Shown: piece after piece, positions 1 to 64,000 of the stretch | Layout of the letters: the number at the start of each line of letters is the position of its first letter | How positions within the stretch are numbered: the stretch's first letter is position 1 | Assembly: GCA_021738505.1 (NCBI GenBank) | Contig: JAIPBW010000004.1 | Span: 8,000-71,999 of the forward strand | Reading direction: 5' to 3' | Length of the DNA stretch: 64,000 nt | Origin: Bacteroidales bacterium | GTDB taxonomy: Bacteria; Bacteroidota; Bacteroidia; Bacteroidales; PWNQ01 | The notes under the pieces: generated by a model | What the model saw: the letters and a program-made list of their open reading frames with translations, nothing else | Databases searched by the model: none | Told to the model about the DNA's origin: nothing | Made by a program: the position numbers and the translations under genes

Positions 1-368
1 TTATATTCTCGTCTCCAGGGTATGAAACAAAAAAAATGCCGGTTTCAATTGCCCCATTTCAAAACCAAAATGTAGATGTGAAGCTGGCTCCAAAGGATAT
101 TAGCATAGAAAAACAACAGGAAAATCCGTTCAGTATTTTTCCCAATCCGGCATCTGATAAGTTTTATATTAATTTTGATAAAAACGCTTTTACTGGTAAT
201 CTTCAAATCCGGATATACAATTCAGAGGGTGAGCTGATTATAGCTGACAAAAGGTCTTCGAAGCAAAGGGAAATTCAGGTTTTAACCAAGGATTTTCCGC
301 CGGGAATATATCTTGTTCAAATACTAGATTATCATACTAGTAATATTCAAAAATTGATTATCGAATAA
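1..368 (+). CDS. 3' end of a secreted protein carrying a type IX secretion (Por) C-terminal sorting domain; 5' end outside window
   Basis: The frame is open from base 3 to the stop at 366-368, so track ORF 36..368 is only the Met-initiated part. The tail FSIFPNPASDKFYINF...IRIYNSEGELI...FPPGIYLVQI fits the PNPa / GiYlv pattern of T9SS CTDs. Confidence 0.6.
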   Translation, partial: IFSSPGYETKKMPVSIAPFQNQNVDVKLAPKDISIEKQQENPFSIFPNPASDKFYINFDKNAFTGNLQIRIYNSEGELIIADKRSSKQREIQVLTKDFPPGIYLVQILDYHTSNIQKLIIE

Positions 369-461
369 TTCAGGTTGAAAAGTTTGTCATTTATATAAGG
401 CAGAATTTAAACATTCCGGAGAATTTGGCTGTTTAAATATAAAACCCAAAAGAAATAAGCT

Positions 462-1454
462 ATGGAAACTACAAAACTTCACAACATTGATTTACCCGCA
501 AGTCGTATAGGTCTTGGAACATGGGCTATTGGCGGCTGGATGTGGGGAGGAACAGACGAGAAAGAGTCCATAAAAACAATTCACAAAGCCCTGGATAAAG
601 GAGTTAACGTTATCGATACTGCTCCGGTATACGGTTTTGGTACCAGTGAAAAAATCGTTGGTGATGCTTTAAAGCAATATGGAAACCGCGATAAGGTTAT
701 TGTAACCACTAAAGTAGGTTTGGATTGGCTTAATGATAAAGTTTTTCGAAATGCCTCCTGGAAAAGAGTGCGGCAGGAAGTGGAAGATTCCCTGAGACGA
801 CTACAGACCGACTATATTGATGTTTATATGATTCACTGGCCGGACCCGCTTGTGCCCTTTAAAGAAACGGCTGAGGTAATGGATAATCTGATGAAAGAAG
901 GAAAGATACGTTCTATTGCTGTGAGTAATTATGATGAAAAGCAAATGGAGATCTTTTCCCATACAGCGCCTATTCATGTTGCTGAACCTCCATATAATAT
1001 GTTTGAGCGTGAAATAGAAAAGGATATTATTCCACATTGCAAAAACAATGATATCAAATTATTTACTTACGGAGCTATCTGCCGTGGGTTGCTATCCGGT
1101 AAAATGACACCTGAAACTACTTTCCAGGGGGATGACCTCAGAAAAGCCGATCCAAAATTTCAAAAGGAAAGATACGAGATGTATCTAAATGCTGTTAAGA
1201 CTCTTGATGAATTTGCTAAAGAGCATTTTAATAAAAATGTTATTCATCTGGCTCTTCGGTGGGTCTTGGATAAAGGAGCAGATTTAGCTCTTTGGGGTTC
1301 AAGACGACCGGATCAACTGGAGGTGCTGGATGAAGTTATGGGTTGGAATCTTGACGATAACGATATGGCAGCTATTGATAATCTTTTGGATGAAACAATT
1401 GATAACCCTGTCGGACCTGAATTTATGGCTCCTCCTACAAGAGATAAAGTATAA
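462..1454 (+). CDS. aldo/keto reductase family oxidoreductase
   Basis: 330 aa with GLGTWAIGG, DTAPVYG and IHWPD motifs typical of the AKR superfamily (YhdN/IolS-like). Confidence 0.85.
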   Translation: METTKLHNIDLPASRIGLGTWAIGGWMWGGTDEKESIKTIHKALDKGVNVIDTAPVYGFGTSEKIVGDALKQYGNRDKVIVTTKVGLDWLNDKVFRNASWKRVRQEVEDSLRRLQTDYIDVYMIHWPDPLVPFKETAEVMDNLMKEGKIRSIAVSNYDEKQMEIFSHTAPIHVAEPPYNMFEREIEKDIIPHCKNNDIKLFTYGAICRGLLSGKMTPETTFQGDDLRKADPKFQKERYEMYLNAVKTLDEFAKEHFNKNVIHLALRWVLDKGADLALWGSRRPDQLEVLDEVMGWNLDDNDMAAIDNLLDETIDNPVGPEFMAPPTRDKV

Positions 1455-1569
1455 ATTGTTTTATCAAGTAGCTCTCTGTAGTAGCTGAGATGAGTCTGAC
1501 TTTAGCGACGTTAGCAACTTGAGTGAATGAAGAGACTAAGAGATGCGAGAGAAGGAACATTATTGATGA

Positions 1570-3105
1570 ATGGATGATAAAAAAACAAAACAAATGAAGA
1601 TTTTACCAGTTGATAAAATCAGGGAAGCCGATGCGTATACAATACAAAACGAACCAATTGCATCAATCGATTTAATGGAGCGTGCCGGAACAAATTGCTA
1701 TGAATGGATCAAAGAACGATTAGCCTCAGATCAGAAGGTTATGGTTTTTGCAGGGATTGGAAATAATGCAGGTGACGGACTGGTTATTGCACGTCTTTTA
1801 GCAGCTGATGATATTGAGGTGGAAGTTGTTCATCTTCAGTTTAGCGAGAAGTTTTCCGGGGATTTTTCAACGAATATGGATCGTTTGAAAAAACAAAACA
1901 AGGCAAAGATAATGCCGGTAAAGTCGGAAGAGCAAATCCCGGAACCATCTGCAGATGATGTTGTTATAGATGCTGTTTTTGGTTCGGGTTTAGCTCGCCC
2001 AGTAAAAGGATTGCCGGGTAAAGCTATAGAAGTTATAAACCAATCGGAAGCAGTAGTTGTTGCTATTGATATTCCCTCCGGCCTTTATGCCGATCATCCT
2101 GCAGATGAAAAAGAAGGAACCATAGTTCATGCAGATTATACCCTGAGCCTGCAGATGCCGAAACTGTCTATGATGATGCCGGAGACCGGAGACTTTGTTG
2201 GGGAATTGTCAGTGATCCCCATAGGATTGCATCCTGATTTTTTAGAACAGGCAGATACCCCTTATCATGTTATCACGGATGAATTTAAAACGTTGTTACC
2301 CCGGCGAACAAAGTTTGCTCATAAAGGAAACTATGGTCATGCTTTGATAATAGCAGGTAGCTATGGAAAAATGGGTGCTTGCGTATTGAGCTCCAAATCC
2401 TGTTTGCGAACTGGAGCAGGTTTGGTAACGGCTCATGTGCCCAAAAAAGGCTATGACATCATTCAGACAGCCGTTCCCGAATGTATGACTGTTATTGATC
2501 CGGATCAGGAAATTCAGGCTAATCTCCCGGATTTGAAGCCATACAATGTAATTGCTGCCGGCCCCGGAATTGGTCAGTCTGCGCAGACGCAAAAGTTAAT
2601 AAAAGTACTTATCCAGGAATCTCAGGCTCCACTGGTTTTTGATGCTGATGCAATAAATATACTTGCAGAAAATAAAACCTGGTTGTCATTTTTACCTTCC
2701 AATTCAATTTTAACTCCTCATCCCGGTGAATTTGACCGTCTGGCAGGAAAGTCTAAAAATGGTTTTGAACGGATTGAAAAGGCCAGAGAACTTGCGAAGA
2801 AATATCACATCTACCTGGTATTAAAAGGTGCGAATACTGCTGTTTGCACGCCACGTGGTTATGTGTGGTTCAACAGCACAGGCAACCCGGGAATGGCTAC
2901 TGCCGGTAGTGGTGATGTGCTCACCGGAATTATTGCCGGTATGCTGGCCCAGCACATGAAACCTTTTGATGCTGCCTGCCTTGGTGTATTTATTCATGGA
3001 TTAGCAGGAGATGAGGCTGCCGATGAAATTGGTGAAGAAGCGCTGATAGCGTCCGATATTACAGACTTTTTGCCGGAAGCTTATGACTTGCTGGCAGATG
3101 AGTAA
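1570..3105 (+). CDS. nnr: bifunctional NAD(P)H-hydrate epimerase / ADP-dependent NAD(P)H-hydrate dehydratase
   Basis: 511 aa. An N-terminal YjeF_N-type part (GIGNNAGDGLV) is fused to a C-terminal carbohydrate-kinase-like part (GPGIG, GSGDVLTG). Confidence 0.85.
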   Translation: MDDKKTKQMKILPVDKIREADAYTIQNEPIASIDLMERAGTNCYEWIKERLASDQKVMVFAGIGNNAGDGLVIARLLAADDIEVEVVHLQFSEKFSGDFSTNMDRLKKQNKAKIMPVKSEEQIPEPSADDVVIDAVFGSGLARPVKGLPGKAIEVINQSEAVVVAIDIPSGLYADHPADEKEGTIVHADYTLSLQMPKLSMMMPETGDFVGELSVIPIGLHPDFLEQADTPYHVITDEFKTLLPRRTKFAHKGNYGHALIIAGSYGKMGACVLSSKSCLRTGAGLVTAHVPKKGYDIIQTAVPECMTVIDPDQEIQANLPDLKPYNVIAAGPGIGQSAQTQKLIKVLIQESQAPLVFDADAINILAENKTWLSFLPSNSILTPHPGEFDRLAGKSKNGFERIEKARELAKKYHIYLVLKGANTAVCTPRGYVWFNSTGNPGMATAGSGDVLTGIIAGMLAQHMKPFDAACLGVFIHGLAGDEAADEIGEEALIASDITDFLPEAYDLLADE

Positions 3106-3133
3106 GTTACCGAATGTTAGATTTATCGCGGAT

Positions 3134-3165
3134 TTGCTTTTATTGTATTCATTAATGTATCTTTG
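3134..3165 (+). promoter_or_regulatory. Bacteroidota sigma-A type promoter (-33 TTTG / -7 TATCTTTG) for the glycosyltransferase gene
   Basis: TATCTTTG (3158-3165) matches TAnnTTTG and lies 19 nt upstream of ATG 3185. TTTG at 3134-3137 lies about 20 nt upstream of the -7 box. Confidence 0.5.
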
Positions 3166-3184
3166 ACCGGTTAAAGTTAGTTCC

Positions 3185-4099
3185 ATGTTTAAACCGAATA
3201 TTCCGAAATGGGTACAAAAACATAATTTTGACTATAAAAGTTATGATGATGTACCTGCTGAAGTATTTGATCGCATCAGGGATGGATTGAATAAAAAGAA
3301 GTCAGACCGCCCGGATGTGAGTATTGTTGCCATAACATACAACGAAAGCGTAAATGTTCTCCGGTTATTGTCATCATTAGCTGATATCCGCTCCGGGTTG
3401 GAGTTGGAGGTTATTGTAGTGAACAATAATTCTACGGATGACACACAAAAGTTTTTAGACAGGGCAGGAGCTGTAAGTGTTTTTGAACAGCGGCAGGGAA
3501 TCCCCTGGGCAAGACAAGCCGGATTAGACAGAGCAAAAGGTACCTATCACCTTTGTGCCGATGGAGATACGATTTACCCACCGAAGTATGCAGATACCAT
3601 GTATAAAGCTTTACAAAAGAAAAATGTAGTTTGTGCTTATGGTATGGGCTCATTTTTACCTGATAAGACGAAAACACGGTTTCAACTGGCAGTATATGAG
3701 TTTTTTAAAGACTTAGTAATACATTTGCGTTCTATTAACCGTCCTGAACAAAGTGTTCGTTCCCAAAGCATGGGATTTCCAACAGATCTGGCAAAAAAAA
3801 TCGGTTGGAATACGGGAGTTAAACGAGGATCAGACGGTCGATTAGCCTGGGCTTTATCGAAACATGGTAAACTGGTTTTGGTAAATAGCAACGGAGCCCG
3901 TATTTGGACAACTACAGAAACATTAAACAGGGACGGCAGCTTAGGGCAGGTGATCGGTAAAAGAATTCGCCGCGAGTGGAACCGTTTGGGAGAATATTTT
4001 CAAAAACAAAAAGGAGAATATAAAGAAGTGGAAGATATTGAGAAAAACAAACGGGAAGTAGAAGAAAAACTTAAACAAGAGAAAGAAAGGAATAATTGA
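3185..4099 (+). CDS. family 2 glycosyltransferase
   Basis: 304 aa with VSIVAITYNE, NNNSTDDT and ADGDT (DxD-like), as in GT2 enzymes. It has a Lys/Glu-rich C-terminal tail. Confidence 0.7.
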   Translation: MFKPNIPKWVQKHNFDYKSYDDVPAEVFDRIRDGLNKKKSDRPDVSIVAITYNESVNVLRLLSSLADIRSGLELEVIVVNNNSTDDTQKFLDRAGAVSVFEQRQGIPWARQAGLDRAKGTYHLCADGDTIYPPKYADTMYKALQKKNVVCAYGMGSFLPDKTKTRFQLAVYEFFKDLVIHLRSINRPEQSVRSQSMGFPTDLAKKIGWNTGVKRGSDGRLAWALSKHGKLVLVNSNGARIWTTTETLNRDGSLGQVIGKRIRREWNRLGEYFQKQKGEYKEVEDIEKNKREVEEKLKQEKERNN

Positions 4100-4104
4100 T
4101 AGTG

Positions 4105-4566
4105 TTATTCGTAATTCTTTTCTGAAATCAGCTTACCATTCTCATCCCACATTTTCCATGTTCCTGATTTTTGGCCGTTTTCATAATGCATTTCATAGCG
4201 CAGGGTGCCATTTTGGTCCCAGATGAACCAACTGCCATGTTTTTTCCCTTTGTCATAACGGGCTTCGGCAGTTTTAATTCCTTCTTTATTCCATTCAATC
4301 CAAAGGTTGTGTTTTTTGCCTCCTTTGTAATAACGCTGTTCTTTGCGCTCTCCATTTTTATAATAAAGCATCATTTTTCCATTGGGCAACCCGTTTTCAA
4401 TCTGAATGGTCAGTTTTTTATTGCCATTGTCATATTCTTCATGATGCGTTCCGGTATATAAAGCGCCTCGTTTATAATAAAGCCCGTCTTTTTGAGTCAG
4501 CTCCTGGGCAAATCCCTGCAAAGCAAAGATGCTGAGAAATATTATTAAAAATAGTTGCTTATTCAT
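4105..4566 (-). CDS. secreted MORN/YwqK-type repeat protein
   Basis: 153 aa with an N-terminal signal peptide (LSIFALQGFAQ), followed by repeated G.W..W/Y..NG.K units as in the YwqK/MORN-variant repeat family. Confidence 0.6.
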   Translation of the reverse strand: MNKQLFLIIFLSIFALQGFAQELTQKDGLYYKRGALYTGTHHEEYDNGNKKLTIQIENGLPNGKMMLYYKNGERKEQRYYKGGKKHNLWIEWNKEGIKTAEARYDKGKKHGSWFIWDQNGTLRYEMHYENGQKSGTWKMWDENGKLISEKNYE

Positions 4567-4839
4567 TGCGTTGGTTTACGTATTCCTTTTCTATTCACGT
4601 TAGCTTGGTGATCGTTGTTCTGTATTTTTGTTTGGTCTTCAATGGTTATTCGCAAAGATTATTATTTTTATATGGAGAGTCAATGGGGTAATTTTTGTAC
4701 TATACAATCTTACTAAATCTCAGTTCGCACCCTCGTCTCTTAGTTCGTTTTACCGATAACTATAGGCATGCTCAACTCTACATGCTAAAAACTGTAGCGA
4801 AAGATAACTCCCGATAGTTAAATGATACTCCAAAGATAA

Positions 4840-5193
4840 TTAATTATCTTCACTTTTAAGGTGTACCTTTAGAGATTTATCTTCACCAACATTAACTTCG
4901 AGATTTTCAATATAGCTGTTATTGTATGAAATGTAGCTAATTACAAGGCTATAATTCCCGGGTTCTAATCCGTTAATAACAAAATCTCCCTCCAGGTCAG
5001 AATATTCTTTTATATCTGTTCCTTCAACCTTAATAATAGCGCCGGCTAAGTTTTCTCCGGATTCGTGATCGAAGATCGTGCCGTGAATGTTAGCTGATTC
5101 TTTGTTGCTTTTTGTGTTTCCGTCATCACCGGCCAGAGCGTTTACGGAAAATAACATGCTAACGATAATTGTGAAAAGAAAAATACGGTTCAT
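4840..5193 (-). CDS. small secreted carboxypeptidase-regulatory-like domain protein
   Basis: 117 aa with a signal peptide. GTIFD...GAIIKVEGT...DLEGDFVINGLEPGNYSLVISYISY matches the CarboxypepD_reg fold found at N-termini of TonB-dependent receptors. Confidence 0.6.
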   Translation of the reverse strand: MNRIFLFTIIVSMLFSVNALAGDDGNTKSNKESANIHGTIFDHESGENLAGAIIKVEGTDIKEYSDLEGDFVINGLEPGNYSLVISYISYNNSYIENLEVNVGEDKSLKVHLKSEDN

Positions 5194-5320
5194 TTTTTTT
5201 TGTTTTTTAGATTGCTTTTTGTTTACGAGTACAAATGTAATTCGGCAATCCTTAAAAGCTGTAAAATAAAAATGAAGCTATGATTAATTTTATGTTAACT
5301 TGACAACTCAAATAATAAAC

Positions 5321-7027
5321 TTAGCTTTGATTGACTTTTGTTTTGTATTCATGAATGGCTTGAGAGACATTTATGATGTGATCACCAATTTTTTCACCCA
5401 TGGAGTATAGATCATTGAAATAGCTGCCGGAGGCGGAATGTGATGCACTGTCATTTAGCATGTTCGCATGTTGACGCCTTAATTTATCACGAAGTTGGTT
5501 TATCTCTTCTTCTTTGGCAAAAGCCTCTGAGGGATCAATCTGTATATATTCACGGTTAAGATTTTTTTCCATGATTTTTAATGCGTCGTGTATATGCTCA
5601 AAAAGCCCATTCAGGCTGTTACGTACATCTTGAGTAAACCATACTTTATGTTTATTTTTATTGTCAATCGTTTGAGCCATTTGTTCTATCATATCACCAA
5701 TATTTTCCAGGTCATCAATGATTTTCAGCATGACCCTAACACGGTGAGATGTTTCCAGGCTAACTTCCGACTCGGAAATACGGGTTAGATATGTAGATAT
5801 TTCTACTTGCATGTGATCTGTTATCTTTTCATAATCTGAAATCCGGGTAAGCAACTGCTCATATTTGGGGTCCTTTTTTTCAACCAGCAACTCAGGAAGA
5901 AAACCAAACATCTTTCGGAGTCTTCTGGCAAATACTCCAATTTCATTTTTTGCTTGTATAGTCGATAATTCCGAAGTTGATACCAGATTAGTATGGATAA
6001 ATTTAAGTCGCTTAGGGGAATCATCGGTTTGTGAGCCTGTCATTTTACGAGCCAACTGTTCTAAATATCCTGTAAAGTTTAAAAATATGAGCGTATTGAT
6101 CAGATTAAAAGATGTGTGGAAAATTGCTAAACTGATGAGTATGTTTGCCTTACTTTCTTCTATTCCGCTACCGGAAAAATGGTTTACAAGCCATTCTATT
6201 CCATGTATAAACGGATAAAACAAGGGTAATATCCATAACAAGGCCAGGATGTTAAAAAGAAAATGTATCCTGGCGGATTGTTTTGCCTTTTTATTAGCAA
6301 TTAAGGCCGCAATGTTAGGAGTGATTGTTGTCCCGATATTTTCTCCGAGTACCATGGCAGCTCCCATTTCAAAAGGGATCCAGCCATTGGAGCATAACAC
6401 AAGCGTAAGGGCCATGGTTGCACTGGAGCTTTGGATTATCGTTGTGATCAGCGTGCCAAAAATGACAAACAAAAGCAGTGGCCAAAATCCGCTGTGAGGT
6501 AATTCCGAAAACCATGCAAAGTATTCCTGATTATTATTGATATCAGGCAGTGTTTCTTTTAAAAACTCAAGTCCCAGAAATAAAAGGGCAATCCCGATAA
6601 TGAGCTCCCCAAAAATGCGGTGTTGATGTTTACCGGAAAAAAACAAAGGAAAGGCCAACCCGATAATTGGCAAAGTAAGCATGGTTATGTTTGCCTGAAA
6701 ACCAATTAATACAAGCCAGGCAGTTACTGTTGTTCCGATATTAGCACCCATAATGAGCGCAATACTTTTCCCCACCGTAAGCAAACCTGCATTAACGAAA
6801 CTTACGAGCATTACAGTAGCTGCTGAAGAAGATTGAAGCAGAGCGGTAATTAAAAAGCCCGCAAGAACACCCCGCAAACGATTGGAGGTAATTGCCGACA
6901 ATGTTTTACGCATGCGATCGCCGGCAACTTTCTGCAGCGATTCACTCATGTACTTCATACCAAAAAGGAATAAAGCTAATGAACCGAAAACAGACAGAAT
7001 GTTTATGATAATGTCAATTACTTCCAT
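5321..7027 (-). CDS. Na/Pi cotransporter family protein with PhoU-like C-terminal domain
   Basis: 568 aa with two internal repeats that each carry GANIGTT/GENIGTT, multiple TM helices, and a helical PhoU-like C-terminus. Confidence 0.85.
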   Translation of the reverse strand: MEVIDIIINILSVFGSLALFLFGMKYMSESLQKVAGDRMRKTLSAITSNRLRGVLAGFLITALLQSSSAATVMLVSFVNAGLLTVGKSIALIMGANIGTTVTAWLVLIGFQANITMLTLPIIGLAFPLFFSGKHQHRIFGELIIGIALLFLGLEFLKETLPDINNNQEYFAWFSELPHSGFWPLLLFVIFGTLITTIIQSSSATMALTLVLCSNGWIPFEMGAAMVLGENIGTTITPNIAALIANKKAKQSARIHFLFNILALLWILPLFYPFIHGIEWLVNHFSGSGIEESKANILISLAIFHTSFNLINTLIFLNFTGYLEQLARKMTGSQTDDSPKRLKFIHTNLVSTSELSTIQAKNEIGVFARRLRKMFGFLPELLVEKKDPKYEQLLTRISDYEKITDHMQVEISTYLTRISESEVSLETSHRVRVMLKIIDDLENIGDMIEQMAQTIDNKNKHKVWFTQDVRNSLNGLFEHIHDALKIMEKNLNREYIQIDPSEAFAKEEEINQLRDKLRRQHANMLNDSASHSASGSYFNDLYSMGEKIGDHIINVSQAIHEYKTKVNQS

Positions 7028-7206
7028 GACTTAAGTTAATACTTTGTTTGTGACTAATGCCAACTGTTGCAAATTAACAAAAAAGCTTGCTATTTTTGAT
7101 GAGTTAACTTAAACTTTACATTGGAAACAAATCATGTGTTTTGATCGTTTACTGTTTGTGCATTAAGTCCCTTGCTGCATTATGGTTGCATGAAATTTTT
7201 ACTTTT

Positions 7207-8115
7207 ATGATTAAAATAGCATTTTCAGACGATTATATATTACCGCTTCCTGCAACACACAGATTTCCTATGGATAAATATGAGTTAATACCTTCTCAAT
7301 TGTTATATGAACAGAGTTATGATGATAACAATTTTTTTATTCCGCAAATTATGGATGTAGACCTGATTCGACAGATACACGATAATGATTATGTGGACCG
7401 TGTATTGAAAGGCGAGCTGACTTATAAAGAGATGCGCCGTATTGGTTTTCCGTGGAGCCGGCAAATGGTAGACCGTGAATTGCTTATCACCTACGGTTCT
7501 GTGCAGTCAGCAGTATATGCATTGGAGACCGGGGTTTCGTTTAATGTGGCCGGGGGAACGCATCATGCTTTTTCCGGACATGGCGAAGGCTTTTGTATTT
7601 TTAATGATATTGCCGTAGCGGCAAAATACATGTTAAATAAAAATCTGGCTCATAAGATTCTGGTCGTTGATTTGGATGTTCACCAGGGAAACGGGACAGC
7701 TTCTGTTTTTCAGGAGAACTCTTCTGTCTTTACCTTTAGCATGCACGGAGCGCGAAATTATCCTTTACGCAAAGAAAAATCAGACCTGGATATACCTTTG
7801 GATGACGGAACTTCAGATTTGGATTATTTACGGGCTTTGGAGAATACTTTACCACAATTAATAGAAAAAGTAAAGCCGGACTTTGTGTTTTTCCAGGCCG
7901 GTGTGGATGCATTAAACGAAGATAAGTTGGGGAAACTAAGTCTTTCGGTGCAAGGATTAAAAAATCGGGATCACTTTGTGTTTAAAACGCTGCATTACTA
8001 CGGAATTCCGGTATCTGTTTCTATGGGAGGCGGATATGCCAAACGGTTAAGGGATATTGTGGAGGCTCATTGCAATACTTACCGGATTGCTTCGCAATTT
8101 TATGAAAAGGAATAG
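7207..8115 (+). CDS. histone deacetylase family protein (acetoin-utilisation/HDAC-like)
   Basis: Start moved to Met 7207 (MIKIAFSDDY). Carries the catalytic motifs GGTHHA, EGFCIFND and DLDVHQGNG. Confidence 0.85.
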   Translation: MIKIAFSDDYILPLPATHRFPMDKYELIPSQLLYEQSYDDNNFFIPQIMDVDLIRQIHDNDYVDRVLKGELTYKEMRRIGFPWSRQMVDRELLITYGSVQSAVYALETGVSFNVAGGTHHAFSGHGEGFCIFNDIAVAAKYMLNKNLAHKILVVDLDVHQGNGTASVFQENSSVFTFSMHGARNYPLRKEKSDLDIPLDDGTSDLDYLRALENTLPQLIEKVKPDFVFFQAGVDALNEDKLGKLSLSVQGLKNRDHFVFKTLHYYGIPVSVSMGGGYAKRLRDIVEAHCNTYRIASQFYEKE

Positions 8116-8124
8116 GAAAGACCT

Positions 8125-9180
8125 TTATTTTTTCGGTGGCTTCTTATTTAACTTCGTTCGCCATAATTCTTTTGCCAGCGCTTGCATATCCTGAGTAGCA
8201 TCATATTCATCAACGATTTCCAGACCCAGGATCGTTTCCACAATATCTTCCATTGTCACGATCCCGTCTAAACCACCATATTCATCAACAACAAGAGCGA
8301 TCATATCATTTTCCTCGGTCAGTTTCTCATACAAATCCGATATCTTCGCATTACTGACAACAATAGGAATTTCTCGTTTGAATTCTTTTAGTTTCTTGTC
8401 TTGCTGATTATGTAGCAGGTTTACAAGCAGTTCATCTTTAAGAATATATCCTGTGATCTGTTCCTGATTATCTTTATATACCGGAATACGTGAAAATCGC
8501 AGGTTTTGCACCTGATCGTAAAACTCTGAAGCACGTGTTTCTTCATCAGCAGAAACAATAACTACGCGGGGAGTCATAATATCTTTTATGCGCAGATAAT
8601 TTATTTTCATCAAATTTTGTATGATGCGTGACTCATTTTCATGAACTTCACCAATATTTGCTCCGACGCGGGCCATGGCAGAAAGCTCATCCCTTGATAT
8701 TTCTTTACTTTTCCGGCCACGTTTTAGCCAATGCGTAATCCACTGGCTTATGATGATAAAAGGGTAAAGGGGAGAGTAAATCATGACTTGCAGCGTGTAG
8801 GCTGTGAATCCGGCAAGCTGCTTGTTGAACATGGAACCAATTGTTTTGGGGATGATCTCGGAGATGATTAAAATCAACACGGTTAAAATCGCCGAGACCA
8901 ATGAAAGATACGCATTGCCCCAGATAACTTGTGCCTGAGCCCCGACGCCCGCAGCCCCGATAGTATGTGCAAAAGTGTTTAATGTTAATATGACTGCCAG
9001 CGGACGGTCAATATTCCCTTTGAATTTGGCTAACAGAACCCCTGCCTTAGTGCCCTTCTCTTGCATCATATTCACATAACTCGGTGTTATGCTTAAAATA
9101 ACAGATTCAAGCATTGAACACAGGAAAGAAAATCCCAGTGCTACAAACAAATATAACAGCAGTAATTCCATGGAGGACAA
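8125..9180 (-). CDS. CNNM/DUF21 transmembrane domain plus CBS-pair protein (hemolysin-family annotation)
   Basis: 351 aa with an N-terminal 4-TM DUF21-type region, followed by a CBS pair (IMTPR..., DEYGGLDGIVTMEDI). Confidence 0.8.
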   Translation of the reverse strand: MSSMELLLLYLFVALGFSFLCSMLESVILSITPSYVNMMQEKGTKAGVLLAKFKGNIDRPLAVILTLNTFAHTIGAAGVGAQAQVIWGNAYLSLVSAILTVLILIISEIIPKTIGSMFNKQLAGFTAYTLQVMIYSPLYPFIIISQWITHWLKRGRKSKEISRDELSAMARVGANIGEVHENESRIIQNLMKINYLRIKDIMTPRVVIVSADEETRASEFYDQVQNLRFSRIPVYKDNQEQITGYILKDELLVNLLHNQQDKKLKEFKREIPIVVSNAKISDLYEKLTEENDMIALVVDEYGGLDGIVTMEDIVETILGLEIVDEYDATQDMQALAKELWRTKLNKKPPKK

Positions 9181-9258
9181 AAATAATCAATAACAACCAA
9201 TTCCCCAAGTTTTGCATGTATCGGGATTAGCTATATTTTACTTTTGTCTAATGGCATA

Positions 9259-9792
9259 TTATTTCCAGGAACCTTTAAATGTAAAAGACTCCACAGAGTT
9301 TCTGGGTGTTTCTTCTCTTTTTTCGGATTTATCCGGGTAGCCTAATGCTATCATGGCAACAGGTTGATACTCATCAGGGATATTGAGGTTTTCTATTGCT
9401 TTGGAACGGTCATATCCTCCCATCTGATGCACATAAATGCCCATGGAGGTTGCCTGATTGAGTAAATTACCCAGGGCCATTCCGGTGTCATGAAAACTAT
9501 AGGGATTGGGTTTTCCTGTTACAATAGAAGTTTTCTTAGCTACTGATAACATTAAAATTGACGCTTTTTTTGCCCATTCCTGATTTTGAGGAACCAAAAT
9601 ATCCAGCATCCGGTTCCATTCTTCTTCATTATCACGTGTAGCATAAATAAATCTCCACGGTTGTTCATTATAACTGGACGGCGCTCGCCGGGCAGCGTCA
9701 AGAAGCGTGCTTAAATCTTCCATGGTAACTTTTTTGTCCTGAAAAGAATACGGACTGTAGCGTTGGGTAATATGTTCTAAAATGGATTTCAT
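9259..9792 (-). CDS. nitroreductase family protein
   Basis: 177 aa. The RRAPSSYNEQPWRF motif and the size are typical of NfnB/NfsA-like nitroreductases. Confidence 0.8.
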   Translation of the reverse strand: MKSILEHITQRYSPYSFQDKKVTMEDLSTLLDAARRAPSSYNEQPWRFIYATRDNEEEWNRMLDILVPQNQEWAKKASILMLSVAKKTSIVTGKPNPYSFHDTGMALGNLLNQATSMGIYVHQMGGYDRSKAIENLNIPDEYQPVAMIALGYPDKSEKREETPRNSVESFTFKGSWK

Positions 9793-9910
9793 AGAGTACT
9801 TATTTTGGATTTTCAGTCAGCATAACATTTAAATTTTCTTATTGTTTGATTTTGTAATTGAGATCGGGTAAACTTTTTTATAGACAAGGTGTTAGTTGAG
9901 AAAAGCAAGT

Positions 9911-10495
9911 ATGAAACGTTTTATTGTAATATTACTGATATTAATTCCGGTATTCACAATCGCCCAGGATCAGGATTTTTCAAAAATCAGCACGGATCAC
10001 ATAGAGTTCCGGCACAACGGCATGTATGTTCTTGGAGGCTGGGCAGTGACTAATATATTAGGTAGTGGATATATGATGTCGCAGACTAACGGCTGGCATT
10101 TCCGGTTTCACCAGATGAATGTTTTTTGGAATGTGGTAAATCTGGGAATTGCAGCAGGAGGAGTCGGTTTTACACAAAGTCAGGATGATATAACCGGATT
10201 GGAAGCTTATGAACAATATGCTGATTTTGGAAAGATTTTGCTTTTTAATGCCGGACTTGATCTGGCGTATATGGCAACCGGACTGTTTATGCAAGAACGG
10301 GCAAAAAACGTGAGCAAGCGAAAGGATATGCTGAAAGGATATGGGAAATCTATTATCTTACAGGGTGGATTCCTATTTTTGTTTGATGCTGTTCTGTATG
10401 GATTAAATCAATCAAAAATGCAGGAAATCTTTAACGCAGAAAACATTGAGCTCTCATTAACAGGGAATATGATGAATTTTTCACTTTATTTTTGA
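9911..10495 (+). CDS. hypothetical membrane protein
   Basis: Track ORF 9896..10495 starts at TTG, and the ATG at 9911 (MKRFIVILLIL) is more likely. It has a signal/TM segment plus about 3 further hydrophobic helices. No family recognised. Confidence 0.5.
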   Translation: MKRFIVILLILIPVFTIAQDQDFSKISTDHIEFRHNGMYVLGGWAVTNILGSGYMMSQTNGWHFRFHQMNVFWNVVNLGIAAGGVGFTQSQDDITGLEAYEQYADFGKILLFNAGLDLAYMATGLFMQERAKNVSKRKDMLKGYGKSIILQGGFLFLFDAVLYGLNQSKMQEIFNAENIELSLTGNMMNFSLYF

Positions 10496-10633
10496 ATCAA
10501 AATATCCGTTTATAAGCCATGATTATACAAACAAGTTATTAAAGCCTGAAATTGATGTATTCGTAAACATAAGCTTTTGTAATGATGTAGCAAAAGTTAT
10601 TTGTCTTTACATCAAAAATGCTTGCTAAAAATA

Positions 10634-11749
10634 TCAGCTTTTAAGGGTTAAAAACGGATTGTTTTCATTGATCACATGAATAAACCGGTCTTTGCCGACA
10701 TGGTCAATCGTTTTGGCGTGTTTTGGAATTTCCGGGGCTTTTAGTCCTTCGTAAAAAAATGTATCCCCGCTCAAAACTCTGATTTCATCCCACAAACCTT
10801 CTTGGATAAAGGAGTCCAGCAAGAGTTTGCCGCCTTCTACCATGAGCGTTTGTATGTTCAACCCATACAAATAGTTTAATATTTGGGGAATGATCGGTTT
10901 GTCGAAGTCCAATTCGATGTATTCGAGGTTTTTTTTATTGTTTTTTGCTTGTCGGCAGAAAACGAAAGTTGGATATTCCTGATTAAAGAGCTTAAGGTTA
11001 TCTGGTAAAATGTGGTTTTCATCAACTACCAGGCGTAAAGGATCTTTTCCTTTCCATTCCCGCACATTAAGCTGTGGATCATCGTTAAATGCAGTAGTCG
11101 TGCCAACAAGGATAGCAGAATTATGGGCTCTCCATCGATGGACTAAAGTTTTTAGACTTTTGCCGGTTATCCAGTTAATGTGCGGTGACTCATCCGGATG
11201 CCTTTTGATGTCCATATAGCCATCTGTGGTTTGTGCCCATTTCAGAATTACATAGGGCCTGTGGTTATTATGATATGTGAAAAATGCCCGGTTAAGATAA
11301 AAGCACTCATCAACCAAAACTCCGGTTTTTACATTAATTCCGGCAGCTTGCATTTTTCTTATTCCCTGTCCGGCAACTAAACTGTTCGGGTCTTCAGTGC
11401 CGACAACCACATTTTTTATTCCCTCATCAATAATACGATCACTGCAGGGAGGTGTTTTTCCATAGTGGGAGCAAGGTTCCAGGTTGACATACAACGTAGC
11501 CCCGGGTAACAACGATTTGTCTTCCACAGACTCAATGGCATTTACTTCGGCATGTGCCTCGCCATAATATTGGTGATAACCTTCACCAATAATCTGATCT
11601 TTATAAACGATAACAGAACCTACCATTGGGTTGGGTTCTGTGTTGCCTTCTCCCATCCGGGCAACATCCAAACAGCGAGCCATGTATTTTTCTTCGTCCA
11701 TATTTTGTAATATTGCATCAAAATTACATGTTTTCCCTGAATATGACAA
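10634..11749 (-). CDS. ribD: bifunctional diaminohydroxyphosphoribosylaminopyrimidine deaminase / 5-amino-6-(5-phosphoribosylamino)uracil reductase
   Basis: 371 aa with the deaminase zinc motif HAE...PCSHYGKTPPC, followed by a RibD_C reductase domain. Met 11701 (MDEEKYMARCL) is a plausible alternative start. Confidence 0.9.
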   Translation of the reverse strand: MSYSGKTCNFDAILQNMDEEKYMARCLDVARMGEGNTEPNPMVGSVIVYKDQIIGEGYHQYYGEAHAEVNAIESVEDKSLLPGATLYVNLEPCSHYGKTPPCSDRIIDEGIKNVVVGTEDPNSLVAGQGIRKMQAAGINVKTGVLVDECFYLNRAFFTYHNNHRPYVILKWAQTTDGYMDIKRHPDESPHINWITGKSLKTLVHRWRAHNSAILVGTTTAFNDDPQLNVREWKGKDPLRLVVDENHILPDNLKLFNQEYPTFVFCRQAKNNKKNLEYIELDFDKPIIPQILNYLYGLNIQTLMVEGGKLLLDSFIQEGLWDEIRVLSGDTFFYEGLKAPEIPKHAKTIDHVGKDRFIHVINENNPFLTLKS

Positions 11750-12606
11750 AACAAACCATTAAAGGAATTAAAGCACAGATTATTCATTCACTGACAGATC
11801 TGTATGAAAGACAAGAGGCTGAAAGTATCGCCAACCGGATTATAGAAGATGTTTTGAAAACAGATTCATTCGGGACAACAGAGACTACTGTTATAGATGC
11901 CGACCAAAAAACTTTGCTTGAAGATTATCTGTACAAACTCCTTAATTCGGAACCTGTGCAGTATGTTACAGGATATGCCTATTTCAGGGATCTCAAATTG
12001 AAAGTAAATCCTCATGTGCTGATACCCCGTTCGGAAACGGAATTCCTTGTGGAAGAAGTATTGAATCATTATAAAAATTCTGAAGATACTTTGTTTGGGA
12101 TTGACATTGGTACAGGTTCTGGCTGTATTCCTATTTCACTGGAAACGGAATCGAATAAAATGATTATGGAAGCTGTTGATAATTCTGAGTCGGCAATAAA
12201 GCTTGCCAGAGAGAATACTGTGCTTTACAAGACAAAAACGAAGCTTTTAGTTGACGATGTTTTGAATCCGGACTATACGAAATATCGAATTGACAAATAC
12301 GATTTTATGATCAGCAATCCACCTTATGTTTTGGAATCGGATAAAGCCCAAATGCATGAGAATGTGCTGAATTATGAACCGTCTGAAGCCTTGTATGTGT
12401 CAGATAATCATGCGCTGTTATTTTATGATGCTATCGTGCACTTTGCTGATAAAAAACTTAAAAACGGTGGGTGGTTATTTCTGGAAATTCATGAGAGCAA
12501 AGGACAGGAGCTTTACCAATTATTGGAAAAGTGGAATTATGAGCCCATAAAGATAATCAGGGACTTAAATAATAAAGACCGGTTTGTAAAAGCCATGAAA
12601 AAATAA
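11743..12606 (+). CDS. prmC: peptide chain release factor N5-glutamine methyltransferase
   Basis: Met 11743 (MTKQTIK) is chosen over the 5'-extended track ORF (11626), which runs antisense through ribD. Carries the SAM motif DIGTGSGCI and the NPPY motif (ISNPPYV). Confidence 0.85.
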   Translation: MTKQTIKGIKAQIIHSLTDLYERQEAESIANRIIEDVLKTDSFGTTETTVIDADQKTLLEDYLYKLLNSEPVQYVTGYAYFRDLKLKVNPHVLIPRSETEFLVEEVLNHYKNSEDTLFGIDIGTGSGCIPISLETESNKMIMEAVDNSESAIKLARENTVLYKTKTKLLVDDVLNPDYTKYRIDKYDFMISNPPYVLESDKAQMHENVLNYEPSEALYVSDNHALLFYDAIVHFADKKLKNGGWLFLEIHESKGQELYQLLEKWNYEPIKIIRDLNNKDRFVKAMKK

Positions 12607-12610
12607 AAGA

Positions 12611-12639
12611 AAAAGCCCGGAAATGACACCCGGGCTTTT
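12611..12639. terminator. bidirectional intrinsic terminator between convergent prmC and C1 peptidase genes
   Basis: AAAAGCCCGG (12611-12620) pairs perfectly with CCGGGCTTTT (12630-12639) across a 9-nt loop. The A/T runs at the stem ends give a U-tract in either direction. Confidence 0.7.
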
Positions 12640-12642
12640 GAA

Positions 12643-13773
12643 TTAGAAGTTTAATTTATTTTTTATTGATTTGGGAATAGCGTCTTTATGAACCATGATA
12701 GCGACCGTATTTAGTTTTACGTAATTTGCCGTCATATTCAAATATCCGCCGTTTTCATTGCTGTCTGTATCCCAGGAATTTTTTGTCACAAAATATTGAC
12801 GGCCACCGTCGTCTTCAATCAAGCCTGTAAGGTGCATCAAATGATCGTCTGTTGCTTTAAAGGTATTAAATTGTTCCTGCCTTAAATCCTGATCAATCGT
12901 TTTTTCAGGTGTGTCTTTGTCATAGTTTTCGATATCAAAATCTTCATCTTCCGGAACGATGGCCAAAGCTGCTCCGTGATCAAAATATTTATCACTGACA
13001 TCTCCATCCCAGCAAATGGAATATCCATTTTTTAAGGAATATTTCATAACATCCATAAGAGCATCAACCGGAAGGTTGTAATAGTCAGCATAGTCCCAGT
13101 TATCGGGGATTTCCAGACGGAATTTTGTATAAAACGAATGATGAGCATAGGAGGTAAGTTCCACATAGTCTTCTGTATTGAAATCCATCTTTTTTGTAAA
13201 ACTTACAGGATTATACGATTTATCCTTGATTTTAAAATGTTCAGGTACAGCTCCTAAATACACATCTAATACCGATTGAAATCCTTCATGCCATACTGAT
13301 GTGTTGCCGCGTCCTTTAGCTGCAAGGACCCCGTCAACATAGCCTTTTAAAACCTTATCCAACTCGCTATGATTGGGTTTTTCCTGCCCGGGAATCATAC
13401 CATCGTAATGTTCTTCAGGAATCATTCCATGATCTTGTATGGTTTTCATAACATCATGAGCCTGACCACCGGCAGAAAAATTAGCTTTTCCGTGAAGCCG
13501 AACGTAGTTTTTGGCTTTGCGGGAATAAGCATGCTTCACAAAAAACATTTCCGAAAGATCATAACTTCCTTTTCCCTGACGGATGAGTTCTGTTTCTATA
13601 AATGAACATGCAGCATAGCTCCAGCATGTGCCGGAACGATGTTGATCTTTTACAGTTGTGGTTTTTACGCTGGCAAGCGTGTCAAATTGCAATGTATCTT
13701 GCTTGTTGTTTTGTGCTGAACCAATTGATAAAGACAGCACAAAAAGACTGATGAATAATAATTTGATTTGCAT
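12643..13773 (-). CDS. C1-family cysteine peptidase (aminopeptidase C / bleomycin hydrolase-like), secreted
   Basis: 376 aa with a signal peptide. The active-site context QHRSGTCWSYA is typical of papain-fold C1B peptidases. Confidence 0.75.
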   Translation of the reverse strand: MQIKLLFISLFVLSLSIGSAQNNKQDTLQFDTLASVKTTTVKDQHRSGTCWSYAACSFIETELIRQGKGSYDLSEMFFVKHAYSRKAKNYVRLHGKANFSAGGQAHDVMKTIQDHGMIPEEHYDGMIPGQEKPNHSELDKVLKGYVDGVLAAKGRGNTSVWHEGFQSVLDVYLGAVPEHFKIKDKSYNPVSFTKKMDFNTEDYVELTSYAHHSFYTKFRLEIPDNWDYADYYNLPVDALMDVMKYSLKNGYSICWDGDVSDKYFDHGAALAIVPEDEDFDIENYDKDTPEKTIDQDLRQEQFNTFKATDDHLMHLTGLIEDDGGRQYFVTKNSWDTDSNENGGYLNMTANYVKLNTVAIMVHKDAIPKSIKNKLNF

Positions 13774-13896
13774 TTTCTTTTATTTAATTTGTTTCTTTAA
13801 TATTTGCCAGAATTTTTCTTTGCTTTTTTACTTTTAAATATATGAACAATGAGCGTATCATAACGAATTCAATTTGTAGCTTTTAATAATATAGGT

Positions 13897-14541
13897 CTAC
13901 AGATCCGGCCATTCCCTGTAAAATTGTTCCAGAAAACGTTCCATAAACGCATGCCTTTCTTCTGCTATTTTCTTTGCTGTGGCCGTATTCATTTTGTCCT
14001 TCAGCAAGAGTAATTTTTCATAAAAGTGGTTGATTGTAGGGCTTTTGTTGTTCTTATATTGATTGTAACTGGTGTGACAGACGGGTTTGATCCCGGGATC
14101 ATAAACCGGGCGCTGCATTTTGCCTCCGTAAGCAAACGTTCTTGCAATACCAATGGCGCCAATAGCATCCAGCCTGTCGGCATCCTGCACACACATAGCC
14201 TCTATGCTCTGCGGTTTATCATCAACTCGTGCTCCTTTAAATGATGTCTGTTGAATAATTGAAAGCACTTTTTGTATCACAGATTGATCCTCCAGAAATG
14301 TGGAAAGGAAGTTGTTGGCAATGGGCAAATTCTCTTCATCGCCACCGCCTTTGTAATCATCCAGGTCATGAAGTAATGCAGCGAGTTGCGTAAGAAAAAT
14401 ATCTGCATTTTCTTCTTTTGCAAGCTTTATTGCCAGTTTTTCAACCCTTTTGATATGCCAGTAATCATGTCCTGAAGTATCATCTTTATGATGATCGGAA
14501 ATAAAGTTTTCGGCTTTAGAAATGATTGATCTTTGAGTCAT
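13897..14541 (-). CDS. HD domain phosphohydrolase
   Basis: Start moved to Met 14541 (MTQRSII). Carries HD signatures HIKRVEKLA and LLHDLDD. Confidence 0.75.
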   Translation of the reverse strand: MTQRSIISKAENFISDHHKDDTSGHDYWHIKRVEKLAIKLAKEENADIFLTQLAALLHDLDDYKGGGDEENLPIANNFLSTFLEDQSVIQKVLSIIQQTSFKGARVDDKPQSIEAMCVQDADRLDAIGAIGIARTFAYGGKMQRPVYDPGIKPVCHTSYNQYKNNKSPTINHFYEKLLLLKDKMNTATAKKIAEERHAFMERFLEQFYREWPDL

Positions 14542-14684
14542 ATTGTATACCTTTGAACACAACTTTAAATAAAAACCGGTTTAATTCTCTCTTTCCTTAT
14601 TCCTATTATGTTATAACATCAGTATAACAATAAAAAACGGAATTTTCGGAGCGAAAAATTGCGGCTGCTAAAGTACGAACTAAT

Positions 14685-15374
14685 ATGGAAATGAAAGATA
14701 AAGTAATTGAAAAGCTAAAAAGTTTATCAGAACCGGCCTATAAAGAAAAAATGTCAAGTTTTGGCGTGCGTTCAACCTATGCGCTGGGAGTAAGAACTCC
14801 TCACATAAGAAATATCGCAAAAGAACTTGGGCAAAATCATCATTTAGCAATGGAGCTTTGGCATTCCGGTATTCACGAAGCTCGAATGCTTAGCACTATG
14901 CTCGCTGATGCTGATCAAATGTCAGTGGAAGACATGGAACAGTTGTTAGATGTTGTGTATTCCTGGGATCTCTGTGATGGATTGTGTTTTAACTTATTTT
15001 ATCAACATCAAAAAGCCTGGTTGCTTCCATATCAATGGATGCAGTCCGAAAAGGAATTTACGAAAAGAGCCGGATATGCAATGATAGCGAAATTGGCATT
15101 AGGGAATAAAACAGTTTCTGATGATTGCTATATCGATTACCTATCCCAAATTCCGGGTTATGCTGATGATGAACGTTCATTGGTTAAAAAATCAGTAAGT
15201 TGGGCTGTCAGACAGATTGGAAAACGAAACCTTAATCTAAATGCACACGCACAGAAGACCGCTGAACAATTAATGGCATCTTTTAATAAAGGGGCACGCT
15301 GGGCAGGAAACGATGCTCATAAAGAGTTGAAAAGTTCAGCTGTTCAGGATAGACTAAATCGCCGCGCACGTTGA
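14685..15374 (+). CDS. DNA alkylation repair protein (AlkD-like HEAT-repeat family)
   Basis: 229 aa and all-helical. The YSWDLCD and SWAVRQIGK segments resemble the DNA_alkylation family. Confidence 0.7.
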   Translation: MEMKDKVIEKLKSLSEPAYKEKMSSFGVRSTYALGVRTPHIRNIAKELGQNHHLAMELWHSGIHEARMLSTMLADADQMSVEDMEQLLDVVYSWDLCDGLCFNLFYQHQKAWLLPYQWMQSEKEFTKRAGYAMIAKLALGNKTVSDDCYIDYLSQIPGYADDERSLVKKSVSWAVRQIGKRNLNLNAHAQKTAEQLMASFNKGARWAGNDAHKELKSSAVQDRLNRRAR

Positions 15375-15414
15375 AATAATTAAAAGGGGATTGGTGTTGT
15401 TATTTGTCTGATAC

Positions 15415-15447
15415 ACAAACGACCGGAGAATATTTCCGGTCGTTTGT
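15415..15447. terminator. hairpin between convergent genes (probable terminator)
   Basis: ACAAACGACCGG (15415-15426) pairs perfectly with CCGGTCGTTTGT (15436-15447) across a 9-nt loop. There is no strong U-tract on either side. Confidence 0.5.
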
Positions 15448-15472
15448 TAGTAGAAAACTATTTTATCAAAAG

Positions 15473-16261
15473 CTATTCAGATTTTGACATACCTTCAATT
15501 TTCTTTTCCAGTTGAGAAAGTTTCTTCTGATACTCTTTGATCTGCTTATCTTGATCCTGCAATTGTTTTTCCAAAGGTTCTACTTTCTCTGTTACTTTCT
15601 TTTCACTTTGAGAAGTAGAATCCTGAATAGACTTTTCTGTTTCTTGTTTTATCTCATTATGCTTTTGATCAGCCTTTTTCTGGAAATCCTGCATGTCTTT
15701 TTTCAACTGATTGACTTTTGAATCCTGTTGTTTAACCGATTGTTGCTGTTCTTTTTCAAGTTTATCCACAGACGAGTTGGTAAAGGTTTTCAAATTTGTC
15801 AGATCTTCCTGAAGTTTCTTGTTCGTTTTTTGTAATTTAGAATTTAGGATAACAGCGATAATAACTATGATTATTAACAAAATAGCACCTGTTATAAAAA
15901 TCCCATTCCAAATTGAATTGTGTTCTTGAGAAAGTTCAGTTATTTGTTCACTGGTTTTATCATCGGTTTTTGTTAATCCCTGATCCAGTAACTCGATTTT
16001 GTCATCATGCGTGTTTAACTTAGCTTGCAAGGACTGCAGATTTTCATCATTTTCCGATAGTTGCTGCTCATAGGTACTTGTTTTTTTCTGCTGAGCTTGT
16101 CGAAATACAGAGAATGATCGTTTTAACTGCTGGTTTTCTGTTTTCAGGTTGTCGATTTCTTCTTTGAGAACATCAATATCCTGCTGACTGAGCTGGTTTT
16201 CCTGGGCAAAAATCGAAAGGCTTATGCCAAGAAAAATTACAATAGGTAGGAAGTACTTCAT
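15473..16261 (-). CDS. hypothetical coiled-coil membrane protein
   Basis: Start moved to Met 16261 (MKYFLPIVIFLG, signal-like). It has Gln/Lys/Glu-rich heptad-like sequence on both sides of one central TM helix (IFITGAILLIIIVIIAVIL). Confidence 0.5.
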   Translation of the reverse strand: MKYFLPIVIFLGISLSIFAQENQLSQQDIDVLKEEIDNLKTENQQLKRSFSVFRQAQQKKTSTYEQQLSENDENLQSLQAKLNTHDDKIELLDQGLTKTDDKTSEQITELSQEHNSIWNGIFITGAILLIIIVIIAVILNSKLQKTNKKLQEDLTNLKTFTNSSVDKLEKEQQQSVKQQDSKVNQLKKDMQDFQKKADQKHNEIKQETEKSIQDSTSQSEKKVTEKVEPLEKQLQDQDKQIKEYQKKLSQLEKKIEGMSKSE

Positions 16262-16387
16262 AGTTTTTATTTTTTTAATTAGGCCGTTAATATACAAATA
16301 ATTAAGTCGATAAGCAAGTGAAAAACAACAAGATTAATAAAACTTTTTACTTTACATCCGCAGCCGGAATTTGTATATTCGTACAAA

Positions 16388-16771
16388 TTGAATGTAATGC
16401 TTAATCAAAACTTTTATATCGCCCTTGGAAATTTTCTGTATTCCGTTTACTATGGTGATTTGTTGTATAAAGAAATGAGCCGTACGGATTTTTTTGGAAA
16501 GATTAAACAGTATTTTATTCCTAAAGAAGAAGAGGCTGATGAATTTGGAACGAATAAAAGTTTTTATTGTATTTTTGAAATCGAACGATTAGCCGATCAG
16601 CATGCAGACCCTTTTCGCTCTTTCCATATTTTTGAAGATTATTTTACGAACCATAAATTTGAATTTAGTCAAAAGATAAAAAGCGAAATTTCTTCTTTGC
16701 TGGATGAGATTTTAGGAAAAAAACAACCCAATAGCTCCCTTACCTTTGTTAAAAAATTTCAAAAATTATAG
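16388..16771 (+). CDS. hypothetical protein
   Basis: 127-aa ORF with a TTG start in the track; an ATG follows at 16397. No recognisable motif. Supported only by the fact that it fills an otherwise empty gap. Confidence 0.35.
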   Translation: MNVMLNQNFYIALGNFLYSVYYGDLLYKEMSRTDFFGKIKQYFIPKEEEADEFGTNKSFYCIFEIERLADQHADPFRSFHIFEDYFTNHKFEFSQKIKSEISSLLDEILGKKQPNSSLTFVKKFQKL

Positions 16772-16880
16772 AACTTCTTATTTATCTGACATATATAACA
16801 AGAGGAATTTACAGTGAAAGTATGAACATTATTCATAAAAAATATGTTTATTTGCGTAAATAAATTTCAAAATTAAATTC

Positions 16881-17861
16881 ATGCTTTGTATTTATTCACC
16901 CGAGACAAATCCGGCGTTTAATATTGCCAGTGAAGAATATTTAATGAAAAACATTGATCAGGATGTGTTTTTGTTATATATCAATGGACCTTCGATTATA
17001 GTAGGAAAACATCAAAATACACTTTCTGAGATCAATGTAGATTACGTAAAAGAAAACAATATTGAAATCGTTCGCCGGCTTTCCGGTGGAGGAGCAGTAT
17101 TTCATGATCAGGGAAATTTGAATTTTGCGTTTATAAAGAAAGGGGAGGACACCAATCTGGTCGATTTTCAGAAGTTTACAATTCCTATTCTGGATGTTTT
17201 GCGTAAATTAGATATTAATGCAAAGTTTGAAGGAAGAAATGATTTGACCATCGAAGGCAAGAAGTTTTCCGGAAATGCAGAGCACGTATATAAAAACAAG
17301 GTGTTGCACCATGGAACATTGCTTTTTTCTTCCAAAATGGAAGACCTGGGAAAAGCCTTGAATGTTAATCCCAGAAAATTTAAAGATAAAGCAGTGAAGT
17401 CTGTCAAAAGTCGTGTAACAAACATAAAAGAACACCTGCAAAAGGATATGAGTGTGGATGAGTTTGCTGAAATGCTTATGCAGGACATTATGCAGACAGA
17501 ACCGGAGAGTAAACGTTATGAATATACTGAGGCAGACCAAGAAGCTATTCAAAGTCTGGTGGAGCAGAAATACGGTACATGGGAGTGGAACTTTGGTTAC
17601 TCGCCAAAATATAATTTTTCAAGATATACGACAACACAAGGTGGACATATCGAAGTAAACCTTGATGTGATTGACGGTGTTATTAATAATGTTAAGTTTT
17701 TTGGAGATTTTTTCAGTAGTAAAGATATCGGAGAAATTGAGGATGCACTGAAAGGCATACAGCATAATGAGGTGAAAATTCGCAAACAACTTGAGGACTT
17801 TAATATCAGCCAGTATTTTAATAAAGTGACACTTGATGAACTGGTAGGATGTTTGTTTTAA
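16881..17861 (+). CDS. lplA: lipoate--protein ligase
   Basis: 326 aa with RRLSGGGAVFHDQGNLNF and GRNDLTIEGKKFSGNA motifs of LplA-type ligases, plus the C-terminal accessory domain. Confidence 0.85.
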   Translation: MLCIYSPETNPAFNIASEEYLMKNIDQDVFLLYINGPSIIVGKHQNTLSEINVDYVKENNIEIVRRLSGGGAVFHDQGNLNFAFIKKGEDTNLVDFQKFTIPILDVLRKLDINAKFEGRNDLTIEGKKFSGNAEHVYKNKVLHHGTLLFSSKMEDLGKALNVNPRKFKDKAVKSVKSRVTNIKEHLQKDMSVDEFAEMLMQDIMQTEPESKRYEYTEADQEAIQSLVEQKYGTWEWNFGYSPKYNFSRYTTTQGGHIEVNLDVIDGVINNVKFFGDFFSSKDIGEIEDALKGIQHNEVKIRKQLEDFNISQYFNKVTLDELVGCLF

Positions 17862-17930
17862 TGGTTTTACATGTGAGGGGCCCGATAGCTCTCGGATAGC
17901 GAACAAAGAGATTATCAAACTACATATACC

Positions 17931-17966
17931 ACTTAATCAACTAATTTAACTCAATCAACTCAATAA
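17931..17966. repeat. member of GATTAAGTTGA-core intergenic repeat family (reverse orientation)
   Basis: ACTTAATCAACTAATTTAACTCAATCAACTCAATAA. Its reverse complement contains GTTGATTAAGT and GAGTTGATTGAGTT, related to the arms at 38739, 39150, 44668 and 29920. Confidence 0.5.
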
Positions 17967-18055
17967 AAAACAATAAGCCCCGAAGGAGAAATCACGGGAT
18001 AGGCCGGCAATAATGAGTTATTGACTATCGATATCAATCTTAAAATTAAAATTAT

Positions 18056-18871
18056 ATGGACTTAAATCAACTACTAAAAAGACTGTGGACAGATTACACA
18101 GAGCAGAATCCGCATGCAAAAAAAGTATATGACTTGTTTGTTTCGGAGGGTAATCAAGTTGTGGATGACCATATTGCTTTTCGTACGTTCAATGATCCCA
18201 GGGTTAATATTGATGTTTTGGCCGGAATATTCCGGAAATATGGTTATAAAGAGAAAAACTCATATGATTTTCAGGAAAAGCATCTTTTTGCAAAGCATTA
18301 TGAGCACCCCGACGGAAAGTACCCCCGCATATTTATCAGCGAGTTGATACTCGAAGAATTTAGTGATGAATTAAAACTCTTAGCAGAAAAGCAAGTCGAT
18401 CGTATTCCATCGCATATCTTACAGTCTGAAGAATTATTGTTTTCAGGTATTGCCTGGAAGCCGATACGCTACGATATTTATAATAAGTTTCTCAAAGAAT
18501 CGGAATATGCAGCCTGGCTATACAGTAACGGCTTTCGCGTGAATCATTTTGCAATCAGCATCAATGAACTTGATACTTTTGAGGACATTCATGCCGTAAA
18601 CAAATATCTGAAGGATCAGGGCTTTTTATTGAATGACTCAGGAGGAGAAGTAAAAGGTTCCCCGGAGGTACTATTGGAACAATCCAGCATCAGAGCGGGA
18701 AAACAAAAAGTGGATTTTGAAGAAGGACAGTATGAAGTGCCTACCTGCTATTACGAATTTACGAAAAGATACAAAGATCAGGATGAGAGTTTCTACTCCG
18801 GATTTATAGCCAAGTCAGCCGATAAAATTTTTGAAAGTACTGACAATTACGATCTGGAATTATATACCTAA
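18056..18871 (+). CDS. DUF1338 / 2-oxoadipate dioxygenase-decarboxylase (HglS-like) family protein
   Basis: 271 aa. The N-terminal WTDYTEQNPHAKKVYDLF...DHIAFRTF pattern is characteristic of DUF1338. Confidence 0.65.
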   Translation: MDLNQLLKRLWTDYTEQNPHAKKVYDLFVSEGNQVVDDHIAFRTFNDPRVNIDVLAGIFRKYGYKEKNSYDFQEKHLFAKHYEHPDGKYPRIFISELILEEFSDELKLLAEKQVDRIPSHILQSEELLFSGIAWKPIRYDIYNKFLKESEYAAWLYSNGFRVNHFAISINELDTFEDIHAVNKYLKDQGFLLNDSGGEVKGSPEVLLEQSSIRAGKQKVDFEEGQYEVPTCYYEFTKRYKDQDESFYSGFIAKSADKIFESTDNYDLELYT

Positions 18872-18898
18872 TACTAAGATCTATTATTTAAACGAGAG

Positions 18899-18928
18899 AA
18901 AGCCGCAGGAAATCCTGTGGCTTTTTTT
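18899..18928 (+). terminator. intrinsic terminator after the DUF1338 gene
   Basis: AAAGCCGCAGG / CCTGTGGCTTT forms an 11-bp stem (one G-U pair) with a 4-nt loop, followed by a T7 run. Confidence 0.75.
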
Positions 18929-18974
18929 ATTCTATTTTTATCTAATCGTGAACAGCTATAAATGGGATTTTTTT

Positions 18975-19685
18975 CTATTTGTACATAAGAAAAATAACAT
19001 TTCGCTTATGTATGGGAGGAACTTGTTGATTTTTCCATTCTCCGGCCGTATAGACCAACATTTGCTCATCAGGAGTAGTTAACTCAATACCCAGCGCAAT
19101 TTTTGTGTCCGGAGAGCAGATCTTTAGCATAGCTTTGAACATTTTCAAATTCCGGTAGGGTGTCTCAATAAATATTTGCGTTTGATGTTCTTTGTAGACT
19201 AACTTTTCCAAAAATTTCAGTTTGTTATCCCGTTCTTTATCAGCTATCGGAAGATAGCCATGGAATGAAAAATTTTGACCGGAAAAACCACTGGCCATTA
19301 ACCCGAGCATAATTGAAGAGGGGCCGGTAAAGGGAACGACCTTCACTTGAAATTCATGGGCTTTACTGACAAGTGAAGAGCCCGGATCTGCAACACAGGG
19401 GATACCTGACTCCGAAAGTAATCCGATATCCTCACCCTGAATGAGCCGCATGATAATTTCCGTTAATTCATCGTCAGTGGAATGCTTGGTTACACTTAAA
19501 AATTCCAGTTCGTCAACAGGAGTGGGGATACCGCTTTTAATCAGATATCTGCGGGCTGTCCGGACATTTTCTACAGCAAACAATTTGAGGTTATGCATCT
19601 TTTTAATAACAGCTTGTGGTAAAACTTCATCAGCAGATGATGGCCCCAATAGTGTTGGAAGAAGATATAATGTTCCTTTTTGCAT
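18975..19685 (-). CDS. tetrapyrrole-methylase-fold SAM-dependent methyltransferase (RsmI-like)
   Basis: Start moved to Met 19685 (MQKGTLYLLPT). LLSESGIPCVADPGS resembles the SDAGxPxxSDPG motif of the RsmI/YraL family. Confidence 0.7.
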   Translation of the reverse strand: MQKGTLYLLPTLLGPSSADEVLPQAVIKKMHNLKLFAVENVRTARRYLIKSGIPTPVDELEFLSVTKHSTDDELTEIIMRLIQGEDIGLLSESGIPCVADPGSSLVSKAHEFQVKVVPFTGPSSIMLGLMASGFSGQNFSFHGYLPIADKERDNKLKFLEKLVYKEHQTQIFIETPYRNLKMFKAMLKICSPDTKIALGIELTTPDEQMLVYTAGEWKNQQVPPIHKRNVIFLMYK

Positions 19686-19724
19686 AAATGGTTGTTTTAT
19701 GGTTAAAACCAAAATATTTGTTAA

Positions 19725-20696
19725 CTATTGCCAGGGGAGATAGTCCAAATCCAGATTACCCCCGGATAAGACAAGGACTATTGTTTTGCTTTTTACTTCA
19801 ATTTTATGTTCAAATATAGCAGCTAAAGGAACAGCAGATGAAGGTTCTATGATTATTTTCATTCGTTCCCAGATAAAGCGCATAGCTTTGATAATGCTTT
19901 CTTCACGGACAGTTACAATATCGTTAACATGGTTCATAATAACAGGAAATGTCCGGGAACCAAGCGATGTAAGAAGCCCGTCTGCTATTGTGTTAGGATT
20001 TTCCGAAGGAAAAAATTTCTTATTGTGGAAAGATTTGAAAGCATCATCTGCACCTTCAGGCTCAGCTGCATAAACAGATGTGTTCCGGAAAAAGTGATGT
20101 ACAGCCAGGGCTGTACCACTTAACAGACCACCACCACCAACAGGGGTGATGATCATATCCGGTTCAGTTTCCATTTGTTTTTGTATTTCCTGTGCCAGGG
20201 TGGACTGTCCTGCAATGACGGCGGGCAAATTGTAAGGGTGTATTTCCGTTGCTCCTGTTTGGTTTTGAATTTTTGCCAAAGTCGATTCTCTGTCCTTTAA
20301 TGTAGGCGGACAAAAAGTGATCTGCGCGCCATAATCTTTCACGGCAGCTACTTTTACTTTTGGTGCTGTTTCCGGCATGACAATATGCGCAGGTATTCCT
20401 TTCAGGGCTGCAGCCCTTGCTAAAGCCTGGGCGTGATTTCCGGAGGAATGCGTGCATACCCCTTTGGCTGATTGTTCTTCCGACAAAGAAAATACAGCAT
20501 TGACGGCTCCTCTTGACTTGAATGAACCTGCTTTTTGGAAATTTTCAGCTTTAAAATAAAACTGAGCATCATACAAGTCATTTAATTGTGTGGAAGTCAT
20601 TAACGGGGTTTGGTGTATTCTTCCGAAAGTGCGGTCATACGCGTCAAGGAGTTCCTTTCTCTTCGGTATATCAGCTGGTAATTCTATGTTCTGCAT
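19725..20696 (-). CDS. PLP-dependent serine/threonine dehydratase family enzyme
   Basis: 323 aa with the PLP-lysine motif GSFKSRGA, the glycine loop PVGGGGL, and the fold-type II size. Confidence 0.8.
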   Translation of the reverse strand: MQNIELPADIPKRKELLDAYDRTFGRIHQTPLMTSTQLNDLYDAQFYFKAENFQKAGSFKSRGAVNAVFSLSEEQSAKGVCTHSSGNHAQALARAAALKGIPAHIVMPETAPKVKVAAVKDYGAQITFCPPTLKDRESTLAKIQNQTGATEIHPYNLPAVIAGQSTLAQEIQKQMETEPDMIITPVGGGGLLSGTALAVHHFFRNTSVYAAEPEGADDAFKSFHNKKFFPSENPNTIADGLLTSLGSRTFPVIMNHVNDIVTVREESIIKAMRFIWERMKIIIEPSSAVPLAAIFEHKIEVKSKTIVLVLSGGNLDLDYLPWQ

Positions 20697-20730
20697 TTCT
20701 TTGAGGTGTTATAAAAGTTATTTTTCTTTT

Positions 20731-21192
20731 TTATGATGAAGTTACACTCATTAGCAATTGATCTGTGGCTTTATCAATCAACTCATAAACAGTATGGAAA
20801 CTATTGATATCTCCGAAATAGGGATCCGGGACACTTATGTTCTCACCTGTATAAAGATAATTCATAAGCATTTCTACTTTTTGGTTGTCAGAGTTTTTAC
20901 GTGCCTGAGCAAGTATGTTTTCGTAATTGTCTTCATCCATAGCCAGGATCAGGTCAAAGGTATCAAAATCATCCGGAGTAAACTGTCTTCCCCGCAAGTC
21001 GCTTATGTCTATATTGTGCTCATTGAGTACTTTACGAGCTCGTGGATCCGGTAATGCATCAACATGATAATCTGATGTTCCTGCAGAATCTACTGTGATC
21101 TTGAGCCCTTTTTTCTTGATTTTGTTTCGTAAAATACCCTGAGCCATAGGTGACCTGCATATATTACCTAAACAAACGGTTAATATCTTCAT
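20731..21192 (-). CDS. low molecular weight protein-tyrosine phosphatase
   Basis: 153 aa with the P-loop VCLGNICRSPMA (CX5R-S) and a DPYFG Asp loop. Confidence 0.85.
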   Translation of the reverse strand: MKILTVCLGNICRSPMAQGILRNKIKKKGLKITVDSAGTSDYHVDALPDPRARKVLNEHNIDISDLRGRQFTPDDFDTFDLILAMDEDNYENILAQARKNSDNQKVEMLMNYLYTGENISVPDPYFGDINSFHTVYELIDKATDQLLMSVTSS

Positions 21193-21259
21193 TTGTTTTT
21201 ATTCATCTGGTGTTTTATGTGTTATTTGGTGTTTTAAGTTATCTTAGAAATAAGAGAAC

Positions 21260-21288
21260 AAAAAAACACCGGTAACAAAGTACCGGTG
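21260..21288 (-). terminator. intrinsic terminator after dnaA
   Basis: CACCGGTA (21267-21274) pairs with TACCGGTG (21281-21288). On the minus strand the hairpin is followed by a U7 run (A-run 21260-21266 on plus). Confidence 0.7.
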
Positions 21289-21316
21289 CAAATGTAACGA
21301 GATATTTTTTGAATTC

Positions 21317-22768
21317 TTATCCTTTGATTTTTTTGTCCAGTTCACTCACGTAGTTGTTAAACTGTTTATCCGTATCAACAAGGTTAGTGACGGTTTTACA
21401 GGCGTGTAATACTGTGGCGTGATCTTTATTACCACAATGCAGGCCAATAGTTGCGAGCGAAGACTTTGTATATCTTTTGGAGAAATACATAGCTAATTGC
21501 CTTGCTTGTACGATTTCTCTTTTTCTTGTTTTGGAAACGATCATTTCAACGGGGATGTTGAAATAGTCACTGATAATTTTTTGAATATAATCGATGGATA
21601 TTTCCCTGGAAGTATTCTTGACATATTTATCAATCATCTGCCTTGCAAGATCGAGTGTAATCGATTTCTTGTTGAGGGAAGATTGAGCAAGGATGCTAAT
21701 CAGAGCACCTTCCAGCTCTCTGATGTTTGTCGTGATGGAATAGGCCAGGTATTCAACGACCTCATCCGGGATGTCAACACCTTCGCTATATAATTTCTTT
21801 TCTAATATCGCCATTCGTGTTTCCAGATCAGGCACTTGCAAGTCTGCTGCCAGTCCCCATTTAAAACGAGACAATAAGCGGGGTTTCATTCCCTGGATCT
21901 CTACGGGGGCTTTGTCTGATGTGATGACTAATTGTTTCCCTTTTTGGTGCAGGTGATTGAAAATGTGAAAAAATACATCTTGTGTTTTTTCTTTGCCGGC
22001 CAAAAATTGGATGTCGTCGATGATGAGTGTATCGATCATCTGATAAAAATGAATAAAATCATTTTGGTTGTTATTCCTTACGGAATCGATAAACTGATTC
22101 AAAAATTGTTCAGAAGAAACATAAAGCACTGTTTTATCCGGAAAGTTGTCTTTAACCTGCAAGCCTATAGAATTTGCCAGGTGCGTTTTCCCAAGGCCTA
22201 CTTTTGAATAAATAAACAAAGGATTAAAAGCAGTTTTGCCGGGGTTTTGACCAACAGCATAGCCTGCTGAACGCGCCAGGCGGTTGCAATCTCCTTCTAT
22301 AAAATTATCAAAGCTGTAGTTCTCATTAAGCTGAGAATTTACCTTTATTTTCTTTATACCCGGTATTATAAAAGGATTTGGGATTTCTTTTGAATTTTTT
22401 GAGTTTAAATCCAGTGGCATAGATACAGAAGGATTTTTAGTGGCATTTTTGTTGCTCGTTGGCATGTTGACCGTATATGGTTTGTTGTTATTGTGGATAG
22501 AATTATCCATTATAATACTATATTCCAACCTGCCGGAAGTTCCTAACTCTTTGCGTATCGTTTTTTTAAGTAAATTAATATAATGCTCTTCCAGCCATTC
22601 GTAAAAAAACTGACTGGGAACCTGTATTGTCAATACATTATCAACAAATCGTAATGGTTTGATAGGCTCAAACCATGTTTTATAACTTTGATAATTCACA
22701 TTATCTTTGATTACCTTAAGGCATCTGGCCCATATCTCTTTGTGATCGGTGTTTTGATCCGTACTCAT
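21317..22768 (-). CDS. dnaA: chromosomal replication initiator protein DnaA
   Basis: 483 aa with AAA+ Walker A GLGKTHL, Walker B IIDDIQFL, and the C-terminal DnaA box-binding domain (HCGNKDHATVLHA). Confidence 0.95.
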   Translation of the reverse strand: MSTDQNTDHKEIWARCLKVIKDNVNYQSYKTWFEPIKPLRFVDNVLTIQVPSQFFYEWLEEHYINLLKKTIRKELGTSGRLEYSIIMDNSIHNNNKPYTVNMPTSNKNATKNPSVSMPLDLNSKNSKEIPNPFIIPGIKKIKVNSQLNENYSFDNFIEGDCNRLARSAGYAVGQNPGKTAFNPLFIYSKVGLGKTHLANSIGLQVKDNFPDKTVLYVSSEQFLNQFIDSVRNNNQNDFIHFYQMIDTLIIDDIQFLAGKEKTQDVFFHIFNHLHQKGKQLVITSDKAPVEIQGMKPRLLSRFKWGLAADLQVPDLETRMAILEKKLYSEGVDIPDEVVEYLAYSITTNIRELEGALISILAQSSLNKKSITLDLARQMIDKYVKNTSREISIDYIQKIISDYFNIPVEMIVSKTRKREIVQARQLAMYFSKRYTKSSLATIGLHCGNKDHATVLHACKTVTNLVDTDKQFNNYVSELDKKIKG

Positions 22769-23717
22769 CCTTATATCCAGCTATCTTATTATTAATTTGG
22801 CTTAATTTGTCTTACCTTGAAAAGGTGAAATAATTTACAATTTGGTGATAAAATAGTTTTGCTCGATACTTCATTTAAGTTAAGAAGTAAACAAATGCGA
22901 GGAATGAACTATTTTATACTAATGGGTCATTTACGAAAGTGTCTATAATTTTTCATAGGCCTAAGTTTTTTTTATGATTATCAATCTAATTTTCTATATT
23001 TGGCGTGTAAAAATCTGTTTGTCAGCGACTTTGAGTATTTGCTTGAGTCTTGTTCGTCAAAGATTGTTGCGTAATTGGTGCAATAATTACTTTGATAAAA
23101 TCTATATCCGTTGATCTACAGTGTCTTGAAAAACGGAGGTTTTAACGTTTATTCGATTTACAATGATAAGAATTTTTTGCTTTAAATAAAAGATTACTGT
23201 TTATTTTTCTCCTATTTTTAATGAATATAAATTTTATTTTTCTTTCTGTTTTTAAACTGTTTTTATTAAGCATGTTAACCATAAAACATGAAATAGTATA
23301 ATTTTATTTGGCAAGGTGCTTGTTATGTTTTAGCTTTAAAAAGGAACTCCTGTAAACACGAAATGATTTGATAATGTTAGGTTTATAATGGTTTCTGGTT
23401 TATGGAAAGCAATTTTTAAAACAAATATTGTCATCAAACAATGCATTTCTGTGAGTTAAGATTTCGTTAGATATTAGTAAATCACACCTTTGTTAATTCT
23501 TGTTCAGTATACATTGTCGCCTGGTATCTGATAGACAACAGGTTTTTTTAGTGTCTCCTAAAAATATTACATGAATAAGACAACTGAATTTTTTTTACAT
23601 AAATATGATTTTAAACTGGCTTTTAAGCAATATACAATAAAAACGTTCCTATATAGTTTATCAAACTGAATAAAATATTATCTTTGCAAGTTATTAATAA
23701 GGATAAAGGATTTATAC
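22769..23717. other. 949-bp ORF-free AT-rich spacer upstream of dnaA; candidate oriC / divergent promoter region
   Basis: No ORF of 60 aa or more on any frame. It holds tandem CTGTTTTTA repeats (23246-23254, 23257-23265) plus CTGTTTATTTT near 23197, and TTATCAAA at 23091-23098(rc), 23367-23374(rc) and 23658-23665. No perfect TTATCCACA was found. Confidence 0.3.
23679..23686 (+). promoter_or_regulatory. -7 promoter box (TATCTTTG) for bamD
   Basis: Matches the Bacteroidota TAnnTTTG consensus and ends 31 nt upstream of ATG 23718. Confidence 0.45.
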
Positions 23718-24536
23718 ATGCGCGTTTTAACAATTTCTACCATACTTTTATCATTGGCTTTATTATCCGGATGTAAAGGATATCAGGATATTTTGAAGAG
23801 CGATAATACGGAGTTAAAGTATGAAAAAGCTATGGAGTATTACGAAGAGAAAGATTATTATAAGGCTATTCAGCTCTTAGATAATCTTCGATCAGTAACT
23901 CGTGGAACAAAGAGAGCTGAAGAAGTTTCTTATTATTACGCGCAGGCTCATTATAAAAATGAAGAGTATATTCTGGCTTCTTATTATTTTAAAAATTTCG
24001 TGAAGAACTTCCCTAAAAGCGATAAAAAAGAGAAAGCTTTATACCTTTCAGCCTATTGCAAATACATGCAGGCGCCGCCTTATTATCTTGATCAAAGTAC
24101 AACGAAAGAAGCAATAAACGATTTGCAGTATTTTGCTAATACTTATCCACAATCCGAGTATATTGTGGATGTAAATAAGCATATCAATGAACTGAAAAAG
24201 CGTATAGAAAAGAAAGAAATCAATAAGGCCAACTTGTATTATAAGATGGAAAACTGGAAAGCTGCAGCCTATGCATTTGAAGTTTTCCTGGATAAATATC
24301 CGGTTTCAAAATATCGTGAAGAAGCAATGTTTAAAATTGCAAACGCCAAATTCAATTATGCTAAAAATTCTGTATCAAGTAAACAACCCGACCGCTACAG
24401 GAAAGTTGTAGAAGCAGCAGATGAATTTTTAGCCGAATATGCTGAAAGTGAATATAAAGAGAAAGTTGTGACAATCCGGGAAAAGGCACTTGAGGCATTG
24501 AATACATCCAATATAACTCAAAATGAGGTAGAGTAA
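23718..24536 (+). CDS. bamD: outer membrane protein assembly factor BamD
   Basis: 272 aa with lipoprotein signal LLSGC and TPR-like repeats (YEKAMEYYEEKDYYKAI...). It occupies the conserved position upstream of rpoZ-like/coaBC in Bacteroidota. Confidence 0.85.
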   Translation: MRVLTISTILLSLALLSGCKGYQDILKSDNTELKYEKAMEYYEEKDYYKAIQLLDNLRSVTRGTKRAEEVSYYYAQAHYKNEEYILASYYFKNFVKNFPKSDKKEKALYLSAYCKYMQAPPYYLDQSTTKEAINDLQYFANTYPQSEYIVDVNKHINELKKRIEKKEINKANLYYKMENWKAAAYAFEVFLDKYPVSKYREEAMFKIANAKFNYAKNSVSSKQPDRYRKVVEAADEFLAEYAESEYKEKVVTIREKALEALNTSNITQNEVE

Positions 24537-24599
24537 GTATACGCTTGGTTGGATTTGATTATCAGTAAGAAATATAAATAAAGAAATAATTATACAAAC

Positions 24600-24956
24600 A
24601 TGGATTACAAAAAAGTTAAAACGGATTTTGAAGCGGTAACGCATCGCGTGGAAGATTTTAGCTCAGCTTCCGGAAATATCTATGAAACTGTTGTGGCACT
24701 TTCTAAGCGTGCCGATCAAATTGCCAGTGAATTAAAAGAGGAACTGGATAGTAAAATTGAAGAATTTACTTCGCAGACTGACAACCTGGAAGAAGTGTTT
24801 GAAAATCGCGAGCAGATTGAAATTGCACGGTTTTATGAGCGTATGCCTAAACCGCATATTTTGTCGAAGCATGAGTTTTTGAACGGGGCTATGTATATTC
24901 GTAACCCGCATAAAAACCAGGATATTCTGCCCGAGTCAGGTGGTGAAGAAGCATAA
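24600..24956 (+). CDS. rpoZ: RNA polymerase omega (Rpb6) family protein
   Basis: 118 aa. NIYETVVALSKRADQI resembles the omega core (NRYxLVxxAxKRARQL), and the gene sits between bamD and coaBC as is usual in Bacteroidota. Confidence 0.55.
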   Translation: MDYKKVKTDFEAVTHRVEDFSSASGNIYETVVALSKRADQIASELKEELDSKIEEFTSQTDNLEEVFENREQIEIARFYERMPKPHILSKHEFLNGAMYIRNPHKNQDILPESGGEEA

Positions 24957-24968
24957 GATGACTTTATT

Positions 24969-26189
24969 ATGGAGTTTGAAGGAAAAAAAATAGTGATTGG
25001 AATTACCGGCAGCATTGCAGCCTATAAAATTCCCCTGCTGGTTCGTCTTTTGAAAAAGGAAGGAGCTGATGTGCAGGTGATCATGACCCCGACAGCTCGA
25101 GATTTTGTTACACCTCTCACATTGTCAACATTATCAGAACGTCCGGTGATAAGCGAGCCTTTTGATTCATTGACGGGCGAATGGAACAGTCATGTAGATT
25201 TGGGGCGCTGGGCTGACCTGATGTTATTTGCACCGGTATCGGCCAGCACTATGGGAAAGATGGTCAATGCTATTGCCGATAACTTTTTGGTAACTACCTA
25301 TATTGCAGCCAAATGTCCGGTCTATTTTGCTCCCGCCATGGACTTGGACATGTTCAAACATCCGGCAAATCAGGCGAATATCAAAAAACTTCAATCCTAT
25401 GGAAATATCCTTATTGATCCACAGGAAGGAGAATTAGCCAGCAGACTAAAAGGTGCCGGCAGGATGGAAGAACCTGAAGTTATTTTTGAAATCCTGAAAG
25501 AAGGCTTAAAAAAAAAACAGACTCTGACGAATAAAAAAGTCCTTGTTACTGCCGGGCCAACGTATGAACGTATAGATCCGGTTCGTTACATCGGGAATTT
25601 CTCCAGCGGAAAAATGGGTTTTGCTCTTGCTGAAGCTTTTGCCAGCCGGGGCGCAGATGTTACTCTAATTACCGGGCCCTCAAATCTTAAGGTTTCCAAT
25701 CCAAACATTAAAAGAATCGATATAGAATCTTCCGCTGAAATGCTTAGCGAAGTAAAACAAGCATTTTCAAAAGCAGATATTTTGATGATGAGTGCTGCTG
25801 TTGCCGATTTTAAACCTTCGACGGCACAGGAGCAAAAAATCAAAAAAAACACACAACACTGGAGCCTGGAGCTCGAAAAAACACCCGATATCCTTTCAGA
25901 ATTAGCGAAACAAAAATCGCCCCGACAGCTGATGATTGGATTTGCTCTTGAAACTGAAAATGAGCAATATAATGCCAGTCAGAAACTGGAAAACAAAAAA
26001 TTGGATATGATTGTCCTTAATTCGCTGCGTGATGAAGGAGCCGGGTTTGCCACTGATACTAACAAAGTTACATTAATAACAAAACAAGAACAATTGCCGC
26101 TGGATATTAAGCATAAATCTGAAGTAGCACAAGATATTGTCAGTTATATCGTTGATAACTTAAGCCAGACAAAAATTAAAGACAAATAG
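24969..26189 (+). CDS. coaBC: bifunctional phosphopantothenoylcysteine decarboxylase / phosphopantothenate--cysteine ligase
   Basis: 406 aa with an N-terminal flavoprotein motif GITGSIAAYK and a C-terminal DFP motif VTAGPTYERIDPVRYIGNFSSGKMG. Confidence 0.9.
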   Translation: MEFEGKKIVIGITGSIAAYKIPLLVRLLKKEGADVQVIMTPTARDFVTPLTLSTLSERPVISEPFDSLTGEWNSHVDLGRWADLMLFAPVSASTMGKMVNAIADNFLVTTYIAAKCPVYFAPAMDLDMFKHPANQANIKKLQSYGNILIDPQEGELASRLKGAGRMEEPEVIFEILKEGLKKKQTLTNKKVLVTAGPTYERIDPVRYIGNFSSGKMGFALAEAFASRGADVTLITGPSNLKVSNPNIKRIDIESSAEMLSEVKQAFSKADILMMSAAVADFKPSTAQEQKIKKNTQHWSLELEKTPDILSELAKQKSPRQLMIGFALETENEQYNASQKLENKKLDMIVLNSLRDEGAGFATDTNKVTLITKQEQLPLDIKHKSEVAQDIVSYIVDNLSQTKIKDK

Positions 26190-26259
26190 ATTTTTTCCGC
26201 TTATTAAGCAAATAGTTAAAAATGGCTCTATTCGATTGTTAATCAGAAGAAATTAGTTA

Positions 26260-27174
26260 ATGAAATACACTACCTACATACCAGCCTTTTTATTACTTCT
26301 GTTCATGAGTATTCTTTCTACTGATGGACAGGCTCAGGAATTGAATTGTCAGATTAATGTGTCTGCCAGTCAGGTTCAGACCAGTAACAGAGAGCGATTT
26401 GACGAGCTGCAGAAAACAATTAAAGAATTTATGAATGCTCGTAAATGGACGAATCATAAATTTAAAGTGGAGGAGCGGATTGAATGTAGCATCATGATCA
26501 TTTTAAAGAAAGAGGTAGCTACAGATAAGTTTCAGGCTTCTATCCAGGTGCAGTCGCGCAGACCGGTTTATAATACATCCTATAATACGCCTGTTTTTAA
26601 TTTTAAAGACGATAATTTTACTTTTGAATATGAACGTTATCAAAACTTGAACTTTGATATTAATTCGTTTCAGAGCAATCTGAGTTCGGTTCTTGCCTAT
26701 TATGCTTATCTTATTATAGGACTTGATTTTGACACTTTTTCCTCTTTAGGTGGAACGCCCTATTATCAAAATGCACAAACAATCGTGAATAATGCCCAAA
26801 ATTCTGAGTTTAAAGGCTGGAAATCTTTTGAGAATAAACAAAACAGGTATTGGATTGTGGAAGACTTGTTGAATGGATCCCTTGAGCCATTGAGAGAAGG
26901 TTACTATCAATATCATCGTCATGGCCTCGATAAAATGGCGGAAGAAGAGCAAGAAGCCCGGGAAAATATTTTACAAAGTCTTGAAGAATTTATGAAAGCA
27001 AAAGACCAGAAGTCTTTTCTGTATATCCTTGAAGTACTGATGAATACGAAAAAAGATGAGCTTGTTCATATCTTCAAAAAAGCCCCCAACACCATGCAAA
27101 CCAAAGCCATTGACAAGCTGAAAAAAGTAGATCCTGCCCATTCCGGCGAATACGACAAAATTGCGAAAAAGTAA
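26260..27174 (+). CDS. DUF4835 family secreted protein (from memory, named T9SS PorD in some annotations)
   Basis: 304 aa with a signal peptide. It sits between coaBC and recN, the position I recall DUF4835 occupying in Bacteroidota. The family assignment rests on synteny and general resemblance only. Confidence 0.5.
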   Translation: MKYTTYIPAFLLLLFMSILSTDGQAQELNCQINVSASQVQTSNRERFDELQKTIKEFMNARKWTNHKFKVEERIECSIMIILKKEVATDKFQASIQVQSRRPVYNTSYNTPVFNFKDDNFTFEYERYQNLNFDINSFQSNLSSVLAYYAYLIIGLDFDTFSSLGGTPYYQNAQTIVNNAQNSEFKGWKSFENKQNRYWIVEDLLNGSLEPLREGYYQYHRHGLDKMAEEEQEARENILQSLEEFMKAKDQKSFLYILEVLMNTKKDELVHIFKKAPNTMQTKAIDKLKKVDPAHSGEYDKIAKK

Positions 27175-27329
27175 AGTCTGGTATCAAATTGACTTTTATT
27201 AACTTTGCTTGCTCGATAATAATAGCATTTGACAACTGGTTAGTGTTTGTCCATAATGCATGATATTGGCACATGCCATAATTATGATCATTCGGATCTA
27301 AACACTGACTTAATAGACAGACATTAGTT

Positions 27330-28982
27330 ATGGTTACGCATCTTTCTATCAAAAACTATATTTTAATAGACGCTCTGGAAATACCATTTTCAGAAGGCCT
27401 GACAACCATTACGGGTGAAACAGGGGCAGGGAAATCTATTTTGTTGGGTGCCATGGACCTGATTTTGGGTGAACGTGCTGATAAAAAGGTCTTACTTGAT
27501 AAAGATAGCAAATGTATCATAGAAGCCACATTTTATATAAAAGGATATGATCTGAAAGACCTCTTTGCAGAATTTGATCTCGATTATGATGATCAAAGTA
27601 TCATCAGAAGGGAATTATTACCATCCGGAAAATCGCGCGCTTTTGTAAATGATACTCCCGTTAAACTTAATGTATTAAAAGCCTTGGGTAATAAGTTGAT
27701 TAATATCCATTCTCAATTTGAAACGTTAACACTTAATCGCTCTGACTTCCAGATGACTGTGTTAGATGATTTTGCTCATAATCAACCCCTGTTTCAAAAA
27801 TATTCCTCGGCTTTTGATGTCTATTTAAAAAGTGAAAACTATTTAAAGGAATTAACGGAAAAAGAAAAAAGTGCCAAAGCAGAACAGGATTATTACAAAT
27901 TCTTGTTTGAAGAACTGGAGAATGCAAATCTGGAAGCGGGCGAGAAAGAAAAACTGGAGAGAGAGTATACACAACTGACGCATACGGAAGATATTCGCCA
28001 GGCATTATACTTTTCAGTGGAAGGGTTGTCCCGCTCAGAAACAAATATATTGGAAGTCCTAAAGGAAATTAATTCAAGACTTGCTGAAGTTTCTGACTAC
28101 CATAAACTGATTAAGCCTATACAACAACGCGTTGAGAGTAGTCATATTGAACTCGAAGATATTGCTGCAGAATTGGAAAATATGGAAAGCGATATTGAAT
28201 ATAGCCCGCAACAACTTGAATATATTCAGGAGCGCCTGGATGTTATATATGCATTAGAGCAAAAACATCATGTGGAAGGAACAGAAGCACTGCTTGAATT
28301 AAAAAATAAGTTCGACAGAAAACTGCAGGATATCGGAACGCTGGAAGAAGATATAGAGACACAGAAAAATATTGTGCAGACAAATAAAGAAAAGGCTGAA
28401 AAACATGCCCTGGAACTCCACCAAAAGAGAGAGAAGAAAGCACCGGAGGTGGCAGAGGCTGTTCAAAATGTCCTTAGCAAATTGAATATGAGCGATTCCA
28501 AAGTGGTTGTAGATGTTCAGAAACAAGAAGAACTTAATGAATATGGTTTGTCGCGCGTGGAAATATTATTTTCTGCAAATAAAGGACATTCGCCCGGAGC
28601 GATCAAAAACGTAGCCTCAGGCGGGGAATTATCCAGGTTGATGCTGGCTATAAAATCCATTCTGTCAGACAAGAATATTTTACCCACTATTATTTTTGAT
28701 GAAATTGATAGCGGTGTTTCCGGCAATGCAGCTGTCAAAGTGGGGCATATCATGCATAAGATGAGCCAAACAATGCAGGTTATTGCCATAACACATCTTC
28801 CGCAAATAGCAGCCAAAGGCAAAGACCATCTGAAAGTTTATAAGTATGACCACAATGGCCGGACCCGGACAGATATTAAAAAATTAAATCCACAGGAAAG
28901 AGTTGAAGAAACAGCCTTGATGATCAGTGGAGAGCATCAAAATGAAAACGCTCTGAAAACAGCCAGGCAGCTCATAGGGTAA
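27330..28982 (+). CDS. recN: DNA repair protein RecN
   Basis: 550 aa with Walker A GETGAGKS, a long coiled-coil, the signature ASGGELSRLMLAIK, and Walker B IIFDEIDSG. Confidence 0.9.
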   Translation: MVTHLSIKNYILIDALEIPFSEGLTTITGETGAGKSILLGAMDLILGERADKKVLLDKDSKCIIEATFYIKGYDLKDLFAEFDLDYDDQSIIRRELLPSGKSRAFVNDTPVKLNVLKALGNKLINIHSQFETLTLNRSDFQMTVLDDFAHNQPLFQKYSSAFDVYLKSENYLKELTEKEKSAKAEQDYYKFLFEELENANLEAGEKEKLEREYTQLTHTEDIRQALYFSVEGLSRSETNILEVLKEINSRLAEVSDYHKLIKPIQQRVESSHIELEDIAAELENMESDIEYSPQQLEYIQERLDVIYALEQKHHVEGTEALLELKNKFDRKLQDIGTLEEDIETQKNIVQTNKEKAEKHALELHQKREKKAPEVAEAVQNVLSKLNMSDSKVVVDVQKQEELNEYGLSRVEILFSANKGHSPGAIKNVASGGELSRLMLAIKSILSDKNILPTIIFDEIDSGVSGNAAVKVGHIMHKMSQTMQVIAITHLPQIAAKGKDHLKVYKYDHNGRTRTDIKKLNPQERVEETALMISGEHQNENALKTARQLIG

Positions 28983-29005
28983 CGGATAAATGAACATTCA
29001 CGGAA

Positions 29006-29013
29006 TACTTTTG
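29006..29013 (+). promoter_or_regulatory. -7 promoter box (TACTTTTG) for fabI
   Basis: Matches TAnnTTTG and lies 31 nt upstream of ATG 29045. Confidence 0.4.
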
Positions 29014-29044
29014 TTTCAGAAGTGCTAATATAAAAACAGAAATT

Positions 29045-29902
29045 ATGGCTTCAGATCTATTATCCGGAAAAAAAGGGATTATTTTCGGTGCCCTCAATGA
29101 AAAATCAATAGCCTGGAAAGTGGCAGAAAAAGCTCATGAGCAGGGTGCTGAATTTGTTCTTACCAATACTCCGGTATCTCTGCGCTTTGGTGAGCTGGAC
29201 AAACTGGGAGAGAAAACAAATTCTCCGGTGATACCTGCCGATGCTACCAATATTGATGATATCCGAAATCTTTTTGATCAAACGCTTAAGCATTTTGACG
29301 GAAAAATTGACTTTATTCTGCATTCGATAGGTATGTCTCCTAATGTCCGGAAAAAGAATAACTATGACAATTTGAATTATGATTTTTTGATGAAGACATT
29401 GGATATATCTGCTATTTCTTTTCATAAAATATTACAGGTTGCCCGTAAAAAAGATGCCATCAATGAATGGGGCTCTGTGGTCGCTTTGTCTTATATAGCT
29501 GCTCAGCGTACTTTATACGGCTACAATGACATGGCTGATGCTAAAGCCATGCTGGAGTCTATTGCACGTAGTTTTGGGTATATTTACGGTCGTGACAGGA
29601 AAATACGCATCAATACCATCTCACAGTCGCCCACACGAACAACAGCCGGTAGTGGAGTTAGAGGAATCGACGGATTGATGGATTTTACCGAACGAATGTC
29701 GCCACTGGGAAATGCGGATGCAGAAGAATGTGCTGACTTTACCATTACGCTGTTTTCCGATCTTACTCGAAAAGTGACCATGCAAAATATTTATCATGAT
29801 GGAGGCTTTTCAAGTATGGGTATGAGCTACAGAGCTATGCAAATGTACAAACGAAGCCTTGATTGCGACGACTGCCCCGATCCGGAAGATATTGAGGATT
29901 AG
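29045..29902 (+). CDS. fabI: enoyl-[acyl-carrier-protein] reductase (NADH) FabI
   Basis: 285 aa with an SDR fold. Carries GALNEKSIAW near the N-terminus and the catalytic Tyr...Lys region SYIAAQRTLYGYNDMADAKA. Confidence 0.85.
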   Translation: MASDLLSGKKGIIFGALNEKSIAWKVAEKAHEQGAEFVLTNTPVSLRFGELDKLGEKTNSPVIPADATNIDDIRNLFDQTLKHFDGKIDFILHSIGMSPNVRKKNNYDNLNYDFLMKTLDISAISFHKILQVARKKDAINEWGSVVALSYIAAQRTLYGYNDMADAKAMLESIARSFGYIYGRDRKIRINTISQSPTRTTAGSGVRGIDGLMDFTERMSPLGNADAEECADFTITLFSDLTRKVTMQNIYHDGGFSSMGMSYRAMQMYKRSLDCDDCPDPEDIED

Positions 29903-29919
29903 GAAAATACATTTTGTTT

Positions 29920-29952
29920 GTGATTAAGTTAGTTGTTTCATCTTTTAATCAC
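29920..29952. repeat. hairpin member of GATTAAGTTGA-core repeat family, just after the fabI stop
   Basis: GTGATTAA (29920-29927) pairs perfectly with TTAATCAC (29945-29952). The left arm reads GATTAAGTT, as in the copies at 38743 and 44675. Confidence 0.55.
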
Positions 29953-30091
29953 TCTGCTCTCTCGCCATTCCGCTAGTGAATGGGATTTTAAAATTGCTAA
30001 ACGTCGAATCTTCGTACTGCCTCACTTTCGTATTTCCGGTAGCTGGCGGAAGGTACTATTGGGAAATCTTCTCATGCTATAAAATAAAATG

Positions 30092-30174
30092 TGGGGGAAG
30101 GAGGATTCGAACCTCCGAAGGCATCAGCCAACAGATTTACAGTCTGCCCCAGTTGACCGCTTTGGTATTCCCCC
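30092..30174 (-). tRNA. tRNA-Tyr (anticodon GTA), class II with long variable arm; CCA not encoded
   Basis: The reverse complement reads GGGGGAATACCAAAGCGGTCAACTGGGGCAGACTGTAAATCTGTTGGCTGATGCCTTCGGAGGTTCGAATCCTCCTTCCCCCA. It has a 7-bp acceptor stem (GGGGGAA/TTCCCCC), anticodon loop CTGTAAA, and a T-arm GGAGGTTCGAATCCTCC. Confidence 0.9.
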
Positions 30175-30192
30175 GGGTTTGAAAAGCAAGTG

Positions 30193-30223
30193 CAAAAATA
30201 ACAGCATTTGTGGTTTTGACAAA
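30193..30223 (-). promoter_or_regulatory. promoter for tRNA-Tyr (-33 TTTG, -7 TATTTTTG)
   Basis: The minus strand reads GTTTGTCAAAACCACAAATGCTGTTATTTTTGCAC. TTTG and TATTTTTG are 19 nt apart, and the -7 box ends 18 nt before the tRNA 5' end. Confidence 0.6.
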
Positions 30224-30503
30224 CCTTAACGATGGGTTTTCTTAAAATTTTTCTCTTCATTGATCTTACCAAAAAGATTACTTTTTGATTTTTAGCGGGT
30301 ATATGTTTTAGGTCTGAGAAGTTCAAATAGGCATTTATTTTCATGATTTTTTTGGATTTAGTAAATATTTATGCTAATTTTGATTGGTAACTAATATTAT
30401 TGCTTGATAAAGTTTGCATTTAATGATGTCAGGATAAGATATCAAAGTACAATATTGAACCTAAAATATTAGCAAAGTATCATAAACCCAAAAATTACTA
30501 CAG

Positions 30504-31187
30504 ATGAAAGCACTACGATTTTTTAAACACTTAAGTCCGGTTTTATTGTATGCCTTTGCCGGCATTTTCATGATGATTTCTTGCAAACAAAGTAGTCCGG
30601 AACAGGATGCCCTTGTGGCCGTTGAAGCATCAAAGATGAATGTTCTTTATAAGGATGTTCAAAACCCGCTCAGAGTTGTAGCCTCCGGAATTTTGCCTTC
30701 TAAAATTGATGTATCCGTTGATAATGGTACAATTGAAGGAGATGCTGGTAATTACGTTGTCACACCCGAAAACACAGGAAAAGCAGTTATATCTGTCCAA
30801 CAGAATGGCAAAATGCTTAATGAACATACTTTTAGAGTAGAATCCATGCGTGATCCACAGGTTATATTAAAAGGAAGCCTTGAAAAAGCGAATACAAAAT
30901 TAAATCGGGCAGAACTTATTAACGCAGGCGGCATTGAAGTATACTGGCCTGATACTGACTTTGACACAAGGGGAGAAGTTGAGTCGTTTACCGTGGAGAT
31001 AAAAACGGAAAAGGAAACGTGGAAAAGCCATTCCGAATCAGCAAAATTTACGAAGGAACAACTATCCAAAATAGAATCCATAAAGGGAGAAGCAACGCTT
31101 TTAATTAAAAATATCATCATCTCACACACTGACGGTGAAAGACGTTTGAAACGACCGGTTTCGGGGGTATATTTTGAAATTGTATAA
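30504..31187 (+). CDS. lipoprotein resembling the C-terminal domains of GldM
   Basis: 227 aa with lipobox MMISC. ASKMNVLYKDVQNPLRVVASGI...VDNGTIEG...GNYVVTPENTGKAVISV resembles the GldM_C repeat, and a second similar module follows. Confidence 0.45.
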   Translation: MKALRFFKHLSPVLLYAFAGIFMMISCKQSSPEQDALVAVEASKMNVLYKDVQNPLRVVASGILPSKIDVSVDNGTIEGDAGNYVVTPENTGKAVISVQQNGKMLNEHTFRVESMRDPQVILKGSLEKANTKLNRAELINAGGIEVYWPDTDFDTRGEVESFTVEIKTEKETWKSHSESAKFTKEQLSKIESIKGEATLLIKNIIISHTDGERRLKRPVSGVYFEIV

Positions 31188-31296
31188 GAGTATCAATGAT
31201 GTTCCTTTTAGTTGAAATTATCTCAAAAATGAACTTGACCGGAAACTTTCAATCCTGATTACAACGAAATAAATAGTTAATCAAAAACCAATAATC

Positions 31297-31779
31297 ATGC
31301 GAAAAATTATTAGTCTGATTTTAATGTTGATGTTCTTTTATTTAGTGGGTTATGGACAAGAAGCCATGACAATTAAAGAAGGTCGAGAAAAAGGTTATTC
31401 AGTGAGTGCCCTGGATAAAAAATATGTAGATGCTGTAAACGTTAATCCGGATTCAGCTTTGTTTAATGATAATAGTGGAGAGTTTATACAAAGCTGGCAG
31501 ACAATGTTACAGGACCTGGGTTCTTATTTACAGGATCATGATTTTGTTTGGAAAAAACAAACCCGTTGTTTCAACAAAGTTTATTTTGATAAAGACGGAA
31601 ATATAGATTATTTCCTGTACAACCTCAATCCACAATTAGATGAAACGCAGGCGGAAAAATTCAGGATGTTACTTCAGGATTTTATTGAGAACTATCAACT
31701 ACCGGTACAGGGTGAAAAAAAATTTACACAGTGCGGCCCCTCAATGTATATGCCAACAAATAAAAAATCCGGTGATTAA
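31297..31779 (+). CDS. hypothetical secreted protein
   Basis: 160 aa with a signal peptide (LMLMFFYLVGYGQ). No family recognised. Confidence 0.4.
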   Translation: MRKIISLILMLMFFYLVGYGQEAMTIKEGREKGYSVSALDKKYVDAVNVNPDSALFNDNSGEFIQSWQTMLQDLGSYLQDHDFVWKKQTRCFNKVYFDKDGNIDYFLYNLNPQLDETQAEKFRMLLQDFIENYQLPVQGEKKFTQCGPSMYMPTNKKSGD

Positions 31780-31928
31780 AGATGCTGATTCGGGCGTTTG
31801 TACCATTGTCCGGGAAAAATTAGTTGCTGTACGGGATTAATGGAGATATGGAATTCTTTTAACTCGTTGATCATGTAAATTATGCATTTGGACGTTCCCG
31901 GGAATAATTGGAATTAGCCAAAATCTAC

Positions 31929-32717
31929 TTATTGTATTGGCTCAAATCGTTTTTTTGCATCTGCCAGAGAAGTGGCGTTAAAATGCCACCATTCGGTTTT
32001 GGCGACAGAAAACCCGGACTGGTGCATAATGCCAATCAACAGTTTGCGATTATTTGCCTGTAATTGATTTAGTTTGCCTTCTTGAAGGAATTTTTCCGTA
32101 AACCGCGGAAAAGCAAGTTTTCCGAAATAATCGAATTTGGTTCCCATATCCAGGGGATTACCATTGGAGTCGGCAATTGTAAGGTCTACGGCCATCCCAT
32201 AGTTATGAATAGAGCCGCGACCCGGTGGAGCTACATACCAGAATTTTTTCTCATGTGATACATCAAGGGAATCCCACATGATCTGCTGTACCGACACCGG
32301 TCGTAGTGCATCATAGATAATGAAAGTGTGGCCGGGTTTATGCTTTTGTAATAACTTCCATGCATGTTTTAGTTTGGTGATGCATTCAGGTTGAAGGTAA
32401 GCGTTTGTAAGATCACCGTAAACATCCTTGCTTAGAAAATTATCTACTGTGCTGTATTTTAGCTCTATAATCACTTGTGGCAAATGATCATGTACGTTTT
32501 CCAATCCTTTGTCCATAATGCATTGTTCTATTTCCGGTATCATAGGTTCGATGGTATCTTGAATGGTTGTGTCAGGAATGTTAATGCTGTTAGTCGTTGA
32601 CTTTTCTTTATGTATAGATTCCGATGACTCCTGCTTGGTTTCCGGAGCCGGCTGATGACAGGCATACAGAAACAGCATAAACATAAAAACCGATGTTTTC
32701 ATTATATTTGATCGCAT
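31929..32717 (-). CDS. M15-family D-alanyl-D-alanine dipeptidase (VanX-like), lipoprotein
   Basis: 262 aa with lipobox FLYAC and zinc-ligand context GSIHNYGMAVDLT and EWWHF, as in VanX/M15D peptidases. Confidence 0.75.
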   Translation of the reverse strand: MRSNIMKTSVFMFMLFLYACHQPAPETKQESSESIHKEKSTTNSINIPDTTIQDTIEPMIPEIEQCIMDKGLENVHDHLPQVIIELKYSTVDNFLSKDVYGDLTNAYLQPECITKLKHAWKLLQKHKPGHTFIIYDALRPVSVQQIMWDSLDVSHEKKFWYVAPPGRGSIHNYGMAVDLTIADSNGNPLDMGTKFDYFGKLAFPRFTEKFLQEGKLNQLQANNRKLLIGIMHQSGFSVAKTEWWHFNATSLADAKKRFEPIQ

Positions 32718-33026
32718 GATGACAAACCTATGAAATTCTATAGTAGGATCAAAATGAATTGATTTTATAAGCTTTTTGATTTTTTGGATAAGTGATGCTA
32801 TTAAACTCGTTGATTATCCATGTCGTTTTAAATGATGTTATCATGAAATGGCATAATTTTCTGGTTTCGGGTCTAATATCAGATTCCTGAAATCGATGAT
32901 AACGCTGTTAAAAAATCGTTATTATGTAATATTTTTTTTGGAAAAAGAAATTTCTTTATTTATATTTGATGCTCTTCTATAGAATAAATAACAGTCAGTG
33001 TAAATTATATAAGCCCAAATCGGAGG

Positions 33027-33944
33027 ATGAACAAACATATTTTTACCGACCGTATAATCCAGTTATTAGCATCGCTGTTTATCGGAAAAAACCGTTTTTT
33101 TGCTAACAGTATTGAAAGTCCGGCCATCAAGGATATTTTGAATAGAGTTAAGCTAGAGAAAACGCCCATTGAGGCTGGGAGACATGAGGTTCAGGCCTCT
33201 ACTCCCCAGGGTTTTATCGATCCGGCCTATTATGTCTTCCAGATGAAAGGGAAAAATTTTCCTACTATCATCTACCACCATGGAAACAATGAACGGCCGT
33301 TTGATTTTGGGAAATTTTCCAAGAACAGCTTTAAAGATATTTTTTATAAAAAAGCAAAAGAGCTAAATGCTAATATTATTATTGTCAGAGCTCCCTTTCA
33401 CAACTCAACATTAAAAGAATATCAAGCGAAAATCAGCCGAATGGCAAATTTTACTGCTATGCTGTCTACTTCAGTAGTTTTGATTGAATCGTTGATCCAT
33501 CAACTGGAAACGGATGGCTTTTCAGAACCTGTAGCAGTTTCAGGTATCAGTCTGGGAGGTTGGGCAACAAATTTGCACCGGGCTTATTATAATACTGCCG
33601 GAATCTATATCCCTATGCTTGCCGGGGCAGCGTTAGGCGATTTGTTTCTTACATCTACTTATCGAAAGATGGCGGCTAAAATAACACATGAAAATCCATC
33701 AAAAATCCGGAGTATCTTAAACTTTGAAGATGATTTTGATAAAGCTAAAGGAAAAAATGTGTTTCCTTTACTTGGGAAATATGATCAATATATTCAGTAT
33801 GATGTTCAGAAAGGATGCTATGGAAACTCAAATAGAATAAATGTTTTAGAAAGAGGTCATGTTACAAGCCTCACAGATAGCAGCAAGCTTTTAGAACATA
33901 TTTTAAACACAATGAATCTTAGCCAGAATAACTATGAGTTTTAA
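33027..33944 (+). CDS. alpha/beta hydrolase fold protein
   Basis: 305 aa with nucleophile elbow GISLGGW and an upstream HHGN oxyanion-type motif. Specific family unknown. It overlaps the next gene by 11 nt. Confidence 0.5.
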   Translation: MNKHIFTDRIIQLLASLFIGKNRFFANSIESPAIKDILNRVKLEKTPIEAGRHEVQASTPQGFIDPAYYVFQMKGKNFPTIIYHHGNNERPFDFGKFSKNSFKDIFYKKAKELNANIIIVRAPFHNSTLKEYQAKISRMANFTAMLSTSVVLIESLIHQLETDGFSEPVAVSGISLGGWATNLHRAYYNTAGIYIPMLAGAALGDLFLTSTYRKMAAKITHENPSKIRSILNFEDDFDKAKGKNVFPLLGKYDQYIQYDVQKGCYGNSNRINVLERGHVTSLTDSSKLLEHILNTMNLSQNNYEF

Positions 33945-34965
33945 AAAAGTCATTATAAGCCGTTTCGGTGGTCCTGAAGTTTTGCAGTTGCAGAACATAA
34001 AAAAGCTCCCTGAACCCGGACCCGGAGAAGTAAGGATAAAAGTGCTACATACAACAGCAAATTTTACGGATACTATGATTCGTAGGGGGATCTTTCCTGA
34101 AGTAAAGAAAAAACCGCCTTTTGCTCCGGGATATGACATGGTAGGGGTCGTTGATAAAAACGGGCCAAAGGCTACTAAATTTATGGAAGGCAAGTTAGTG
34201 GCTGATTTAACCGTAACAGGAGCATATTCTGAATATCTGTGCATTCCTGAGTATGAACTAACAGAAGTGCCGGAATCTCTTGATCCGGCTGAAACCGCAG
34301 CATTGATCTTATCTTACACTACAGCCTATCAGATGTTGCATCGTTATGCGAAAGTAAAAAAAGGTCAGCGCATTTTGGTTCACGGTGCTGCTGGCGCTGT
34401 TGGTTTGGCATTATTGCAGCTTGGTAAACAATATGATCTGGAGATTTTTGGAACAGCATCTTCTGAAAAGCATCAACTTGTGCGGGATGCCGGTGCTACT
34501 CCCATTGACTATCGCACAAATGACTTTTATTCTATGCTAAAGGAAAATCCCGGAAAAAAGTTTGATGCTGCCTTTGATGCCATAGGGGGAACCAATTTCA
34601 AAAAGTCTTTTAAGTTGTTAAAACGTGGTGGCATCTTAATAGCATATGGTTTTTATAATGCCGTAACCGGAAAAGGAGGGAGCATTCCTGCTGATTTTGT
34701 GCAGCTTGTGAGCCTTAATCTTTTGCCTAATGGCAGAAAGGCAAAGTTTTTTTCTATAGGAGCTTCGCGTAAAAAACATCCGGAATGGTTTAAGGAAGAC
34801 CTTCACACTTTGTTTCAACTATTAGAGGATGGTAAAATAAAACCGGTCATTTATGAAAAGTATCCTCTGGAGAAGGTAGTGGATGTTCATAAAATGATTG
34901 AGGCCTCAAACCATACAGGAAAAATCGTGTTGAACGTTTCCGGTATAACTTCCTCCATTAAGTAA
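33934..34965 (+). CDS. medium-chain dehydrogenase/reductase (quinone oxidoreductase-like)
   Basis: 343 aa with a GroES-like N-terminus and a Rossmann motif VHGAAGAVG. Confidence 0.8.
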   Translation: MSFKKVIISRFGGPEVLQLQNIKKLPEPGPGEVRIKVLHTTANFTDTMIRRGIFPEVKKKPPFAPGYDMVGVVDKNGPKATKFMEGKLVADLTVTGAYSEYLCIPEYELTEVPESLDPAETAALILSYTTAYQMLHRYAKVKKGQRILVHGAAGAVGLALLQLGKQYDLEIFGTASSEKHQLVRDAGATPIDYRTNDFYSMLKENPGKKFDAAFDAIGGTNFKKSFKLLKRGGILIAYGFYNAVTGKGGSIPADFVQLVSLNLLPNGRKAKFFSIGASRKKHPEWFKEDLHTLFQLLEDGKIKPVIYEKYPLEKVVDVHKMIEASNHTGKIVLNVSGITSSIK

Positions 34966-35029
34966 ATAGGTTGCAATTTTATTTTTCTACGATCGTTGAA
35001 AATTCGGAAAAACCCAAAACGAAGGAATA

Positions 35030-37399
35030 TTGTTACGCAAAATATTAAAAGATAGCAAGTTATTGCTGTTGAGCTGCTTTTTAGTTATAACAATAACCAT
35101 TCAGGCTCAAAAACCAACTCAGACCATTCGTGGGACGGTAGAAGATGCAAAAACCCATGAAACCCTGCCAGGAGCCAATATTGTGCTTGTTGACGAAAAC
35201 ATTGGCACTACAACGGATAACCAGGGAAATTTTAAGTTGGAAAACGTAGAAGTAGGACGGTACCGGTTGAAAGTTAGCTATATAGGATATGAGCCGGTCA
35301 TCTTGCCTGAGTTATTGGTTAGTTCAGGCAAGGAAAAAGTTTTAGAAATTGAAATGACACCATCCCATTCCGACCTTGAGGAAATCGTAGTCGAGGCTGA
35401 TATTCGTAAAGATCGTCCACAAAACAGCATGGCAAAAGTGAGTGCACGCACATTTTCAGTAGAAGAAGCAGGTCGCTTTGCCGGTGCTATTGATGATCCG
35501 GGGCGGATGGCCGGCAATTTTGCGGGTGTTACAACTTCTGGTGTAAACACAAATGCTATAGTCATCAGGGGAAATGCTCCCAAAGGGCTTTCATGGCGTC
35601 TTGAAGGTGTAGACATTCCGGTTCCCAGCCATTTTTCCGGAGCTACTGTTGCAGGAGGCGGAGGGCTAACCATGTTTAGTAGTCAGATGTTAGCCAATTC
35701 GGATTTTTATACAGGCGCTTTCCCGGCAGAATTCGGCAATGCAACTGCTGGTGTTTTTGATATGAAATTGCGTAACGGCAATAATCAGGAACATGAATAT
35801 GCTTTCCAAATCGGCGTGCAAGGAATAGAAGCTGCTGCAGAAGGACCTTTTAGTGAAAAAGGTTCGGGTTCTTATCTTGTAAATTACCGGTATTCGACAA
35901 TGGCTCTTGTTTTTCCTATGCTCCCTGAGGTTAGTTATGCCAACGAAATACCCATATATCAGGATTTGTCGTTTAAAATAAACCTGCCGGCAGGTAAAGC
36001 AGGAAAATTTTCTATATGGGGTATTGGTGGATTGAGTCATTCCTCAATGGAAGGCTATGATGAACCAGATAAATGGAAGTATCCTGAAAATCGCGAAGTA
36101 ATGGATTTTCATTATAATATGGGCGTCAGCGGTATTAGTCATACAAAGAAACTGTCAGATAAAACCTATATTCGTTCTACACTGGCTATGAGTGCATATG
36201 AGCAAACTTATGAAGAAAAATCAAGATTGAGTGATTTGAATCCGGAAAAACTTTTTCGGCTGCATAATACAGATATGACATCTGGAACAGCTAATCTGAC
36301 CTCGAAATTAACCATTACTCCAAATTCTAAATTTACATTAATAACTGGTGTTAATATTAGTGACAAAATGTATACATTGGACGGAAATGCACGGGATTAT
36401 TCTACAGGCGATTACGAGCAGATTCTCAATGGGAGAGGCAATAGCTGGTTATTTGAGGGGTATGTACAAGGGAAGTATTCTGTTAGTTCTGAAATTGATT
36501 TAACCGCAGGCATAAATGCATCATGGTTTGAGATAAATCATGAGAATACAATTGAGCCACGTGTTTCAGCAAGCTGGCAATTTCATCCCGATCATCAGTT
36601 GTCTTTGGGTTATGGTAACCATAGCCAAACAGAGCCATTATTTGTGTATTACGTCAGCAATGAGAATAATCCCAATGCATATCCTAATAAAAACCTTAAA
36701 CGAATGCGTGCCAATCATTATGTTTTAGCCTACGATTGGTCGATTACAAAGAACTTACGTCTAAAAATAGAACCCTATTATCAAAGACTGTACAATGTCC
36801 CGGTGGTTGATGGTACGCCTTATTCTATGCTTAATTTTCGTAGCGACTGGACATTTGATAAGGATTTAGTTAACAAAGGGACAGGCAGAAACAAAGGAAT
36901 TGATGTAACGTTGGAGCGGTTTCTTAAAAATGGCTATTATTTTATGACGACTGCTTCTGTTTACGATTCCCAATATACAGGTGGGGATGGAGTACAGCGT
37001 CGCACCAGGTATGACGGAGGGTATGTGGCCAATATTTTGGGCGGAAAAGAATGGATGGTAAATGATAAAAACTTACTAAGCGTTAACTTCAAATTTACTT
37101 TTATGGGTCCCTATTGGTACCATCCTGTGGATGAAACCGCGTCTCATAATATCCAACAAATTGTGTATGCAGATTATAAACCGTTTATATACCGGCATTC
37201 AGATTTTGAGAGTATTACAGACCTTACAGTTAATTATCGGATAAATAGTGATAATACATCTTCAATATTTTCAATAAGGATTAAAAATATTTTTGGCAAG
37301 CAATATATGGGGAAGCAATATAATCTGGAAAAACAAAAAATCGAAAATGACATATTTACAAGCCCCATACCATTTGTAAGTTATAAAATTGAGTTTTAA
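35030..37399 (+). CDS. TonB-dependent receptor with N-terminal carboxypeptidase-regulatory-like domain
   Basis: 789 aa starting at TTG (no in-frame ATG nearby). It has a signal peptide, a CarboxypepD_reg segment (IRGTVEDAKTHETLPGANIV...YRLKVSYIGY), a plug region, and a beta-barrel ending in a terminal Phe. Confidence 0.8.
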   Translation: MLRKILKDSKLLLLSCFLVITITIQAQKPTQTIRGTVEDAKTHETLPGANIVLVDENIGTTTDNQGNFKLENVEVGRYRLKVSYIGYEPVILPELLVSSGKEKVLEIEMTPSHSDLEEIVVEADIRKDRPQNSMAKVSARTFSVEEAGRFAGAIDDPGRMAGNFAGVTTSGVNTNAIVIRGNAPKGLSWRLEGVDIPVPSHFSGATVAGGGGLTMFSSQMLANSDFYTGAFPAEFGNATAGVFDMKLRNGNNQEHEYAFQIGVQGIEAAAEGPFSEKGSGSYLVNYRYSTMALVFPMLPEVSYANEIPIYQDLSFKINLPAGKAGKFSIWGIGGLSHSSMEGYDEPDKWKYPENREVMDFHYNMGVSGISHTKKLSDKTYIRSTLAMSAYEQTYEEKSRLSDLNPEKLFRLHNTDMTSGTANLTSKLTITPNSKFTLITGVNISDKMYTLDGNARDYSTGDYEQILNGRGNSWLFEGYVQGKYSVSSEIDLTAGINASWFEINHENTIEPRVSASWQFHPDHQLSLGYGNHSQTEPLFVYYVSNENNPNAYPNKNLKRMRANHYVLAYDWSITKNLRLKIEPYYQRLYNVPVVDGTPYSMLNFRSDWTFDKDLVNKGTGRNKGIDVTLERFLKNGYYFMTTASVYDSQYTGGDGVQRRTRYDGGYVANILGGKEWMVNDKNLLSVNFKFTFMGPYWYHPVDETASHNIQQIVYADYKPFIYRHSDFESITDLTVNYRINSDNTSSIFSIRIKNIFGKQYMGKQYNLEKQKIENDIFTSPIPFVSYKIEF

Positions 37400-37485
37400 T
37401 GATTAGAAATTTCTAATCATTTGCAAAAAGGTGACTAATAATGGCTGTGGAAGGGCATCAATTTTTATAAATGGTAAATTATGAA

Positions 37486-38295
37486 TTACTGTTTGCAGGC
37501 ACTAACCGTAATCGAAAAAATCCCTTTGTCTTCGTTGGTAAAATCTTTACGTTTATTTTCCGGCACGTACTTTTTTAGTATTTTCTCCGGAAGTTCAATT
37601 CGTTTTTGTTTATGTACCTTTATGGTATTAAAACCGGTCTGGCGAATGATTTCCAAATATTCCTCCATTTGTAAAGCGCCGGCTATGCAGTTGGTATACA
37701 TTTCAGCATCTTCACGCAAATTTTCCGGTAAGTCCCCTTTGATCACTACATCGGACACGCAAAAGTGTCCTTTCGGCTTCAATACGCGTTTTATTTCAGC
37801 AAAAGCTCTTGTTTTATCCGGTACAAGATTCAATACGCAATTGGATATAACTACATCAAACTGAGCAGCTTCAAAAGGCATCTTTTCAATATCTCCGGCA
37901 AGAAACCTTACATTTTTTAGCCCCAGTTTTTGACTATTCTGACGAGCCTTTGTAATCATTTCTTCAGAAAAATCGAGCCCCGTTACATGGCCTGCTTCAC
38001 CGACAACAGATCGTACCACAAAACAATCATTACCGGCGCCACAGCCCAGATCGAGCACATGTTGTCCTGTTTGGAGTCCGGCATATTCCGTTGGAACGCC
38101 GCATCCTAATCCCAGGTCGGCATCCGGCTGATAGCCCTGAAGGTTTTGATATTCATTGCCAATCATGTTAATTTCCAGATTGTCCCCACAGCAACTTGAT
38201 GGGCCGCAACAAGGTGATTGAGCCTTTTTTTCGCTTTGCCGGGCAATTTGTGAATATTTCTCTTTTACGAAATTCTTTATGCTTTGTGTACTCAT
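37486..38295 (-). CDS. arsM: arsenite S-adenosylmethionine methyltransferase
   Basis: 269 aa with SAM motif VLDLGCGAGND and the conserved ArsM cysteines in GLGCG, SNCVLNL and YTNCIAGA, plus an N-terminal CCGPSSCCG. It overlaps arsC by 4 nt. Confidence 0.85.
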   Translation of the reverse strand: MSTQSIKNFVKEKYSQIARQSEKKAQSPCCGPSSCCGDNLEINMIGNEYQNLQGYQPDADLGLGCGVPTEYAGLQTGQHVLDLGCGAGNDCFVVRSVVGEAGHVTGLDFSEEMITKARQNSQKLGLKNVRFLAGDIEKMPFEAAQFDVVISNCVLNLVPDKTRAFAEIKRVLKPKGHFCVSDVVIKGDLPENLREDAEMYTNCIAGALQMEEYLEIIRQTGFNTIKVHKQKRIELPEKILKKYVPENKRKDFTNEDKGIFSITVSACKQ

Positions 38296-38717
38296 AATTC
38301 TGGTTTTATTTTATCGATGTATAATTTATAAAAAGTCGTTTCAATTTTATCGCGAACCCGCCGGAATTCACTCCGGATAAACTCTTCAGACCCGGTAGCG
38401 TGAGATGGGTCTTCAAAGCCAATATGCATTCTGTGATTTACTTTTCCTATAAATACAGGACATTTTTCATTGGCATCATCGCAAACTGTAATCACATAAT
38501 CCCATATTTCGTCTAAATATTTATCAACCATAGAAGGGTTGTGCTTGCTGATGTCGATATCCTTTTCTTCCATTACTTCCACAGCTTTTGGGTTTACGGT
38601 ATCAGCGGGCTCCGTACCTGCCGAAGCGACCTGTAGATTGTTGTCGAAAGATTTTAAAAAGCCGTGTGCCATCTGACTGCGGCAACTGTTTCCGGTGCAA
38701 AGAATTAGTATTTTCAT
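38292..38717 (-). CDS. arsC: arsenate reductase, thioredoxin-coupled LMW-PTP type
   Basis: 141 aa with the P-loop LCTGNSCRSQMA and the downstream Cys pair in ITVCDDANEKCP, as in S. aureus/B. subtilis ArsC. Confidence 0.85.
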   Translation of the reverse strand: MKILILCTGNSCRSQMAHGFLKSFDNNLQVASAGTEPADTVNPKAVEVMEEKDIDISKHNPSMVDKYLDEIWDYVITVCDDANEKCPVFIGKVNHRMHIGFEDPSHATGSEEFIRSEFRRVRDKIETTFYKLYIDKIKPEL

Positions 38718-38738
38718 ATCTTGGTTTTTAGTGTATTA

Positions 38739-38768
38739 AGTGGATTAAGTTGACTAAGTTAATCCACT
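38739..38768. repeat. hairpin repeat (GATTAAGTTGA family) between four-helix-bundle gene and arsC
   Basis: AGTGGATTAA (38739-38748) pairs perfectly with TTAATCCACT (38759-38768) across a 10-nt loop. It contains GATTAAGTTGA at 38743-38753. Confidence 0.7.
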
Positions 38769-38771
38769 CAA

Positions 38772-39137
38772 TTACTTACTCTTTTGTTTCTTAAGGTAAA
38801 ATATATATCCATTCATTAATTTTAAACATTGCTCATAGGTATTTCTATAATTACTTAATTGATTTTCTGTGATAAATTCTTCATCTCTGGCACAAATTAA
38901 ATGCTCCAGAGTTTCGGTTAAAGATCCGCGTGCTTGTCTGCAAAACTGTATGTTTTCCTGATAATGATATCTTCCATGTCCTTCGGCAATATTAGCTGTT
39001 ATAGAGCGGCTTGAACGAAGTATCTGGTCTGCGATCCTGTATTTTTCATCGTTTGGAAATGTCTTCACAAGGTTTGATATCTCAATCCTGAAATTCCGGC
39101 ATTCTTTGTAAAGTTCCAAATCTTCAAAATTTCCCAT
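38772..39137 (-). CDS. four-helix-bundle protein (TIGR02436 / 23S rRNA intervening-sequence protein family)
   Basis: 121 aa. FEDLELYKECRNF...QILRSSRSITANIAEGHGRY...ARGSLTETLEHL matches the family hallmark (sQl.RA..SI..NIAEG ... A.GS..E). Confidence 0.85.
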   Translation of the reverse strand: MGNFEDLELYKECRNFRIEISNLVKTFPNDEKYRIADQILRSSRSITANIAEGHGRYHYQENIQFCRQARGSLTETLEHLICARDEEFITENQLSNYRNTYEQCLKLMNGYIFYLKKQKSK

Positions 39138-39149
39138 ATGCTATATTTT

Positions 39150-39228
39150 TTGGTTAAGTTGATTCGGTTGATTTTTGAAATTACTAAAATATATTCAATT
39201 ACTCAATCAACCCAATCAACTTAATCAA
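39150..39228. repeat. long hairpin repeat (GATTAAGTTGA family) filling the arsR / four-helix-bundle spacer
   Basis: TTGGTTAAGTTGATTCGGTTGATT (39150-39173) is complementary to AATCAACCCAATCAACTTAATCAA (39205-39228) at 22 of 24 positions, with a 31-nt loop. The right arm abuts the arsR stop codon (39229-39231). Confidence 0.75.
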
Positions 39229-39561
39229 TCAACACACCATATTTTCATCAATATCAATGTTTTCAAAGAAGTTTTCGGACAGGCTTTTCAGCTCTTTTAC
39301 TTTTCCGGGATTCAGACAATAGTTGGTTTTGGTTCCGGTAACGTGCCCCTGAATAAGGCCGGCATTTTTCAGTTCTTTTAGGTGCTGGTTCACTGTAGTT
39401 CGCCCCAATGGAAGTTCTTTGCTGATATCGCCCGAAATACAGGTTTTAATCTCCGCCAGATACTTCAGGATTTGTATTCGTGCAGGATGTGCCAATGCTT
39501 TGAATAAATAAGCGCACTGTTGTTCTTGTTTATCGAAAAGTTCACTTTTTGCCAGTACCAT
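39229..39561 (-). CDS. arsR: ArsR/SmtB family transcriptional regulator
   Basis: 110 aa with a winged-helix core (FKALAHPARIQILKYL...TVNQHLKELKNAGLI). Cys residues lie at positions 16, about 40 and about 83, and at the C-terminus. Confidence 0.8.
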   Translation of the reverse strand: MVLAKSELFDKQEQQCAYLFKALAHPARIQILKYLAEIKTCISGDISKELPLGRTTVNQHLKELKNAGLIQGHVTGTKTNYCLNPGKVKELKSLSENFFENIDIDENMVC

Positions 39562-39604
39562 AGCTATCAGTTTTTATATAATGTATCGTTTTACATGTCG
39601 AAAA

Positions 39605-40648
39605 TTATTCTGCAATATTTTTTCCTTGCTGTCTGTTGGCGAAAGCCACCAGTGATAACATCACCGGAACTTCAACCAATACACCTACTACGGTGACCAA
39701 TGCGGCCGGGGAGTTCAGCCCGAACAGAGTAATGCTCACAGCTACAGCTAATTCAAAGAAATTGCTGGCGCCAATCATGGTGGCAGGTGCAAGTACACGG
39801 AAAGGCAGTTTTATTTTCTTTCCAACAAACCATGCCAGAAAGAAAATAAAGTATGTTTGAATGACCAGTGGTATTGCTGCAAGCAAAATAATCAATGGAT
39901 TGCTTAGAATGTTATTTGACTGAAAAGCGAAAAGAAACACCAAAGTTACGAGCAGGGCAACGATGCTAACGGGTTTAAGTTTAGGTAGAAATTTATTTTT
40001 AAACCATTCTTTCCCTCGTGCTCTGATCATCACATGTTGGGTTATTACGCCTGCTACCAGAGGGATGACCACAAAAATGATTATGCTGGCTAATAATGTG
40101 TTATAAGGAATTGAAATATTGGTGATTCCCAGTAAAAGTCCTACAATTGGAATGAATGCCACCAGAATAATCAGATCGTTTACGGATACTTGTACCAGCG
40201 TATAGTTTGGGTCTCCGTCTGTCAGGTAAGACCATACAAACACCATTGCCGTGCAGGGCGCAGCCCCCAGAATGATGGCGCCGGCGATATATTCTTCAGC
40301 CATAGAAGGATCGATCCATGCCTGATAAATATGTGAGAAGAAAAGCCATGCGAAAAAAGCCATGGAAAATGGTTTGATCAGCCAGTTGATGATCAAAGTC
40401 ATGATTACTCCTTTGGGTTTTTTACCCACGTTTTTTATGCTGGAGAAATCAATTTGCAGCATCATAGGATAAATCATTAGCCAGATTAAAATTGCAATCG
40501 GGATATTCACCCTGGCGATCTCCAGTTCGCTGAGTGCTTCCATGCTGTCTCCGGCATAATAGCCCAGTGCAACACCGGCAATAATTCCTAAAGCAACCCA
40601 TACCGTGAGGTATCTATCGAAAAAACTCATTGCTTTCTTTTGTGCCAT
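39605..40648 (-). CDS. acr3: ACR3 family arsenite efflux transporter
   Basis: Start moved to Met 40648 ([14 protein letters not shown]). It has 10 TM helices and the conserved GAAPCTAMV motif. Confidence 0.9.
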
Positions 40649-40740
40649 TATATTTATCGTTTTCAATCCTTGACGCAAATATACGTCAAAAAAATTAACT
40701 GACGTAAACATACGTTAAATATTTTCAGGAAAACTATATA

Positions 40741-40780
40741 CTGAAGGCCTGAAAGGTTTCAAAACCTGTCAGGCCTTCAG
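40741..40780 (-). terminator. strong hairpin after the cation/proton antiporter gene (probable terminator, upstream of acr3)
   Basis: CTGAAGGCCTGA (40741-40752) pairs perfectly with TCAGGCCTTCAG (40769-40780), with further inner pairing (GGTT/AACC). The minus strand is moderately T-rich downstream. Confidence 0.6.
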
Positions 40781-40805
40781 TGGTGGTTAGCGATTTACAG
40801 CCAGT

Positions 40806-42071
40806 TTATTCCTGTGCTTCTCCTGATTTTTTAAGGGCGTATTTTGTTAAGATAGGTCCCAGGATTTCAAAAACCACACTGGTTGCTGTAATGGTTGTGA
40901 AGACGATATTTCCGATATGATCCCCCATAGTTAGCCCTGCATCATTGATCTCAGGGCCTAAACCCTGGAATCGGTTTTTTATGACAAGCGCCAGTCCAAT
41001 CGCTACTCCTGCTTGCGAAAGAATGCCAAATCCTACGTATTTACGTACTTGGGTTTCCAGTCCGCCAAGACTGGCTCCCACAAAAGCGCCTCCACCTAAT
41101 CCAAGTATCCTGGCTAGAATATAAAGTAAGCCAATAAGTCCCAAAGCCGGAACGGATTGTAAATGGAGATTGGCTCCGGCAATAGTGAAAAACAGCAAAT
41201 AGAAAAGCGGAATAATAAAACCTATTTCTTCTTCTTCAAATTCCTTTATGTCTTTTAATTTTGAAAGGTTTCCGATAATAAGGCCGAATACCATACCGGA
41301 GAGTATTTCCGATAGGTTAACTAACTCACTGATTCCCGTAACTAAAAGGACTGTTCCGAAGGACAGAGACAATAGCTCTTCTCGAAAACCCTTTATTTGA
41401 GTCAGGCCGATAAAAAGAGCAGCAGCTAAACCTCCCAGTGCAATGCTAAGGCCGATTTCACGAAAAGGCTCCAGGAAAGTTATCCATAAATTACGATCCA
41501 TTATTTCAGTACTACCGGAATTTGATATAAGAAAGATGGCTAATGGGCTTATCAGACCGAAGATTATAATGGCCAATCCGTCGTCAATTCCAACGATGGA
41601 ATATAAAGTCCGGGTTAGTTTGCCTTTTGATTTGGTTTCATCAATAACAGCAACAGTACCTGCCGGTGCACTTGCCGGGGCTAAAGCTCCAAATATTAAT
41701 GCCAGGGCCAGGTTTCCTGTGAGAATATATAAGAATAATGTTACTAATATAACAGCCAGAAATGATTCAGTAAGAACGGTAATAACAATACCACGTCCTT
41801 TACTCATTATCTCTTTAATGGTTACTTCCAGGCCAATTTTGAAAGCCACAAAGCCCAAAACCATGTGGGTTATGAACTCCATATTGCTTAAAGTTTTTTC
41901 ATCCAGAAAATTGAGTACGGAAGGACCGAGTAAAATACCGGCTACCATATAAGCAATAATATTGGGTAACCTTAGTTTTTTGGTTAACTGCGATAATACG
42001 AGGGGCATCAGGAAAATGATACCTATTATAAAAAGGATAGGAACAGAGTTGTTTTCAAACCAGTTAATCAT
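40806..42071 (-). CDS. cation:proton antiporter (Na+/H+ exchanger family)
   Basis: 421 aa with about 12 TM helices. The N-terminal PNIIAYMVAGILLGPSVLNF is typical of CPA-type exchangers. No KTN/RCK domain. Confidence 0.75.
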   Translation of the reverse strand: MINWFENNSVPILFIIGIIFLMPLVLSQLTKKLRLPNIIAYMVAGILLGPSVLNFLDEKTLSNMEFITHMVLGFVAFKIGLEVTIKEIMSKGRGIVITVLTESFLAVILVTLFLYILTGNLALALIFGALAPASAPAGTVAVIDETKSKGKLTRTLYSIVGIDDGLAIIIFGLISPLAIFLISNSGSTEIMDRNLWITFLEPFREIGLSIALGGLAAALFIGLTQIKGFREELLSLSFGTVLLVTGISELVNLSEILSGMVFGLIIGNLSKLKDIKEFEEEEIGFIIPLFYLLFFTIAGANLHLQSVPALGLIGLLYILARILGLGGGAFVGASLGGLETQVRKYVGFGILSQAGVAIGLALVIKNRFQGLGPEINDAGLTMGDHIGNIVFTTITATSVVFEILGPILTKYALKKSGEAQE

Positions 42072-42241
42072 GACAGCTTTGTTTTTTTAGTTAAAAACAA
42101 ATATAAAGTAGAAAATCAATATTGGCAATATTTGAAATGCTTTTTATCGATTGATATTTAGGAGAGGGAAGGAGAAGGAAAAAGAAAAACAGATTTCTTA
42201 GTAAAGGTATATAATGAATTTTTTCAGGAATAAGTTCATGA

Positions 42242-42289
42242 CAAAAAAATACCTAAATCTGCTGTATAATTGAAACAGCAGATTCAGGT
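42242..42289 (-). terminator. intrinsic terminator after osmC-family gene
   Basis: ACCTAAATCTGCTGT (42251-42265) pairs with ACAGCAGATTCAGGT (42275-42289) at 14 of 15 positions. On the minus strand a U7 run follows (A-run 42243-42249). Confidence 0.75.
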
Positions 42290-42320
42290 ATTCTGAATAT
42301 AACAAATTAGTTCCGCAAAA

Positions 42321-42779
42321 CTAGTTGCTCATCGCATTAACAGATTTCATTGCACTAATCTGAATAGGTGTTTCATGGGCCAGGTTATCGCTAACAGGAC
42401 AGCGATCTTCTATTTGTTCTACCCATTTATTCAGCGTCTTTTCATCGGCATCGGCATCGGCATGGATTTTCACCTCAATTCCTTTAAAGCCGGCTCTTTC
42501 TTCTGTCGATTTCCCCATAAATCTGGCCGGATCCAAATTTCCATTCATTTCCATACTCATTCCGCGAAGTGTAAATCCCATTTCTTTCGCTACCAGATGT
42601 CCAACAACTGTCAAACAACCAGATAAGGCTCCCAATACATATTCTACAGGATTTGCTCCTTCATCGGTTCCCCCAAGATTTTGAGGTTCATCAATGGTCA
42701 TTTTGAAATTACGCGCTTTAACTTCTGTTTGTGTTGCGTTTTTGCTTTCTGCTTTTATGCTTACATTCATATCTTTCAT
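42321..42779 (-). CDS. OsmC family peroxiredoxin-like protein
   Basis: 152 aa with two conserved Cys in the contexts ALSGCLTVV and IEDRCPVS, as in OsmC/Ohr-fold proteins. Confidence 0.8.
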   Translation of the reverse strand: MKDMNVSIKAESKNATQTEVKARNFKMTIDEPQNLGGTDEGANPVEYVLGALSGCLTVVGHLVAKEMGFTLRGMSMEMNGNLDPARFMGKSTEERAGFKGIEVKIHADADADEKTLNKWVEQIEDRCPVSDNLAHETPIQISAMKSVNAMSN

Positions 42780-42881
42780 AATAAGCTCCTTTTAATTATG
42801 TTTTGTTATTATTTTAACATTGTTATAATTATAACACATTTAAAAGAAAAATGTTGTATTTGCTTGGTGATTTTTTAGCCT

Positions 42882-42996
42882 GTGTTTAAACCCTAAATAT
42901 TCGAGATCAAAGCCTGTTCTGCATACTTGTGTATATGAGGATTTAAAATTTGAGCAACAACGTAGCTATCGGACATTATGGGCAAAAACTATTTAG
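42882..42996. repeat. copy B of a duplicated noncoding segment (partner at 47245-47400)
   Basis: GTGTTTAAACCCTAAATATTCGAGATCAAAG...CGTAGCTATCGGACATTATGGGCAAAAACTATTTAG aligns end-to-end with 47245-47400. Both ends match at roughly 80 percent and the centre is variable. Confidence 0.6.
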
Positions 42997-43083
42997 AACT
43001 ATTCCTGATTGGTCTTACCTCTCAACAATTGCAGGGAAGTACTGTTATGTATAAAGTTTTACACAAAAAATAATTTATTATTT

Positions 43084-43557
43084 ATGAAAACAGGAATATT
43101 TACAATTATGGCATTTCTGCTGCTCGGACTTTCATCATGCGAGAATAGCCAGAAAAAAAATACAAGTGATAAATATTATTTCAGCAAAATGGTTGAAGGA
43201 GATTTTGAGGAGGTTACTACCAAAGTTAAGACTACACTAAAGGAGGAGGGTTTTAGTGTTATTACTGAAATTGATATGGCAGAAACGCTCAATGGTAAAA
43301 TTGAAGATGCAAGTATGCAGCCATACCGCATTTTAGGTGCATGCAATGCACAATATGCCTATACAACTATTCAGCAGGAAGAAAATATCGGCGTATTTTT
43401 ACCTTGTAAATTGATAATTAAAAAAGCAGATGATAACAAAACAGAGGTGATTGCTGTTAACCCGGAAAATTTGATGAAAATGCTTGGGAATGATGAGTTA
43501 AATTCCATTGCTGCCGAAGTTAGCGATAAATTCAAAAATGTTCTCAAAAAACTATAG
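43084..43557 (+). CDS. DUF302 domain lipoprotein
   Basis: Start moved to Met 43084 (MKTGIFTIMAFLLLGLSSC, lipobox). The core EGFSVITEIDMAETLNGK...YRILGACN...LPCKLII is typical of DUF302. Confidence 0.7.
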   Translation: MKTGIFTIMAFLLLGLSSCENSQKKNTSDKYYFSKMVEGDFEEVTTKVKTTLKEEGFSVITEIDMAETLNGKIEDASMQPYRILGACNAQYAYTTIQQEENIGVFLPCKLIIKKADDNKTEVIAVNPENLMKMLGNDELNSIAAEVSDKFKNVLKKL

Positions 43558-43945
43558 CTGCAGCGTATTTTTTAATGAACATTTCCTACTTGTTTGAAAT
43601 CAACGCAAATTCATAAATCCTATTTGAAAGGGAATTTACAGCCCGGAAAATATTCATAATATTTTCGATAAGAGCAATTTGCTGCTTTATAATTTGCATG
43701 TTTTAGATTTGGGGGATAGAAGACAGTTTTAAGAGCGAGTAATGAGTTGGATTATTATAAAAGTTATCCAAAGCAAACATTTAACCTGTATTATTCATGC
43801 AATAAGTTTAGATCAGATGCAAGGCGAAAATATAGTAATCTATTTCAAAGCCGGCCGCGTATTTATCATGTCTTAAGCATTTTAATCAAGGAGGGTTTAA
43901 ATACAAGCGTAACAAACAAATTAAGCATTAAAGACAAAATGTTGA

Positions 43946-44203
43946 TTATTGACTGATTAACATTTTACTTACCGTCTCTGTTGATGGGATATATCCCCGG
44001 GCCGCTACTTTTCCATTAATAATCAAAGTAGGTAATATCCATGTTGGATATTTTTGCATTTCTTCAAGATCATTTATTATTTGTATTTCTTCTGATATGC
44101 CTAATTCTTTTAATATCGCTTCCATCCGGCTGATCATGCGGCGGCATTTGCCGCACTTTTTTGGCGGACATAGCAATTTAATTTCCGGATTCTTTACGTC
44201 CAT
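43946..44203 (-). CDS. small thioredoxin-fold protein (Thioredoxin_3 / redox-active disulfide protein 2-like)
   Basis: 85 aa with redox motif KCGKC and LPTLIINGKVAARGYIPS, matching the TPALVIDGKV..G..P pattern of this family. Confidence 0.7.
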   Translation of the reverse strand: MDVKNPEIKLLCPPKKCGKCRRMISRMEAILKELGISEEIQIINDLEEMQKYPTWILPTLIINGKVAARGYIPSTETVSKMLISQ

Positions 44204-44255
44204 ACATTTCCATCGTTACTTTTTGAACGTTTCAGCGAAGTTTTATGTTTGTTCT

Positions 44256-44645
44256 TTAAGAACAGCAGCTAGAACAGCCACATGCATCCGGCAATATGTT
44301 TTCATCAGGAAGATTTTCTGCTCTCCACTGAACCAATCCGCCATCCAGATTGGCTACATGTTTAAATTTCTTAATATTAAGCAAGTTGGCTACTTTGGTT
44401 CCTCTTTCTCCAATGGAGTCCATGGTAATGAGTAATATATCCTCTGGCAAATGCTTCAAGTTGTCTATTATTTCTGTCATGGGATAATTTTTTACATTCT
44501 CCAGATTGACCCGTTCTACTTCGCATTCTTCTTTTTCACGGACATCTATAAGCATGGCCTTGTCTTCTTTTAACAAGTTAAATGCTTCAACGGCTGAAAT
44601 ATGCCGGACTCCGTCTAAATGAAATTTTTGATGATTTGGTTGCAT
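44256..44645 (-). CDS. rhodanese-like domain protein with Asp at the catalytic position and a Cys-rich C-terminal tail
   Basis: 129 aa with rhodanese-fold landmarks (MLIDVRE..E, LDGGLVQW). The active-site loop reads ITMDSIGERG (Asp where Cys is expected), and the protein ends in ACGCSSCCS. Confidence 0.75.
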   Translation of the reverse strand: MQPNHQKFHLDGVRHISAVEAFNLLKEDKAMLIDVREKEECEVERVNLENVKNYPMTEIIDNLKHLPEDILLITMDSIGERGTKVANLLNIKKFKHVANLDGGLVQWRAENLPDENILPDACGCSSCCS

Positions 44646-44667
44646 AAACTGTTGTTTGATTTTGTGG

Positions 44668-44744
44668 TTGAGCTGATTAAGTTGAATAAGTGATAAGTCT
44701 ATTAATCAGTTCTTTCAGTTATTCAATCCTCTCAATTAACTCAA
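44668..44744. repeat. solo imperfect hairpin of the GATTAAGTTGA family between thioredoxin-like and rhodanese-like genes
   Basis: Contains GATTAAGTTGA (44675-44685). Pairings are TTGAG/CTCAA (44668-72 / 44740-44), CTGATTAA/TTAATCAG (44673-80 / 44702-09) and TTGAATAA/TTATTCAA (44682-89 / 44719-26). The last two are mutually exclusive. Confidence 0.6.
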
Positions 44745-44749
44745 TAAAT

Positions 44750-44998
44750 CTAACTTTTTGCCTCGTCATTAAGCCATTTGGCTAATGTAGTTTTTACCGG
44801 AATTTTTCCCTGCGAAAATACTTTTCCATTAACTACAAGTCCTGGCGTAAGCATTACACCGTAATCACCAAACCTATTCATATCGGTTACTTTTTCAATA
44901 TTGGCTTCAATATTGTTTTCTTTCACAACTTCGTTGCATAAATTTTCAAGTTTTATGCAGTTTGGACATCCAGATCCTAATACTTTAATATCTAACAT
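44750..44998 (-). CDS. thioredoxin-fold redox-active disulfide protein 2 family
   Basis: 82 aa. MLDIKVLGSGCPNC...YGVMLTPGLVVNGKV is the canonical pattern of this family. Confidence 0.8.
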   Translation of the reverse strand: MLDIKVLGSGCPNCIKLENLCNEVVKENNIEANIEKVTDMNRFGDYGVMLTPGLVVNGKVFSQGKIPVKTTLAKWLNDEAKS

Positions 44999-45027
44999 AA
45001 TTGATCATTTTAAAGGTTTCTAAATAA

Positions 45028-46347
45028 TTAAAAAAAAGCTCCGTATATTAATCCTGATGCTGTTGCCATAATCACAACCAAAGCAATGTATACTAATGTT
45101 TTTTGGGTTCCGATTACGCCACGTATGACCAACATATTGGGCAACGACAGGGAAGGGCCTGCCAGCAGCAATGCTAATGCCGGTCCTTTGCCCATACCGG
45201 CTCCGATTAAACCTTGCAGAATAGGCACTTCGGTCAGTGTGGCAAAGTACATGAAAGCTCCTACGATGGAGGCAAAAAAGTTAGAGAAAACAGAATTGCC
45301 ACCTACGAGATTTACAACCCACTCATTCGGAATAATTCCGGGCATGTCTGTGTTTCCGTGTGTAGATCCCAGCAAAAACCCTGCTGCCAGAACACCGATA
45401 GCCAGTAAAGGCATAATTTGTTTTGTGAAATCCCAGGCAGATATCGTCCATTCCTTATTGTTCGGATCCCGCTTGTCTAGCAACGTGACCACACTTAATC
45501 CGGCAATTCCCACAATCATAGGGACTTGAGGGTTCGTGCTTACTATGCCTGCAATAGCTGTTACTACTGTTGCTATGGCTACATGCTGCCATTTGATTTT
45601 CAAAATGGCAATTAAGGAATAGATCAGCAACAATCCAAATACGGAAGTAATGTGCCATTTATTAGCCCATATCCAGTACCAGACGCCTTCAGTTACACCA
45701 TCAGCCGGTTTTCCCCAGTTAGCAAAAACCAAGATTAACACCAACGTAAAAAAGTGAAGGGCTGTTTGCCATAATGGACGTTTTTCTTCCGTTTCAGGAA
45801 AATTAAGCTGTTCGTCTTTTTTAGCTTTTTCTTCTTTGCGATAGATCAGTGACATGACTGATCCGATGACAATAGCAAACACAACAGCACCAATAATCCT
45901 GGCTACGCCCATTTCAAAACCTAAAATGCGGGCGGTAAGAATAATGGCCAGAATGTTAATAGCCGGACCGGAATACAAAAAAGCGATAGCGGGGCCCAGG
46001 CCTGCTCCACGCTTGTGAATACTGGAAAACAACGGCAAAATAGTACAGCTACATACGGCCAGAATGGTTCCCGATACGGATGCAATCGAATAAGCTACCC
46101 ATTTTTTAGCTTTAGCACCGAAATATTTCATCACAGCGCCTTGACTGACAAATACTGCTATGACACCTGCTATAAAGAATGCCGGCAACAAGCATAAAAT
46201 GACATGTTCCTGCGCATACCATTTGGCCAAATCGAACATGGCCAAAATAGCTTCTTTAAACCGGGTGCTTTCAACCGGCAAATAATAGGCAAGAACAAAT
46301 ATTGCTATGATCCATCCCAGTATTTTAAATTCTCTCTTTTTATCCAT
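45028..46347 (-). CDS. UPF0718 / ArsP-type permease
   Basis: 439 aa with about 10-12 TM helices and a vicinal Cys pair in VCSCTILPLF, resembling the CSC motif of ArsP-family permeases. It is adjacent to Thioredoxin_3 genes, as is usual for this family. Confidence 0.7.
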   Translation of the reverse strand: MDKKREFKILGWIIAIFVLAYYLPVESTRFKEAILAMFDLAKWYAQEHVILCLLPAFFIAGVIAVFVSQGAVMKYFGAKAKKWVAYSIASVSGTILAVCSCTILPLFSSIHKRGAGLGPAIAFLYSGPAINILAIILTARILGFEMGVARIIGAVVFAIVIGSVMSLIYRKEEKAKKDEQLNFPETEEKRPLWQTALHFFTLVLILVFANWGKPADGVTEGVWYWIWANKWHITSVFGLLLIYSLIAILKIKWQHVAIATVVTAIAGIVSTNPQVPMIVGIAGLSVVTLLDKRDPNNKEWTISAWDFTKQIMPLLAIGVLAAGFLLGSTHGNTDMPGIIPNEWVVNLVGGNSVFSNFFASIVGAFMYFATLTEVPILQGLIGAGMGKGPALALLLAGPSLSLPNMLVIRGVIGTQKTLVYIALVVIMATASGLIYGAFF

Positions 46348-46398
46348 TTCAAAATATTTTTATATTTCGCTAATCGACGAAATGTGTTCACAAATTTT

Positions 46399-47100
46399 TT
46401 AAAAATATACTATAGCGATCAGATAAATCCCTGCAACAATAAATATAACCGAAACAACACGTCTAAACCATATTTCAAATATTTTAAGATTATTATATAA
46501 CTTGCCGACTCCCGAAACCGTATAAGCTATCAGGTATGCAAAAATGATAACCGGAATACCTGTAGCAATGGCAAAGATGACGGGCAAGAATAAACCGGAA
46601 GCACTGCCAATGGTCATAGGTATTAACATGCCAAAATACAATACTCCGCTATAAGGACAGAAAGCAAGTGCAAAGAGTATCCCTAATAAAAGAACATCAA
46701 GATAATTGTGCTTGTTTTTATTTTGGAATTTTTGTGTTAGCCTGCTCATGCCCGGGAATTTAATTTTTAAAATATCTAACATCAAAATACCTATCAAGAC
46801 CAGGATTGGTCCGGCAATTTTTTCCCCGTATTGCTGAAACCAACCTGAAATTTTCATTTGGTCTGCACCGATAAAAATGATGACAGCCAACGAAGTATAG
46901 GCAACAGCACGTCCCAGGGTATAGATAAGTCCATTGATGAAAACCCGTCTTTTGTTTTCAACATCTTTACCTATAAAACCTATAGCTGTGATGTTAGTAG
47001 CCAAAGGGCAGGGGCTGATCGCTGTCATAAGCCCAAGCATAAATGCAGTAACCACCGGCAATGAACTATTGCTCATTACATTTTGCAAAAACTCTTCCAT
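46399..47100 (-). CDS. CcdA/DsbD-core-like membrane protein (DsbD_2 type; from memory, named ArsG family in some annotations)
   Basis: 233 aa with six TM helices. One Cys lies in TM1 (AISPCPLA) and one in TM4 (LAFCPYSG), the arrangement used by CcdA/DsbD for transmembrane thiol-disulfide transfer. Confidence 0.65.
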   Translation of the reverse strand: MEEFLQNVMSNSSLPVVTAFMLGLMTAISPCPLATNITAIGFIGKDVENKRRVFINGLIYTLGRAVAYTSLAVIIFIGADQMKISGWFQQYGEKIAGPILVLIGILMLDILKIKFPGMSRLTQKFQNKNKHNYLDVLLLGILFALAFCPYSGVLYFGMLIPMTIGSASGLFLPVIFAIATGIPVIIFAYLIAYTVSGVGKLYNNLKIFEIWFRRVVSVIFIVAGIYLIAIVYF

Positions 47101-47124
47101 ATATTTAATTTATTGAGATGTTGG

Positions 47125-47206
47125 TGTGCTGATATTTTGGACCGTAGATTTTGAATTGACAGAAAGGCTAATGTCCACATAATCAAATTATAGGCATATC
47201 AGCACA
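47125..47206. repeat. 11-bp perfect inverted repeat within the intra-operon spacer
   Basis: TGTGCTGATAT (47125-47135) is the exact reverse complement of ATATCAGCACA (47196-47206). The intervening 60 nt has no ORF. Confidence 0.6.
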
Positions 47207-47219
47207 TCAAATCATCGGC

Positions 47220-47402
47220 TAATTAGTGTCTGTCTATAAAGTAAGTGTTTAGTTCATAATGTTCGAGTTCAAAGTTTACTCCGCATTTATCGGGGGCTTT
47301 CGAAGTTTTTTATCATCAGGAGTCCCGATTGGAACATCGGGATGACTGTGATAAAAAACGAGCATAACGCAGAAATCGGACATTATGGACAAACACTAAT
47401 TA
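47220..47402. repeat. copy A of duplicated noncoding segment, bounded by 15-bp inverted repeats
   Basis: TAATTAGTGTCTGTC (47220-47234) is complementary to GACAAACACTAATTA (47388-47402) at 14 of 15 positions. The interior 47245-47400 is homologous to 42882-42996, and an extra hairpin TCCCGAT/ATCGGGA (47323-47342) is present only in this copy. Confidence 0.6.
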
Positions 47403-47813
47403 ATTAATCAACGGGTCGATTTTGTCCTTGATAATTTGCTTTAGCTTATCCGGATTGCTTTTAGCATTCATAAAAGCCTCATTAGTAATATTGATTTTTT
47501 TATCACCACTAACAATTAATAATGCTTGTCCTGGAGCCCCGACTTCTTCTGCTTTCTGTTCTCCTTCAGAGCTATCAAGGCTATAAACCTCAAAATTCAC
47601 ATCATCACCATACAATTCTTTAACAGCTTTTTCCGATTCGGACTCTACAGCCCGGCAGGTTGCACATCTGCGTGCGTTGTGGAAATAGTATACAAAAACT
47701 TCTTCCGCTTGCTTTACTGATGTATTTTTACTTTCATTATTCTTTTCTCCTGAGCAAGAAGCTGTAATGCACAAAAGAAATACACCTAAGGTTAAATACT
47801 TAATTACCTGCAT
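47400..47813 (-). CDS. thioredoxin-like CxxC lipoprotein (from memory, possibly the ArsF-family annotation)
   Basis: Track ORF 47400..48023 is trimmed to Met 47813 (MQVIKYLTLGVFLLCITASC, lipobox) because the 5' extension overlaps the well-supported 47819..48058 gene. It has redox motif RCATC after VFVYYFH. Confidence 0.55.
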   Translation of the reverse strand: MQVIKYLTLGVFLLCITASCSGEKNNESKNTSVKQAEEVFVYYFHNARRCATCRAVESESEKAVKELYGDDVNFEVYSLDSSEGEQKAEEVGAPGQALLIVSGDKKINITNEAFMNAKSNPDKLKQIIKDKIDPLIN

Positions 47814-47818
47814 AATAA

Positions 47819-48058
47819 TTATTGGTTTTGGGTTAATAATTCCTGAAGTTCTTTTTGTGACGGAACACGGCCTGAAAACACTACTTTTTCGTTTATGACT
47901 AATCCTGGCGTTTTCATAACACCATATTCCATTATCTTCATAATGTCTTCTTCTTTGGTTACATTGGCATCCATCCCTAGCTCTGTAACTGTTTCTCTTG
48001 TTAATTTTTCTAATGACTTGCACTTAGGGCAGCCGGTTCCTAAAATTGTTATTTCCAT
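47819..48058 (-). CDS. thioredoxin-fold redox-active disulfide protein 2 family
   Basis: 79 aa. MEITILGTGCPKC...YGVMKTPGLVINEKV has the same pattern as the protein at 44750..44998. Confidence 0.8.
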   Translation of the reverse strand: MEITILGTGCPKCKSLEKLTRETVTELGMDANVTKEEDIMKIMEYGVMKTPGLVINEKVVFSGRVPSQKELQELLTQNQ

Positions 48059-48079
48059 AATTACAATTTATTTATTGGT

Positions 48080-48394
48080 TTATATTGTTCTATTCTCGTC
48101 AAAAAGCTTGTAAAACAAGGTTTTTGCTTTTTCCCAGTTTTCTGTGTTTAAGCAATATTTTATGTAAGGAGGTTCAATTTCTCCCTGAATTAAGCCTGCA
48201 TATTTCAGTTCTTTGAGATGTTGCGAGAGAGTCGAACGTCCAACCGGTAATTCATCTACCAGATCGCCACTGTAGCAACAGGCATTCATCTGGGAGAGCT
48301 TTTGCAGGATATAAAGACGCACAGGATGACCCATTGCTTTGGCAAGCTTAGCCATTTCTGTTACTTCTCGCGATATTGTTTCATTCTTATCCAT
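48080..48394 (-). CDS. arsR: ArsR/SmtB family metalloregulator with vicinal Cys pair
   Basis: The track start 48400 is TTG, and the ATG at 48394 (MDKNETIS) is preferred. It has a winged-helix core (HPVRLYILQKL...TLSQHLKELKYAGLI) and ACCYSGDL at the position of the ELCVCDL metalloid site of plasmid R773 ArsR. Confidence 0.8.
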   Translation of the reverse strand: MDKNETISREVTEMAKLAKAMGHPVRLYILQKLSQMNACCYSGDLVDELPVGRSTLSQHLKELKYAGLIQGEIEPPYIKYCLNTENWEKAKTLFYKLFDENRTI

Positions 48395-48692
48395 GATCAA
48401 TTATCTATATTGTTGTTTCGCAAAATAACGAAATGATATCTGAACAACCAAATTTTTTTTGGATTTTTTTGTTTTAATTCGATCATCCGAATGATAAGCT
48501 TACCGGAGGTTTTTTATTTTGAAATAATAAAAAGCTTCTAACTATCAATGTTTAACAACCGATCACGGAATTATTATTCAGAAAATTAATATGTGATTAA
48601 GCTCTGAATTGACCACATATTCTTATCTTTATCTCCAATAAGAGTAGGTTTTTTTTAAAAGACGATATCACATTTAATTTAGTGTTTGATAA

Positions 48693-49343
48693 ATGACTCA
48701 TAAAATTACTTCAGAAAAAAGATTACATCCGGAGATTGTAGCAGTGCTATTTACCGGCTTATTGAAGTTTCCCATGATGGATTGGCTGAACTACCGGGCT
48801 TTCTATATCGTTGGAGTGATTTTTTTCTGGACTTATTTTATATATCGTAGTTATAAGAATGATCCAAAAGCACTAGAGCGATGGGGAATACAGAAAAAAA
48901 ACTTCCGTATTTCCATGTGGTCCTTATTGCCTTTTGCATTGATTGCAATACCTGCGATCTTATTTTATGGATGGCAAAATGATACGGTTTCTTATAATTG
49001 GCATTTACTACCGATATTAATTCTTTATCCCGTCTGGGGGACATTTCAGCAATTTATTGTTGCCAGTCTGGTAGCTGGCAATTTAAAATATAGTTCGGGA
49101 GCTCAGCTTAATGATTCCGGGATTATATTGTTTGTTGCCGCTTTATTTGCTTTGATGCACTCTTCTGATTGGGTTTTGGCTGCCTATGTGTTTGTTATGG
49201 AAGTATTCTTTTTATGGATCTTTCTACGATGGAAAAATTTATGGGCATTAGGAATCTACCATGGGATTGTTTCTGCTCTCTTTTTATTTTATGTTTCCGG
49301 GCGTGACTTATTCCAGGAATTGTTTACTGTTTTTAATGCCTGA
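48693..49343 (+). CDS. multi-TM protein resembling a CPBP (CAAX/Abi) intramembrane protease but with Gln-Gln in place of the catalytic Glu-Glu
   Basis: 216 aa with about 6 TM helices. WGTFQQFIV sits where CPBP motif 1 (EExxxR) lies, FALMHS fits motif 2 (FxxxH), and IYHGIVS fits motif 3 only partly. Confidence 0.35.
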   Translation: MTHKITSEKRLHPEIVAVLFTGLLKFPMMDWLNYRAFYIVGVIFFWTYFIYRSYKNDPKALERWGIQKKNFRISMWSLLPFALIAIPAILFYGWQNDTVSYNWHLLPILILYPVWGTFQQFIVASLVAGNLKYSSGAQLNDSGIILFVAALFALMHSSDWVLAAYVFVMEVFFLWIFLRWKNLWALGIYHGIVSALFLFYVSGRDLFQELFTVFNA

Positions 49344-49472
49344 TTATAACTGTAGCTTATTTTTTACTGACCTTAAGGGCAATAATAGTAATGACTGACA
49401 GACAACTGTAGGAATAAAATTGATAAAATACCTGAAACAGATAGTAGATGTTGAGGTTAATCAGAGTTGTTT

Positions 49473-50198
49473 TTAAATATGGAAAAATCGTTTTAACTCA
49501 GTACCTTTTTTTAGCCGGTAATGAATGAAAAATAGCAGTAGGGAAGCCGGCAGAACGGAGGCAAGAACGATTAAGCTCCAATGCAAGCTCCATTCTCCTG
49601 TTCGGTTCAACGAAATAAATAGTTCGGTTAACACAGACAGGATTGCAGCAGCCAAAAGAATATAGGCTATCATATTTAATCCTTTGTCATTTAGCTTTCT
49701 GATAATAACAAATAAAGCGATCCCTAAAACGTAAACGGCAACCAAAAGAGGAATTCCCAAATTCAGACTCCAACTTAAAGAGCCCTGATAATAATCAAGC
49801 AAGAAAAGTAAAATCACCGTTGATAAAAGGCTTCCACCCGATAGGACGTAAAGATTACGGGGTTTATACCAAATAAGTGTGATATTGGCAAATAATACAA
49901 GTATCACAGTAGTGGAATATTTTGACCACGTAATTTGGCTGTTAAATAACAAATCGATAATAATCGTAACAATTAAAGCGCTCATTAATATAATAGTGGA
50001 AATTTCCCATAAAAGTTTGCGCTTTTGAAGGTTACTCAACATGAGATAATCACTTAACCTTTTTTTCTTTGTTTTAGCTTTATTATCACTGAAATGCTCC
50101 TCGTTGTCACTTTCGATTGTGGATGCGGGATGACCGCATAAAGGACAGTAATTCATGTGCTTTTCAAGCTTAACACCACAGTTCTCGCAAGTAATCAT
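49473..50198 (-). CDS. zinc-ribbon N-terminal, polytopic membrane protein
   Basis: 241 aa. CENCGVKLEKHMNYCPLCGH (CxxC-N11-CxxC) is followed by a basic linker and about 6 TM helices. The start overlaps the upstream gene's stop (ATGA at 50195-50198). Confidence 0.6.
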   Translation of the reverse strand: MITCENCGVKLEKHMNYCPLCGHPASTIESDNEEHFSDNKAKTKKKRLSDYLMLSNLQKRKLLWEISTIILMSALIVTIIIDLLFNSQITWSKYSTTVILVLFANITLIWYKPRNLYVLSGGSLLSTVILLFLLDYYQGSLSWSLNLGIPLLVAVYVLGIALFVIIRKLNDKGLNMIAYILLAAAILSVLTELFISLNRTGEWSLHWSLIVLASVLPASLLLFFIHYRLKKGTELKRFFHI

Positions 50199-51520
50199 AA
50201 GTTTTCCTCCGTGCTATTATTTAATTGGTTTACAGGGATTCCGTTACTTTTTAACAGATTTAAAAAGGTATCTTCTAATAACATTGATTTTGTTATATTG
50301 CCAAAACTCAGCACCAGCTTATCTCCAAACCCAATAATACCGCAGCTTACTTTGAGGATTTTATTGGGTGGCGGTGGGGTAAATATAAAATAGTTGATCA
50401 GAGAAGAGGTTTCCTCAGGCAATTTGGCCTTTCCAAGATTGGTGACAACACCACTGTATTGGTTGGTCCCTTTTGTATAATAGTTTAGTCTCAGAATTAA
50501 AGATTTTAAAAATAACGGAATACTTTTAACATAGATCTTTTTCTCACTACCGACATTTCTTGAAATGTTTTTATTGATCAGTTTTTGATCTGTTTCCAGT
50601 CGAATTTGATGGTGCACAACTTTCAATATTTCATCAAAAGTATAATGGCCCAACCGTAGATCTATTTCCGGCATAACAAACAATGAGAAATTACGCATGC
50701 TGTTTGATGGAAAGATATTTCTAAGATTCACCGGAACCTGTATGCGAATTTTTTTATTTCGTGTTTTTTTACCTTTACTTTTTCGGTTTTCATAAATTGC
50801 TTGCAGACTGCACATATATGTAGCCACTACATAGTCAGTAATGCTGACATTTTTATGATCGGCTGCTGCTTTAATCTGTTTTAATGAAATCATGTATTGA
50901 CTACTGTGAAAACGTGGCCTGTTATTCAGAGAAAATGGAAGATGAAATGCAGCACTTTGGCTTACCATAGGAGGTATGTCCTGCTGAAAATAACGCTTGT
51001 ATGAATCTTCATATTCTTCTTCGGAAATGGTATACTCCGTAAGTGGCATGTGATTTACCGTATCCGTATTTTCAAGTTCTTCTTTATAAAACGATAAAAG
51101 TGTTTTGAAAAAATAAAATGCGCCGCCACCATCAGTCAAAATATGGGCAAATTCAACACTGATGTTCTTGTCTTTAACCAAGATCCGGATTAAAAGTCCG
51201 TCATTGGGAAAAAAACGGCATGGTTGCTTGTCGTCAGGTTCAATTGGGATAGGGGAAGGGTAATATTCCAGATAATACCAGAAAAAGCCTTCTTTGAGTC
51301 TTACCAAAAAATAGGGAAATCGTTTTTCTACCCTGGAAACAGCCTTCATTAATGCGGAAATGGATACGGTTTCATTTAAGATTGCCGTTAAACGAAAGAC
51401 CGTACTCATTTCTTTCGTCATTACAGCAGGGAATATTTTCGCTGCGTTGTCGAGTCTTAACCAGAACTTGTTGGTATCAGATGTATTATGAGATAATGTT
51501 TTATTTTCCAAATAATTCAA
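50195..51520 (-). CDS. HxxxDG-motif acyltransferase (condensation / alcohol acetyltransferase-like superfamily)
   Basis: 441 aa. EFAHILTDGGGA contains the HxxxDG catalytic motif, and the size and N-terminal LDNAAKIFPAV resemble AATase/PapA5/WS-DGAT-type enzymes. Confidence 0.6.
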   Translation of the reverse strand: MNYLENKTLSHNTSDTNKFWLRLDNAAKIFPAVMTKEMSTVFRLTAILNETVSISALMKAVSRVEKRFPYFLVRLKEGFFWYYLEYYPSPIPIEPDDKQPCRFFPNDGLLIRILVKDKNISVEFAHILTDGGGAFYFFKTLLSFYKEELENTDTVNHMPLTEYTISEEEYEDSYKRYFQQDIPPMVSQSAAFHLPFSLNNRPRFHSSQYMISLKQIKAAADHKNVSITDYVVATYMCSLQAIYENRKSKGKKTRNKKIRIQVPVNLRNIFPSNSMRNFSLFVMPEIDLRLGHYTFDEILKVVHHQIRLETDQKLINKNISRNVGSEKKIYVKSIPLFLKSLILRLNYYTKGTNQYSGVVTNLGKAKLPEETSSLINYFIFTPPPPNKILKVSCGIIGFGDKLVLSFGNITKSMLLEDTFLNLLKSNGIPVNQLNNSTEENL

Positions 51521-51650
51521 CGGTTGAAATGCGATTGTTCAAATATAATTGTCTACTAACTAGAAAACAAATTTTATCTTTATTGTTTTCGAAAATCTTA
51601 TACAAACTACGAAGATAGATCATACTGTTGTCTATCTATAAAAATATAAA

Positions 51651-51686
51651 ATGGACAATCCGAAAAATTATATCCGGATTGTCCAT
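51651..51686 (-). terminator. hairpin after the abgT-family gene (probable terminator)
   Basis: ATGGACAATCCG (51651-51662) pairs perfectly with CGGATTGTCCAT (51675-51686) across a 12-nt loop. The minus strand continues TTTATATTTTTA. Confidence 0.6.
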
Positions 51687-51710
51687 GAAATAAACTGCGT
51701 TTTATAAATT

Positions 51711-53249
51711 TTACTGACCTATAAATACCGGGCCATCCGGGCCTAAAGGCAGACCGGTTAGCAGCCAGAGAACGAGTAATAGCGTCCAGGCTATTGCAAG
51801 AGCTACAGAATAGGGTATCATTGTAGAGATGATTGTTCCGATTCCGTTTTTCTCATCATATTTTTGAGCAAATGTAACAATGAGCGCAAAATAACTCATC
51901 ATTGGGGTGATCAGATTTGTTATTGAATCTCCAATACGGAACGCTGCTTGTGTAATCCCCGGATGATAAGGCGGGTCAATCAGCATTAGCATCGGGATGA
52001 AAACGGGCGCCATAATCGCCCATTTAGCAGATGCTGACCCCATGAACATATTTATGAGTGCTGATAAAAACACAAAACCAACAATCAGTGGAATGCCTGT
52101 GAGACCGATATCAGTCAATGTTTTAGCTCCTTTAATGGCAAAAATAATTCCAAGGTTACTGTAATTGAAGAAGTAGACAAACTGCGCGGCAAAAAACACA
52201 AGAACGATATATCCTGCCATTCCACCCATAGATTTTGTAATATGTTTTACTACATCTTTATCATTTTTTATAGTGCCTACTGTAATCCCATATATCATTC
52301 CCGGTATAAAAAATAAGATAAGGATACCGATTATAATTCCATCAAAAAATGGAGACTTTAAAATTCCTCCGGTTTCGGGGTTGCGGAGTATTCCATTTTC
52401 AGGTATTACACTAAAAGCTAATAAGGCAATAGTTATAAGCACACCAATCCCTGCCCGCTTAAGACCTTTGCTTTCCAGAGGTGTCAGTCTTTCAATAGGA
52501 ATACGTTCTGCACTACCTTTATATTCTCCTAACCTGGGTTCAACAATTTTTTCAGTAACCCATGTGCCCACAATAATCACAAGAAAAGAGGACAGAAACA
52601 TAAAGTAATAGTTAACAGCAGGGTTAACAGATATGTCGGGAATGATGATTTGAGCAGCGGTTTCCGAGATTCCTGCTAGAATAGGATCTATAGAGCCAAT
52701 AAAGAAGTTAGAGCCAAATCCACCGCTAACACCAACAAAAGCGGCAGCTAATCCGGCCATTGGATGTCGTCCTAAAGCATGAAAAACTAATGCTCCTAAA
52801 GGAATTAGAACAACATACCCGGCTTCACTTGCAAGGTGTGAAATGATACCAGCTGTAACGATAGAAGCTGTAATGAGTCTTGGTGGACTTTTTAAAACAA
52901 GCGCACGGATCATCAGGGTAAATAGACCGGAACCTTCTGCAACGCCAATACCAATCATGACGACCAGAACATAGCCCAGTGGCGGAAACTTAAGAAAGTT
53001 ATCCAGGATATTCGAATACATCCAGCGAAATCCATCGGCACTAAGAAGGTTTTGAGCTTCTATTATTTCTCCGCTAACAGGGTGAGTCGCTTGTACATTA
53101 AACAGGTAGCCCAGAAAAGAGACAATGATGACAAATAGAGCTAATAAGGCGAAAATAGTGGCGGGGTGGGGTAAACGGTTTCCTACGACTTCAATACCGT
53201 CTAATACTTTTGTGAATAGGGTCTTCTTTTTGATTTCTTGCTTCTCCAT
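51711..53249 (-). CDS. AbgT family transporter (p-aminobenzoyl-glutamate / antimetabolite transporter family)
   Basis: 512 aa and polytopic. The N-terminal LDGIEVVGNRLPHPATIFALLA and overall organisation are typical of AbgT/MtrF/YdaH. Confidence 0.85.
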   Translation of the reverse strand: MEKQEIKKKTLFTKVLDGIEVVGNRLPHPATIFALLALFVIIVSFLGYLFNVQATHPVSGEIIEAQNLLSADGFRWMYSNILDNFLKFPPLGYVLVVMIGIGVAEGSGLFTLMIRALVLKSPPRLITASIVTAGIISHLASEAGYVVLIPLGALVFHALGRHPMAGLAAAFVGVSGGFGSNFFIGSIDPILAGISETAAQIIIPDISVNPAVNYYFMFLSSFLVIIVGTWVTEKIVEPRLGEYKGSAERIPIERLTPLESKGLKRAGIGVLITIALLAFSVIPENGILRNPETGGILKSPFFDGIIIGILILFFIPGMIYGITVGTIKNDKDVVKHITKSMGGMAGYIVLVFFAAQFVYFFNYSNLGIIFAIKGAKTLTDIGLTGIPLIVGFVFLSALINMFMGSASAKWAIMAPVFIPMLMLIDPPYHPGITQAAFRIGDSITNLITPMMSYFALIVTFAQKYDEKNGIGTIISTMIPYSVALAIAWTLLLVLWLLTGLPLGPDGPVFIGQ

Positions 53250-53253
53250 AAGG

Positions 53254-53457
53254 CTATCCGGTTTTAAAGTAATTTAAATTGTTGATAAAACTATTAATCG
53301 GTATGTGTTGCAGGTGAAAGTTCACCAGGCGTTTTATAACAAACTTTAGCGTTTGATAATGTTCTTTTAATTTGTCGGGAGGTTCCGGTTTTGCTCCATC
53401 ATTAATCTGCAAGAAGGATGGATTAATAACTAGTGGGATCCAATTTTTTTGTGTCAT
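53254..53457 (-). CDS. possible small protein upstream of the AbgT gene
   Basis: 67-aa ORF ending 4 nt before the AbgT start. No recognisable motif. Supported only by position. Confidence 0.25.
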   Translation of the reverse strand: MTQKNWIPLVINPSFLQINDGAKPEPPDKLKEHYQTLKFVIKRLVNFHLQHIPINSFINNLNYFKTG

Positions 53458-53790
53458 AATAAATCTATTTTTAATTGTTTTTATTGCATTACTTGCTCTG
53501 CAGCTGGAGTTAATTCTCCAGCTTTAATAAATCTGTTTTGCCGGATGTAGAGTGAATGATCTTTAAAATAATAAAATGTTCGTATGCGTTCTTATTGAAT
53601 ATGTTAGATTAATCATTTATATTTATAAATAAATGGACAATAAAATACCAGGTAAATATTTCACCTGGTAATCATCAGTCATTAAGAATGGACAAATATA
53701 TAATATTTGAACATATCTAATAAGAAAAAGTGATTTTTTTGATCAGAGCATTGTCAACTTCAACAGGAGTTTAGAGAAATTCCGGAATAC

Positions 53791-53824
53791 AAAAAAAACG
53801 CGATCCATTTGGGTCGCGTTTTTT
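53791..53824 (-). terminator. intrinsic terminator after dnaN (bidirectional architecture)
   Basis: AACGCGATCC (53797-53806) pairs with GGGTCGCGTT (53811-53820) with one G-U pair and a 4-nt loop. It is flanked by an A8 run upstream and a T6 run downstream. Confidence 0.8.
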
Positions 53825-53846
53825 GATCCTATTTTTTCGTTGATGT

Positions 53847-54971
53847 TTATGAATTCAGCATTACAGGCATAACAAGCATAAGAATATCTTCACCTTCCTG
53901 CTTTTCTCCCGGAATAATAAGTCCTGCACGCTCAGGCGTTGAAAGTTCAAAAACGACTTCATCTGTGGTGAGGTTGTTAAGCATTTCAATAATAAAGCGG
54001 GAATTGAAACCTATTTCCATGTCTTCTCCATCATAGTTGCATTGCAAGCGTTCTTTTGCTTCATTACTGAAATCTACGTCTTCGGCCGAAAGTACAAGCT
54101 CCTGTCCGGAAATACCAAAGCGTACCTGATGTGTCGATTGATTGGCAAAAATAGAAACACGCTTAATAGAATTCAGTAACGCTTCGCGTTCTAATGTGAG
54201 GCTATTGGTGTTATCCTTGGGAATAACAGCGTCATAATTCGGATATTTACCTTCAATCAGCCGACATATAACATTTACATTATTGAAATGAAAATAAGCA
54301 TTGGTTTCATTATACTGAACCTGAACATTTTCGTCATCGCCGGCAGATAAAATAGACTTCATTTGGTTCAACGGTTTTTTGGGAATAACAAACCTGTTGG
54401 AGACTCCGGGGGCATAGTCAGTGCGGCGATAGCGGACCAGTTTATGCGCATCCGTTGCTACAAATGTAATATCTTCTTCATTGAGTTCACATAGAACTCC
54501 CGACATGACCGGACGTAATTCGTCTGTACCGGTTGCAAAAATTGTTTTATTGATGGCAATAGCTAATGTATCTGCATTAATTTCAAATTCCTGAGCTTCT
54601 TCTATTACAGGCAATTGTGGGTATTCGTCAGCACGGTGACCGCTAAGTTTAAATTTACCTTCGTCCGTACTTAGCTCTATAGCCGAATCATCAAGGTTAA
54701 TATTAAAGGTAATTGGAATATCCGGGAAGGTTTTTAGCGTATCTAACAATATTTTTGCTGGAATAGCAATGTTTCCGACACCTTCACTTTGGGTCATCCC
54801 CACACTGACCTGCATTGTTGTTTCAAGATCGGAAGCCGTTACCTGCAGTTCGTTTTCTTTTATTTCAAAAAGAAAGTCATCCAGAATGGGCATGGTGTTG
54901 TTTGTGCTTAGCACACCGCTTATCGATTGCAGGTTTTTAAGCAGCAAAGTGCTGGATACAATGAATTTCAT
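53847..54971 (-). CDS. dnaN: DNA polymerase III subunit beta (sliding clamp)
   Basis: 374 aa. It has the three-domain clamp length and the N-terminus MKFIVSSTLLLKNLQSISGV...ILDDFLFE typical of DnaN. Confidence 0.95.
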   Translation of the reverse strand: MKFIVSSTLLLKNLQSISGVLSTNNTMPILDDFLFEIKENELQVTASDLETTMQVSVGMTQSEGVGNIAIPAKILLDTLKTFPDIPITFNINLDDSAIELSTDEGKFKLSGHRADEYPQLPVIEEAQEFEINADTLAIAINKTIFATGTDELRPVMSGVLCELNEEDITFVATDAHKLVRYRRTDYAPGVSNRFVIPKKPLNQMKSILSAGDDENVQVQYNETNAYFHFNNVNVICRLIEGKYPNYDAVIPKDNTNSLTLEREALLNSIKRVSIFANQSTHQVRFGISGQELVLSAEDVDFSNEAKERLQCNYDGEDMEIGFNSRFIIEMLNNLTTDEVVFELSTPERAGLIIPGEKQEGEDILMLVMPVMLNS

Positions 54972-55115
54972 ATTACTTGTGTTTTAGTTTTTATCTTAAA
55001 TAATTCATTAGATAAAATTACGGATTATTCAATCTTTTTTTGCATTTAAAACCGAAATCTTATAAAAAACTTTTCAACAACTATTCAAAACTCTTTTGCT
55101 GTGCTGTATCACTGG

Positions 55116-56177
55116 TTAATTGGTGATATTGGGCTGAAAATAGCTTAATCTACGCGTAAGGTGGTCAAACGTATAGTATTGCACTAAGGCAAAGTCTTGC
55201 TCGTTATTAAACAAGGCATAGAGTCGATCCGGATCGTGCTTTAATTCACGTGAATATTGATTTGAAAGCCCTTTGGGCGGACGGCGTAAGTATGTTTTTA
55301 TAGTCTTTTTGTTGTCTTGCGCATCCGTTAATTGTATTGTGTGTTGCGGTGTTGAATTGATGATGGAATCTTTTTTATCAAAATCATTTAACAAATCCTC
55401 AAAATTGATTGAACTAAACGAGGATAGAAAATCCAAAACCTTTAATGTATCAAAAGGAGCAATTGTTTGATTGCTTGACAATTTAATGAGTTTGAATGTG
55501 TTTTTATCTGGTTTTTCAATTCTAAAAGACTCTTTCGGTTGACTATGATGATGAACTTCAATACTTTTTATCTCATTGATGTTTTTAGCCAGAATGGTAT
55601 GGTCGCGCCATTTGTCTGGCTTTGCTTTAAACCTGGGGGTTAAATATCCACGAAATCCGGGGATATAAACGACAAAGGGCGTTGCGGAACCATCCTTAAC
55701 CATATAGGTTCCCCTGTTGTTTTGTGTAGCATCACCTACATAAAACACTTTAGTGTTGCGTTCTTTCGTGAAGAAGTCAATGTTCAAAAACGTAAATAAG
55801 GGTTTGGTTTGATAGATTTCTACCTTAACGCCGATAGAAGAAAGGCGTTTCACTACATTATCATGCTCACTTTTGGATACGGGCCGTTGGATATCCATCT
55901 TTTTTAGAGTTTCCAGCAAAATACCCACGGCATCATCCGATGCTTTATAGTTGTCATTTACATACCAGCCACTATTCTTCCGGTTAAGTATAACCTCGCC
56001 CGAGTCTTTTTTCGCCAAAAAAATCTTTGTTACAGACGATGTATCTTCAACAGCAAAAACATTGCCTTCTCTGTTGATTGTACTATTGCTTTGTTTTAAC
56101 AGTAAAACGATTGCGATTACAGCTAAGATAACAACGGAAAAAATTAATACCCAGTTTTTTTTCAAAAAATGATTCAT
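55116..56177 (-). CDS. DUF4340 domain protein (GldG-associated)
   Basis: 353 aa with an N-terminal TM anchor. It lies immediately downstream of gldF-gldG, the usual position of DUF4340 proteins. The assignment is mainly by synteny. Confidence 0.55.
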   Translation of the reverse strand: MNHFLKKNWVLIFSVVILAVIAIVLLLKQSNSTINREGNVFAVEDTSSVTKIFLAKKDSGEVILNRKNSGWYVNDNYKASDDAVGILLETLKKMDIQRPVSKSEHDNVVKRLSSIGVKVEIYQTKPLFTFLNIDFFTKERNTKVFYVGDATQNNRGTYMVKDGSATPFVVYIPGFRGYLTPRFKAKPDKWRDHTILAKNINEIKSIEVHHHSQPKESFRIEKPDKNTFKLIKLSSNQTIAPFDTLKVLDFLSSFSSINFEDLLNDFDKKDSIINSTPQHTIQLTDAQDNKKTIKTYLRRPPKGLSNQYSRELKHDPDRLYALFNNEQDFALVQYYTFDHLTRRLSYFQPNITN

Positions 56178-56440
56178 AATTACATTTTATTATTTTGTGT
56201 TATGGTTACCCCGTCATATTTGCGTGGGACTTACATGCAGTAGCTTAACATTAATCATTTTCCTGTGTGGTTAAGGCTATCATGTTCGTTTCCTATTGGT
56301 TGCAAGTAATTTTGCATATTCATTGTAAAGCATTAGTAACTTGCAGGGCAAATAAATACGCTCTTTTATGTTTCTTTATTGTGGTACTTATTTTTTTATA
56401 ATCGAAAAATAAACGATCTTTTCAATACTAAAGTCCTATT

Positions 56441-58198
56441 TTATTTTCCGGGTCTTGTATATTTTCTTTTTCGGATGATATTCCAAATAACGCTCATTAT
56501 GAGGATGAGCAATACAGGAATAACAACATTGATAATTTGCCATTTAAGGCGTTCTTCTTGCACTTTTGCTCTGTCCATCAGCCGGATTTTCAAATCACGG
56601 GTTCTGACATTAAGTAAGCCGGAGTCATCGCAAAGGTAATTTACAGCATTCACAATAAAGTCTTCGTTACCATATTGTTGTCCTGTATATTTATCTACTC
56701 CTAATGGTAGTTTTTTGCGTTCGCCTCCTTTTATAGAGATTGCATTTTTTATAATGTTTCCGTCGGCCACGACAATCATTTGGTTTTTTTCGCTTTCGGT
56801 TCGGAAGGCCATGGCTTTATTTTGAGCTATTTCCGGCGGGATACGGTTTTCAAACAAAGAAGAGAACTTCCCTTCCAGTAAAACTCCAATATTTTGACTT
56901 CCATGGTTGTATTGGCTACGCTGAGGTTTTCGGTTGATTATATTTAAATTTATTGCGTGAGGAGTGCTTAAAACCCGCGAATATTGAGAACTTTTAAGCA
57001 GCATTGTTTTTGTGACATTATTACCGCTAATAGTATCTAAAGTACTGACAAATTCTCCCTTAATACCGTTCAGGTTTTTCACGATCGGATGATTGCTGTT
57101 TGGCGAGATAACCGGAAAATAGGGCCAGGGAAATAATTTAAACTTTGGCTTTGAGCCTTTGGGCTGTGTATTAACCGGGATCGCTGCTGAACGCATGTCT
57201 TGAATAAGATTTTTGTTTAATCGAACTCCATATCTGAAAAACATATCATCCAGATTAAGGTCAGCAGGTACAGCCAATGTTCGGGATTGAGCCTGCAGAG
57301 AGTCCATGCTGGTGGCTACAGGATCTACCAGCCACATTACTTTACCTCCGTGCATTACGTATTGATCGATAAAGAATTTTTCTTTCTCAGTGAAGGCTCG
57401 CGTGGGTTGTGCAATGATTAGTGATTTATAGCGGGGATAGACATGAACATTACCTGCGGAATCAGGTTCAGTGCGTTTTAATAAACTGTATACCTTATTT
57501 TCCAAAATAAGATGATCGATATTATAGAATTCACTTAATGCCTTTTCTGCTCCATCCAAATTTGCTTTGGGTAATTCCCCATGGCCATGGAGAAATGCAA
57601 TTTTATCCTTCTCAGCACTTTTTAGTTTCATCAAAGCACTGGCAAGGTTATATTCTAAAGCCTGTATAGACTCATTGATTTGTTCTTCAGAGGAAGCATC
57701 CATACGTGATTCAAGCAGGTTTATAGCTTCTTCACGGTTTGCTTTGTAAGTAACTAGTGCCCCGGGGAAAAGCACTTGTTGGGATTGACGAGCCCCATCT
57801 TGTGATTGAATAGTTGTGGGGTCTAATCCTTTGCGGTTTAATTCAGCATAAAAGCTATTTTTGTTTTTTTTATCTTCAACAACCTCATTAGGGTTAATGA
57901 ACTCATAATTGATATTGGAATTGTACGCATGAAATTCATCAAGCATCTCGCGCGTTTCGCGCTGAAGCTTTTTAAACCCTGCGGGAAATGAGCCATCTAA
58001 GTAGACCTTGAAAGTTACATAATCATCAAAGGATTTTACTAACTCCTTTGTTGACTGGGAAAGTGTATATTTCTTTTCTGATGTTAAATCGAAGCGTGTG
58101 AAAAAATATTGTCCGATAATATTAACTAGTATGATGATGGCTAAACCTAGTAAAAGCTGAACGATATTTTGTTTACGTACATTTTTTTTGTTGCTCAT
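56441..58198 (-). CDS. gldG: gliding motility-associated ABC transporter substrate-binding protein GldG
   Basis: 585 aa with N- and C-terminal TM anchors. FFTRFDLTSEKKYTLS near the N-terminus is the characteristic GldG/ABC_transp_aux start. Confidence 0.8.
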   Translation of the reverse strand: MSNKKNVRKQNIVQLLLGLAIIILVNIIGQYFFTRFDLTSEKKYTLSQSTKELVKSFDDYVTFKVYLDGSFPAGFKKLQRETREMLDEFHAYNSNINYEFINPNEVVEDKKNKNSFYAELNRKGLDPTTIQSQDGARQSQQVLFPGALVTYKANREEAINLLESRMDASSEEQINESIQALEYNLASALMKLKSAEKDKIAFLHGHGELPKANLDGAEKALSEFYNIDHLILENKVYSLLKRTEPDSAGNVHVYPRYKSLIIAQPTRAFTEKEKFFIDQYVMHGGKVMWLVDPVATSMDSLQAQSRTLAVPADLNLDDMFFRYGVRLNKNLIQDMRSAAIPVNTQPKGSKPKFKLFPWPYFPVISPNSNHPIVKNLNGIKGEFVSTLDTISGNNVTKTMLLKSSQYSRVLSTPHAINLNIINRKPQRSQYNHGSQNIGVLLEGKFSSLFENRIPPEIAQNKAMAFRTESEKNQMIVVADGNIIKNAISIKGGERKKLPLGVDKYTGQQYGNEDFIVNAVNYLCDDSGLLNVRTRDLKIRLMDRAKVQEERLKWQIINVVIPVLLILIMSVIWNIIRKRKYTRPGK

Positions 58199-58201
58199 AA
58201 A

Positions 58202-58933
58202 CTACCATTTTCTACTTTCAAGTGAAACTTTGGTTAACAAAATAAAGAAGGCTATCAGGCTTAAGAAATATAATACATCCCTTGTATCAATAACACCACG
58301 ACTCATTGATGTGTAGTGGGCATTAATCCCCAGAGATTTAATGAATAAATCCAGTGAGCCAAAGATTGAAAGTGAATGAATAAAATCAAATCCGATATAA
58401 AAGAACCCACTAATTAAAAGGGTAAGGAGGAAAGATACAATGTTGTTTTCTGTTAATGAAGAACAAAAAGTACCGATTGCAACAAAGCCTGAAGCCAAAA
58501 ATAACAAACCGATAAAAGAACCCCATGTTCCGCCGGTGTCAATATTTCCTACGGGTGATCCTAACTGGTAGACCGAAAAAAAGTACACCAATGTAGGAAG
58601 GATACTTAAAAGAACCAATACCACACCGGCAAGATATTTTCCGGTGATCACCTGCAAATCGGTCACCGGTCTTGTCATTATGATTTCAAATGTACCTGTT
58701 TTTCGCTCATCGGCAAAAGTCCGCATCGTTACGGCCGGTATTAAAAACAGGAAGACAAAAGGAGAGAGCATAAATAAGTTATCCAGCGTAGCATATCCAT
58801 AATTCAATATATTAAATCCAGTTGGAAAGATCCATAAGAAAAGACCATTGATCAACAGGAAAACAATAATTGTAATTTGACCGATCAATGAGCTAAGAAA
58901 GGAATTGACTTCTTTTCTGAATACCGCAAGCAT
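58202..58933 (-). CDS. gldF: gliding motility-associated ABC transporter permease GldF
   Basis: 243 aa, a six-TM ABC-2 type permease. The start MLAVFRKEVNSFLSS and its position 3 nt upstream of gldG support the call. Confidence 0.8.
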   Translation of the reverse strand: MLAVFRKEVNSFLSSLIGQITIIVFLLINGLFLWIFPTGFNILNYGYATLDNLFMLSPFVFLFLIPAVTMRTFADERKTGTFEIIMTRPVTDLQVITGKYLAGVVLVLLSILPTLVYFFSVYQLGSPVGNIDTGGTWGSFIGLLFLASGFVAIGTFCSSLTENNIVSFLLTLLISGFFYIGFDFIHSLSIFGSLDLFIKSLGINAHYTSMSRGVIDTRDVLYFLSLIAFFILLTKVSLESRKW

Positions 58934-59009
58934 ATACGTTCTATTTTATCTATTTACAACGGATGCAAAAGTAGTAAATTTCGTTGATGTGATAATTTAA
59001 TCGGGAGAA

Positions 59010-59819
59010 TTAGCCAAAATCTGTAAATTCAACTATAATTGTCGACTCATAAGCATCCAGACCTAACAGTTGGCTGGCCGGGCCCTGGTTTATAGCTATC
59101 TGAAGATAGCCTGTGCTTGATATAAGCGCAAGCATTTTTCCTTCGCTAACATCGTCATAGGCGTCAAAAAGCTTATCTTGCTCGATTGTAGTAGCCGGTA
59201 AATGAATATTAAATGGCCGGTTTTTACGAACACGTGAAAACTCATCTTCGTGAATGTTTGTATGGCAGTTGCCATAATTATCCACATAAATAACACGTCC
59301 GCTAATCCGGTCGTGACCGGATTCAGGGTCTTTGTCTGTTGAGGATTTCCAAGGGACGATATCTCGGAGTTTATCTTTCACAAAGCCCAATTCTTCAGCT
59401 TTATGGCCTTTGGCTATGTGAGCAGCGCTTTTGACAAATATATCCCGGGCCGGAAAAATAAAGTAGGGCGAATCTTGTGGAATATCAATCTCTATGATCT
59501 TTGTTGGGCTTTCGTTGGAAAGAAGACTTAATAATCCATTATCGGCACCTATAAAATAATGCCCTTCCATTTCCACAAAAACGTGGGGAGAATTTCTGGA
59601 AGCAGTGGCGTTTACCGAGACAACATGAATGCTGCCCGGAGGGAATTCATGAAAGGCTTGCCGCAAAACAAAGGCTGCCTGAGCAATATTATACGGTTCT
59701 ATTTCATGAGAAATATCTACAATTTGTACTTCAGGCAATGAGGCTATGAGCTTGCCTTTAAATGCCCCATTGTAAAAATCACGGTTTCCCCAATCTGTTG
59801 TTAATGTTACGATCGCCAT
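59010..59819 (-). CDS. SAM hydrolase / SAM-dependent halogenase family protein (DUF62, S-adenosyl-L-methionine hydroxide adenosyltransferase)
   Basis: Start moved to Met 59819 (MAIVTLTTDWG). TLTTDWGNRDFYNGAFKG matches the family's TDFG..D.YvG..KG motif. Confidence 0.8.
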   Translation of the reverse strand: MAIVTLTTDWGNRDFYNGAFKGKLIASLPEVQIVDISHEIEPYNIAQAAFVLRQAFHEFPPGSIHVVSVNATASRNSPHVFVEMEGHYFIGADNGLLSLLSNESPTKIIEIDIPQDSPYFIFPARDIFVKSAAHIAKGHKAEELGFVKDKLRDIVPWKSSTDKDPESGHDRISGRVIYVDNYGNCHTNIHEDEFSRVRKNRPFNIHLPATTIEQDKLFDAYDDVSEGKMLALISSTGYLQIAINQGPASQLLGLDAYESTIIVEFTDFG

Positions 59820-60027
59820 AGCTGATAAATGAATTGTCAAAATTAAGAATTCTTTTTCAATTAATAGATTCCGGAATTCTCATTTTTTTGCATTGGCTTT
59901 AACAATAAATAATGCATTAATAATAAAGTTGTTAATATTAACATATTTAGAAATGATGCTGGCTAATTGAATTTAATAATACGAAATCTCTGCAACTGAT
60001 TTATTATAATCTTAATAGAAAAGAAGG

Positions 60028-60057
60028 TTTTGCTCTTTCTTATTTTTCATACTTTTG
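60028..60057 (+). promoter_or_regulatory. promoter for phoH (-33 TTTTG, -7 TACTTTTG)
   Basis: TACTTTTG (60050-60057) lies 16 nt upstream of ATG 60074, and TTTTG (60028-60032) lies 17 nt upstream of the -7 box. Confidence 0.5.
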
Positions 60058-60073
60058 CACTAAATAATAAAAT

Positions 60074-61057
60074 ATGGGTGAAAAAGAAATAATACTGGAA
60101 GATATTAATCCTGTGGAATTCTTTGGAGTAAATGACTCCAATCTGGAACTGATCAAGAAATACTTTCCCAAACTAAAAATTGGCGTCCGGGGAAGCCAGA
60201 TAAAGGTAATCGGAGACGAGACGGAGACGGCCAAATTCGAAGAGAAAATACGTTTATTGATGCTTTATTATGAAAAGTTTGGACGCTTATTAAAACCGGA
60301 TATTGCCCGAATGCTTGAAAGTGAAAGTGAAACGATGGACGAAGAGTTCAAAACCCCCAAAGATGTCATTGTTCACGGTCGGCATGGAAAAATAATCAAG
60401 GCCCGTACGATTAATCAGCAAAAGATGGTGGAGAGTTTTAATAAAAACGATTTGATTTTTGCTATCGGCCCTGCAGGAACCGGAAAAACATATACGGCTG
60501 TTGCATTAGCGGTGAGAGCCTTAAAAGATAAAGAAGTTAAACGCATTATCTTAACACGTCCAGCTGTAGAAGCTGGTGAAAACCTGGGCTTTTTGCCCGG
60601 TGACTTAAGAGATAAGCTTGATCCTTATCTGCAGCCTCTTTATGATGCCCTCCGTGATATGCTGCCACCGCAAAAGCTTCTTTCCTATCTGGAAGATGGA
60701 ACCATTGAAATTGCTCCGCTGGCCTTTATGAGAGGAAGAACGTTGAACGATGCGATTGTTATTTTGGATGAAGCCCAAAATGCAAGTATCAATCAACTTA
60801 AAATGTTTCTTACCAGAATGGGTGAATATTCACGTTTTTTTGTAACCGGCGATGTTACCCAAATTGATCTTCCCAGGAATCAACGTTCAGGTTTGATACA
60901 TGCAAAAGAGCACCTGCATAATATTTCCGGTATTGATTTTATAATTCTTGATTCGCGAGATGTTATCCGGCACAAGCTGGTTACTAAAATCATAAATGCT
61001 TATGAAAAAGATCAGGAATTAAAACGACCAAAGCAAGATTCTTCGTCTAAGAAATAG
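60074..61057 (+). CDS. phoH: PhoH family ATPase
   Basis: 327 aa with Walker A GPAGTGKTY, Walker B ILDEAQN, and the conserved LTRPAVEAGE.LGFLPGD segment. Confidence 0.9.
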   Translation: MGEKEIILEDINPVEFFGVNDSNLELIKKYFPKLKIGVRGSQIKVIGDETETAKFEEKIRLLMLYYEKFGRLLKPDIARMLESESETMDEEFKTPKDVIVHGRHGKIIKARTINQQKMVESFNKNDLIFAIGPAGTGKTYTAVALAVRALKDKEVKRIILTRPAVEAGENLGFLPGDLRDKLDPYLQPLYDALRDMLPPQKLLSYLEDGTIEIAPLAFMRGRTLNDAIVILDEAQNASINQLKMFLTRMGEYSRFFVTGDVTQIDLPRNQRSGLIHAKEHLHNISGIDFIILDSRDVIRHKLVTKIINAYEKDQELKRPKQDSSSKK

Positions 61058-61106
61058 ATAACAGGTCATTAGAAAAAAGAAATAATAACCCCAAAACATA
61101 TAAAAC

Positions 61107-62060
61107 ATGGCAAATGCGTTAATTGAAACCAGGTTTGATCTACCCGGCCAAACCGATTTTTATAAGGGTAAAGTTCGGGATGTTTACACAGTCGATAATG
61201 ATCAGCTGGTTATGGTTGTAACGGATCGTATTTCGGCTTTTGATGTTGTTCTTCCGCAAGGCGTTCCATACAAAGGACAAGTGCTAAATATGATTGCATC
61301 CGATTTTTTAGATGCGACGAAAGATATTGTACCTAACTGGAAAATAGCTACTCCGGATCCTATGGTAACCGTAGGGAAAAAAGCGGACCCTTTTAAAGTG
61401 GAAATGGTTATCCGCGGGTATTTGACTGGACATGCCTGGCGCGAATATAAAGCAGGGAAACGTGAATTGTGCGGTAATCCGTTACCGGAAGGCATGAAAG
61501 AAAATCAAAAGTTTGACACCCCTATAATTACTCCTACGACTAAAGCCGATGTAGGACATGATGAAGATATTTCAAAGGAAGAGATAATCAAGCAGGGACT
61601 TGTTTCGGAAGAGGATTATGCTAAATTGGAAGAGTACACATTCAAACTTTTCGAAAGAGGCACCCAAATGGCAATAGACAAGGGGCTGATATTAGTGGAC
61701 ACAAAGTACGAGTTTGGAACCGTTGATGGTGAAATCGTACTTATTGATGAGGTTCACACTCCCGATAGTTCACGTTATTTCTACCATGATGGTTATCAGG
61801 AACGGTTTGAAAAAGGAGAACCACAAAAACAGCTTTCTAAAGAGTTTGTTCGTGCGTGGCTGATAGAAAAAGGCTTTCATGGACATGAAGGGCAAAAAGT
61901 TCCTGAATTAAGCAAGGATTTCATAAATGGTGTTTCGGAACGCTATATTGAATTGTATGAGAAAATTACTGGGAAAACATTTGAAAAAGCTGATGCCTCT
62001 ATTGATGTCGAAAAAAGGGTAGAAGACAATATTATCAATTATTTAAAGAATAACCGGTAA
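61107..62060 (+). CDS. purC: phosphoribosylaminoimidazole-succinocarboxamide synthase
   Basis: 317 aa (long form). Carries GKVRDVY, DRISAFD and VDTKYEFG motifs of SAICAR synthetase. Confidence 0.9.
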
Positions 62061-62096
62061 AAAGCTAACCGCATTATAGATGCGTTAAGTACAGCC

Positions 62097-62168
62097 AAAA
62101 TGCTGAAATGACTATTTGGAAATATTTCACAAAGAAATACGACAAATATAGTTTCAGCATTTTTTTTG
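62097..62168 (+). terminator. long-loop hairpin plus T-run after purC (probable terminator)
   Basis: AATGCTGAAA (62099-62108) pairs perfectly with TTTCAGCATT (62152-62161), followed by a T run to 62167. The 43-nt interior has partial extra pairing, which is atypical for a simple terminator. Confidence 0.45.
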
Positions 62169-62350
62169 AATAAATAGGAGATATTCTAGACATTGCTTGT
62201 ATTGTTAAATTATCAGGAGTCAGGAGCGGATCAATATTTAAGTTGCTGTAAATTAACTTTGTCGGATTAATCCATTTCTTATTCCTCCGGGATGTTATGT
62301 AAAAAGCATTCCCATTGTGGGAAGACATTGGATTTTATTTGAAAAAAGTG

Positions 62351-62381
62351 TTGGTAGATATAAATACAATTTTTAGTTTTG
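62351..62381 (+). promoter_or_regulatory. orphan promoter (-33 TTG, -7 TAGTTTTG) with no downstream ORF
   Basis: TAGTTTTG (62374-62381) matches TAnnTTTG, and TTG at 62351-62353 lies 20 nt upstream. The nearest plus-strand gene starts about 670 nt away, beyond a terminator. Confidence 0.45.
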
Positions 62382-62385
62382 CAAA

Positions 62386-62528
62386 CGAAATAACATAAAA
62401 CGTAAAAAGGCAAACGAAAAAGTTAAAACAAAATATTTAAGATTTTACCTGTAAATTTGACTATTGGGGGGTAGTAAATAATACAGGATTATGCAAGAGG
62501 TCATCATTTGATGGCCTCTTCTTTTTTT
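62386..62528 (+). ncRNA. candidate small RNA (about 140 nt) defined by orphan promoter and intrinsic terminator
   Basis: It lies between the TAGTTTTG box and the terminator at 62495-62528. It has no ORF longer than a few codons, an A-rich 5' half, and an internal hairpin CCTGTA...TACAGG (62447-62486) with a GGGGGG loop segment. Confidence 0.35.
62495..62528 (+). terminator. intrinsic terminator (end of candidate sRNA)
   Basis: AAGAGGTCATC (62495-62505) pairs with GATGGCCTCTT (62510-62520) in an 11-bp stem (one G-U pair) with loop ATTT, followed by CTTTTTTT. Confidence 0.8.
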
Positions 62529-63052
62529 ATACACCAGTTACTGAGTGCTAAAATGGTTGAATTGAACGGATAGCAAGAATCAGATCCTGGATGTTTTTTG
62601 AAAAGCAAAGGGTTATGCAACTATTAGCAAAAGTCTGATGTATTTTAGCCTATAGTGGTTGTTGTATATAATGTGTTGGGCTTATTTGATTCATTGCTGT
62701 AAAGGGGGTAAATCCAGTTTTTTGAAAAGTAACAAAATATTCGCAGCAAGCCTTAATGGAATGAATAACCATATTTGCCTTGATATTCGATTCTTGAAAT
62801 GTGGTTTGTAAACCATTGTCCGGCTATGTTTTACTATGATAAAATATACAGCTCATATAGCTTCCCAAAATGGGATTTGTTGTGTTTTTAATATAATGTT
62901 TTCAATACATATTTTTTTGATACATTTTCTATTGCAATATAGAAAGGGCTTATGTTTAAATTCCAAAAATGGGAAGCCAGGGTCTATTTTATGGAAGAAA
63001 TATTGCTATCTGTTTTTGGAAGGCTTAATTTTGTATAAAAATCTTTAAGCCA

Positions 63053-64000
63053 ATGAAACAACTACATTTCCTAGCACTATTACTTTTTATACTTAGTAAC
63101 TTTAGCAATGACGTAAAATCGCAGGATGCAAATTTCACTCAGTTCTTTAATAATCCTGTATATTTTAATCCGGCAACAGCAGGTATTGAGAATGGAATGA
63201 ATATTCGCACTGCCTATAGAAAACTGTGGCCGTCCATAGGCAATGGATTCAATAGTTATATGGTGTCTGTGGATATTGCAGAACCTGCTGTAAATGGAGG
63301 GTTAGGGCTGATAATCCAATCCGGAAATGAAGGAGTCCGCAATATCAGGGAAAATTCAATTGGCGCTATGTATAGTTATCGTTTGCCGGTAATCAGACGC
63401 AAATTTTATATTCAAATGGGACTTCAGGCTTCTGCCGTGAGCAAACATATAAAGCAAAATGGATATGTTTTTTCTGATCAACTGGACCCCATCTATGGGG
63501 ATATATATACATCGGGTTATCATGGAGTAAATCATGAACGAGTATTTTATCCTGATTTTAATGCGGGAATAGCCGGGAAATTTAATGTTGGAAAATTCAA
63601 TAATGGCAAGGCCAGAACAACTCATGTTATTGGTTTTTCGGCTGCTCATATTACACGACCTGACGAGAGTTTTATCGCAACAGCATCAGCCAGAAGGCCA
63701 GTGAAATTTGTTGCTCATTATAATTCTGTAATACCTCTACGATGGGGATATATGAATAAGAAAAAAGTATCATTGGCGCCAGGAGTCGTATATGAAAATC
63801 AGGCAATGTTTGAAACTTTATCTATGGGGCTAAATTTTATGCTTGATCCGGTCTATTTGGGAATATGGTCGAGAAGCAGGACAGTGATCAAAACAGGAGA
63901 TAATTATAATGCTGCTGTTGTTATGGGTGGAGTAAAAACATCTGTAAGTCAAGATATTGAATTAAACGTAGGGTATAGTTACGATATTACGATTTCCAAA
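63053..64000 (+). CDS. type IX secretion system membrane protein, PorP/SprF family (3' end outside window)
   Basis: This ORF is absent from the track because it runs off the window. ATG 63053 opens a frame with no stop through 64000 (316 codons). It has a signal peptide, then QDANFTQFFNNPVYFNPATAG...YRKLWP, the hallmark PorP/SprF N-terminus. Confidence 0.8.
   Translation, partial: MKQLHFLALLLFILSNFSNDVKSQDANFTQFFNNPVYFNPATAGIENGMNIRTAYRKLWPSIGNGFNSYMVSVDIAEPAVNGGLGLIIQSGNEGVRNIRENSIGAMYSYRLPVIRRKFYIQMGLQASAVSKHIKQNGYVFSDQLDPIYGDIYTSGYHGVNHERVFYPDFNAGIAGKFNVGKFNNGKARTTHVIGFSAAHITRPDESFIATASARRPVKFVAHYNSVIPLRWGYMNKKKVSLAPGVVYENQAMFETLSMGLNFMLDPVYLGIWSRSRTVIKTGDNYNAAVVMGGVKTSVSQDIELNVGYSYDITISK

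What the first reader, a model, noticed from the sequence alone, without database searches (positions are those of the whole stretch)
38739..39228. Four-helix-bundle (23S rRNA IVS-type) gene inserted inside the ars operon and bracketed by related hairpin repeats
A 121-aa ORF with the NIAEG / GSL.E hallmark of the TIGR02436 (PF05635) family sits between arsR (stop 39229-39231) and arsC (start 38717). Its upstream spacer is essentially one hairpin. TTGGTTAAGTTGATTCGGTTGATT (39150-39173) pairs with AATCAACCCAATCAACTTAATCAA (39205-39228) at 22/24 positions, and the right arm ends on the base before the arsR stop. Its downstream spacer holds AGTGGATTAA-N10-TTAATCCACT (38739-38768, 10/10). The left arms of the two hairpins are direct copies of each other (TGG(A)TTAAGTTGAYT..GTTRAT). 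Gene plus flanks therefore looks like a discrete cassette of about 490 bp dropped into an otherwise canonical ars unit. This family was first noticed inside 23S rRNA intervening sequences, which are excised at long stems by RNase III. Hairpin-bracketed copies inside an mRNA operon suggest either RNA processing of the same kind or a DNA-level mobility mechanism, and I am not aware that either has been demonstrated.
Basis: partly seen in the sequence, partly recalled or inferred. Interest (0 to 1): 0.6.

Follow-up and report, generated by a model that had tools for sequence, protein, structure and literature searches.

The report
Intervening-sequence-type gene cassette inside ars operon
A small four-helix-bundle gene framed by inverted arrays of 9-base repeats has been inserted between two arsenic-resistance genes, and the same framed design recurs around this gene family in many operons of several phyla and in a true ribosomal-RNA intervening sequence, so these elements seem to colonise ordinary operons as well as rRNA.

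Summary
A PF05635/TIGR02436 gene (38772-39137, minus strand) lies between arsR and arsC. A 24-nt-arm hairpin (22/24 paired, -40 kcal/mol, z -8.6) precedes it and a 10-bp hairpin follows it. Both are built from degenerate 9-mers (GTTGATTRR and its complement).

The two hairpins are a local rearrangement of a general design. In 79% of 68 distinct relatives the gene has a tandem array of 7-9-mers upstream and the reverse-complement array downstream. Only 1.9% of 641 other genes score this way, and most exceptions were further PF05635 genes. The repeat unit differs between loci but stays complementary within each locus.

The cassettes are promoterless and co-directional with both neighbours in 46 of 54 loci. 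They split coupled gene pairs such as thyA|folA, pstB|phoU and cas10|cmr3.

At the same arsR|arsC junction, close relatives show a full cassette, a decayed ORF or only a solo hairpin. Distant relatives have a 7-32-nt spacer.

A genuine 23S rRNA intervening sequence (Azospirillum) and GxxExxY nuclease genes share the frame.

RNase III processing and the mobility mechanism are inferred, not shown. I found no published description. I rate it a new variant of a known kind, of high interest.

The parts
39605..40711 (-). ACR3 arsenite efflux gene, first gene of the host operon
   Evidence: TIGR00832 acr3, E 7e-117, 390 bits against cut-off 283
39229..39561 (-). arsR (ArsR/SmtB repressor). Its stop codon abuts the cassette.
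   Evidence: PF01022 and NF033788. Its 3' end ATTGATATTGATGAAAATATGGTGTGTTGA is conserved in L009 up to the array.
39205..39228 (-). Upstream 5' arm: C-poor array of 9-mers (TTGATTAAG TTGATTGGG TTGATT on the minus strand), starting on the base after the arsR stop
   Evidence: period 9, 2.8 copies. Homologous to the longer array at the same place in L009, L175 and L172.
39174..39204 (-). 31-nt loop of the upstream hairpin
39150..39173 (-). Upstream 3' arm: G-poor array (AATCAACCG AATCAACTT AACCAA). Specific to the window's lineage.
   Evidence: Pairs 22/24 with 39205-39228. The aligned stretch of L009 is unrelated AT-rich sequence.
39136..39242 (-). Whole upstream stem-loop, including the last arsR codons and the A and U of the 4HB AUG at its base
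   Evidence: 38-nt arms at 82% complementarity. RNA fold -40 kcal/mol, z -8.6. The hairpin persists in the 551-nt fold of the whole cassette.
38772..39137 (-). Four-helix-bundle protein gene (121 aa), the cargo of the cassette
   Evidence: PF05635 E 8e-32 and TIGR02436 E 1e-30. AlphaFold2 pLDDT 93.9 with four helices. TM-score 0.90 to 2GSC and 0.79 to DGR Avd 4DWL. dN/dS 0.11 against the L175 ortholog.
38723..38771 (-). Downstream array: a short C-poor piece (TTGAGTGGATTAA) followed by G-poor 9-mers (CTTAGTCAAC TTAATCCAC TTAATACAC). Contains the 10/10 hairpin 38739-38768.
   Evidence: It is 39-48 nt shorter than the array at this place in L009 and L010. It is partly complementary to 39201-39226 (pairs I2 and I3).
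38292..38717 (-). arsC (LMW-PTP / thioredoxin-type arsenate reductase), the host gene downstream
   Evidence: PF01451, with TIGR02691 as best NCBIfam hit. Its leader ACTTAATACACTAAAAACCAAGATATG is conserved in L009 and L010.
37486..38295 (-). arsM (arsenite methyltransferase), last gene of the host operon
   Evidence: NF008823, 324 bits against cut-off 263

Best explanation
Window 38723-39242 is one copy of an intervening-sequence (IVS)-type foldback cassette. A promoterless but protein-coding PF05635 four-helix-bundle gene is framed by arrays of degenerate short tandem repeats, here 9-mers. The array upstream is G/T-rich and C-poor. The array downstream is its reverse complement. The unit sits co-directionally in the spacer between two genes of an operon, here arsR|arsC.

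Shown:
- It is an insertion relative to related ars operons.
- The frame is specific to this gene family and is general across phyla.
- The repeat unit drifts from locus to locus while the two sides stay complementary.
- The ORF is under purifying selection.
- The arrays change by insertions and deletions of about 30-48 nt.
- The ORF can be lost, leaving the two arrays as a solo hairpin.

Inferred:
- The cassette is transcribed by read-through from the ars promoter.
- In the transcript the arms form 20-40-bp double-stranded stems. In most relatives one long stem encloses the ORF. In this window the arrays have been rearranged, so each flank folds on itself.
- These stems are the kind of substrate that RNase III cuts in the 23S rRNA versions of the element. 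Cutting would release or insulate the 4HB message and uncouple ACR3-arsR from arsC-arsM.
- Here the upstream stem also buries the 4HB start codon directly behind the arsR stop codon, which fits translational coupling.
- At the DNA level the arrays act as slippage and recombination substrates. These account for expansion, contraction and loss of the ORF between direct array copies.

How a cassette reaches a new site remains unknown.
For: Insertion and loss.
- Distant relatives have arsR-arsC spacers of 7-32 nt.
- At the same junction in close relatives: full cassette in L175/L176, frameshifted ORF in L009, gutted ORF in L172, solo hairpin in L180 and L179.
- Occupancy is reciprocal. The window's DsbD_2|ArsP junction is a clean 51-nt spacer. 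L002 (ArsP 80% identical) carries a 78%-identical 4HB cassette there, while L002's own genome has only the solo hairpin at arsR|arsC.
- 8 of 80 related ars loci carry a PF05635 gene at three different junctions, all co-directional.

Specificity of the frame.
- The score for upstream flank against reverse-complemented downstream flank reaches 30 or more in 79% of 68 4HB loci, against 1.9% of 641 other genes (p 2e-35). The non-4HB high scorers were further PF05635 genes plus one GxxExxY gene.
- Same-locus pairs have a median score of 38.5, mismatched loci 21 and shuffles 18.
- 20 of 25 G-rich-first local hairpins found in 959 kb lie next to a 4HB gene.

Dependence on the operon.
- 46 of 54 loci are co-directional with both neighbours, with short gaps.
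- The Bacteroidota -7 promoter motif is not enriched upstream: 7 of 68 loci against 8.2 expected.
- There is no terminator-like site on the operon strand.
- The cassettes split coupled gene pairs.

The IVS link.
- L190 lies inside a 23S rRNA gene (899 bits) and carries a PF05635-type ORF (tblastn 30% identity, E 2e-8) between tandem-heptamer arms of the same polarity.
- The Coxiella IVS has a 28-bp terminal stem, GACAGAT heptamers of variable copy number, and mapped RNase III cuts in the stem (PMC4990558).

Folding and the protein.
- Upstream hairpin -40 kcal/mol, z -8.6.
- In L004 a stem of about 31 bp encloses the ORF in both the minimum-energy and centroid structures.
- dN/dS is 0.11 and the fold matches Avd.
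Against: - The test for RNA-level selection was negative. In the arm alignments, G.U-compatible transitions (95 + 28) do not outnumber A.C-type mismatches (109 + 56).
- Arrays are often very unequal in length (L002 about 250 nt against 45 nt; L106 about 35 against more than 170), which is more than a stem needs.
- One locus (L186) has direct rather than inverted arrays, and about 20% of loci score low.
- The whole-cassette fold of L004 is no more stable than its shuffles (z -0.57).
- No RNA ends, no RNase III data and no expression data were available.
- The closest copies at other sites are only 75-78% identical, so no recent transposition was caught.
- Near-identical contigs showed no variation in array length.
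Confidence: 0.6

Rival explanations
1. The arrays are primarily DNA-level features. Under this reading the unit is a foldback-type mobile element whose terminal inverted repeats are made of tandem repeats. It would be moved or copied by a structure- or sequence-specific enzyme acting in trans, or by the cargo itself in the GxxExxY nuclease cassettes, or by homologous recombination between dispersed arrays. RNA pairing would be incidental. This is not exclusive of the best explanation.
For: - No excess of G.U over A.C mismatches.
- Arrays are unequal in length.
- Polarity is strict: the G-rich strand runs 5'->3' towards the ORF on both sides, 25 hairpins to 0. This property is the same on either strand, so it is independent of transcription direction.
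- The clean empty DsbD_2|ArsP site in the window shows that the arrays arrive with the cassette.
- About a third of loci have a direct array copy on both sides of the ORF, which could delete it and leave the solo hairpins seen in L180 and L179.
- A second cargo family is a PD-(D/E)XK nuclease whose CACAGAT units are conserved across phyla.
- Array k-mers co-diverge with the protein (Mantel r 0.28, 0 of 999 permutations).
Against: - No transposase, integrase or reverse transcriptase lies next to the cassettes examined.
- The 4HB fold has no known catalytic activity.
- No near-identical copies at two sites were found.
- Target-site duplications cannot be read in degenerate repeats.
- The 85% co-orientation with host genes needs an added selection argument.
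Confidence: 0.3
2. The repeat arrays are binding sites for the ring-shaped (pentameric) 4HB protein itself. One repeat would be bound per subunit, as TRAP binds triplet repeats or Avd binds DGR RNA. This would give autoregulation or packaging of the cassette RNA.
For: - The fold equals the pentameric XCC0516 and BT_0352 structures and the RNA-binding DGR Avd.
- The median arm of 40 nt equals about five units of 8-9 nt.
- Array sequence co-diverges with protein sequence.
Against: - Unit number ranges from about 3 to more than 25.
- Units share almost no k-mers between proteins of less than 60% identity, although the conserved protein surface (28 invariant residues) stays the same.
- Solo hairpins persist without the gene.
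- GxxExxY cassettes have the same frame with an unrelated protein.
- The co-divergence is equally explained by common descent.
Confidence: 0.12
3. It is an ordinary accessory gene of arsenic resistance, with chance hairpins or terminators in its spacers.
For: Related 4HB genes recur in arsenic-type operons: 8 of 80 ars loci, plus the DsbD_2|ArsP operons of L002 and L089.
Against: - The same gene family with the same frame splits pst, thyA-folA, rtcB, cas and two-component operons, and a 23S rRNA gene.
- The hairpin has z -8.6.
- No U-tract follows either hairpin.
- The gene is absent from most related ars operons.
Confidence: 0.03

Closest known systems
23S rRNA intervening sequences that carry an S23p/PF05635 ORF (Leptospira, Coxiella, Xanthomonas, Brucella; here Azospirillum lipoferum, L190)
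   Same: - The cargo protein family is the same.
- The size is similar, about 450-500 nt.
- The terminal inverted arms are built from tandem 7-9-mers with the G-rich arm at the 5' end.
- Repeat number is variable.
- The ORF tends to decay.
   Evidence: PMC4990558.
   Different: - It sits in a spacer between protein-coding genes of an mRNA operon, not in helix 25 or 45 of 23S rRNA.
- The ORF is under purifying selection here (dN/dS 0.11), whereas the Coxiella ORF is reported as unexpressed and decaying.
- In this window the arms fold locally rather than around the ORF.
- RNase III excision is shown for the rRNA elements only.
Avd, the accessory protein of diversity-generating retroelements
   Same: The four-helix-bundle fold is the same (TM-score 0.77-0.79, rmsd 1.6-1.9 A). 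The protein is of similar small size. Avd binds nucleic acid as a pentamer.
   Different: Sequence identity is only 7%. No reverse transcriptase and no template or variable repeat lies nearby; the neighbours are ars genes. Avd genes are not described as framed by inverted tandem arrays.
Integron gene cassettes
   Same: Both are promoterless single-ORF modules that carry an imperfect inverted-repeat (hairpin-forming) site. Both are inserted co-directionally, expressed by read-through, and gained and lost as units.
   Different: Here there is no integrase, attI or attC consensus, and no cassette array. The cassettes are scattered singly inside ordinary operons, and the repeats are tandem 7-9-mers on both sides.
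Short tandem intergenic repeats such as the cyanobacterial STRR heptamers and the Xanthomonas/Nostoc GGGAATC / GGGGAYT repeats (PMC4692102)
   Same: Both are tandem 7-mers in spacers between co-directional genes. The cyanobacterial 4HB cassettes use exactly such heptamers, for example GTAGGGA and AGTCAGG. PMC4692102 notes paired repeats in Xanthomonas that could form inverted repeats.
   Different: Those repeats were described as stand-alone simple repeats, with no link to an enclosed gene or to intervening sequences.
Foldback transposons of eukaryotes and bacterial MITE / REP elements
   Same: The terminal inverted repeats are themselves made of short tandem repeats, as I recall for foldback elements (from my own knowledge). 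Hairpin-forming intergenic elements exist with ORF-less solo forms.
   Different: No transposase partner is known. The repeat unit is locus-specific rather than a genome-wide consensus, and the cargo is a conserved small protein.

Membership tests
PF05635 / TIGR02436 four-helix-bundle (23S rRNA IVS protein) family | Profile match above the curated cut-off | tested here: met
   PF05635: 110 bits against cut-off 33.8. TIGR02436: 105.7 bits against cut-off 24.
PF05635 / TIGR02436 four-helix-bundle (23S rRNA IVS protein) family | Four-helix-bundle fold like XCC0516 (2GSC) and BT_0352 (2RLD) | tested here: met
   AlphaFold2 pLDDT 93.9 with helices 8-24, 29-54, 59-85 and 91-120. TM-score 0.90 to 2GSC and 0.79 to 2RLD.
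PF05635 / TIGR02436 four-helix-bundle (23S rRNA IVS protein) family | Homopentameric ring | not testable with these tools
   Only a monomer was modelled.
23S rRNA intervening sequence (IVS) | Located inside a 23S rRNA gene (helix 25 or 45) | tested here: not met
   The element lies between arsR and arsC, and Rfam finds no rRNA in 37400-40900. For contrast, L190 does lie in LSU rRNA.
23S rRNA intervening sequence (IVS) | Complementary termini that form a long stem | tested here: met
   Relatives have ORF-enclosing complementary arms with a median of 40 nt. In the window there are two local stems plus residual long-range complementarity (pairs I2 and I3).
23S rRNA intervening sequence (IVS) | Arms built from short tandem repeats of variable number | tested here: met
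   Period 9 in the window. Indels of 30-48 nt against L009 and L010. Heptamers in L190 and in Coxiella (PMC4990558).
23S rRNA intervening sequence (IVS) | Excised from the transcript by RNase III | not testable with these tools
   This needs mapping of RNA ends or an rnc mutant.
DGR accessory protein Avd | Encoded next to a DGR reverse transcriptase with template and variable repeats | tested here: not met
   All genes within about 5 kb are ars, transporter, TonB-receptor-like or oxidoreductase genes.
Integron gene cassette | attC site and a neighbouring intI/attI platform | tested here: not met
   There is no integrase among the neighbours. The flanks are tandem 9-mers, not an attC-type single imperfect palindrome.
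Intrinsic (Rho-independent) terminator | GC-rich hairpin followed by a U-tract | tested here: not met
   No terminator-like site was found on the minus strand of 37300-41000. The hairpins are AT-rich and are followed by AAAAAATATAG and TTAATACAC.

The most novel reading that the evidence does not exclude
PF05635 four-helix-bundle genes and GxxExxY (PF13366) nuclease genes may be the cargo of one widespread, so far undescribed class of selfish cassettes. The defining feature would be a frame of inverted tandem 7-9-mer arrays with the G-rich strand always pointing towards the ORF. Such cassettes would colonise any transcribed spacer: operons in Bacteroidota, Cyanobacteria, Nitrospirota-like and other lineages, and occasionally rRNA. 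The classical 23S rRNA intervening sequences would then be only the rRNA-resident minority. In that reading the cassettes would be excised from mRNAs by RNase III, making them protein-coding intervening sequences of messenger RNA. They would spread by a mechanism that uses the repeat arms, for example nuclease-triggered copying, recombination between arrays, or templated repeat addition at a break.
Probability: 0.35. Interest if true: 0.9.

Novelty: new variant of a known kind. Interest (0 to 1): 0.75.

Why it matters
The origin, spread and function of bacterial rRNA intervening sequences and their S23p ORF have been open questions since the early 1990s (PMC4990558 reviews the hypotheses). If the same element lives mostly in ordinary operons, several things follow.

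- The family is large. A single-sequence search finds 8,502 clusters at 50% identity. This supplies thousands of natural insertion, decay and loss series to study.
- The RNase III hypothesis becomes directly testable in cultivable Bacteroides, Riemerella and Nostoc.
- It may explain part of the long-known short tandem intergenic repeats, such as the cyanobacterial heptamers, as arms of these cassettes.
- It warns annotators and guilt-by-association screens. PF05635 appears in the figure-legend abbreviation list of a CRISPR discovery screen (PMC10910872). Since here it sits between cas genes as an insertion (cas10|cmr3, cas6|cas4), such neighbourhood associations may reflect insertion rather than function.
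- For operon biology, it is a candidate natural insulator or processing module placed between cistrons.

Tried and rejected
- Other paralogs in the window: tblastn found none, so within-genome flank comparison was impossible.
- Known RNA family: Rfam gave only sub-threshold miRNA-precursor-like matches to the hairpins.
- Terminator or promoter reading: there are no terminator-like sites on the operon strand and sigma-70-like hits are at chance level. The Bacteroidota -7 motif TAnnTTTG is not enriched upstream of 68 homologs.
- RNA-level selection test (G.U against A.C asymmetry): negative or uninformative.
- Strand polarity as evidence for transcription direction: rejected on logic. A C-poor arm followed by a G-poor arm reads the same on both strands.
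- Arrays as a general property of intergenic DNA in these genomes: rejected.
- 'Empty' ars spacers of Mariniphaga and Prolixibacteraceae carry other repeats, (GAATGCRTGAATG)n and (CAATTTAACAGTTT)n. These are not mutually complementary, so I did not count them as cassette remnants.
- Variation in array length among near-identical contigs: none was seen in four pairs.
- Defence-system membership: no PADLOC hit for the 4HB or the GxxExxY protein.
- Recent transposition: the closest copies at other sites are only 75-78% identical.
- Literature: six searches (one further call was rejected for a malformed term) found no description of operon-embedded cassettes. Only open-access papers and bioRxiv were searchable, so an earlier description in a subscription journal or a database comment cannot be excluded.
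Full report
**1. The observation**

On the minus strand the window carries ACR3 (40711-39605), arsR (39561-39229), a 121-aa ORF (39137-38772), arsC (38717-38292) and arsM (38295-37486). The ORF matches PF05635 (E 8e-32) and TIGR02436 (E 1e-30).

The 91-nt spacer after arsR is almost entirely one hairpin. Its arms, 39205-39228 and 39150-39173, pair at 22 of 24 positions around a 31-nt loop. The stem extends to 38-nt arms that include the last arsR codons and the A and U of the 4HB AUG. As RNA it folds at -40 kcal/mol, against -15.9 +/- 2.8 for shuffles (z -8.6). It is the longest local inverted repeat in the 64-kb window.

The 54-nt spacer before arsC holds a perfect 10-bp stem, about 14 bp when extended, at -15.6 kcal/mol (z -3.7).

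All arms are built from one degenerate 9-mer, GTTGATTRR, or its complement. Rfam recognises nothing here. Neither hairpin is followed by a U-tract.

**2. The two hairpins are a local variant of a general design**

Close homologs of the protein (75-78% identity) sit in other operons: pstB|phoU (L004) and DsbD_2|ArsP (L002). In those loci the upstream spacer is a tandem array such as (GTTAATTGA)n or (GTGAATTGA)n, and the downstream spacer is an array of the reverse complement.

I collected 80 homologous loci from metagenomes and measured 68 distinct ones.
- The local-alignment score of the 200 nt upstream against the reverse complement of the 200 nt downstream has a median of 38.5. Flanks paired across different loci give 21, and shuffles give 18.
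- The score reaches 30 or more in 79% of 4HB genes but in only 1.9% of 641 other genes from the same loci (p 2e-35).
- Apart from duplicate 4HB loci that my filter missed, the high-scoring 'other' genes included three more PF05635 genes too distant for my tblastn (L066, L068, L078; a fourth was found by eye in the L022 gap) and one PF13366/TIGR04256 GxxExxY gene.
- The repeat unit differs between loci (GTTGATTGA, GGTAATTAG, GTTGTAAAG, GTTATTGA and others, with period mostly 8-9), yet the two sides of each locus stay complementary.
- The median arm is 40 nt. The upstream arm ends about 51 nt before the ATG, and the downstream arm starts about 12 nt after the stop.
- About a third of loci also have a local hairpin on one side or a direct copy of the array on both sides. 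The window's arrangement lies within this range.

Alignment with the closest relatives (L009, L010) shows that sequence outside the arrays is conserved. The arrays differ by 30-48-nt insertions and deletions. The window's upstream 3' arm is absent from L009. The upstream hairpin is therefore a lineage-specific rearrangement.

**3. It is an insertion that can decay and be lost**

Among 80 ars loci from related genomes, ArsR relatives of 57-65% identity have arsR and arsC 7-32 nt apart with no arrays (L043, L076, L018, L020, L048, L078).

Among close ArsR relatives found by protein search, the same junction shows a graded series:
- an intact cassette in L175/L176 (ArsR 88%);
- an ORF with two single-base deletions in L009 (90%);
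- an ORF that keeps about 30 codons and then a foreign segment of about 130 bp, with the arrays retained, in L172 (88%, seen on many contigs);
- only the two arrays fused into a solo hairpin in L180/L181 (85%) and L179 (84%).

Occupancy is also reciprocal. The window's second arsenic-type operon has a clean 51-nt spacer with no arrays between DsbD_2 and ArsP. L002, whose ArsP is 80% identical, holds a cassette there. L002's own genome (GCA_046498195.1) has only the solo hairpin at arsR|arsC. The clean site suggests that the arrays arrive with the cassette.

A profile scan found PF05635 genes in 8 of the 80 ars loci at three junctions (arsR|arsC, arsC|ACR3, arsC|arsM). All are co-directional, and they belong to different subfamilies.

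**4. It lives on host transcription and encodes a real protein**

- 46 of the 54 loci where both neighbours could be called are co-directional with both, with gaps mostly under 150 nt.
- The Bacteroidota -7 promoter motif is not enriched upstream: 7 of 68 loci against 8.2 expected.
- The cassettes split functionally coupled pairs. Examples are thyA|folA, archease|rtcB, sensor kinase|LytTR regulator, proline racemase|oxidase, pstB|phoU, cas10|cmr3 and cas6|cas4.
- dN/dS between the window and its L175 ortholog is 0.11, and 28 residues are invariant among 35 homologs.
- The AlphaFold2 model (pLDDT 93.9) is a four-helix bundle. It matches XCC0516 (TM-score 0.90), BT_0352 (0.79) and the DGR protein Avd (0.77-0.79 at 7% identity).
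- The family has 8,502 clusters at 50% identity within reach of a single-sequence search.

**5. The design is shared across phyla and with a true intervening sequence**

Members only about 30% identical, carried on complete plasmids, show the same frame with heptamer or octamer units. These include Riemerella, Nostoc, Picosynechococcus, Geminocystis, Stanieria, Leptolyngbya and Aulosira. There are two exceptions. Pseudanabaena L186 has direct arrays on both sides. Calothrix L182 has no clear arrays.

L190 (Azospirillum lipoferum) lies inside a 23S rRNA gene (LSU_rRNA_bacteria, 899 bits). There a PF05635-type ORF (tblastn 30% identity to the window protein, E 2e-8) is bracketed by GGATTCAGAGGACGGATGACAGAGGACGGAGGACAG and CCGTCCTCTGTCTTCTGTCATCCGTCTTCTGAG.

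The Coxiella paper (PMC4990558) reports a 28-bp terminal stem. It also reports two or three GACAGAT heptamers upstream of the S23p ATG, varying between strains, and RNase III cuts mapped within the stem.

GxxExxY genes from three further contig sets, whose close homologs are annotated as Omnitrophica and Nitrospira MAGs, and the one in L115 carry CACAGAT(G) units upstream and ATCTGTG units downstream. The three are again co-directional, between a radical SAM gene and URO-D.

In 959 kb of sequence, all 25 compositionally skewed local hairpins have the G-rich, C-poor arm first and none the reverse. Twenty of them adjoin a 4HB gene. This polarity reads the same on both strands, so it is a property of the element and not of the transcription direction.

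**6. Mechanism**

Shown: the anatomy, the specificity of the frame, the covariation of the two sides, co-orientation with the host genes, the insertion-decay-loss series, and purifying selection on the ORF.

Inferred: read-through transcription, formation of 20-40-bp RNA duplexes, and RNase III cutting by analogy with the rRNA copies. In L004 a stem of about 31 bp encloses the ORF in both the minimum-energy and centroid structures. In the window two local hairpins persist in the 551-nt fold. RNase III cleavage of long stems is established knowledge, but it was not tested here. In the window the stem base spans the arsR stop codon and the 4HB AUG, which fits translational coupling. That too is inference.

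Against an RNA-only view:
- G.U-compatible mismatches do not exceed A.C mismatches.
- Arrays can be very unequal in length.
- The empty DsbD_2|ArsP site shows that the arrays travel with the ORF.
A DNA-level role for the arms (recombination, slippage, or recognition by a nuclease in the GxxExxY cassettes) therefore remains a strong and compatible rival. Direct array copies on both sides of the ORF give a simple route to the solo hairpins.

No transposase, integrase or reverse transcriptase accompanies the cassettes examined, and no recent transposition was caught.

**7. Comparison, novelty and verdict**

The element meets the structural criteria of a 23S intervening sequence: S23p-type ORF, terminal complementary arms, and tandem-repeat arms of variable length. 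It fails the location criterion, because it lies in an mRNA operon. It is not a DGR (no reverse transcriptase nearby), not an integron cassette and not a terminator.

Six literature searches found PF05635 described only as an uncharacterised protein of rRNA intervening sequences, as Avd-like, or as a strain-specific gene. It also appears in a figure legend of a CRISPR discovery screen. I found no account of operon-resident cassettes or of the repeat frame. Only open-access sources could be searched.

I classify it as a new variant of a known kind. It is of high interest because it recasts intervening sequences as general operon-invading cassettes and makes their biology testable.

Noticed in passing
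window 17925-17968 (+), with 17881-17900: A solo G-poor array of the same 9-mer family (CACTTAATCAAC TAATTTAAC TCAATCAAC TCAAT) lies in the 195-nt spacer between two plus-strand genes (16881-17861 and 18056-18871). It has no 4HB gene and no partner arm. Just upstream is a small GC palindrome, GCCCGATAGCTCTCGG. Similar palindromes (CCCGATAGCTATCGGG type) are embedded in the arrays of L094 and L097.
   Followed up: partly
window 44655-44750 (-): A solo hairpin of the same repeat family, with the C-poor arm first and the G-poor arm second on the minus strand (-21.9 kcal/mol, z -2.1). It lies between a thioredoxin-like gene (44750-44998) and a 129-aa ORF (44256-44645) that I read as rhodanese-like (not checked against Pfam), inside a second arsenic-type operon (DsbD_2 47100-46399, ArsP 46347-45028).
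   Followed up: partly
window 46348-46398 (-): The DsbD_2|ArsP junction is a clean 51-nt spacer without repeats. The orthologous junction in L002, L003 and L089 holds a 76-78%-identical 4HB cassette with up to about 250 nt of arrays. This is a reciprocal empty site.
   Followed up: yes
window 40740-40781: A near-perfect 42-bp palindrome (20-nt arms, 95% complementary, 2-nt loop) lies between the Na+/H+ exchanger gene and ACR3, just upstream of the ars operon. It could be an operator or a terminator and is unrelated to the 9-mer arrays.
   Followed up: no
L172 about 2985-3115 (also L173): The remnant of the 4HB ORF at arsR|arsC is interrupted after about 30 codons by a foreign segment of about 130 bp. 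This segment is itself a small foldback with ATCTGTG / CTGAT-type units and a GC mini-hairpin, and it resembles the arms of GxxExxY cassettes. It may be a nested insertion.
   Followed up: partly
L115 576-1007; L192, L198 and L202 at about 1201-1617: GxxExxY (TIGR04256 / PF13366, PD-(D/E)XK) genes have the same inverted-array frame, with CACAGAT(G) / ATCTGTG units. The units are conserved across distant hosts, run into the 3' end of the upstream radical SAM gene, and resemble the Coxiella IVS heptamer GACAGAT.
   Followed up: partly
L186 (Pseudanabaena galeata plasmid, cas6|cas4): This 4HB gene is flanked by direct rather than inverted heptamer arrays: (CTAAAAG)n of about 16 units upstream and (CCAAAAG)n downstream. 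It is an exception to the inverted design.
   Followed up: no
L185 (Nostoc edaphicum plasmid): A 4HB cassette with GTAGGGA / TCCCTAC arrays is inserted antisense between the two ribonucleotide reductase subunit genes. Its units are the G-rich heptamers discussed elsewhere as quadruplex-forming repeats (PMC4692102).
   Followed up: no
L022 2804-3163; L179 about 3300-3531: A different PF05635 subfamily (GANINEA motif) occupies arsR|arsC in L022, with its own arrays (TTGATGTGTTGATTG / CAATCAACACATC). A truncated copy follows arsC in L179. These are independent insertions into ars operons.
   Followed up: partly
L031, L033, L045, L054, L058 and L060, arsR-arsC spacers: Spacers of 106-142 nt in Mariniphaga and Prolixibacteraceae ars operons carry (GAATGCRTGAATG)n after arsR and (CAATTTAACAGTTT)n before arsC. 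These are two tandem arrays that are not complementary to each other. Their meaning is unknown.
   Followed up: no
window 39605-40711 compared with L009, L172, L175 and L180: ACR3 lies upstream of arsR in the window but downstream of arsM in the closest relatives, so the ars operon has been rearranged in this lineage.
   Followed up: no

Follow-up and report, generated by a model that had tools for sequence, protein, structure and literature searches.

The eight genes at positions 43946 to 48394 of the window (the whole 64,000-nucleotide stretch that we analyzed, taken from a Bacteroidales metagenome-assembled genome) represent a Bacteroidales copy of a known, widespread arsenic-resistance cluster, arsR-arsE-arsF-arsG plus a Cys-motif permease. 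The best explanation of the locus, to which we assign a probability of about 0.6, is an ArsR-controlled arsenic-island cluster that combines an ArsE-to-ArsG-to-ArsF thiol relay with permease efflux and an accessory tail. That tail, a rhodanese/third-thioredoxin pair, is the sole undescribed part of the cluster. An earlier note on this DNA reported eight co-directional minus-strand genes; all eight ORFs are present, and their cysteine motifs are real. The same note found no match to a characterized system, which does not hold for the core: arsE, arsF, and arsG pass the NCBIfam models for the ArsE family, ArsF, and ArsG, and the order arsR-arsE-arsF-arsG-permease is shared by nearly all the 80 Bacteroidota loci sampled and is annotated in RefSeq, where the same cluster is already named in Fulvitalea and Prevotella. 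A Prevotella nigrescens mobile element carries arsF-arsG-trx-permease-arsC-acr3. The description of the gene set as new is thus correct for the rhodanese/third-thioredoxin tail but not for the five-gene core, which is already annotated; the note had named the ArsF and ArsG families correctly.

Families were assigned from Pfam gathering scores and curated NCBIfam cut-offs, and every gene exceeded its Pfam gathering score except that for the lipoprotein (PF00085; 22.0 versus 23.5 bits). arsE (47819 to 48058; minus strand, like all genes discussed here) encodes a 79-aa Thioredoxin_3 protein with a GCPKC motif, which scored 114.9 bits against TIGR00412 (MTH895/ArsE family; cut-off, 62) and 102.8 bits against Pfam Thioredoxin_3, and which matches PDB entry 1ILO (MtH895; E = 7e-15). 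Its CxxC is present in 80 of 80 orthologues; because it has neither a signal peptide nor a hydrophobic segment, ArsE is predicted to be cytoplasmic. arsF (47400 to 47813), whose ATG at 47813 lies 5 nt past the preceding stop, encodes a lipoprotein with a YFHxxRRCxTC signature (here RCATC) that scored 85.6 bits against the ArsF model NF040494 (cut-off, 60) over residues 38 to 133. We observed an N-terminal hydrophobic segment plus lipobox Cys in 74 of 81 ArsF sequences and the CxxC in all 81, with an invariant His and Arg-Arg adjoining it. The AF2 model (pLDDT, 84.5) has only thioredoxins or PDI domains as its top Foldseek matches. ArsF is predicted to be an exported thioredoxin-fold lipoprotein. 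arsG (46399 to 47100) encodes a CcdA/DsbD-core membrane protein (SPCP and FCPYS motifs) that scored 309.4 bits over its full length against the ArsG equivalog model NF040495 (cut-off, 200) and 73.9 bits against Pfam DsbD_2; its match to CcdA (5VKV) is remote (E = 1e-3). Cys31 in helix 1 and Cys148 in helix 4 are conserved in 76 to 77 of 77 sequences. ArsG has six hydrophobic segments, and its K/R-rich loops (35 to 58 and 114 to 135) are consistent with an N-out, C-out topology.

How these three proteins work together is where the published family names and the anatomy diverge. In 2019, Chen, Zhang, and Rosen reportedly gave ArsE and ArsF the task of reducing the nitro group of aromatic arsenicals and ArsG that of efflux rather than electron transfer. 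According to this reading, ArsE and ArsF would reduce the nitro group of trivalent roxarsone or nitarsone, ArsG would export the aminophenyl arsenical, and the ArsP_1 permease would be a second organoarsenical exporter. The NCBIfam models, passed above cut-off here, are named accordingly ("nitrophenyl compound nitroreductase subunit ArsF" and "aromatic aminobenzylarsenical efflux permease ArsG"), and RefSeq gives these names to the same cluster. However, ArsE is predicted to lie inside and ArsF, with its conserved export/lipoprotein signal, outside, and therefore the two would not be expected to come together as one soluble enzyme. Each is a plain thioredoxin fold that lacks a flavin- or nicotinamide-binding domain, ArsG has the architecture of a two-cysteine CcdA, and synthetic nitroaromatic arsenicals are no obvious selective agent in the habitats from which the cluster comes: it is common in metagenome-assembled genomes from salt-flat soil and tar biofilm, and isolates carry names that point to springs, salt lakes, and sediments. 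We consider nitroreduction by ArsEFG doubtful in this cluster. The anatomy of ArsE, ArsG, and ArsF appears to fit a cytoplasm-to-periplasm thiol relay better, and a thiol-disulfide relay from ArsE via ArsG to ArsF is the most likely arrangement; it would hold a dedicated periplasmic dithiol reduced to handle thiol-reactive arsenicals outside the cytoplasm. The earlier note had proposed such a relay coupled to efflux of a thiophilic substrate; the anatomy supports it, beside a Cys-motif efflux permease, and the direction of electron flow and the substrate, like the inducer and the transcript structure, are inferred.

The same cysteines could instead carry the arsenical itself. In the Mer system, a metal-sensing regulator accompanies a periplasmic CxxC protein (MerP), a membrane protein with essential cysteines (MerT), and a cytoplasmic CxxC domain at the N terminus of MerA. 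By analogy, an arsenical might pass from the CxxC of ArsE to the membrane cysteines of ArsG and on to the CxxC of ArsF, or take the opposite course, and the poly-cysteine rhodanese might serve the permease as an ArsD-like chaperone. This arrangement would reconcile the naming of ArsG as a permease with its CcdA fold; the layout of a cytoplasmic CxxC, a Cys-bearing membrane protein, and a periplasmic CxxC matches MerA-N/MerT/MerP, the His and Arg-Arg that adjoin the ArsF CxxC are invariant, and the CGGC(C/S)GC tail of the rhodanese is kept although its catalytic Cys is lost. Against it, we know of no CcdA/DsbD-family protein that moves a metal(loid), and the two membrane cysteines of ArsG fall one short of the three sulfur ligands favored by As(III), though two would suit methyl- or aryl-As(III). 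We regard a metalloid conduit as unlikely.

The regulator gene, arsR (48080 to 48394), encodes an ArsR/SmtB-family repressor (Pfam HTH_5, 40.7 versus 22 bits) that falls slightly below the NCBIfam HTH_metalloreg cut-off (52.3 versus 55 bits). All 72 of 72 orthologues keep Cys39-Cys40 (CCYSGDL) and Cys81; Cys40 of its ACCYSGDL motif aligns with Cys32 of E. coli ArsR. A TTTCG-N8-CGAAA palindrome (box 1; 48416 to 48433) lies 21 nt upstream of the arsR ATG. A second copy (box 2; 46365 to 46382), overlooked in the earlier note, lies in the arsG-permease spacer, 17 nt upstream of the permease ATG. Two such sites occur in the 64-kb window versus 0.08 expected. In related loci, the core TTCG-N8-CGAA is found upstream of arsR in 63 of 72 (0.06 expected), and in 34 loci the same core precedes the permease gene. 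The half-sites covary, being TTTCG/CGAAA in 21 loci and GTTCG/CGAAC in 36. Across 961 kb we counted 170 sites, 151 of them upstream of arsR, arsE, or permease genes. The Bacteroidetes −7 box (TAnnTTTG) abuts the left operator arm in 24 of the 36 GTTCG-class loci; an exact −7 box is absent from both operators in the window. Conservation of this kind strongly supports the palindrome as the operator at ArsR's own promoter. The core of the operator proposed earlier therefore stands, but its nesting within outer TGTTG...CAACA arms does not: these are asymmetric (one abuts the core, the other is about 10 nt away) and unconserved in relatives. The three-cysteine ArsR-type repressor would bind the palindromes ahead of both arsR and the permease gene, and a trivalent arsenical would release it.

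Gene order in the 80 Bacteroidota loci sampled argues for the core as a conserved unit and for its link to arsenic. Of 77 loci, 74 have arsR and arsE upstream of arsF; downstream of arsF, arsG is found in 68 of 69 and an ArsP_1-type permease gene likewise in 68 of 69 (54 encoding the 439-aa kind and 14 a shorter kind). The conserved unit is the five-gene core, the rhodanese/Trx_3 tail being separable. In the window, acr3, arsR1, an IVP cassette, arsC (LMWP type), and arsM (37486 to 40711; Pfam SBF, HTH_5, 23S_rRNA_IVP, LMWPc, and Methyltransf_31) lie on the same strand, with acr3-arsR1-arsC-arsM about 3 kb from the cluster. Canonical ars genes (arsC, arsM, or acr3) share the locus in 36 of 80 cases, and eight loci have arsC, acr3, or arsM placed after the same operator, in the interval from this arsR type to arsE.

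These linkages bear on whether the cluster might instead be a general stress regulon for thiols, persulfides, or other soft metals (Hg, Cu, Sb, Te, or Se) that merely resides in an arsenic island. Weak, sub-threshold matches link the regulator with BigR, CmtR, and TsoR, and the permease with the SO_0444 (Cu/Zn) and SaoE families, and the genes flanking tail-module relatives include Sulf_transp, extra rhodanese, OsmC, and TauE genes. Such a role is nonetheless very improbable, given the eight loci in which arsR of the same type stands immediately before arsC, acr3, or arsM, with arsE-arsF-arsG next, the frequency of canonical ars genes, and a palindrome that occurs almost solely before genes of this cluster. 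The earlier reading of an ArsR-headed, metalloid-linked cluster is thus supported.

The eight genes may not form the single operon first described: the operator is present twice, the arsF-arsG interval holds a strongly folding repeat, and 104 nt separate the rhodanese gene from the gene preceding it. arsE, arsF, and arsG are neighboring and co-directional in an ars context, with a repeat-filled gap between arsF and arsG (47101 to 47399) that measures exactly the 299 bp given for the noncoding insert in the earlier note. A MITE-like palindromic repeat (47220 to 47402) with 23-nt terminal inverted repeats and an inner hairpin sits at the arsF stop codon; the 311-nt stretch that holds it (47095 to 47405) folds at −88.5 kcal/mol (z = −8.1). 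Relatives of the repeat occur elsewhere in the window (27240 to 27330 and 42944 to 42991) and in three other loci, and in one independent assembly the break falls within it. Beside it lies an empty hairpin (47121 to 47210), whose arms, TTGGTGTGCTGATAT and ATATCAGCACATCAA, form a 15-nt inverted repeat that is 93% complementary. These arms match the arsF-arsG gaps of three other loci, two of which share such arms with a fourth whose gap contains an intact PF05635-like ORF; by sequence match, the empty hairpin belongs to the type found flanking cassettes with an IVP gene in the arsF-arsG spacer of other genomes. We considered whether the 299-bp insert was a lost gene and rejected this, its content being the MITE-like repeat and the empty hairpin. 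Because the folding repeat lies between arsF and arsG, arsG may be uncoupled from the arsR promoter. A first unit would consist of arsR-arsE-arsF, the repeat insertion, and arsG.

A second unit would comprise the permease and its Trx_3 partner. The permease (45028 to 46347; 439 aa) scored 243.2 bits against Pfam ArsP_1 (threshold, 32.3) and, measured against that model, carries roughly 110 additional residues as an insertion; Cys52 and Cys99-Ser-Cys101 are conserved in 55 of 56 sequences. It falls below the NCBIfam equivalog cut-offs for SO_0444 (114 versus 300 bits) and SaoE (109 versus 325 bits), and the NCBIfam scan yielded no match to an ArsP-specific model. More than 120 clusters are at least 80% identical to it, every one named just "permease." The gene for the second Trx_3 protein (44750 to 44998; GCPNC; TIGR00412, 93.5 bits) follows the permease gene here, and a Trx_3 gene does so in five related loci, which suggests that its product is the usual permease partner. 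The invariant Cys-Ser-Cys would expel a thiophilic trivalent arsenical.

The tail begins with a pseudo-rhodanese bearing a poly-cysteine C-terminal tail (44256 to 44645; Pfam Rhodanese PF00581, 37.6 versus 22.2 bits). As the earlier note recognized, it is of the inactive type: the catalytic position is Asp (MDSIGERG) instead of Cys, and therefore the protein is not an active sulfurtransferase. An alignment of 19 relatives has the motif MD[ST]xGERGTK and the tail ILPxxCGGC(C/S)GC, with Asp at the catalytic position in all but the most distant, which has Cys. The protein is rare, with only 29 clusters found. The third Trx_3-like protein (43946 to 44203; PPKKCGKC; Pfam Thioredoxin_3, 53 bits) is under the TIGR00412 cut-off (52.2 versus 62 bits); its gene follows the rhodanese gene in six related loci, and it appears to be a constant partner of the pseudo-rhodanese. 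In relatives, the rhodanese/Trx_3 module follows a second ArsR-type gene, which the window does not have; the arrangement points to a separable module of separate origin. We propose that the module is accessory, the poly-cysteine tail probably binding or passing on the thiophilic substrate and the Trx_3 protein keeping the tail reduced. Because sulfur-transport genes (YeeE/YedE type) adjoin the module in relatives, its role could lie in sulfur chemistry rather than arsenic.

Compared with known systems, the locus resembles ArsEFG of Shewanella putrefaciens 200, a likeness judged via family models rather than the Shewanella sequences: the same three families (TIGR00412, NF040494, and NF040495) are adjacent and co-directional behind arsR. 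It differs in that the ArsP_1 CSC permease and the second Trx_3 protein are constant companions, a repeat element parts arsF from arsG, a pseudo-rhodanese/Trx_3 pair follows, and the predicted compartments are unfit for a joint soluble nitroreductase. With the CcdA/DsbD relays (thioredoxin to CcdA to ResA, CcsX, or a TlpA-type protein), it shares a six-helix core with Cys in helices 1 and 4, a predicted cytoplasmic thioredoxin-like donor, and a predicted exported thioredoxin-fold CxxC acceptor. In contrast to those relays, it is controlled by ArsR and resides in arsenic islands rather than cytochrome c maturation loci, its donor is a small Trx_3 protein of its own in place of the housekeeping thioredoxin, and the similarity to CcdA itself is, as noted, remote. 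Castillo and Saier (2010; PMC2963123) pointed out the triad formed by CcdA and thioredoxin with redox-active-disulfide-protein-2 in ars operons and suggested that the CcdA homologue transfers electrons across the membrane; by genome context, this is the same triad and the same suggestion. Their survey, however, covered eight cases in seven organisms and tied the triad to ArsC, whereas here the triad is seen in hundreds of genomes across Bacteroidota, accompanied by a regulator, an operator, and a permease of its own.

The permease shares Pfam ArsP_1 membership and the Cys-Ser-Cys motif with Campylobacter jejuni ArsP, SaoE, and SO_0444, for which the CSC motif has been described as a common hallmark, and a small thioredoxin-like gene lies beside the permease gene, as in the SaoT-SaoE pair. 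Unlike these proteins, the window permease, with its greater length and insertion, belongs to its own very tightly conserved Bacteroidota subfamily. Finally, MerP, MerT, and the MerA N-domain would offer the same three-compartment cysteine layout, encoded together under a metal-sensing regulator, but their folds and families are unrelated to those of ArsE, ArsG, and ArsF, and the likeness is one of analogy only.

The eight co-directional, minus-strand genes that the earlier note described were all recovered by an ORF check of the window, and Pfam confirmed the family assignment of every one: arsR (48080-48394); a 79-aa Trx_3 protein with a GCPKC motif (47819-48058); a lipoprotein with RCATC (47400-47813); a DsbD_2 protein with SPCP and FCPYS (46399-47100); a 439-aa ArsP_1 permease with VCSCTILP (45028-46347); a second Trx_3 protein, with GCPNC (44750-44998); a rhodanese (44256-44645); and a third, Trx_3-like protein with KCGKC (43946-44203). 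Intergenic gaps, in gene order from arsR, are 21, 5, 299, 51, 29, 104, and 52 nt. The window lies on a 77.9-kb contig of a Bacteroidales MAG deposited at NCBI, and its permease and rhodanese show 100% identity to proteins in this record. The first Trx_3 protein matched the NCBIfam MTH895/ArsE family (114.9 bits; cutoff, 62), and the two proteins likened in the earlier note to ArsF and ArsG scored above the cutoffs of those models (ArsF, 85.6 bits against 60; ArsG equivalog, 309.4 bits against 200). As all three matches are to curated models, the cluster opens with arsR-arsE-arsF-arsG. The permease is matched by a single family model, the broad Pfam ArsP_1; it scored under the cutoffs of both the NCBIfam SO_0444 and SaoE models, a PDB sequence search returned nothing beyond chance matches, and a plasmid search gave one distant match.

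A profile built from ArsF homologues found relatives at >557 places in a collection containing one genome per species. We surveyed the neighborhoods of the best 80 of these loci, almost all from Bacteroidota, by six-frame phmmer with the window's proteins. Both arsR and arsE lie upstream of arsF in 74 of the 77 loci with sufficient flank; arsG lies downstream in 68 of 69, and an ArsP_1-type permease follows arsG in 68 of 69 (54 of the 439-aa kind and 14 of a shorter kind). The arsR-arsE-arsF-arsG-permease core is thus kept as a unit in nearly all of the Bacteroidota loci surveyed. In eight loci (L006, L008, L011, L040, L050, L051, L053, and L056; L numbers denote related loci from other genomes or assemblies), arsC, acr3, or arsM is found between the window-type arsR and arsE, and 36 of the 80 loci contain at least one of arsC, arsM, and acr3. 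RefSeq annotates the Fulvitalea axinellae cluster as ArsR, thioredoxin, ArsF, ArsG, and permease; in Prevotella nigrescens F0103, the order is ArsR-like, ArsF, ArsG, thioredoxin, permease, ArsC, and ACR3, next to mobilization genes. A 2010 survey had already proposed transmembrane electron flow for the triad of ars operons that includes a CcdA homologue (PMC2963123). Given the curated names, the recurring order, the RefSeq annotation, and that survey, the core is known and named, and the earlier note's view that the combination matches no characterized system does not hold. The arsE-arsF-arsG-permease set is present in several hundred Bacteroidota species, human oral Prevotella included, usually beside classical arsenic genes. 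One full Bacteroidota-type cluster (L042, contig JBKHIH010000012.1) carries the label Thiohalospira (Gammaproteobacteria), which could reflect a binning error or horizontal transfer.

While arsF and arsG nearly abut in most loci surveyed, they lie 299 nt apart in the window. We considered a lost gene or a hidden RNA here and rejected both, because the gap consists of two repeat insertions. The first is a palindromic, MITE-like element with 23-nt terminal inverted repeats (47220-47402), placed exactly at the arsF stop codon; the stretch containing it (47095-47405) folds at −88.5 kcal/mol (z = −8.1), and L001, another assembly of this organism made independently, breaks within the element. The window has related copies at 27240-27330 and 42944-42991, and three other genomes each have one (L002, 4058-4207; L014, 7177-7347; L005, 6141-6331). 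Members of this palindromic repeat family are ∼90 to 185 bp long, with terminal inverted repeats TAATTAGTGTYTGTC..., and all window copies are intergenic. The second insertion is an "empty" hairpin (47121-47210), whose arms match the arsF-arsG gaps of L003, L021, and L037; in L027, an intact ORF of the 23S rRNA intervening-sequence-protein (IVP) type sits between such arms, which are common to L003 and L021. An Rfam scan of 43600-48800 at an E value of ≤1 gave no match. In ars operons, genes of the IVP family (PF05635) occupy intergenic spacers as cassettes: inverted repeats flank both the window IVP gene (38772-39137; repeats at 38735-38759 and 39201-39225) and that of L027 (8458-8790), and L002, L003, L008, and L067 carry an IVP-family cassette between arsG and the permease gene.

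The best-supported new point concerns the operator. Of the nested palindrome proposed upstream of arsR, the inner part, TTTCG-N8-CGAAA, is real: 63 of 72 loci have its core, TTCG-N8-CGAA, no more than 130 nt upstream of arsR, compared to 0.06 after shuffling. Relatives do not conserve the outer TGTTG/CAACA arms, which are also asymmetric, and we therefore rejected the nesting. Two symmetric versions exist, TTTCG/CGAAA in 21 loci, including the window, and GTTCG/CGAAC in 36, in 24 of which the left arm directly adjoins a Bacteroidetes −7 box (TAnnTTTG). The fetched loci, 961 kb in total, contain 170 core sites: 63 precede arsR, 54 lie between arsR and arsE, 34 precede the permease gene, and 13 are located elsewhere. 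The window holds exactly two boxes (0.08 expected), at 48416-48433 and, inside the arsG-permease spacer, at 46365-46382. Scans of the cluster region for σ70 promoters and intrinsic terminators yielded background levels, and the single exact TAnnTTTG there is intragenic. Three cysteines of the regulator are invariant, namely Cys39-Cys40, within CCYSGDL, and Cys81; Cys40 aligns with the residue that we take to be Cys32 of E. coli ArsR, and relatives with solved structures are distant. From conservation, we infer both ArsR binding at this putative operator and the inducer. Such a conserved operator makes the regulon definable by sequence and could serve to find more members.

About 3 kb further along on the same strand lie acr3, a second arsR, the IVP gene, arsC (LMWP type), and arsM (37486-40711), whose proximity makes the whole stretch an arsenic island. 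Neither window copy of the TTCG-N8-CGAA box falls in this canonical ars cluster, which is thus probably under another operator. The ArsR encoded there is closest to the one located mid-cluster in relatives. On the opposite strand, a DUF302 gene adjoins the arsEFG-type cluster in the window (43009-43557, plus strand), as in L002 and L005.

In ArsE, nothing precedes the first strand of the fold, no hydrophobic segment is present, and the CxxC is invariant. ArsG gave a match to CcdA (5VKV) that is remote yet specific. Of its six hydrophobic segments, the first and the fourth each carry one invariant cysteine, and the protein has no other invariant ones; loops rich in K/R (35-58 and 114-135) would place both termini outside. 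Of 81 ArsF homologues, 74 have a hydrophobic segment and a lipobox cysteine at the N terminus; others, in a separate alignment (n = 27), have what look like plain signal peptides. In ArsF, the motif YFHxxRRCxTC is invariant, and modeling confidently predicts a thioredoxin fold with CxxC at the start of helix 1. This layout is shared with the relay that runs from thioredoxin through CcdA to a periplasmic thioredoxin. That ArsE and ArsF jointly form a soluble nitroreductase is hard to square with it, since the two are predicted to reside in different compartments and neither contains a flavin or nicotinamide domain. From this anatomy we favor a thiol relay of ArsE, ArsG, and ArsF, so that the earlier note's interpretation of such a relay in an ArsR-headed cluster fits, although not its novelty. 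A role for the CcdA-like gene in cytochrome c maturation was rejected, given ArsR control and the arsenic-island and mobile-element context. The biochemical role of the arsE-arsF-arsG set reportedly rests on one heterologous study of Shewanella genes. With ArsE predicted inside, ArsF outside, and ArsG between them, the nitroreductase-subunit and efflux-permease names now spreading through automatic annotation are questionable, and the compartment predictions open the way to simple experiments.

The rhodanese belongs to a family of 29 clusters. It was rightly called inactive-type with a Cys-rich tail: Asp replaces the catalytic Cys, and the C terminus ends in a conserved ILPxxCGGC(C/S)GC. Among the several relatives whose contexts we inspected, most lie downstream of a permease-Trx_3 pair and a second ArsR-type gene (L082, 6735-7067; L084, 5185-5565; L088, 4667-4999; L089, 1641-2021; L091, 4101-4481). 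This regulator, of 110 or 126 aa, is closest to the window's other ArsR and, in both sequences read (L082 and L084), has a cysteine pair at or near its C terminus; the window lacks it in this module. The genes that come in between differ: DUF1573, a pair of YeeE/YedE-type Sulf_transp genes, a further rhodanese, or C_GCAxxG_C_C. In most contexts, the rhodanese gene is followed by a Trx_3 gene of the TrxC type, and this in several by OsmC. In the window, the DUF302 gene on the other strand precedes OsmC (42321-42779, minus strand), and the OsmC of L082 is 91% identical to it. A close rhodanese homologue (>80 bits) is found in only 5 of the 48 loci with ≥5 kb of downstream sequence. The set of three thioredoxin-like proteins and a rhodanese thus does recur among close relatives, although there it consists of two modules joined together. 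Our guess is that the rhodanese binds or hands over a thiophilic substrate via its tail. Small and unstudied, this poly-cysteine pseudo-rhodanese family is tied to arsenic loci. Bacteroidales ars loci also contain further genes with a rhodanese domain (L010, 11492-11896; L017, 11725-12162; L047, 13332-13751); one has the catalytic Cys and a CGCGCSC tail, and two lie between arsR and arsC in canonical operons.

Cys52 and the Cys-Ser-Cys of the permease are kept in 55 of 56 orthologues, and the permease is ≥80% identical across >120 protein clusters, compared to only 45 to 65% for ArsF; this is an unusually strong constraint for a protein called merely "permease." A bolder reading, which we consider unlikely (perhaps one chance in seven), is that ArsE, ArsG, and ArsF, instead of making up a nitroreductase and a pump or simply relaying electrons, would form a Mer-like Cys-to-Cys conduit through which a two-coordinate organoarsenical (methylarsenite, for example) crosses the membrane, with the poly-cysteine pseudo-rhodanese, maintained in reduced form by its own Trx_3, as a new type of arsenic chaperone feeding the Cys-Ser-Cys permease. 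If so, a CcdA-fold protein would have a role in metalloid transport.

The window system is a Bacteroidota arsR-arsEFG-permease cluster that has two copies of the operator, contains a repeat insertion, and carries a pseudo-rhodanese/Trx_3 add-on lacking a regulator. Three results are of use: the operator that defines the regulon, the argument from compartments against current functional names, and the small arsenic-linked rhodanese family. Like SaoE, SO_0444, and ArsP permeases, whose common hallmark is Cys-Ser-Cys, the window permease has this motif, and as SaoE pairs with a thioredoxin-like gene, it lies beside a Trx_3 gene; the cluster refines a known system and is no new kind of system.
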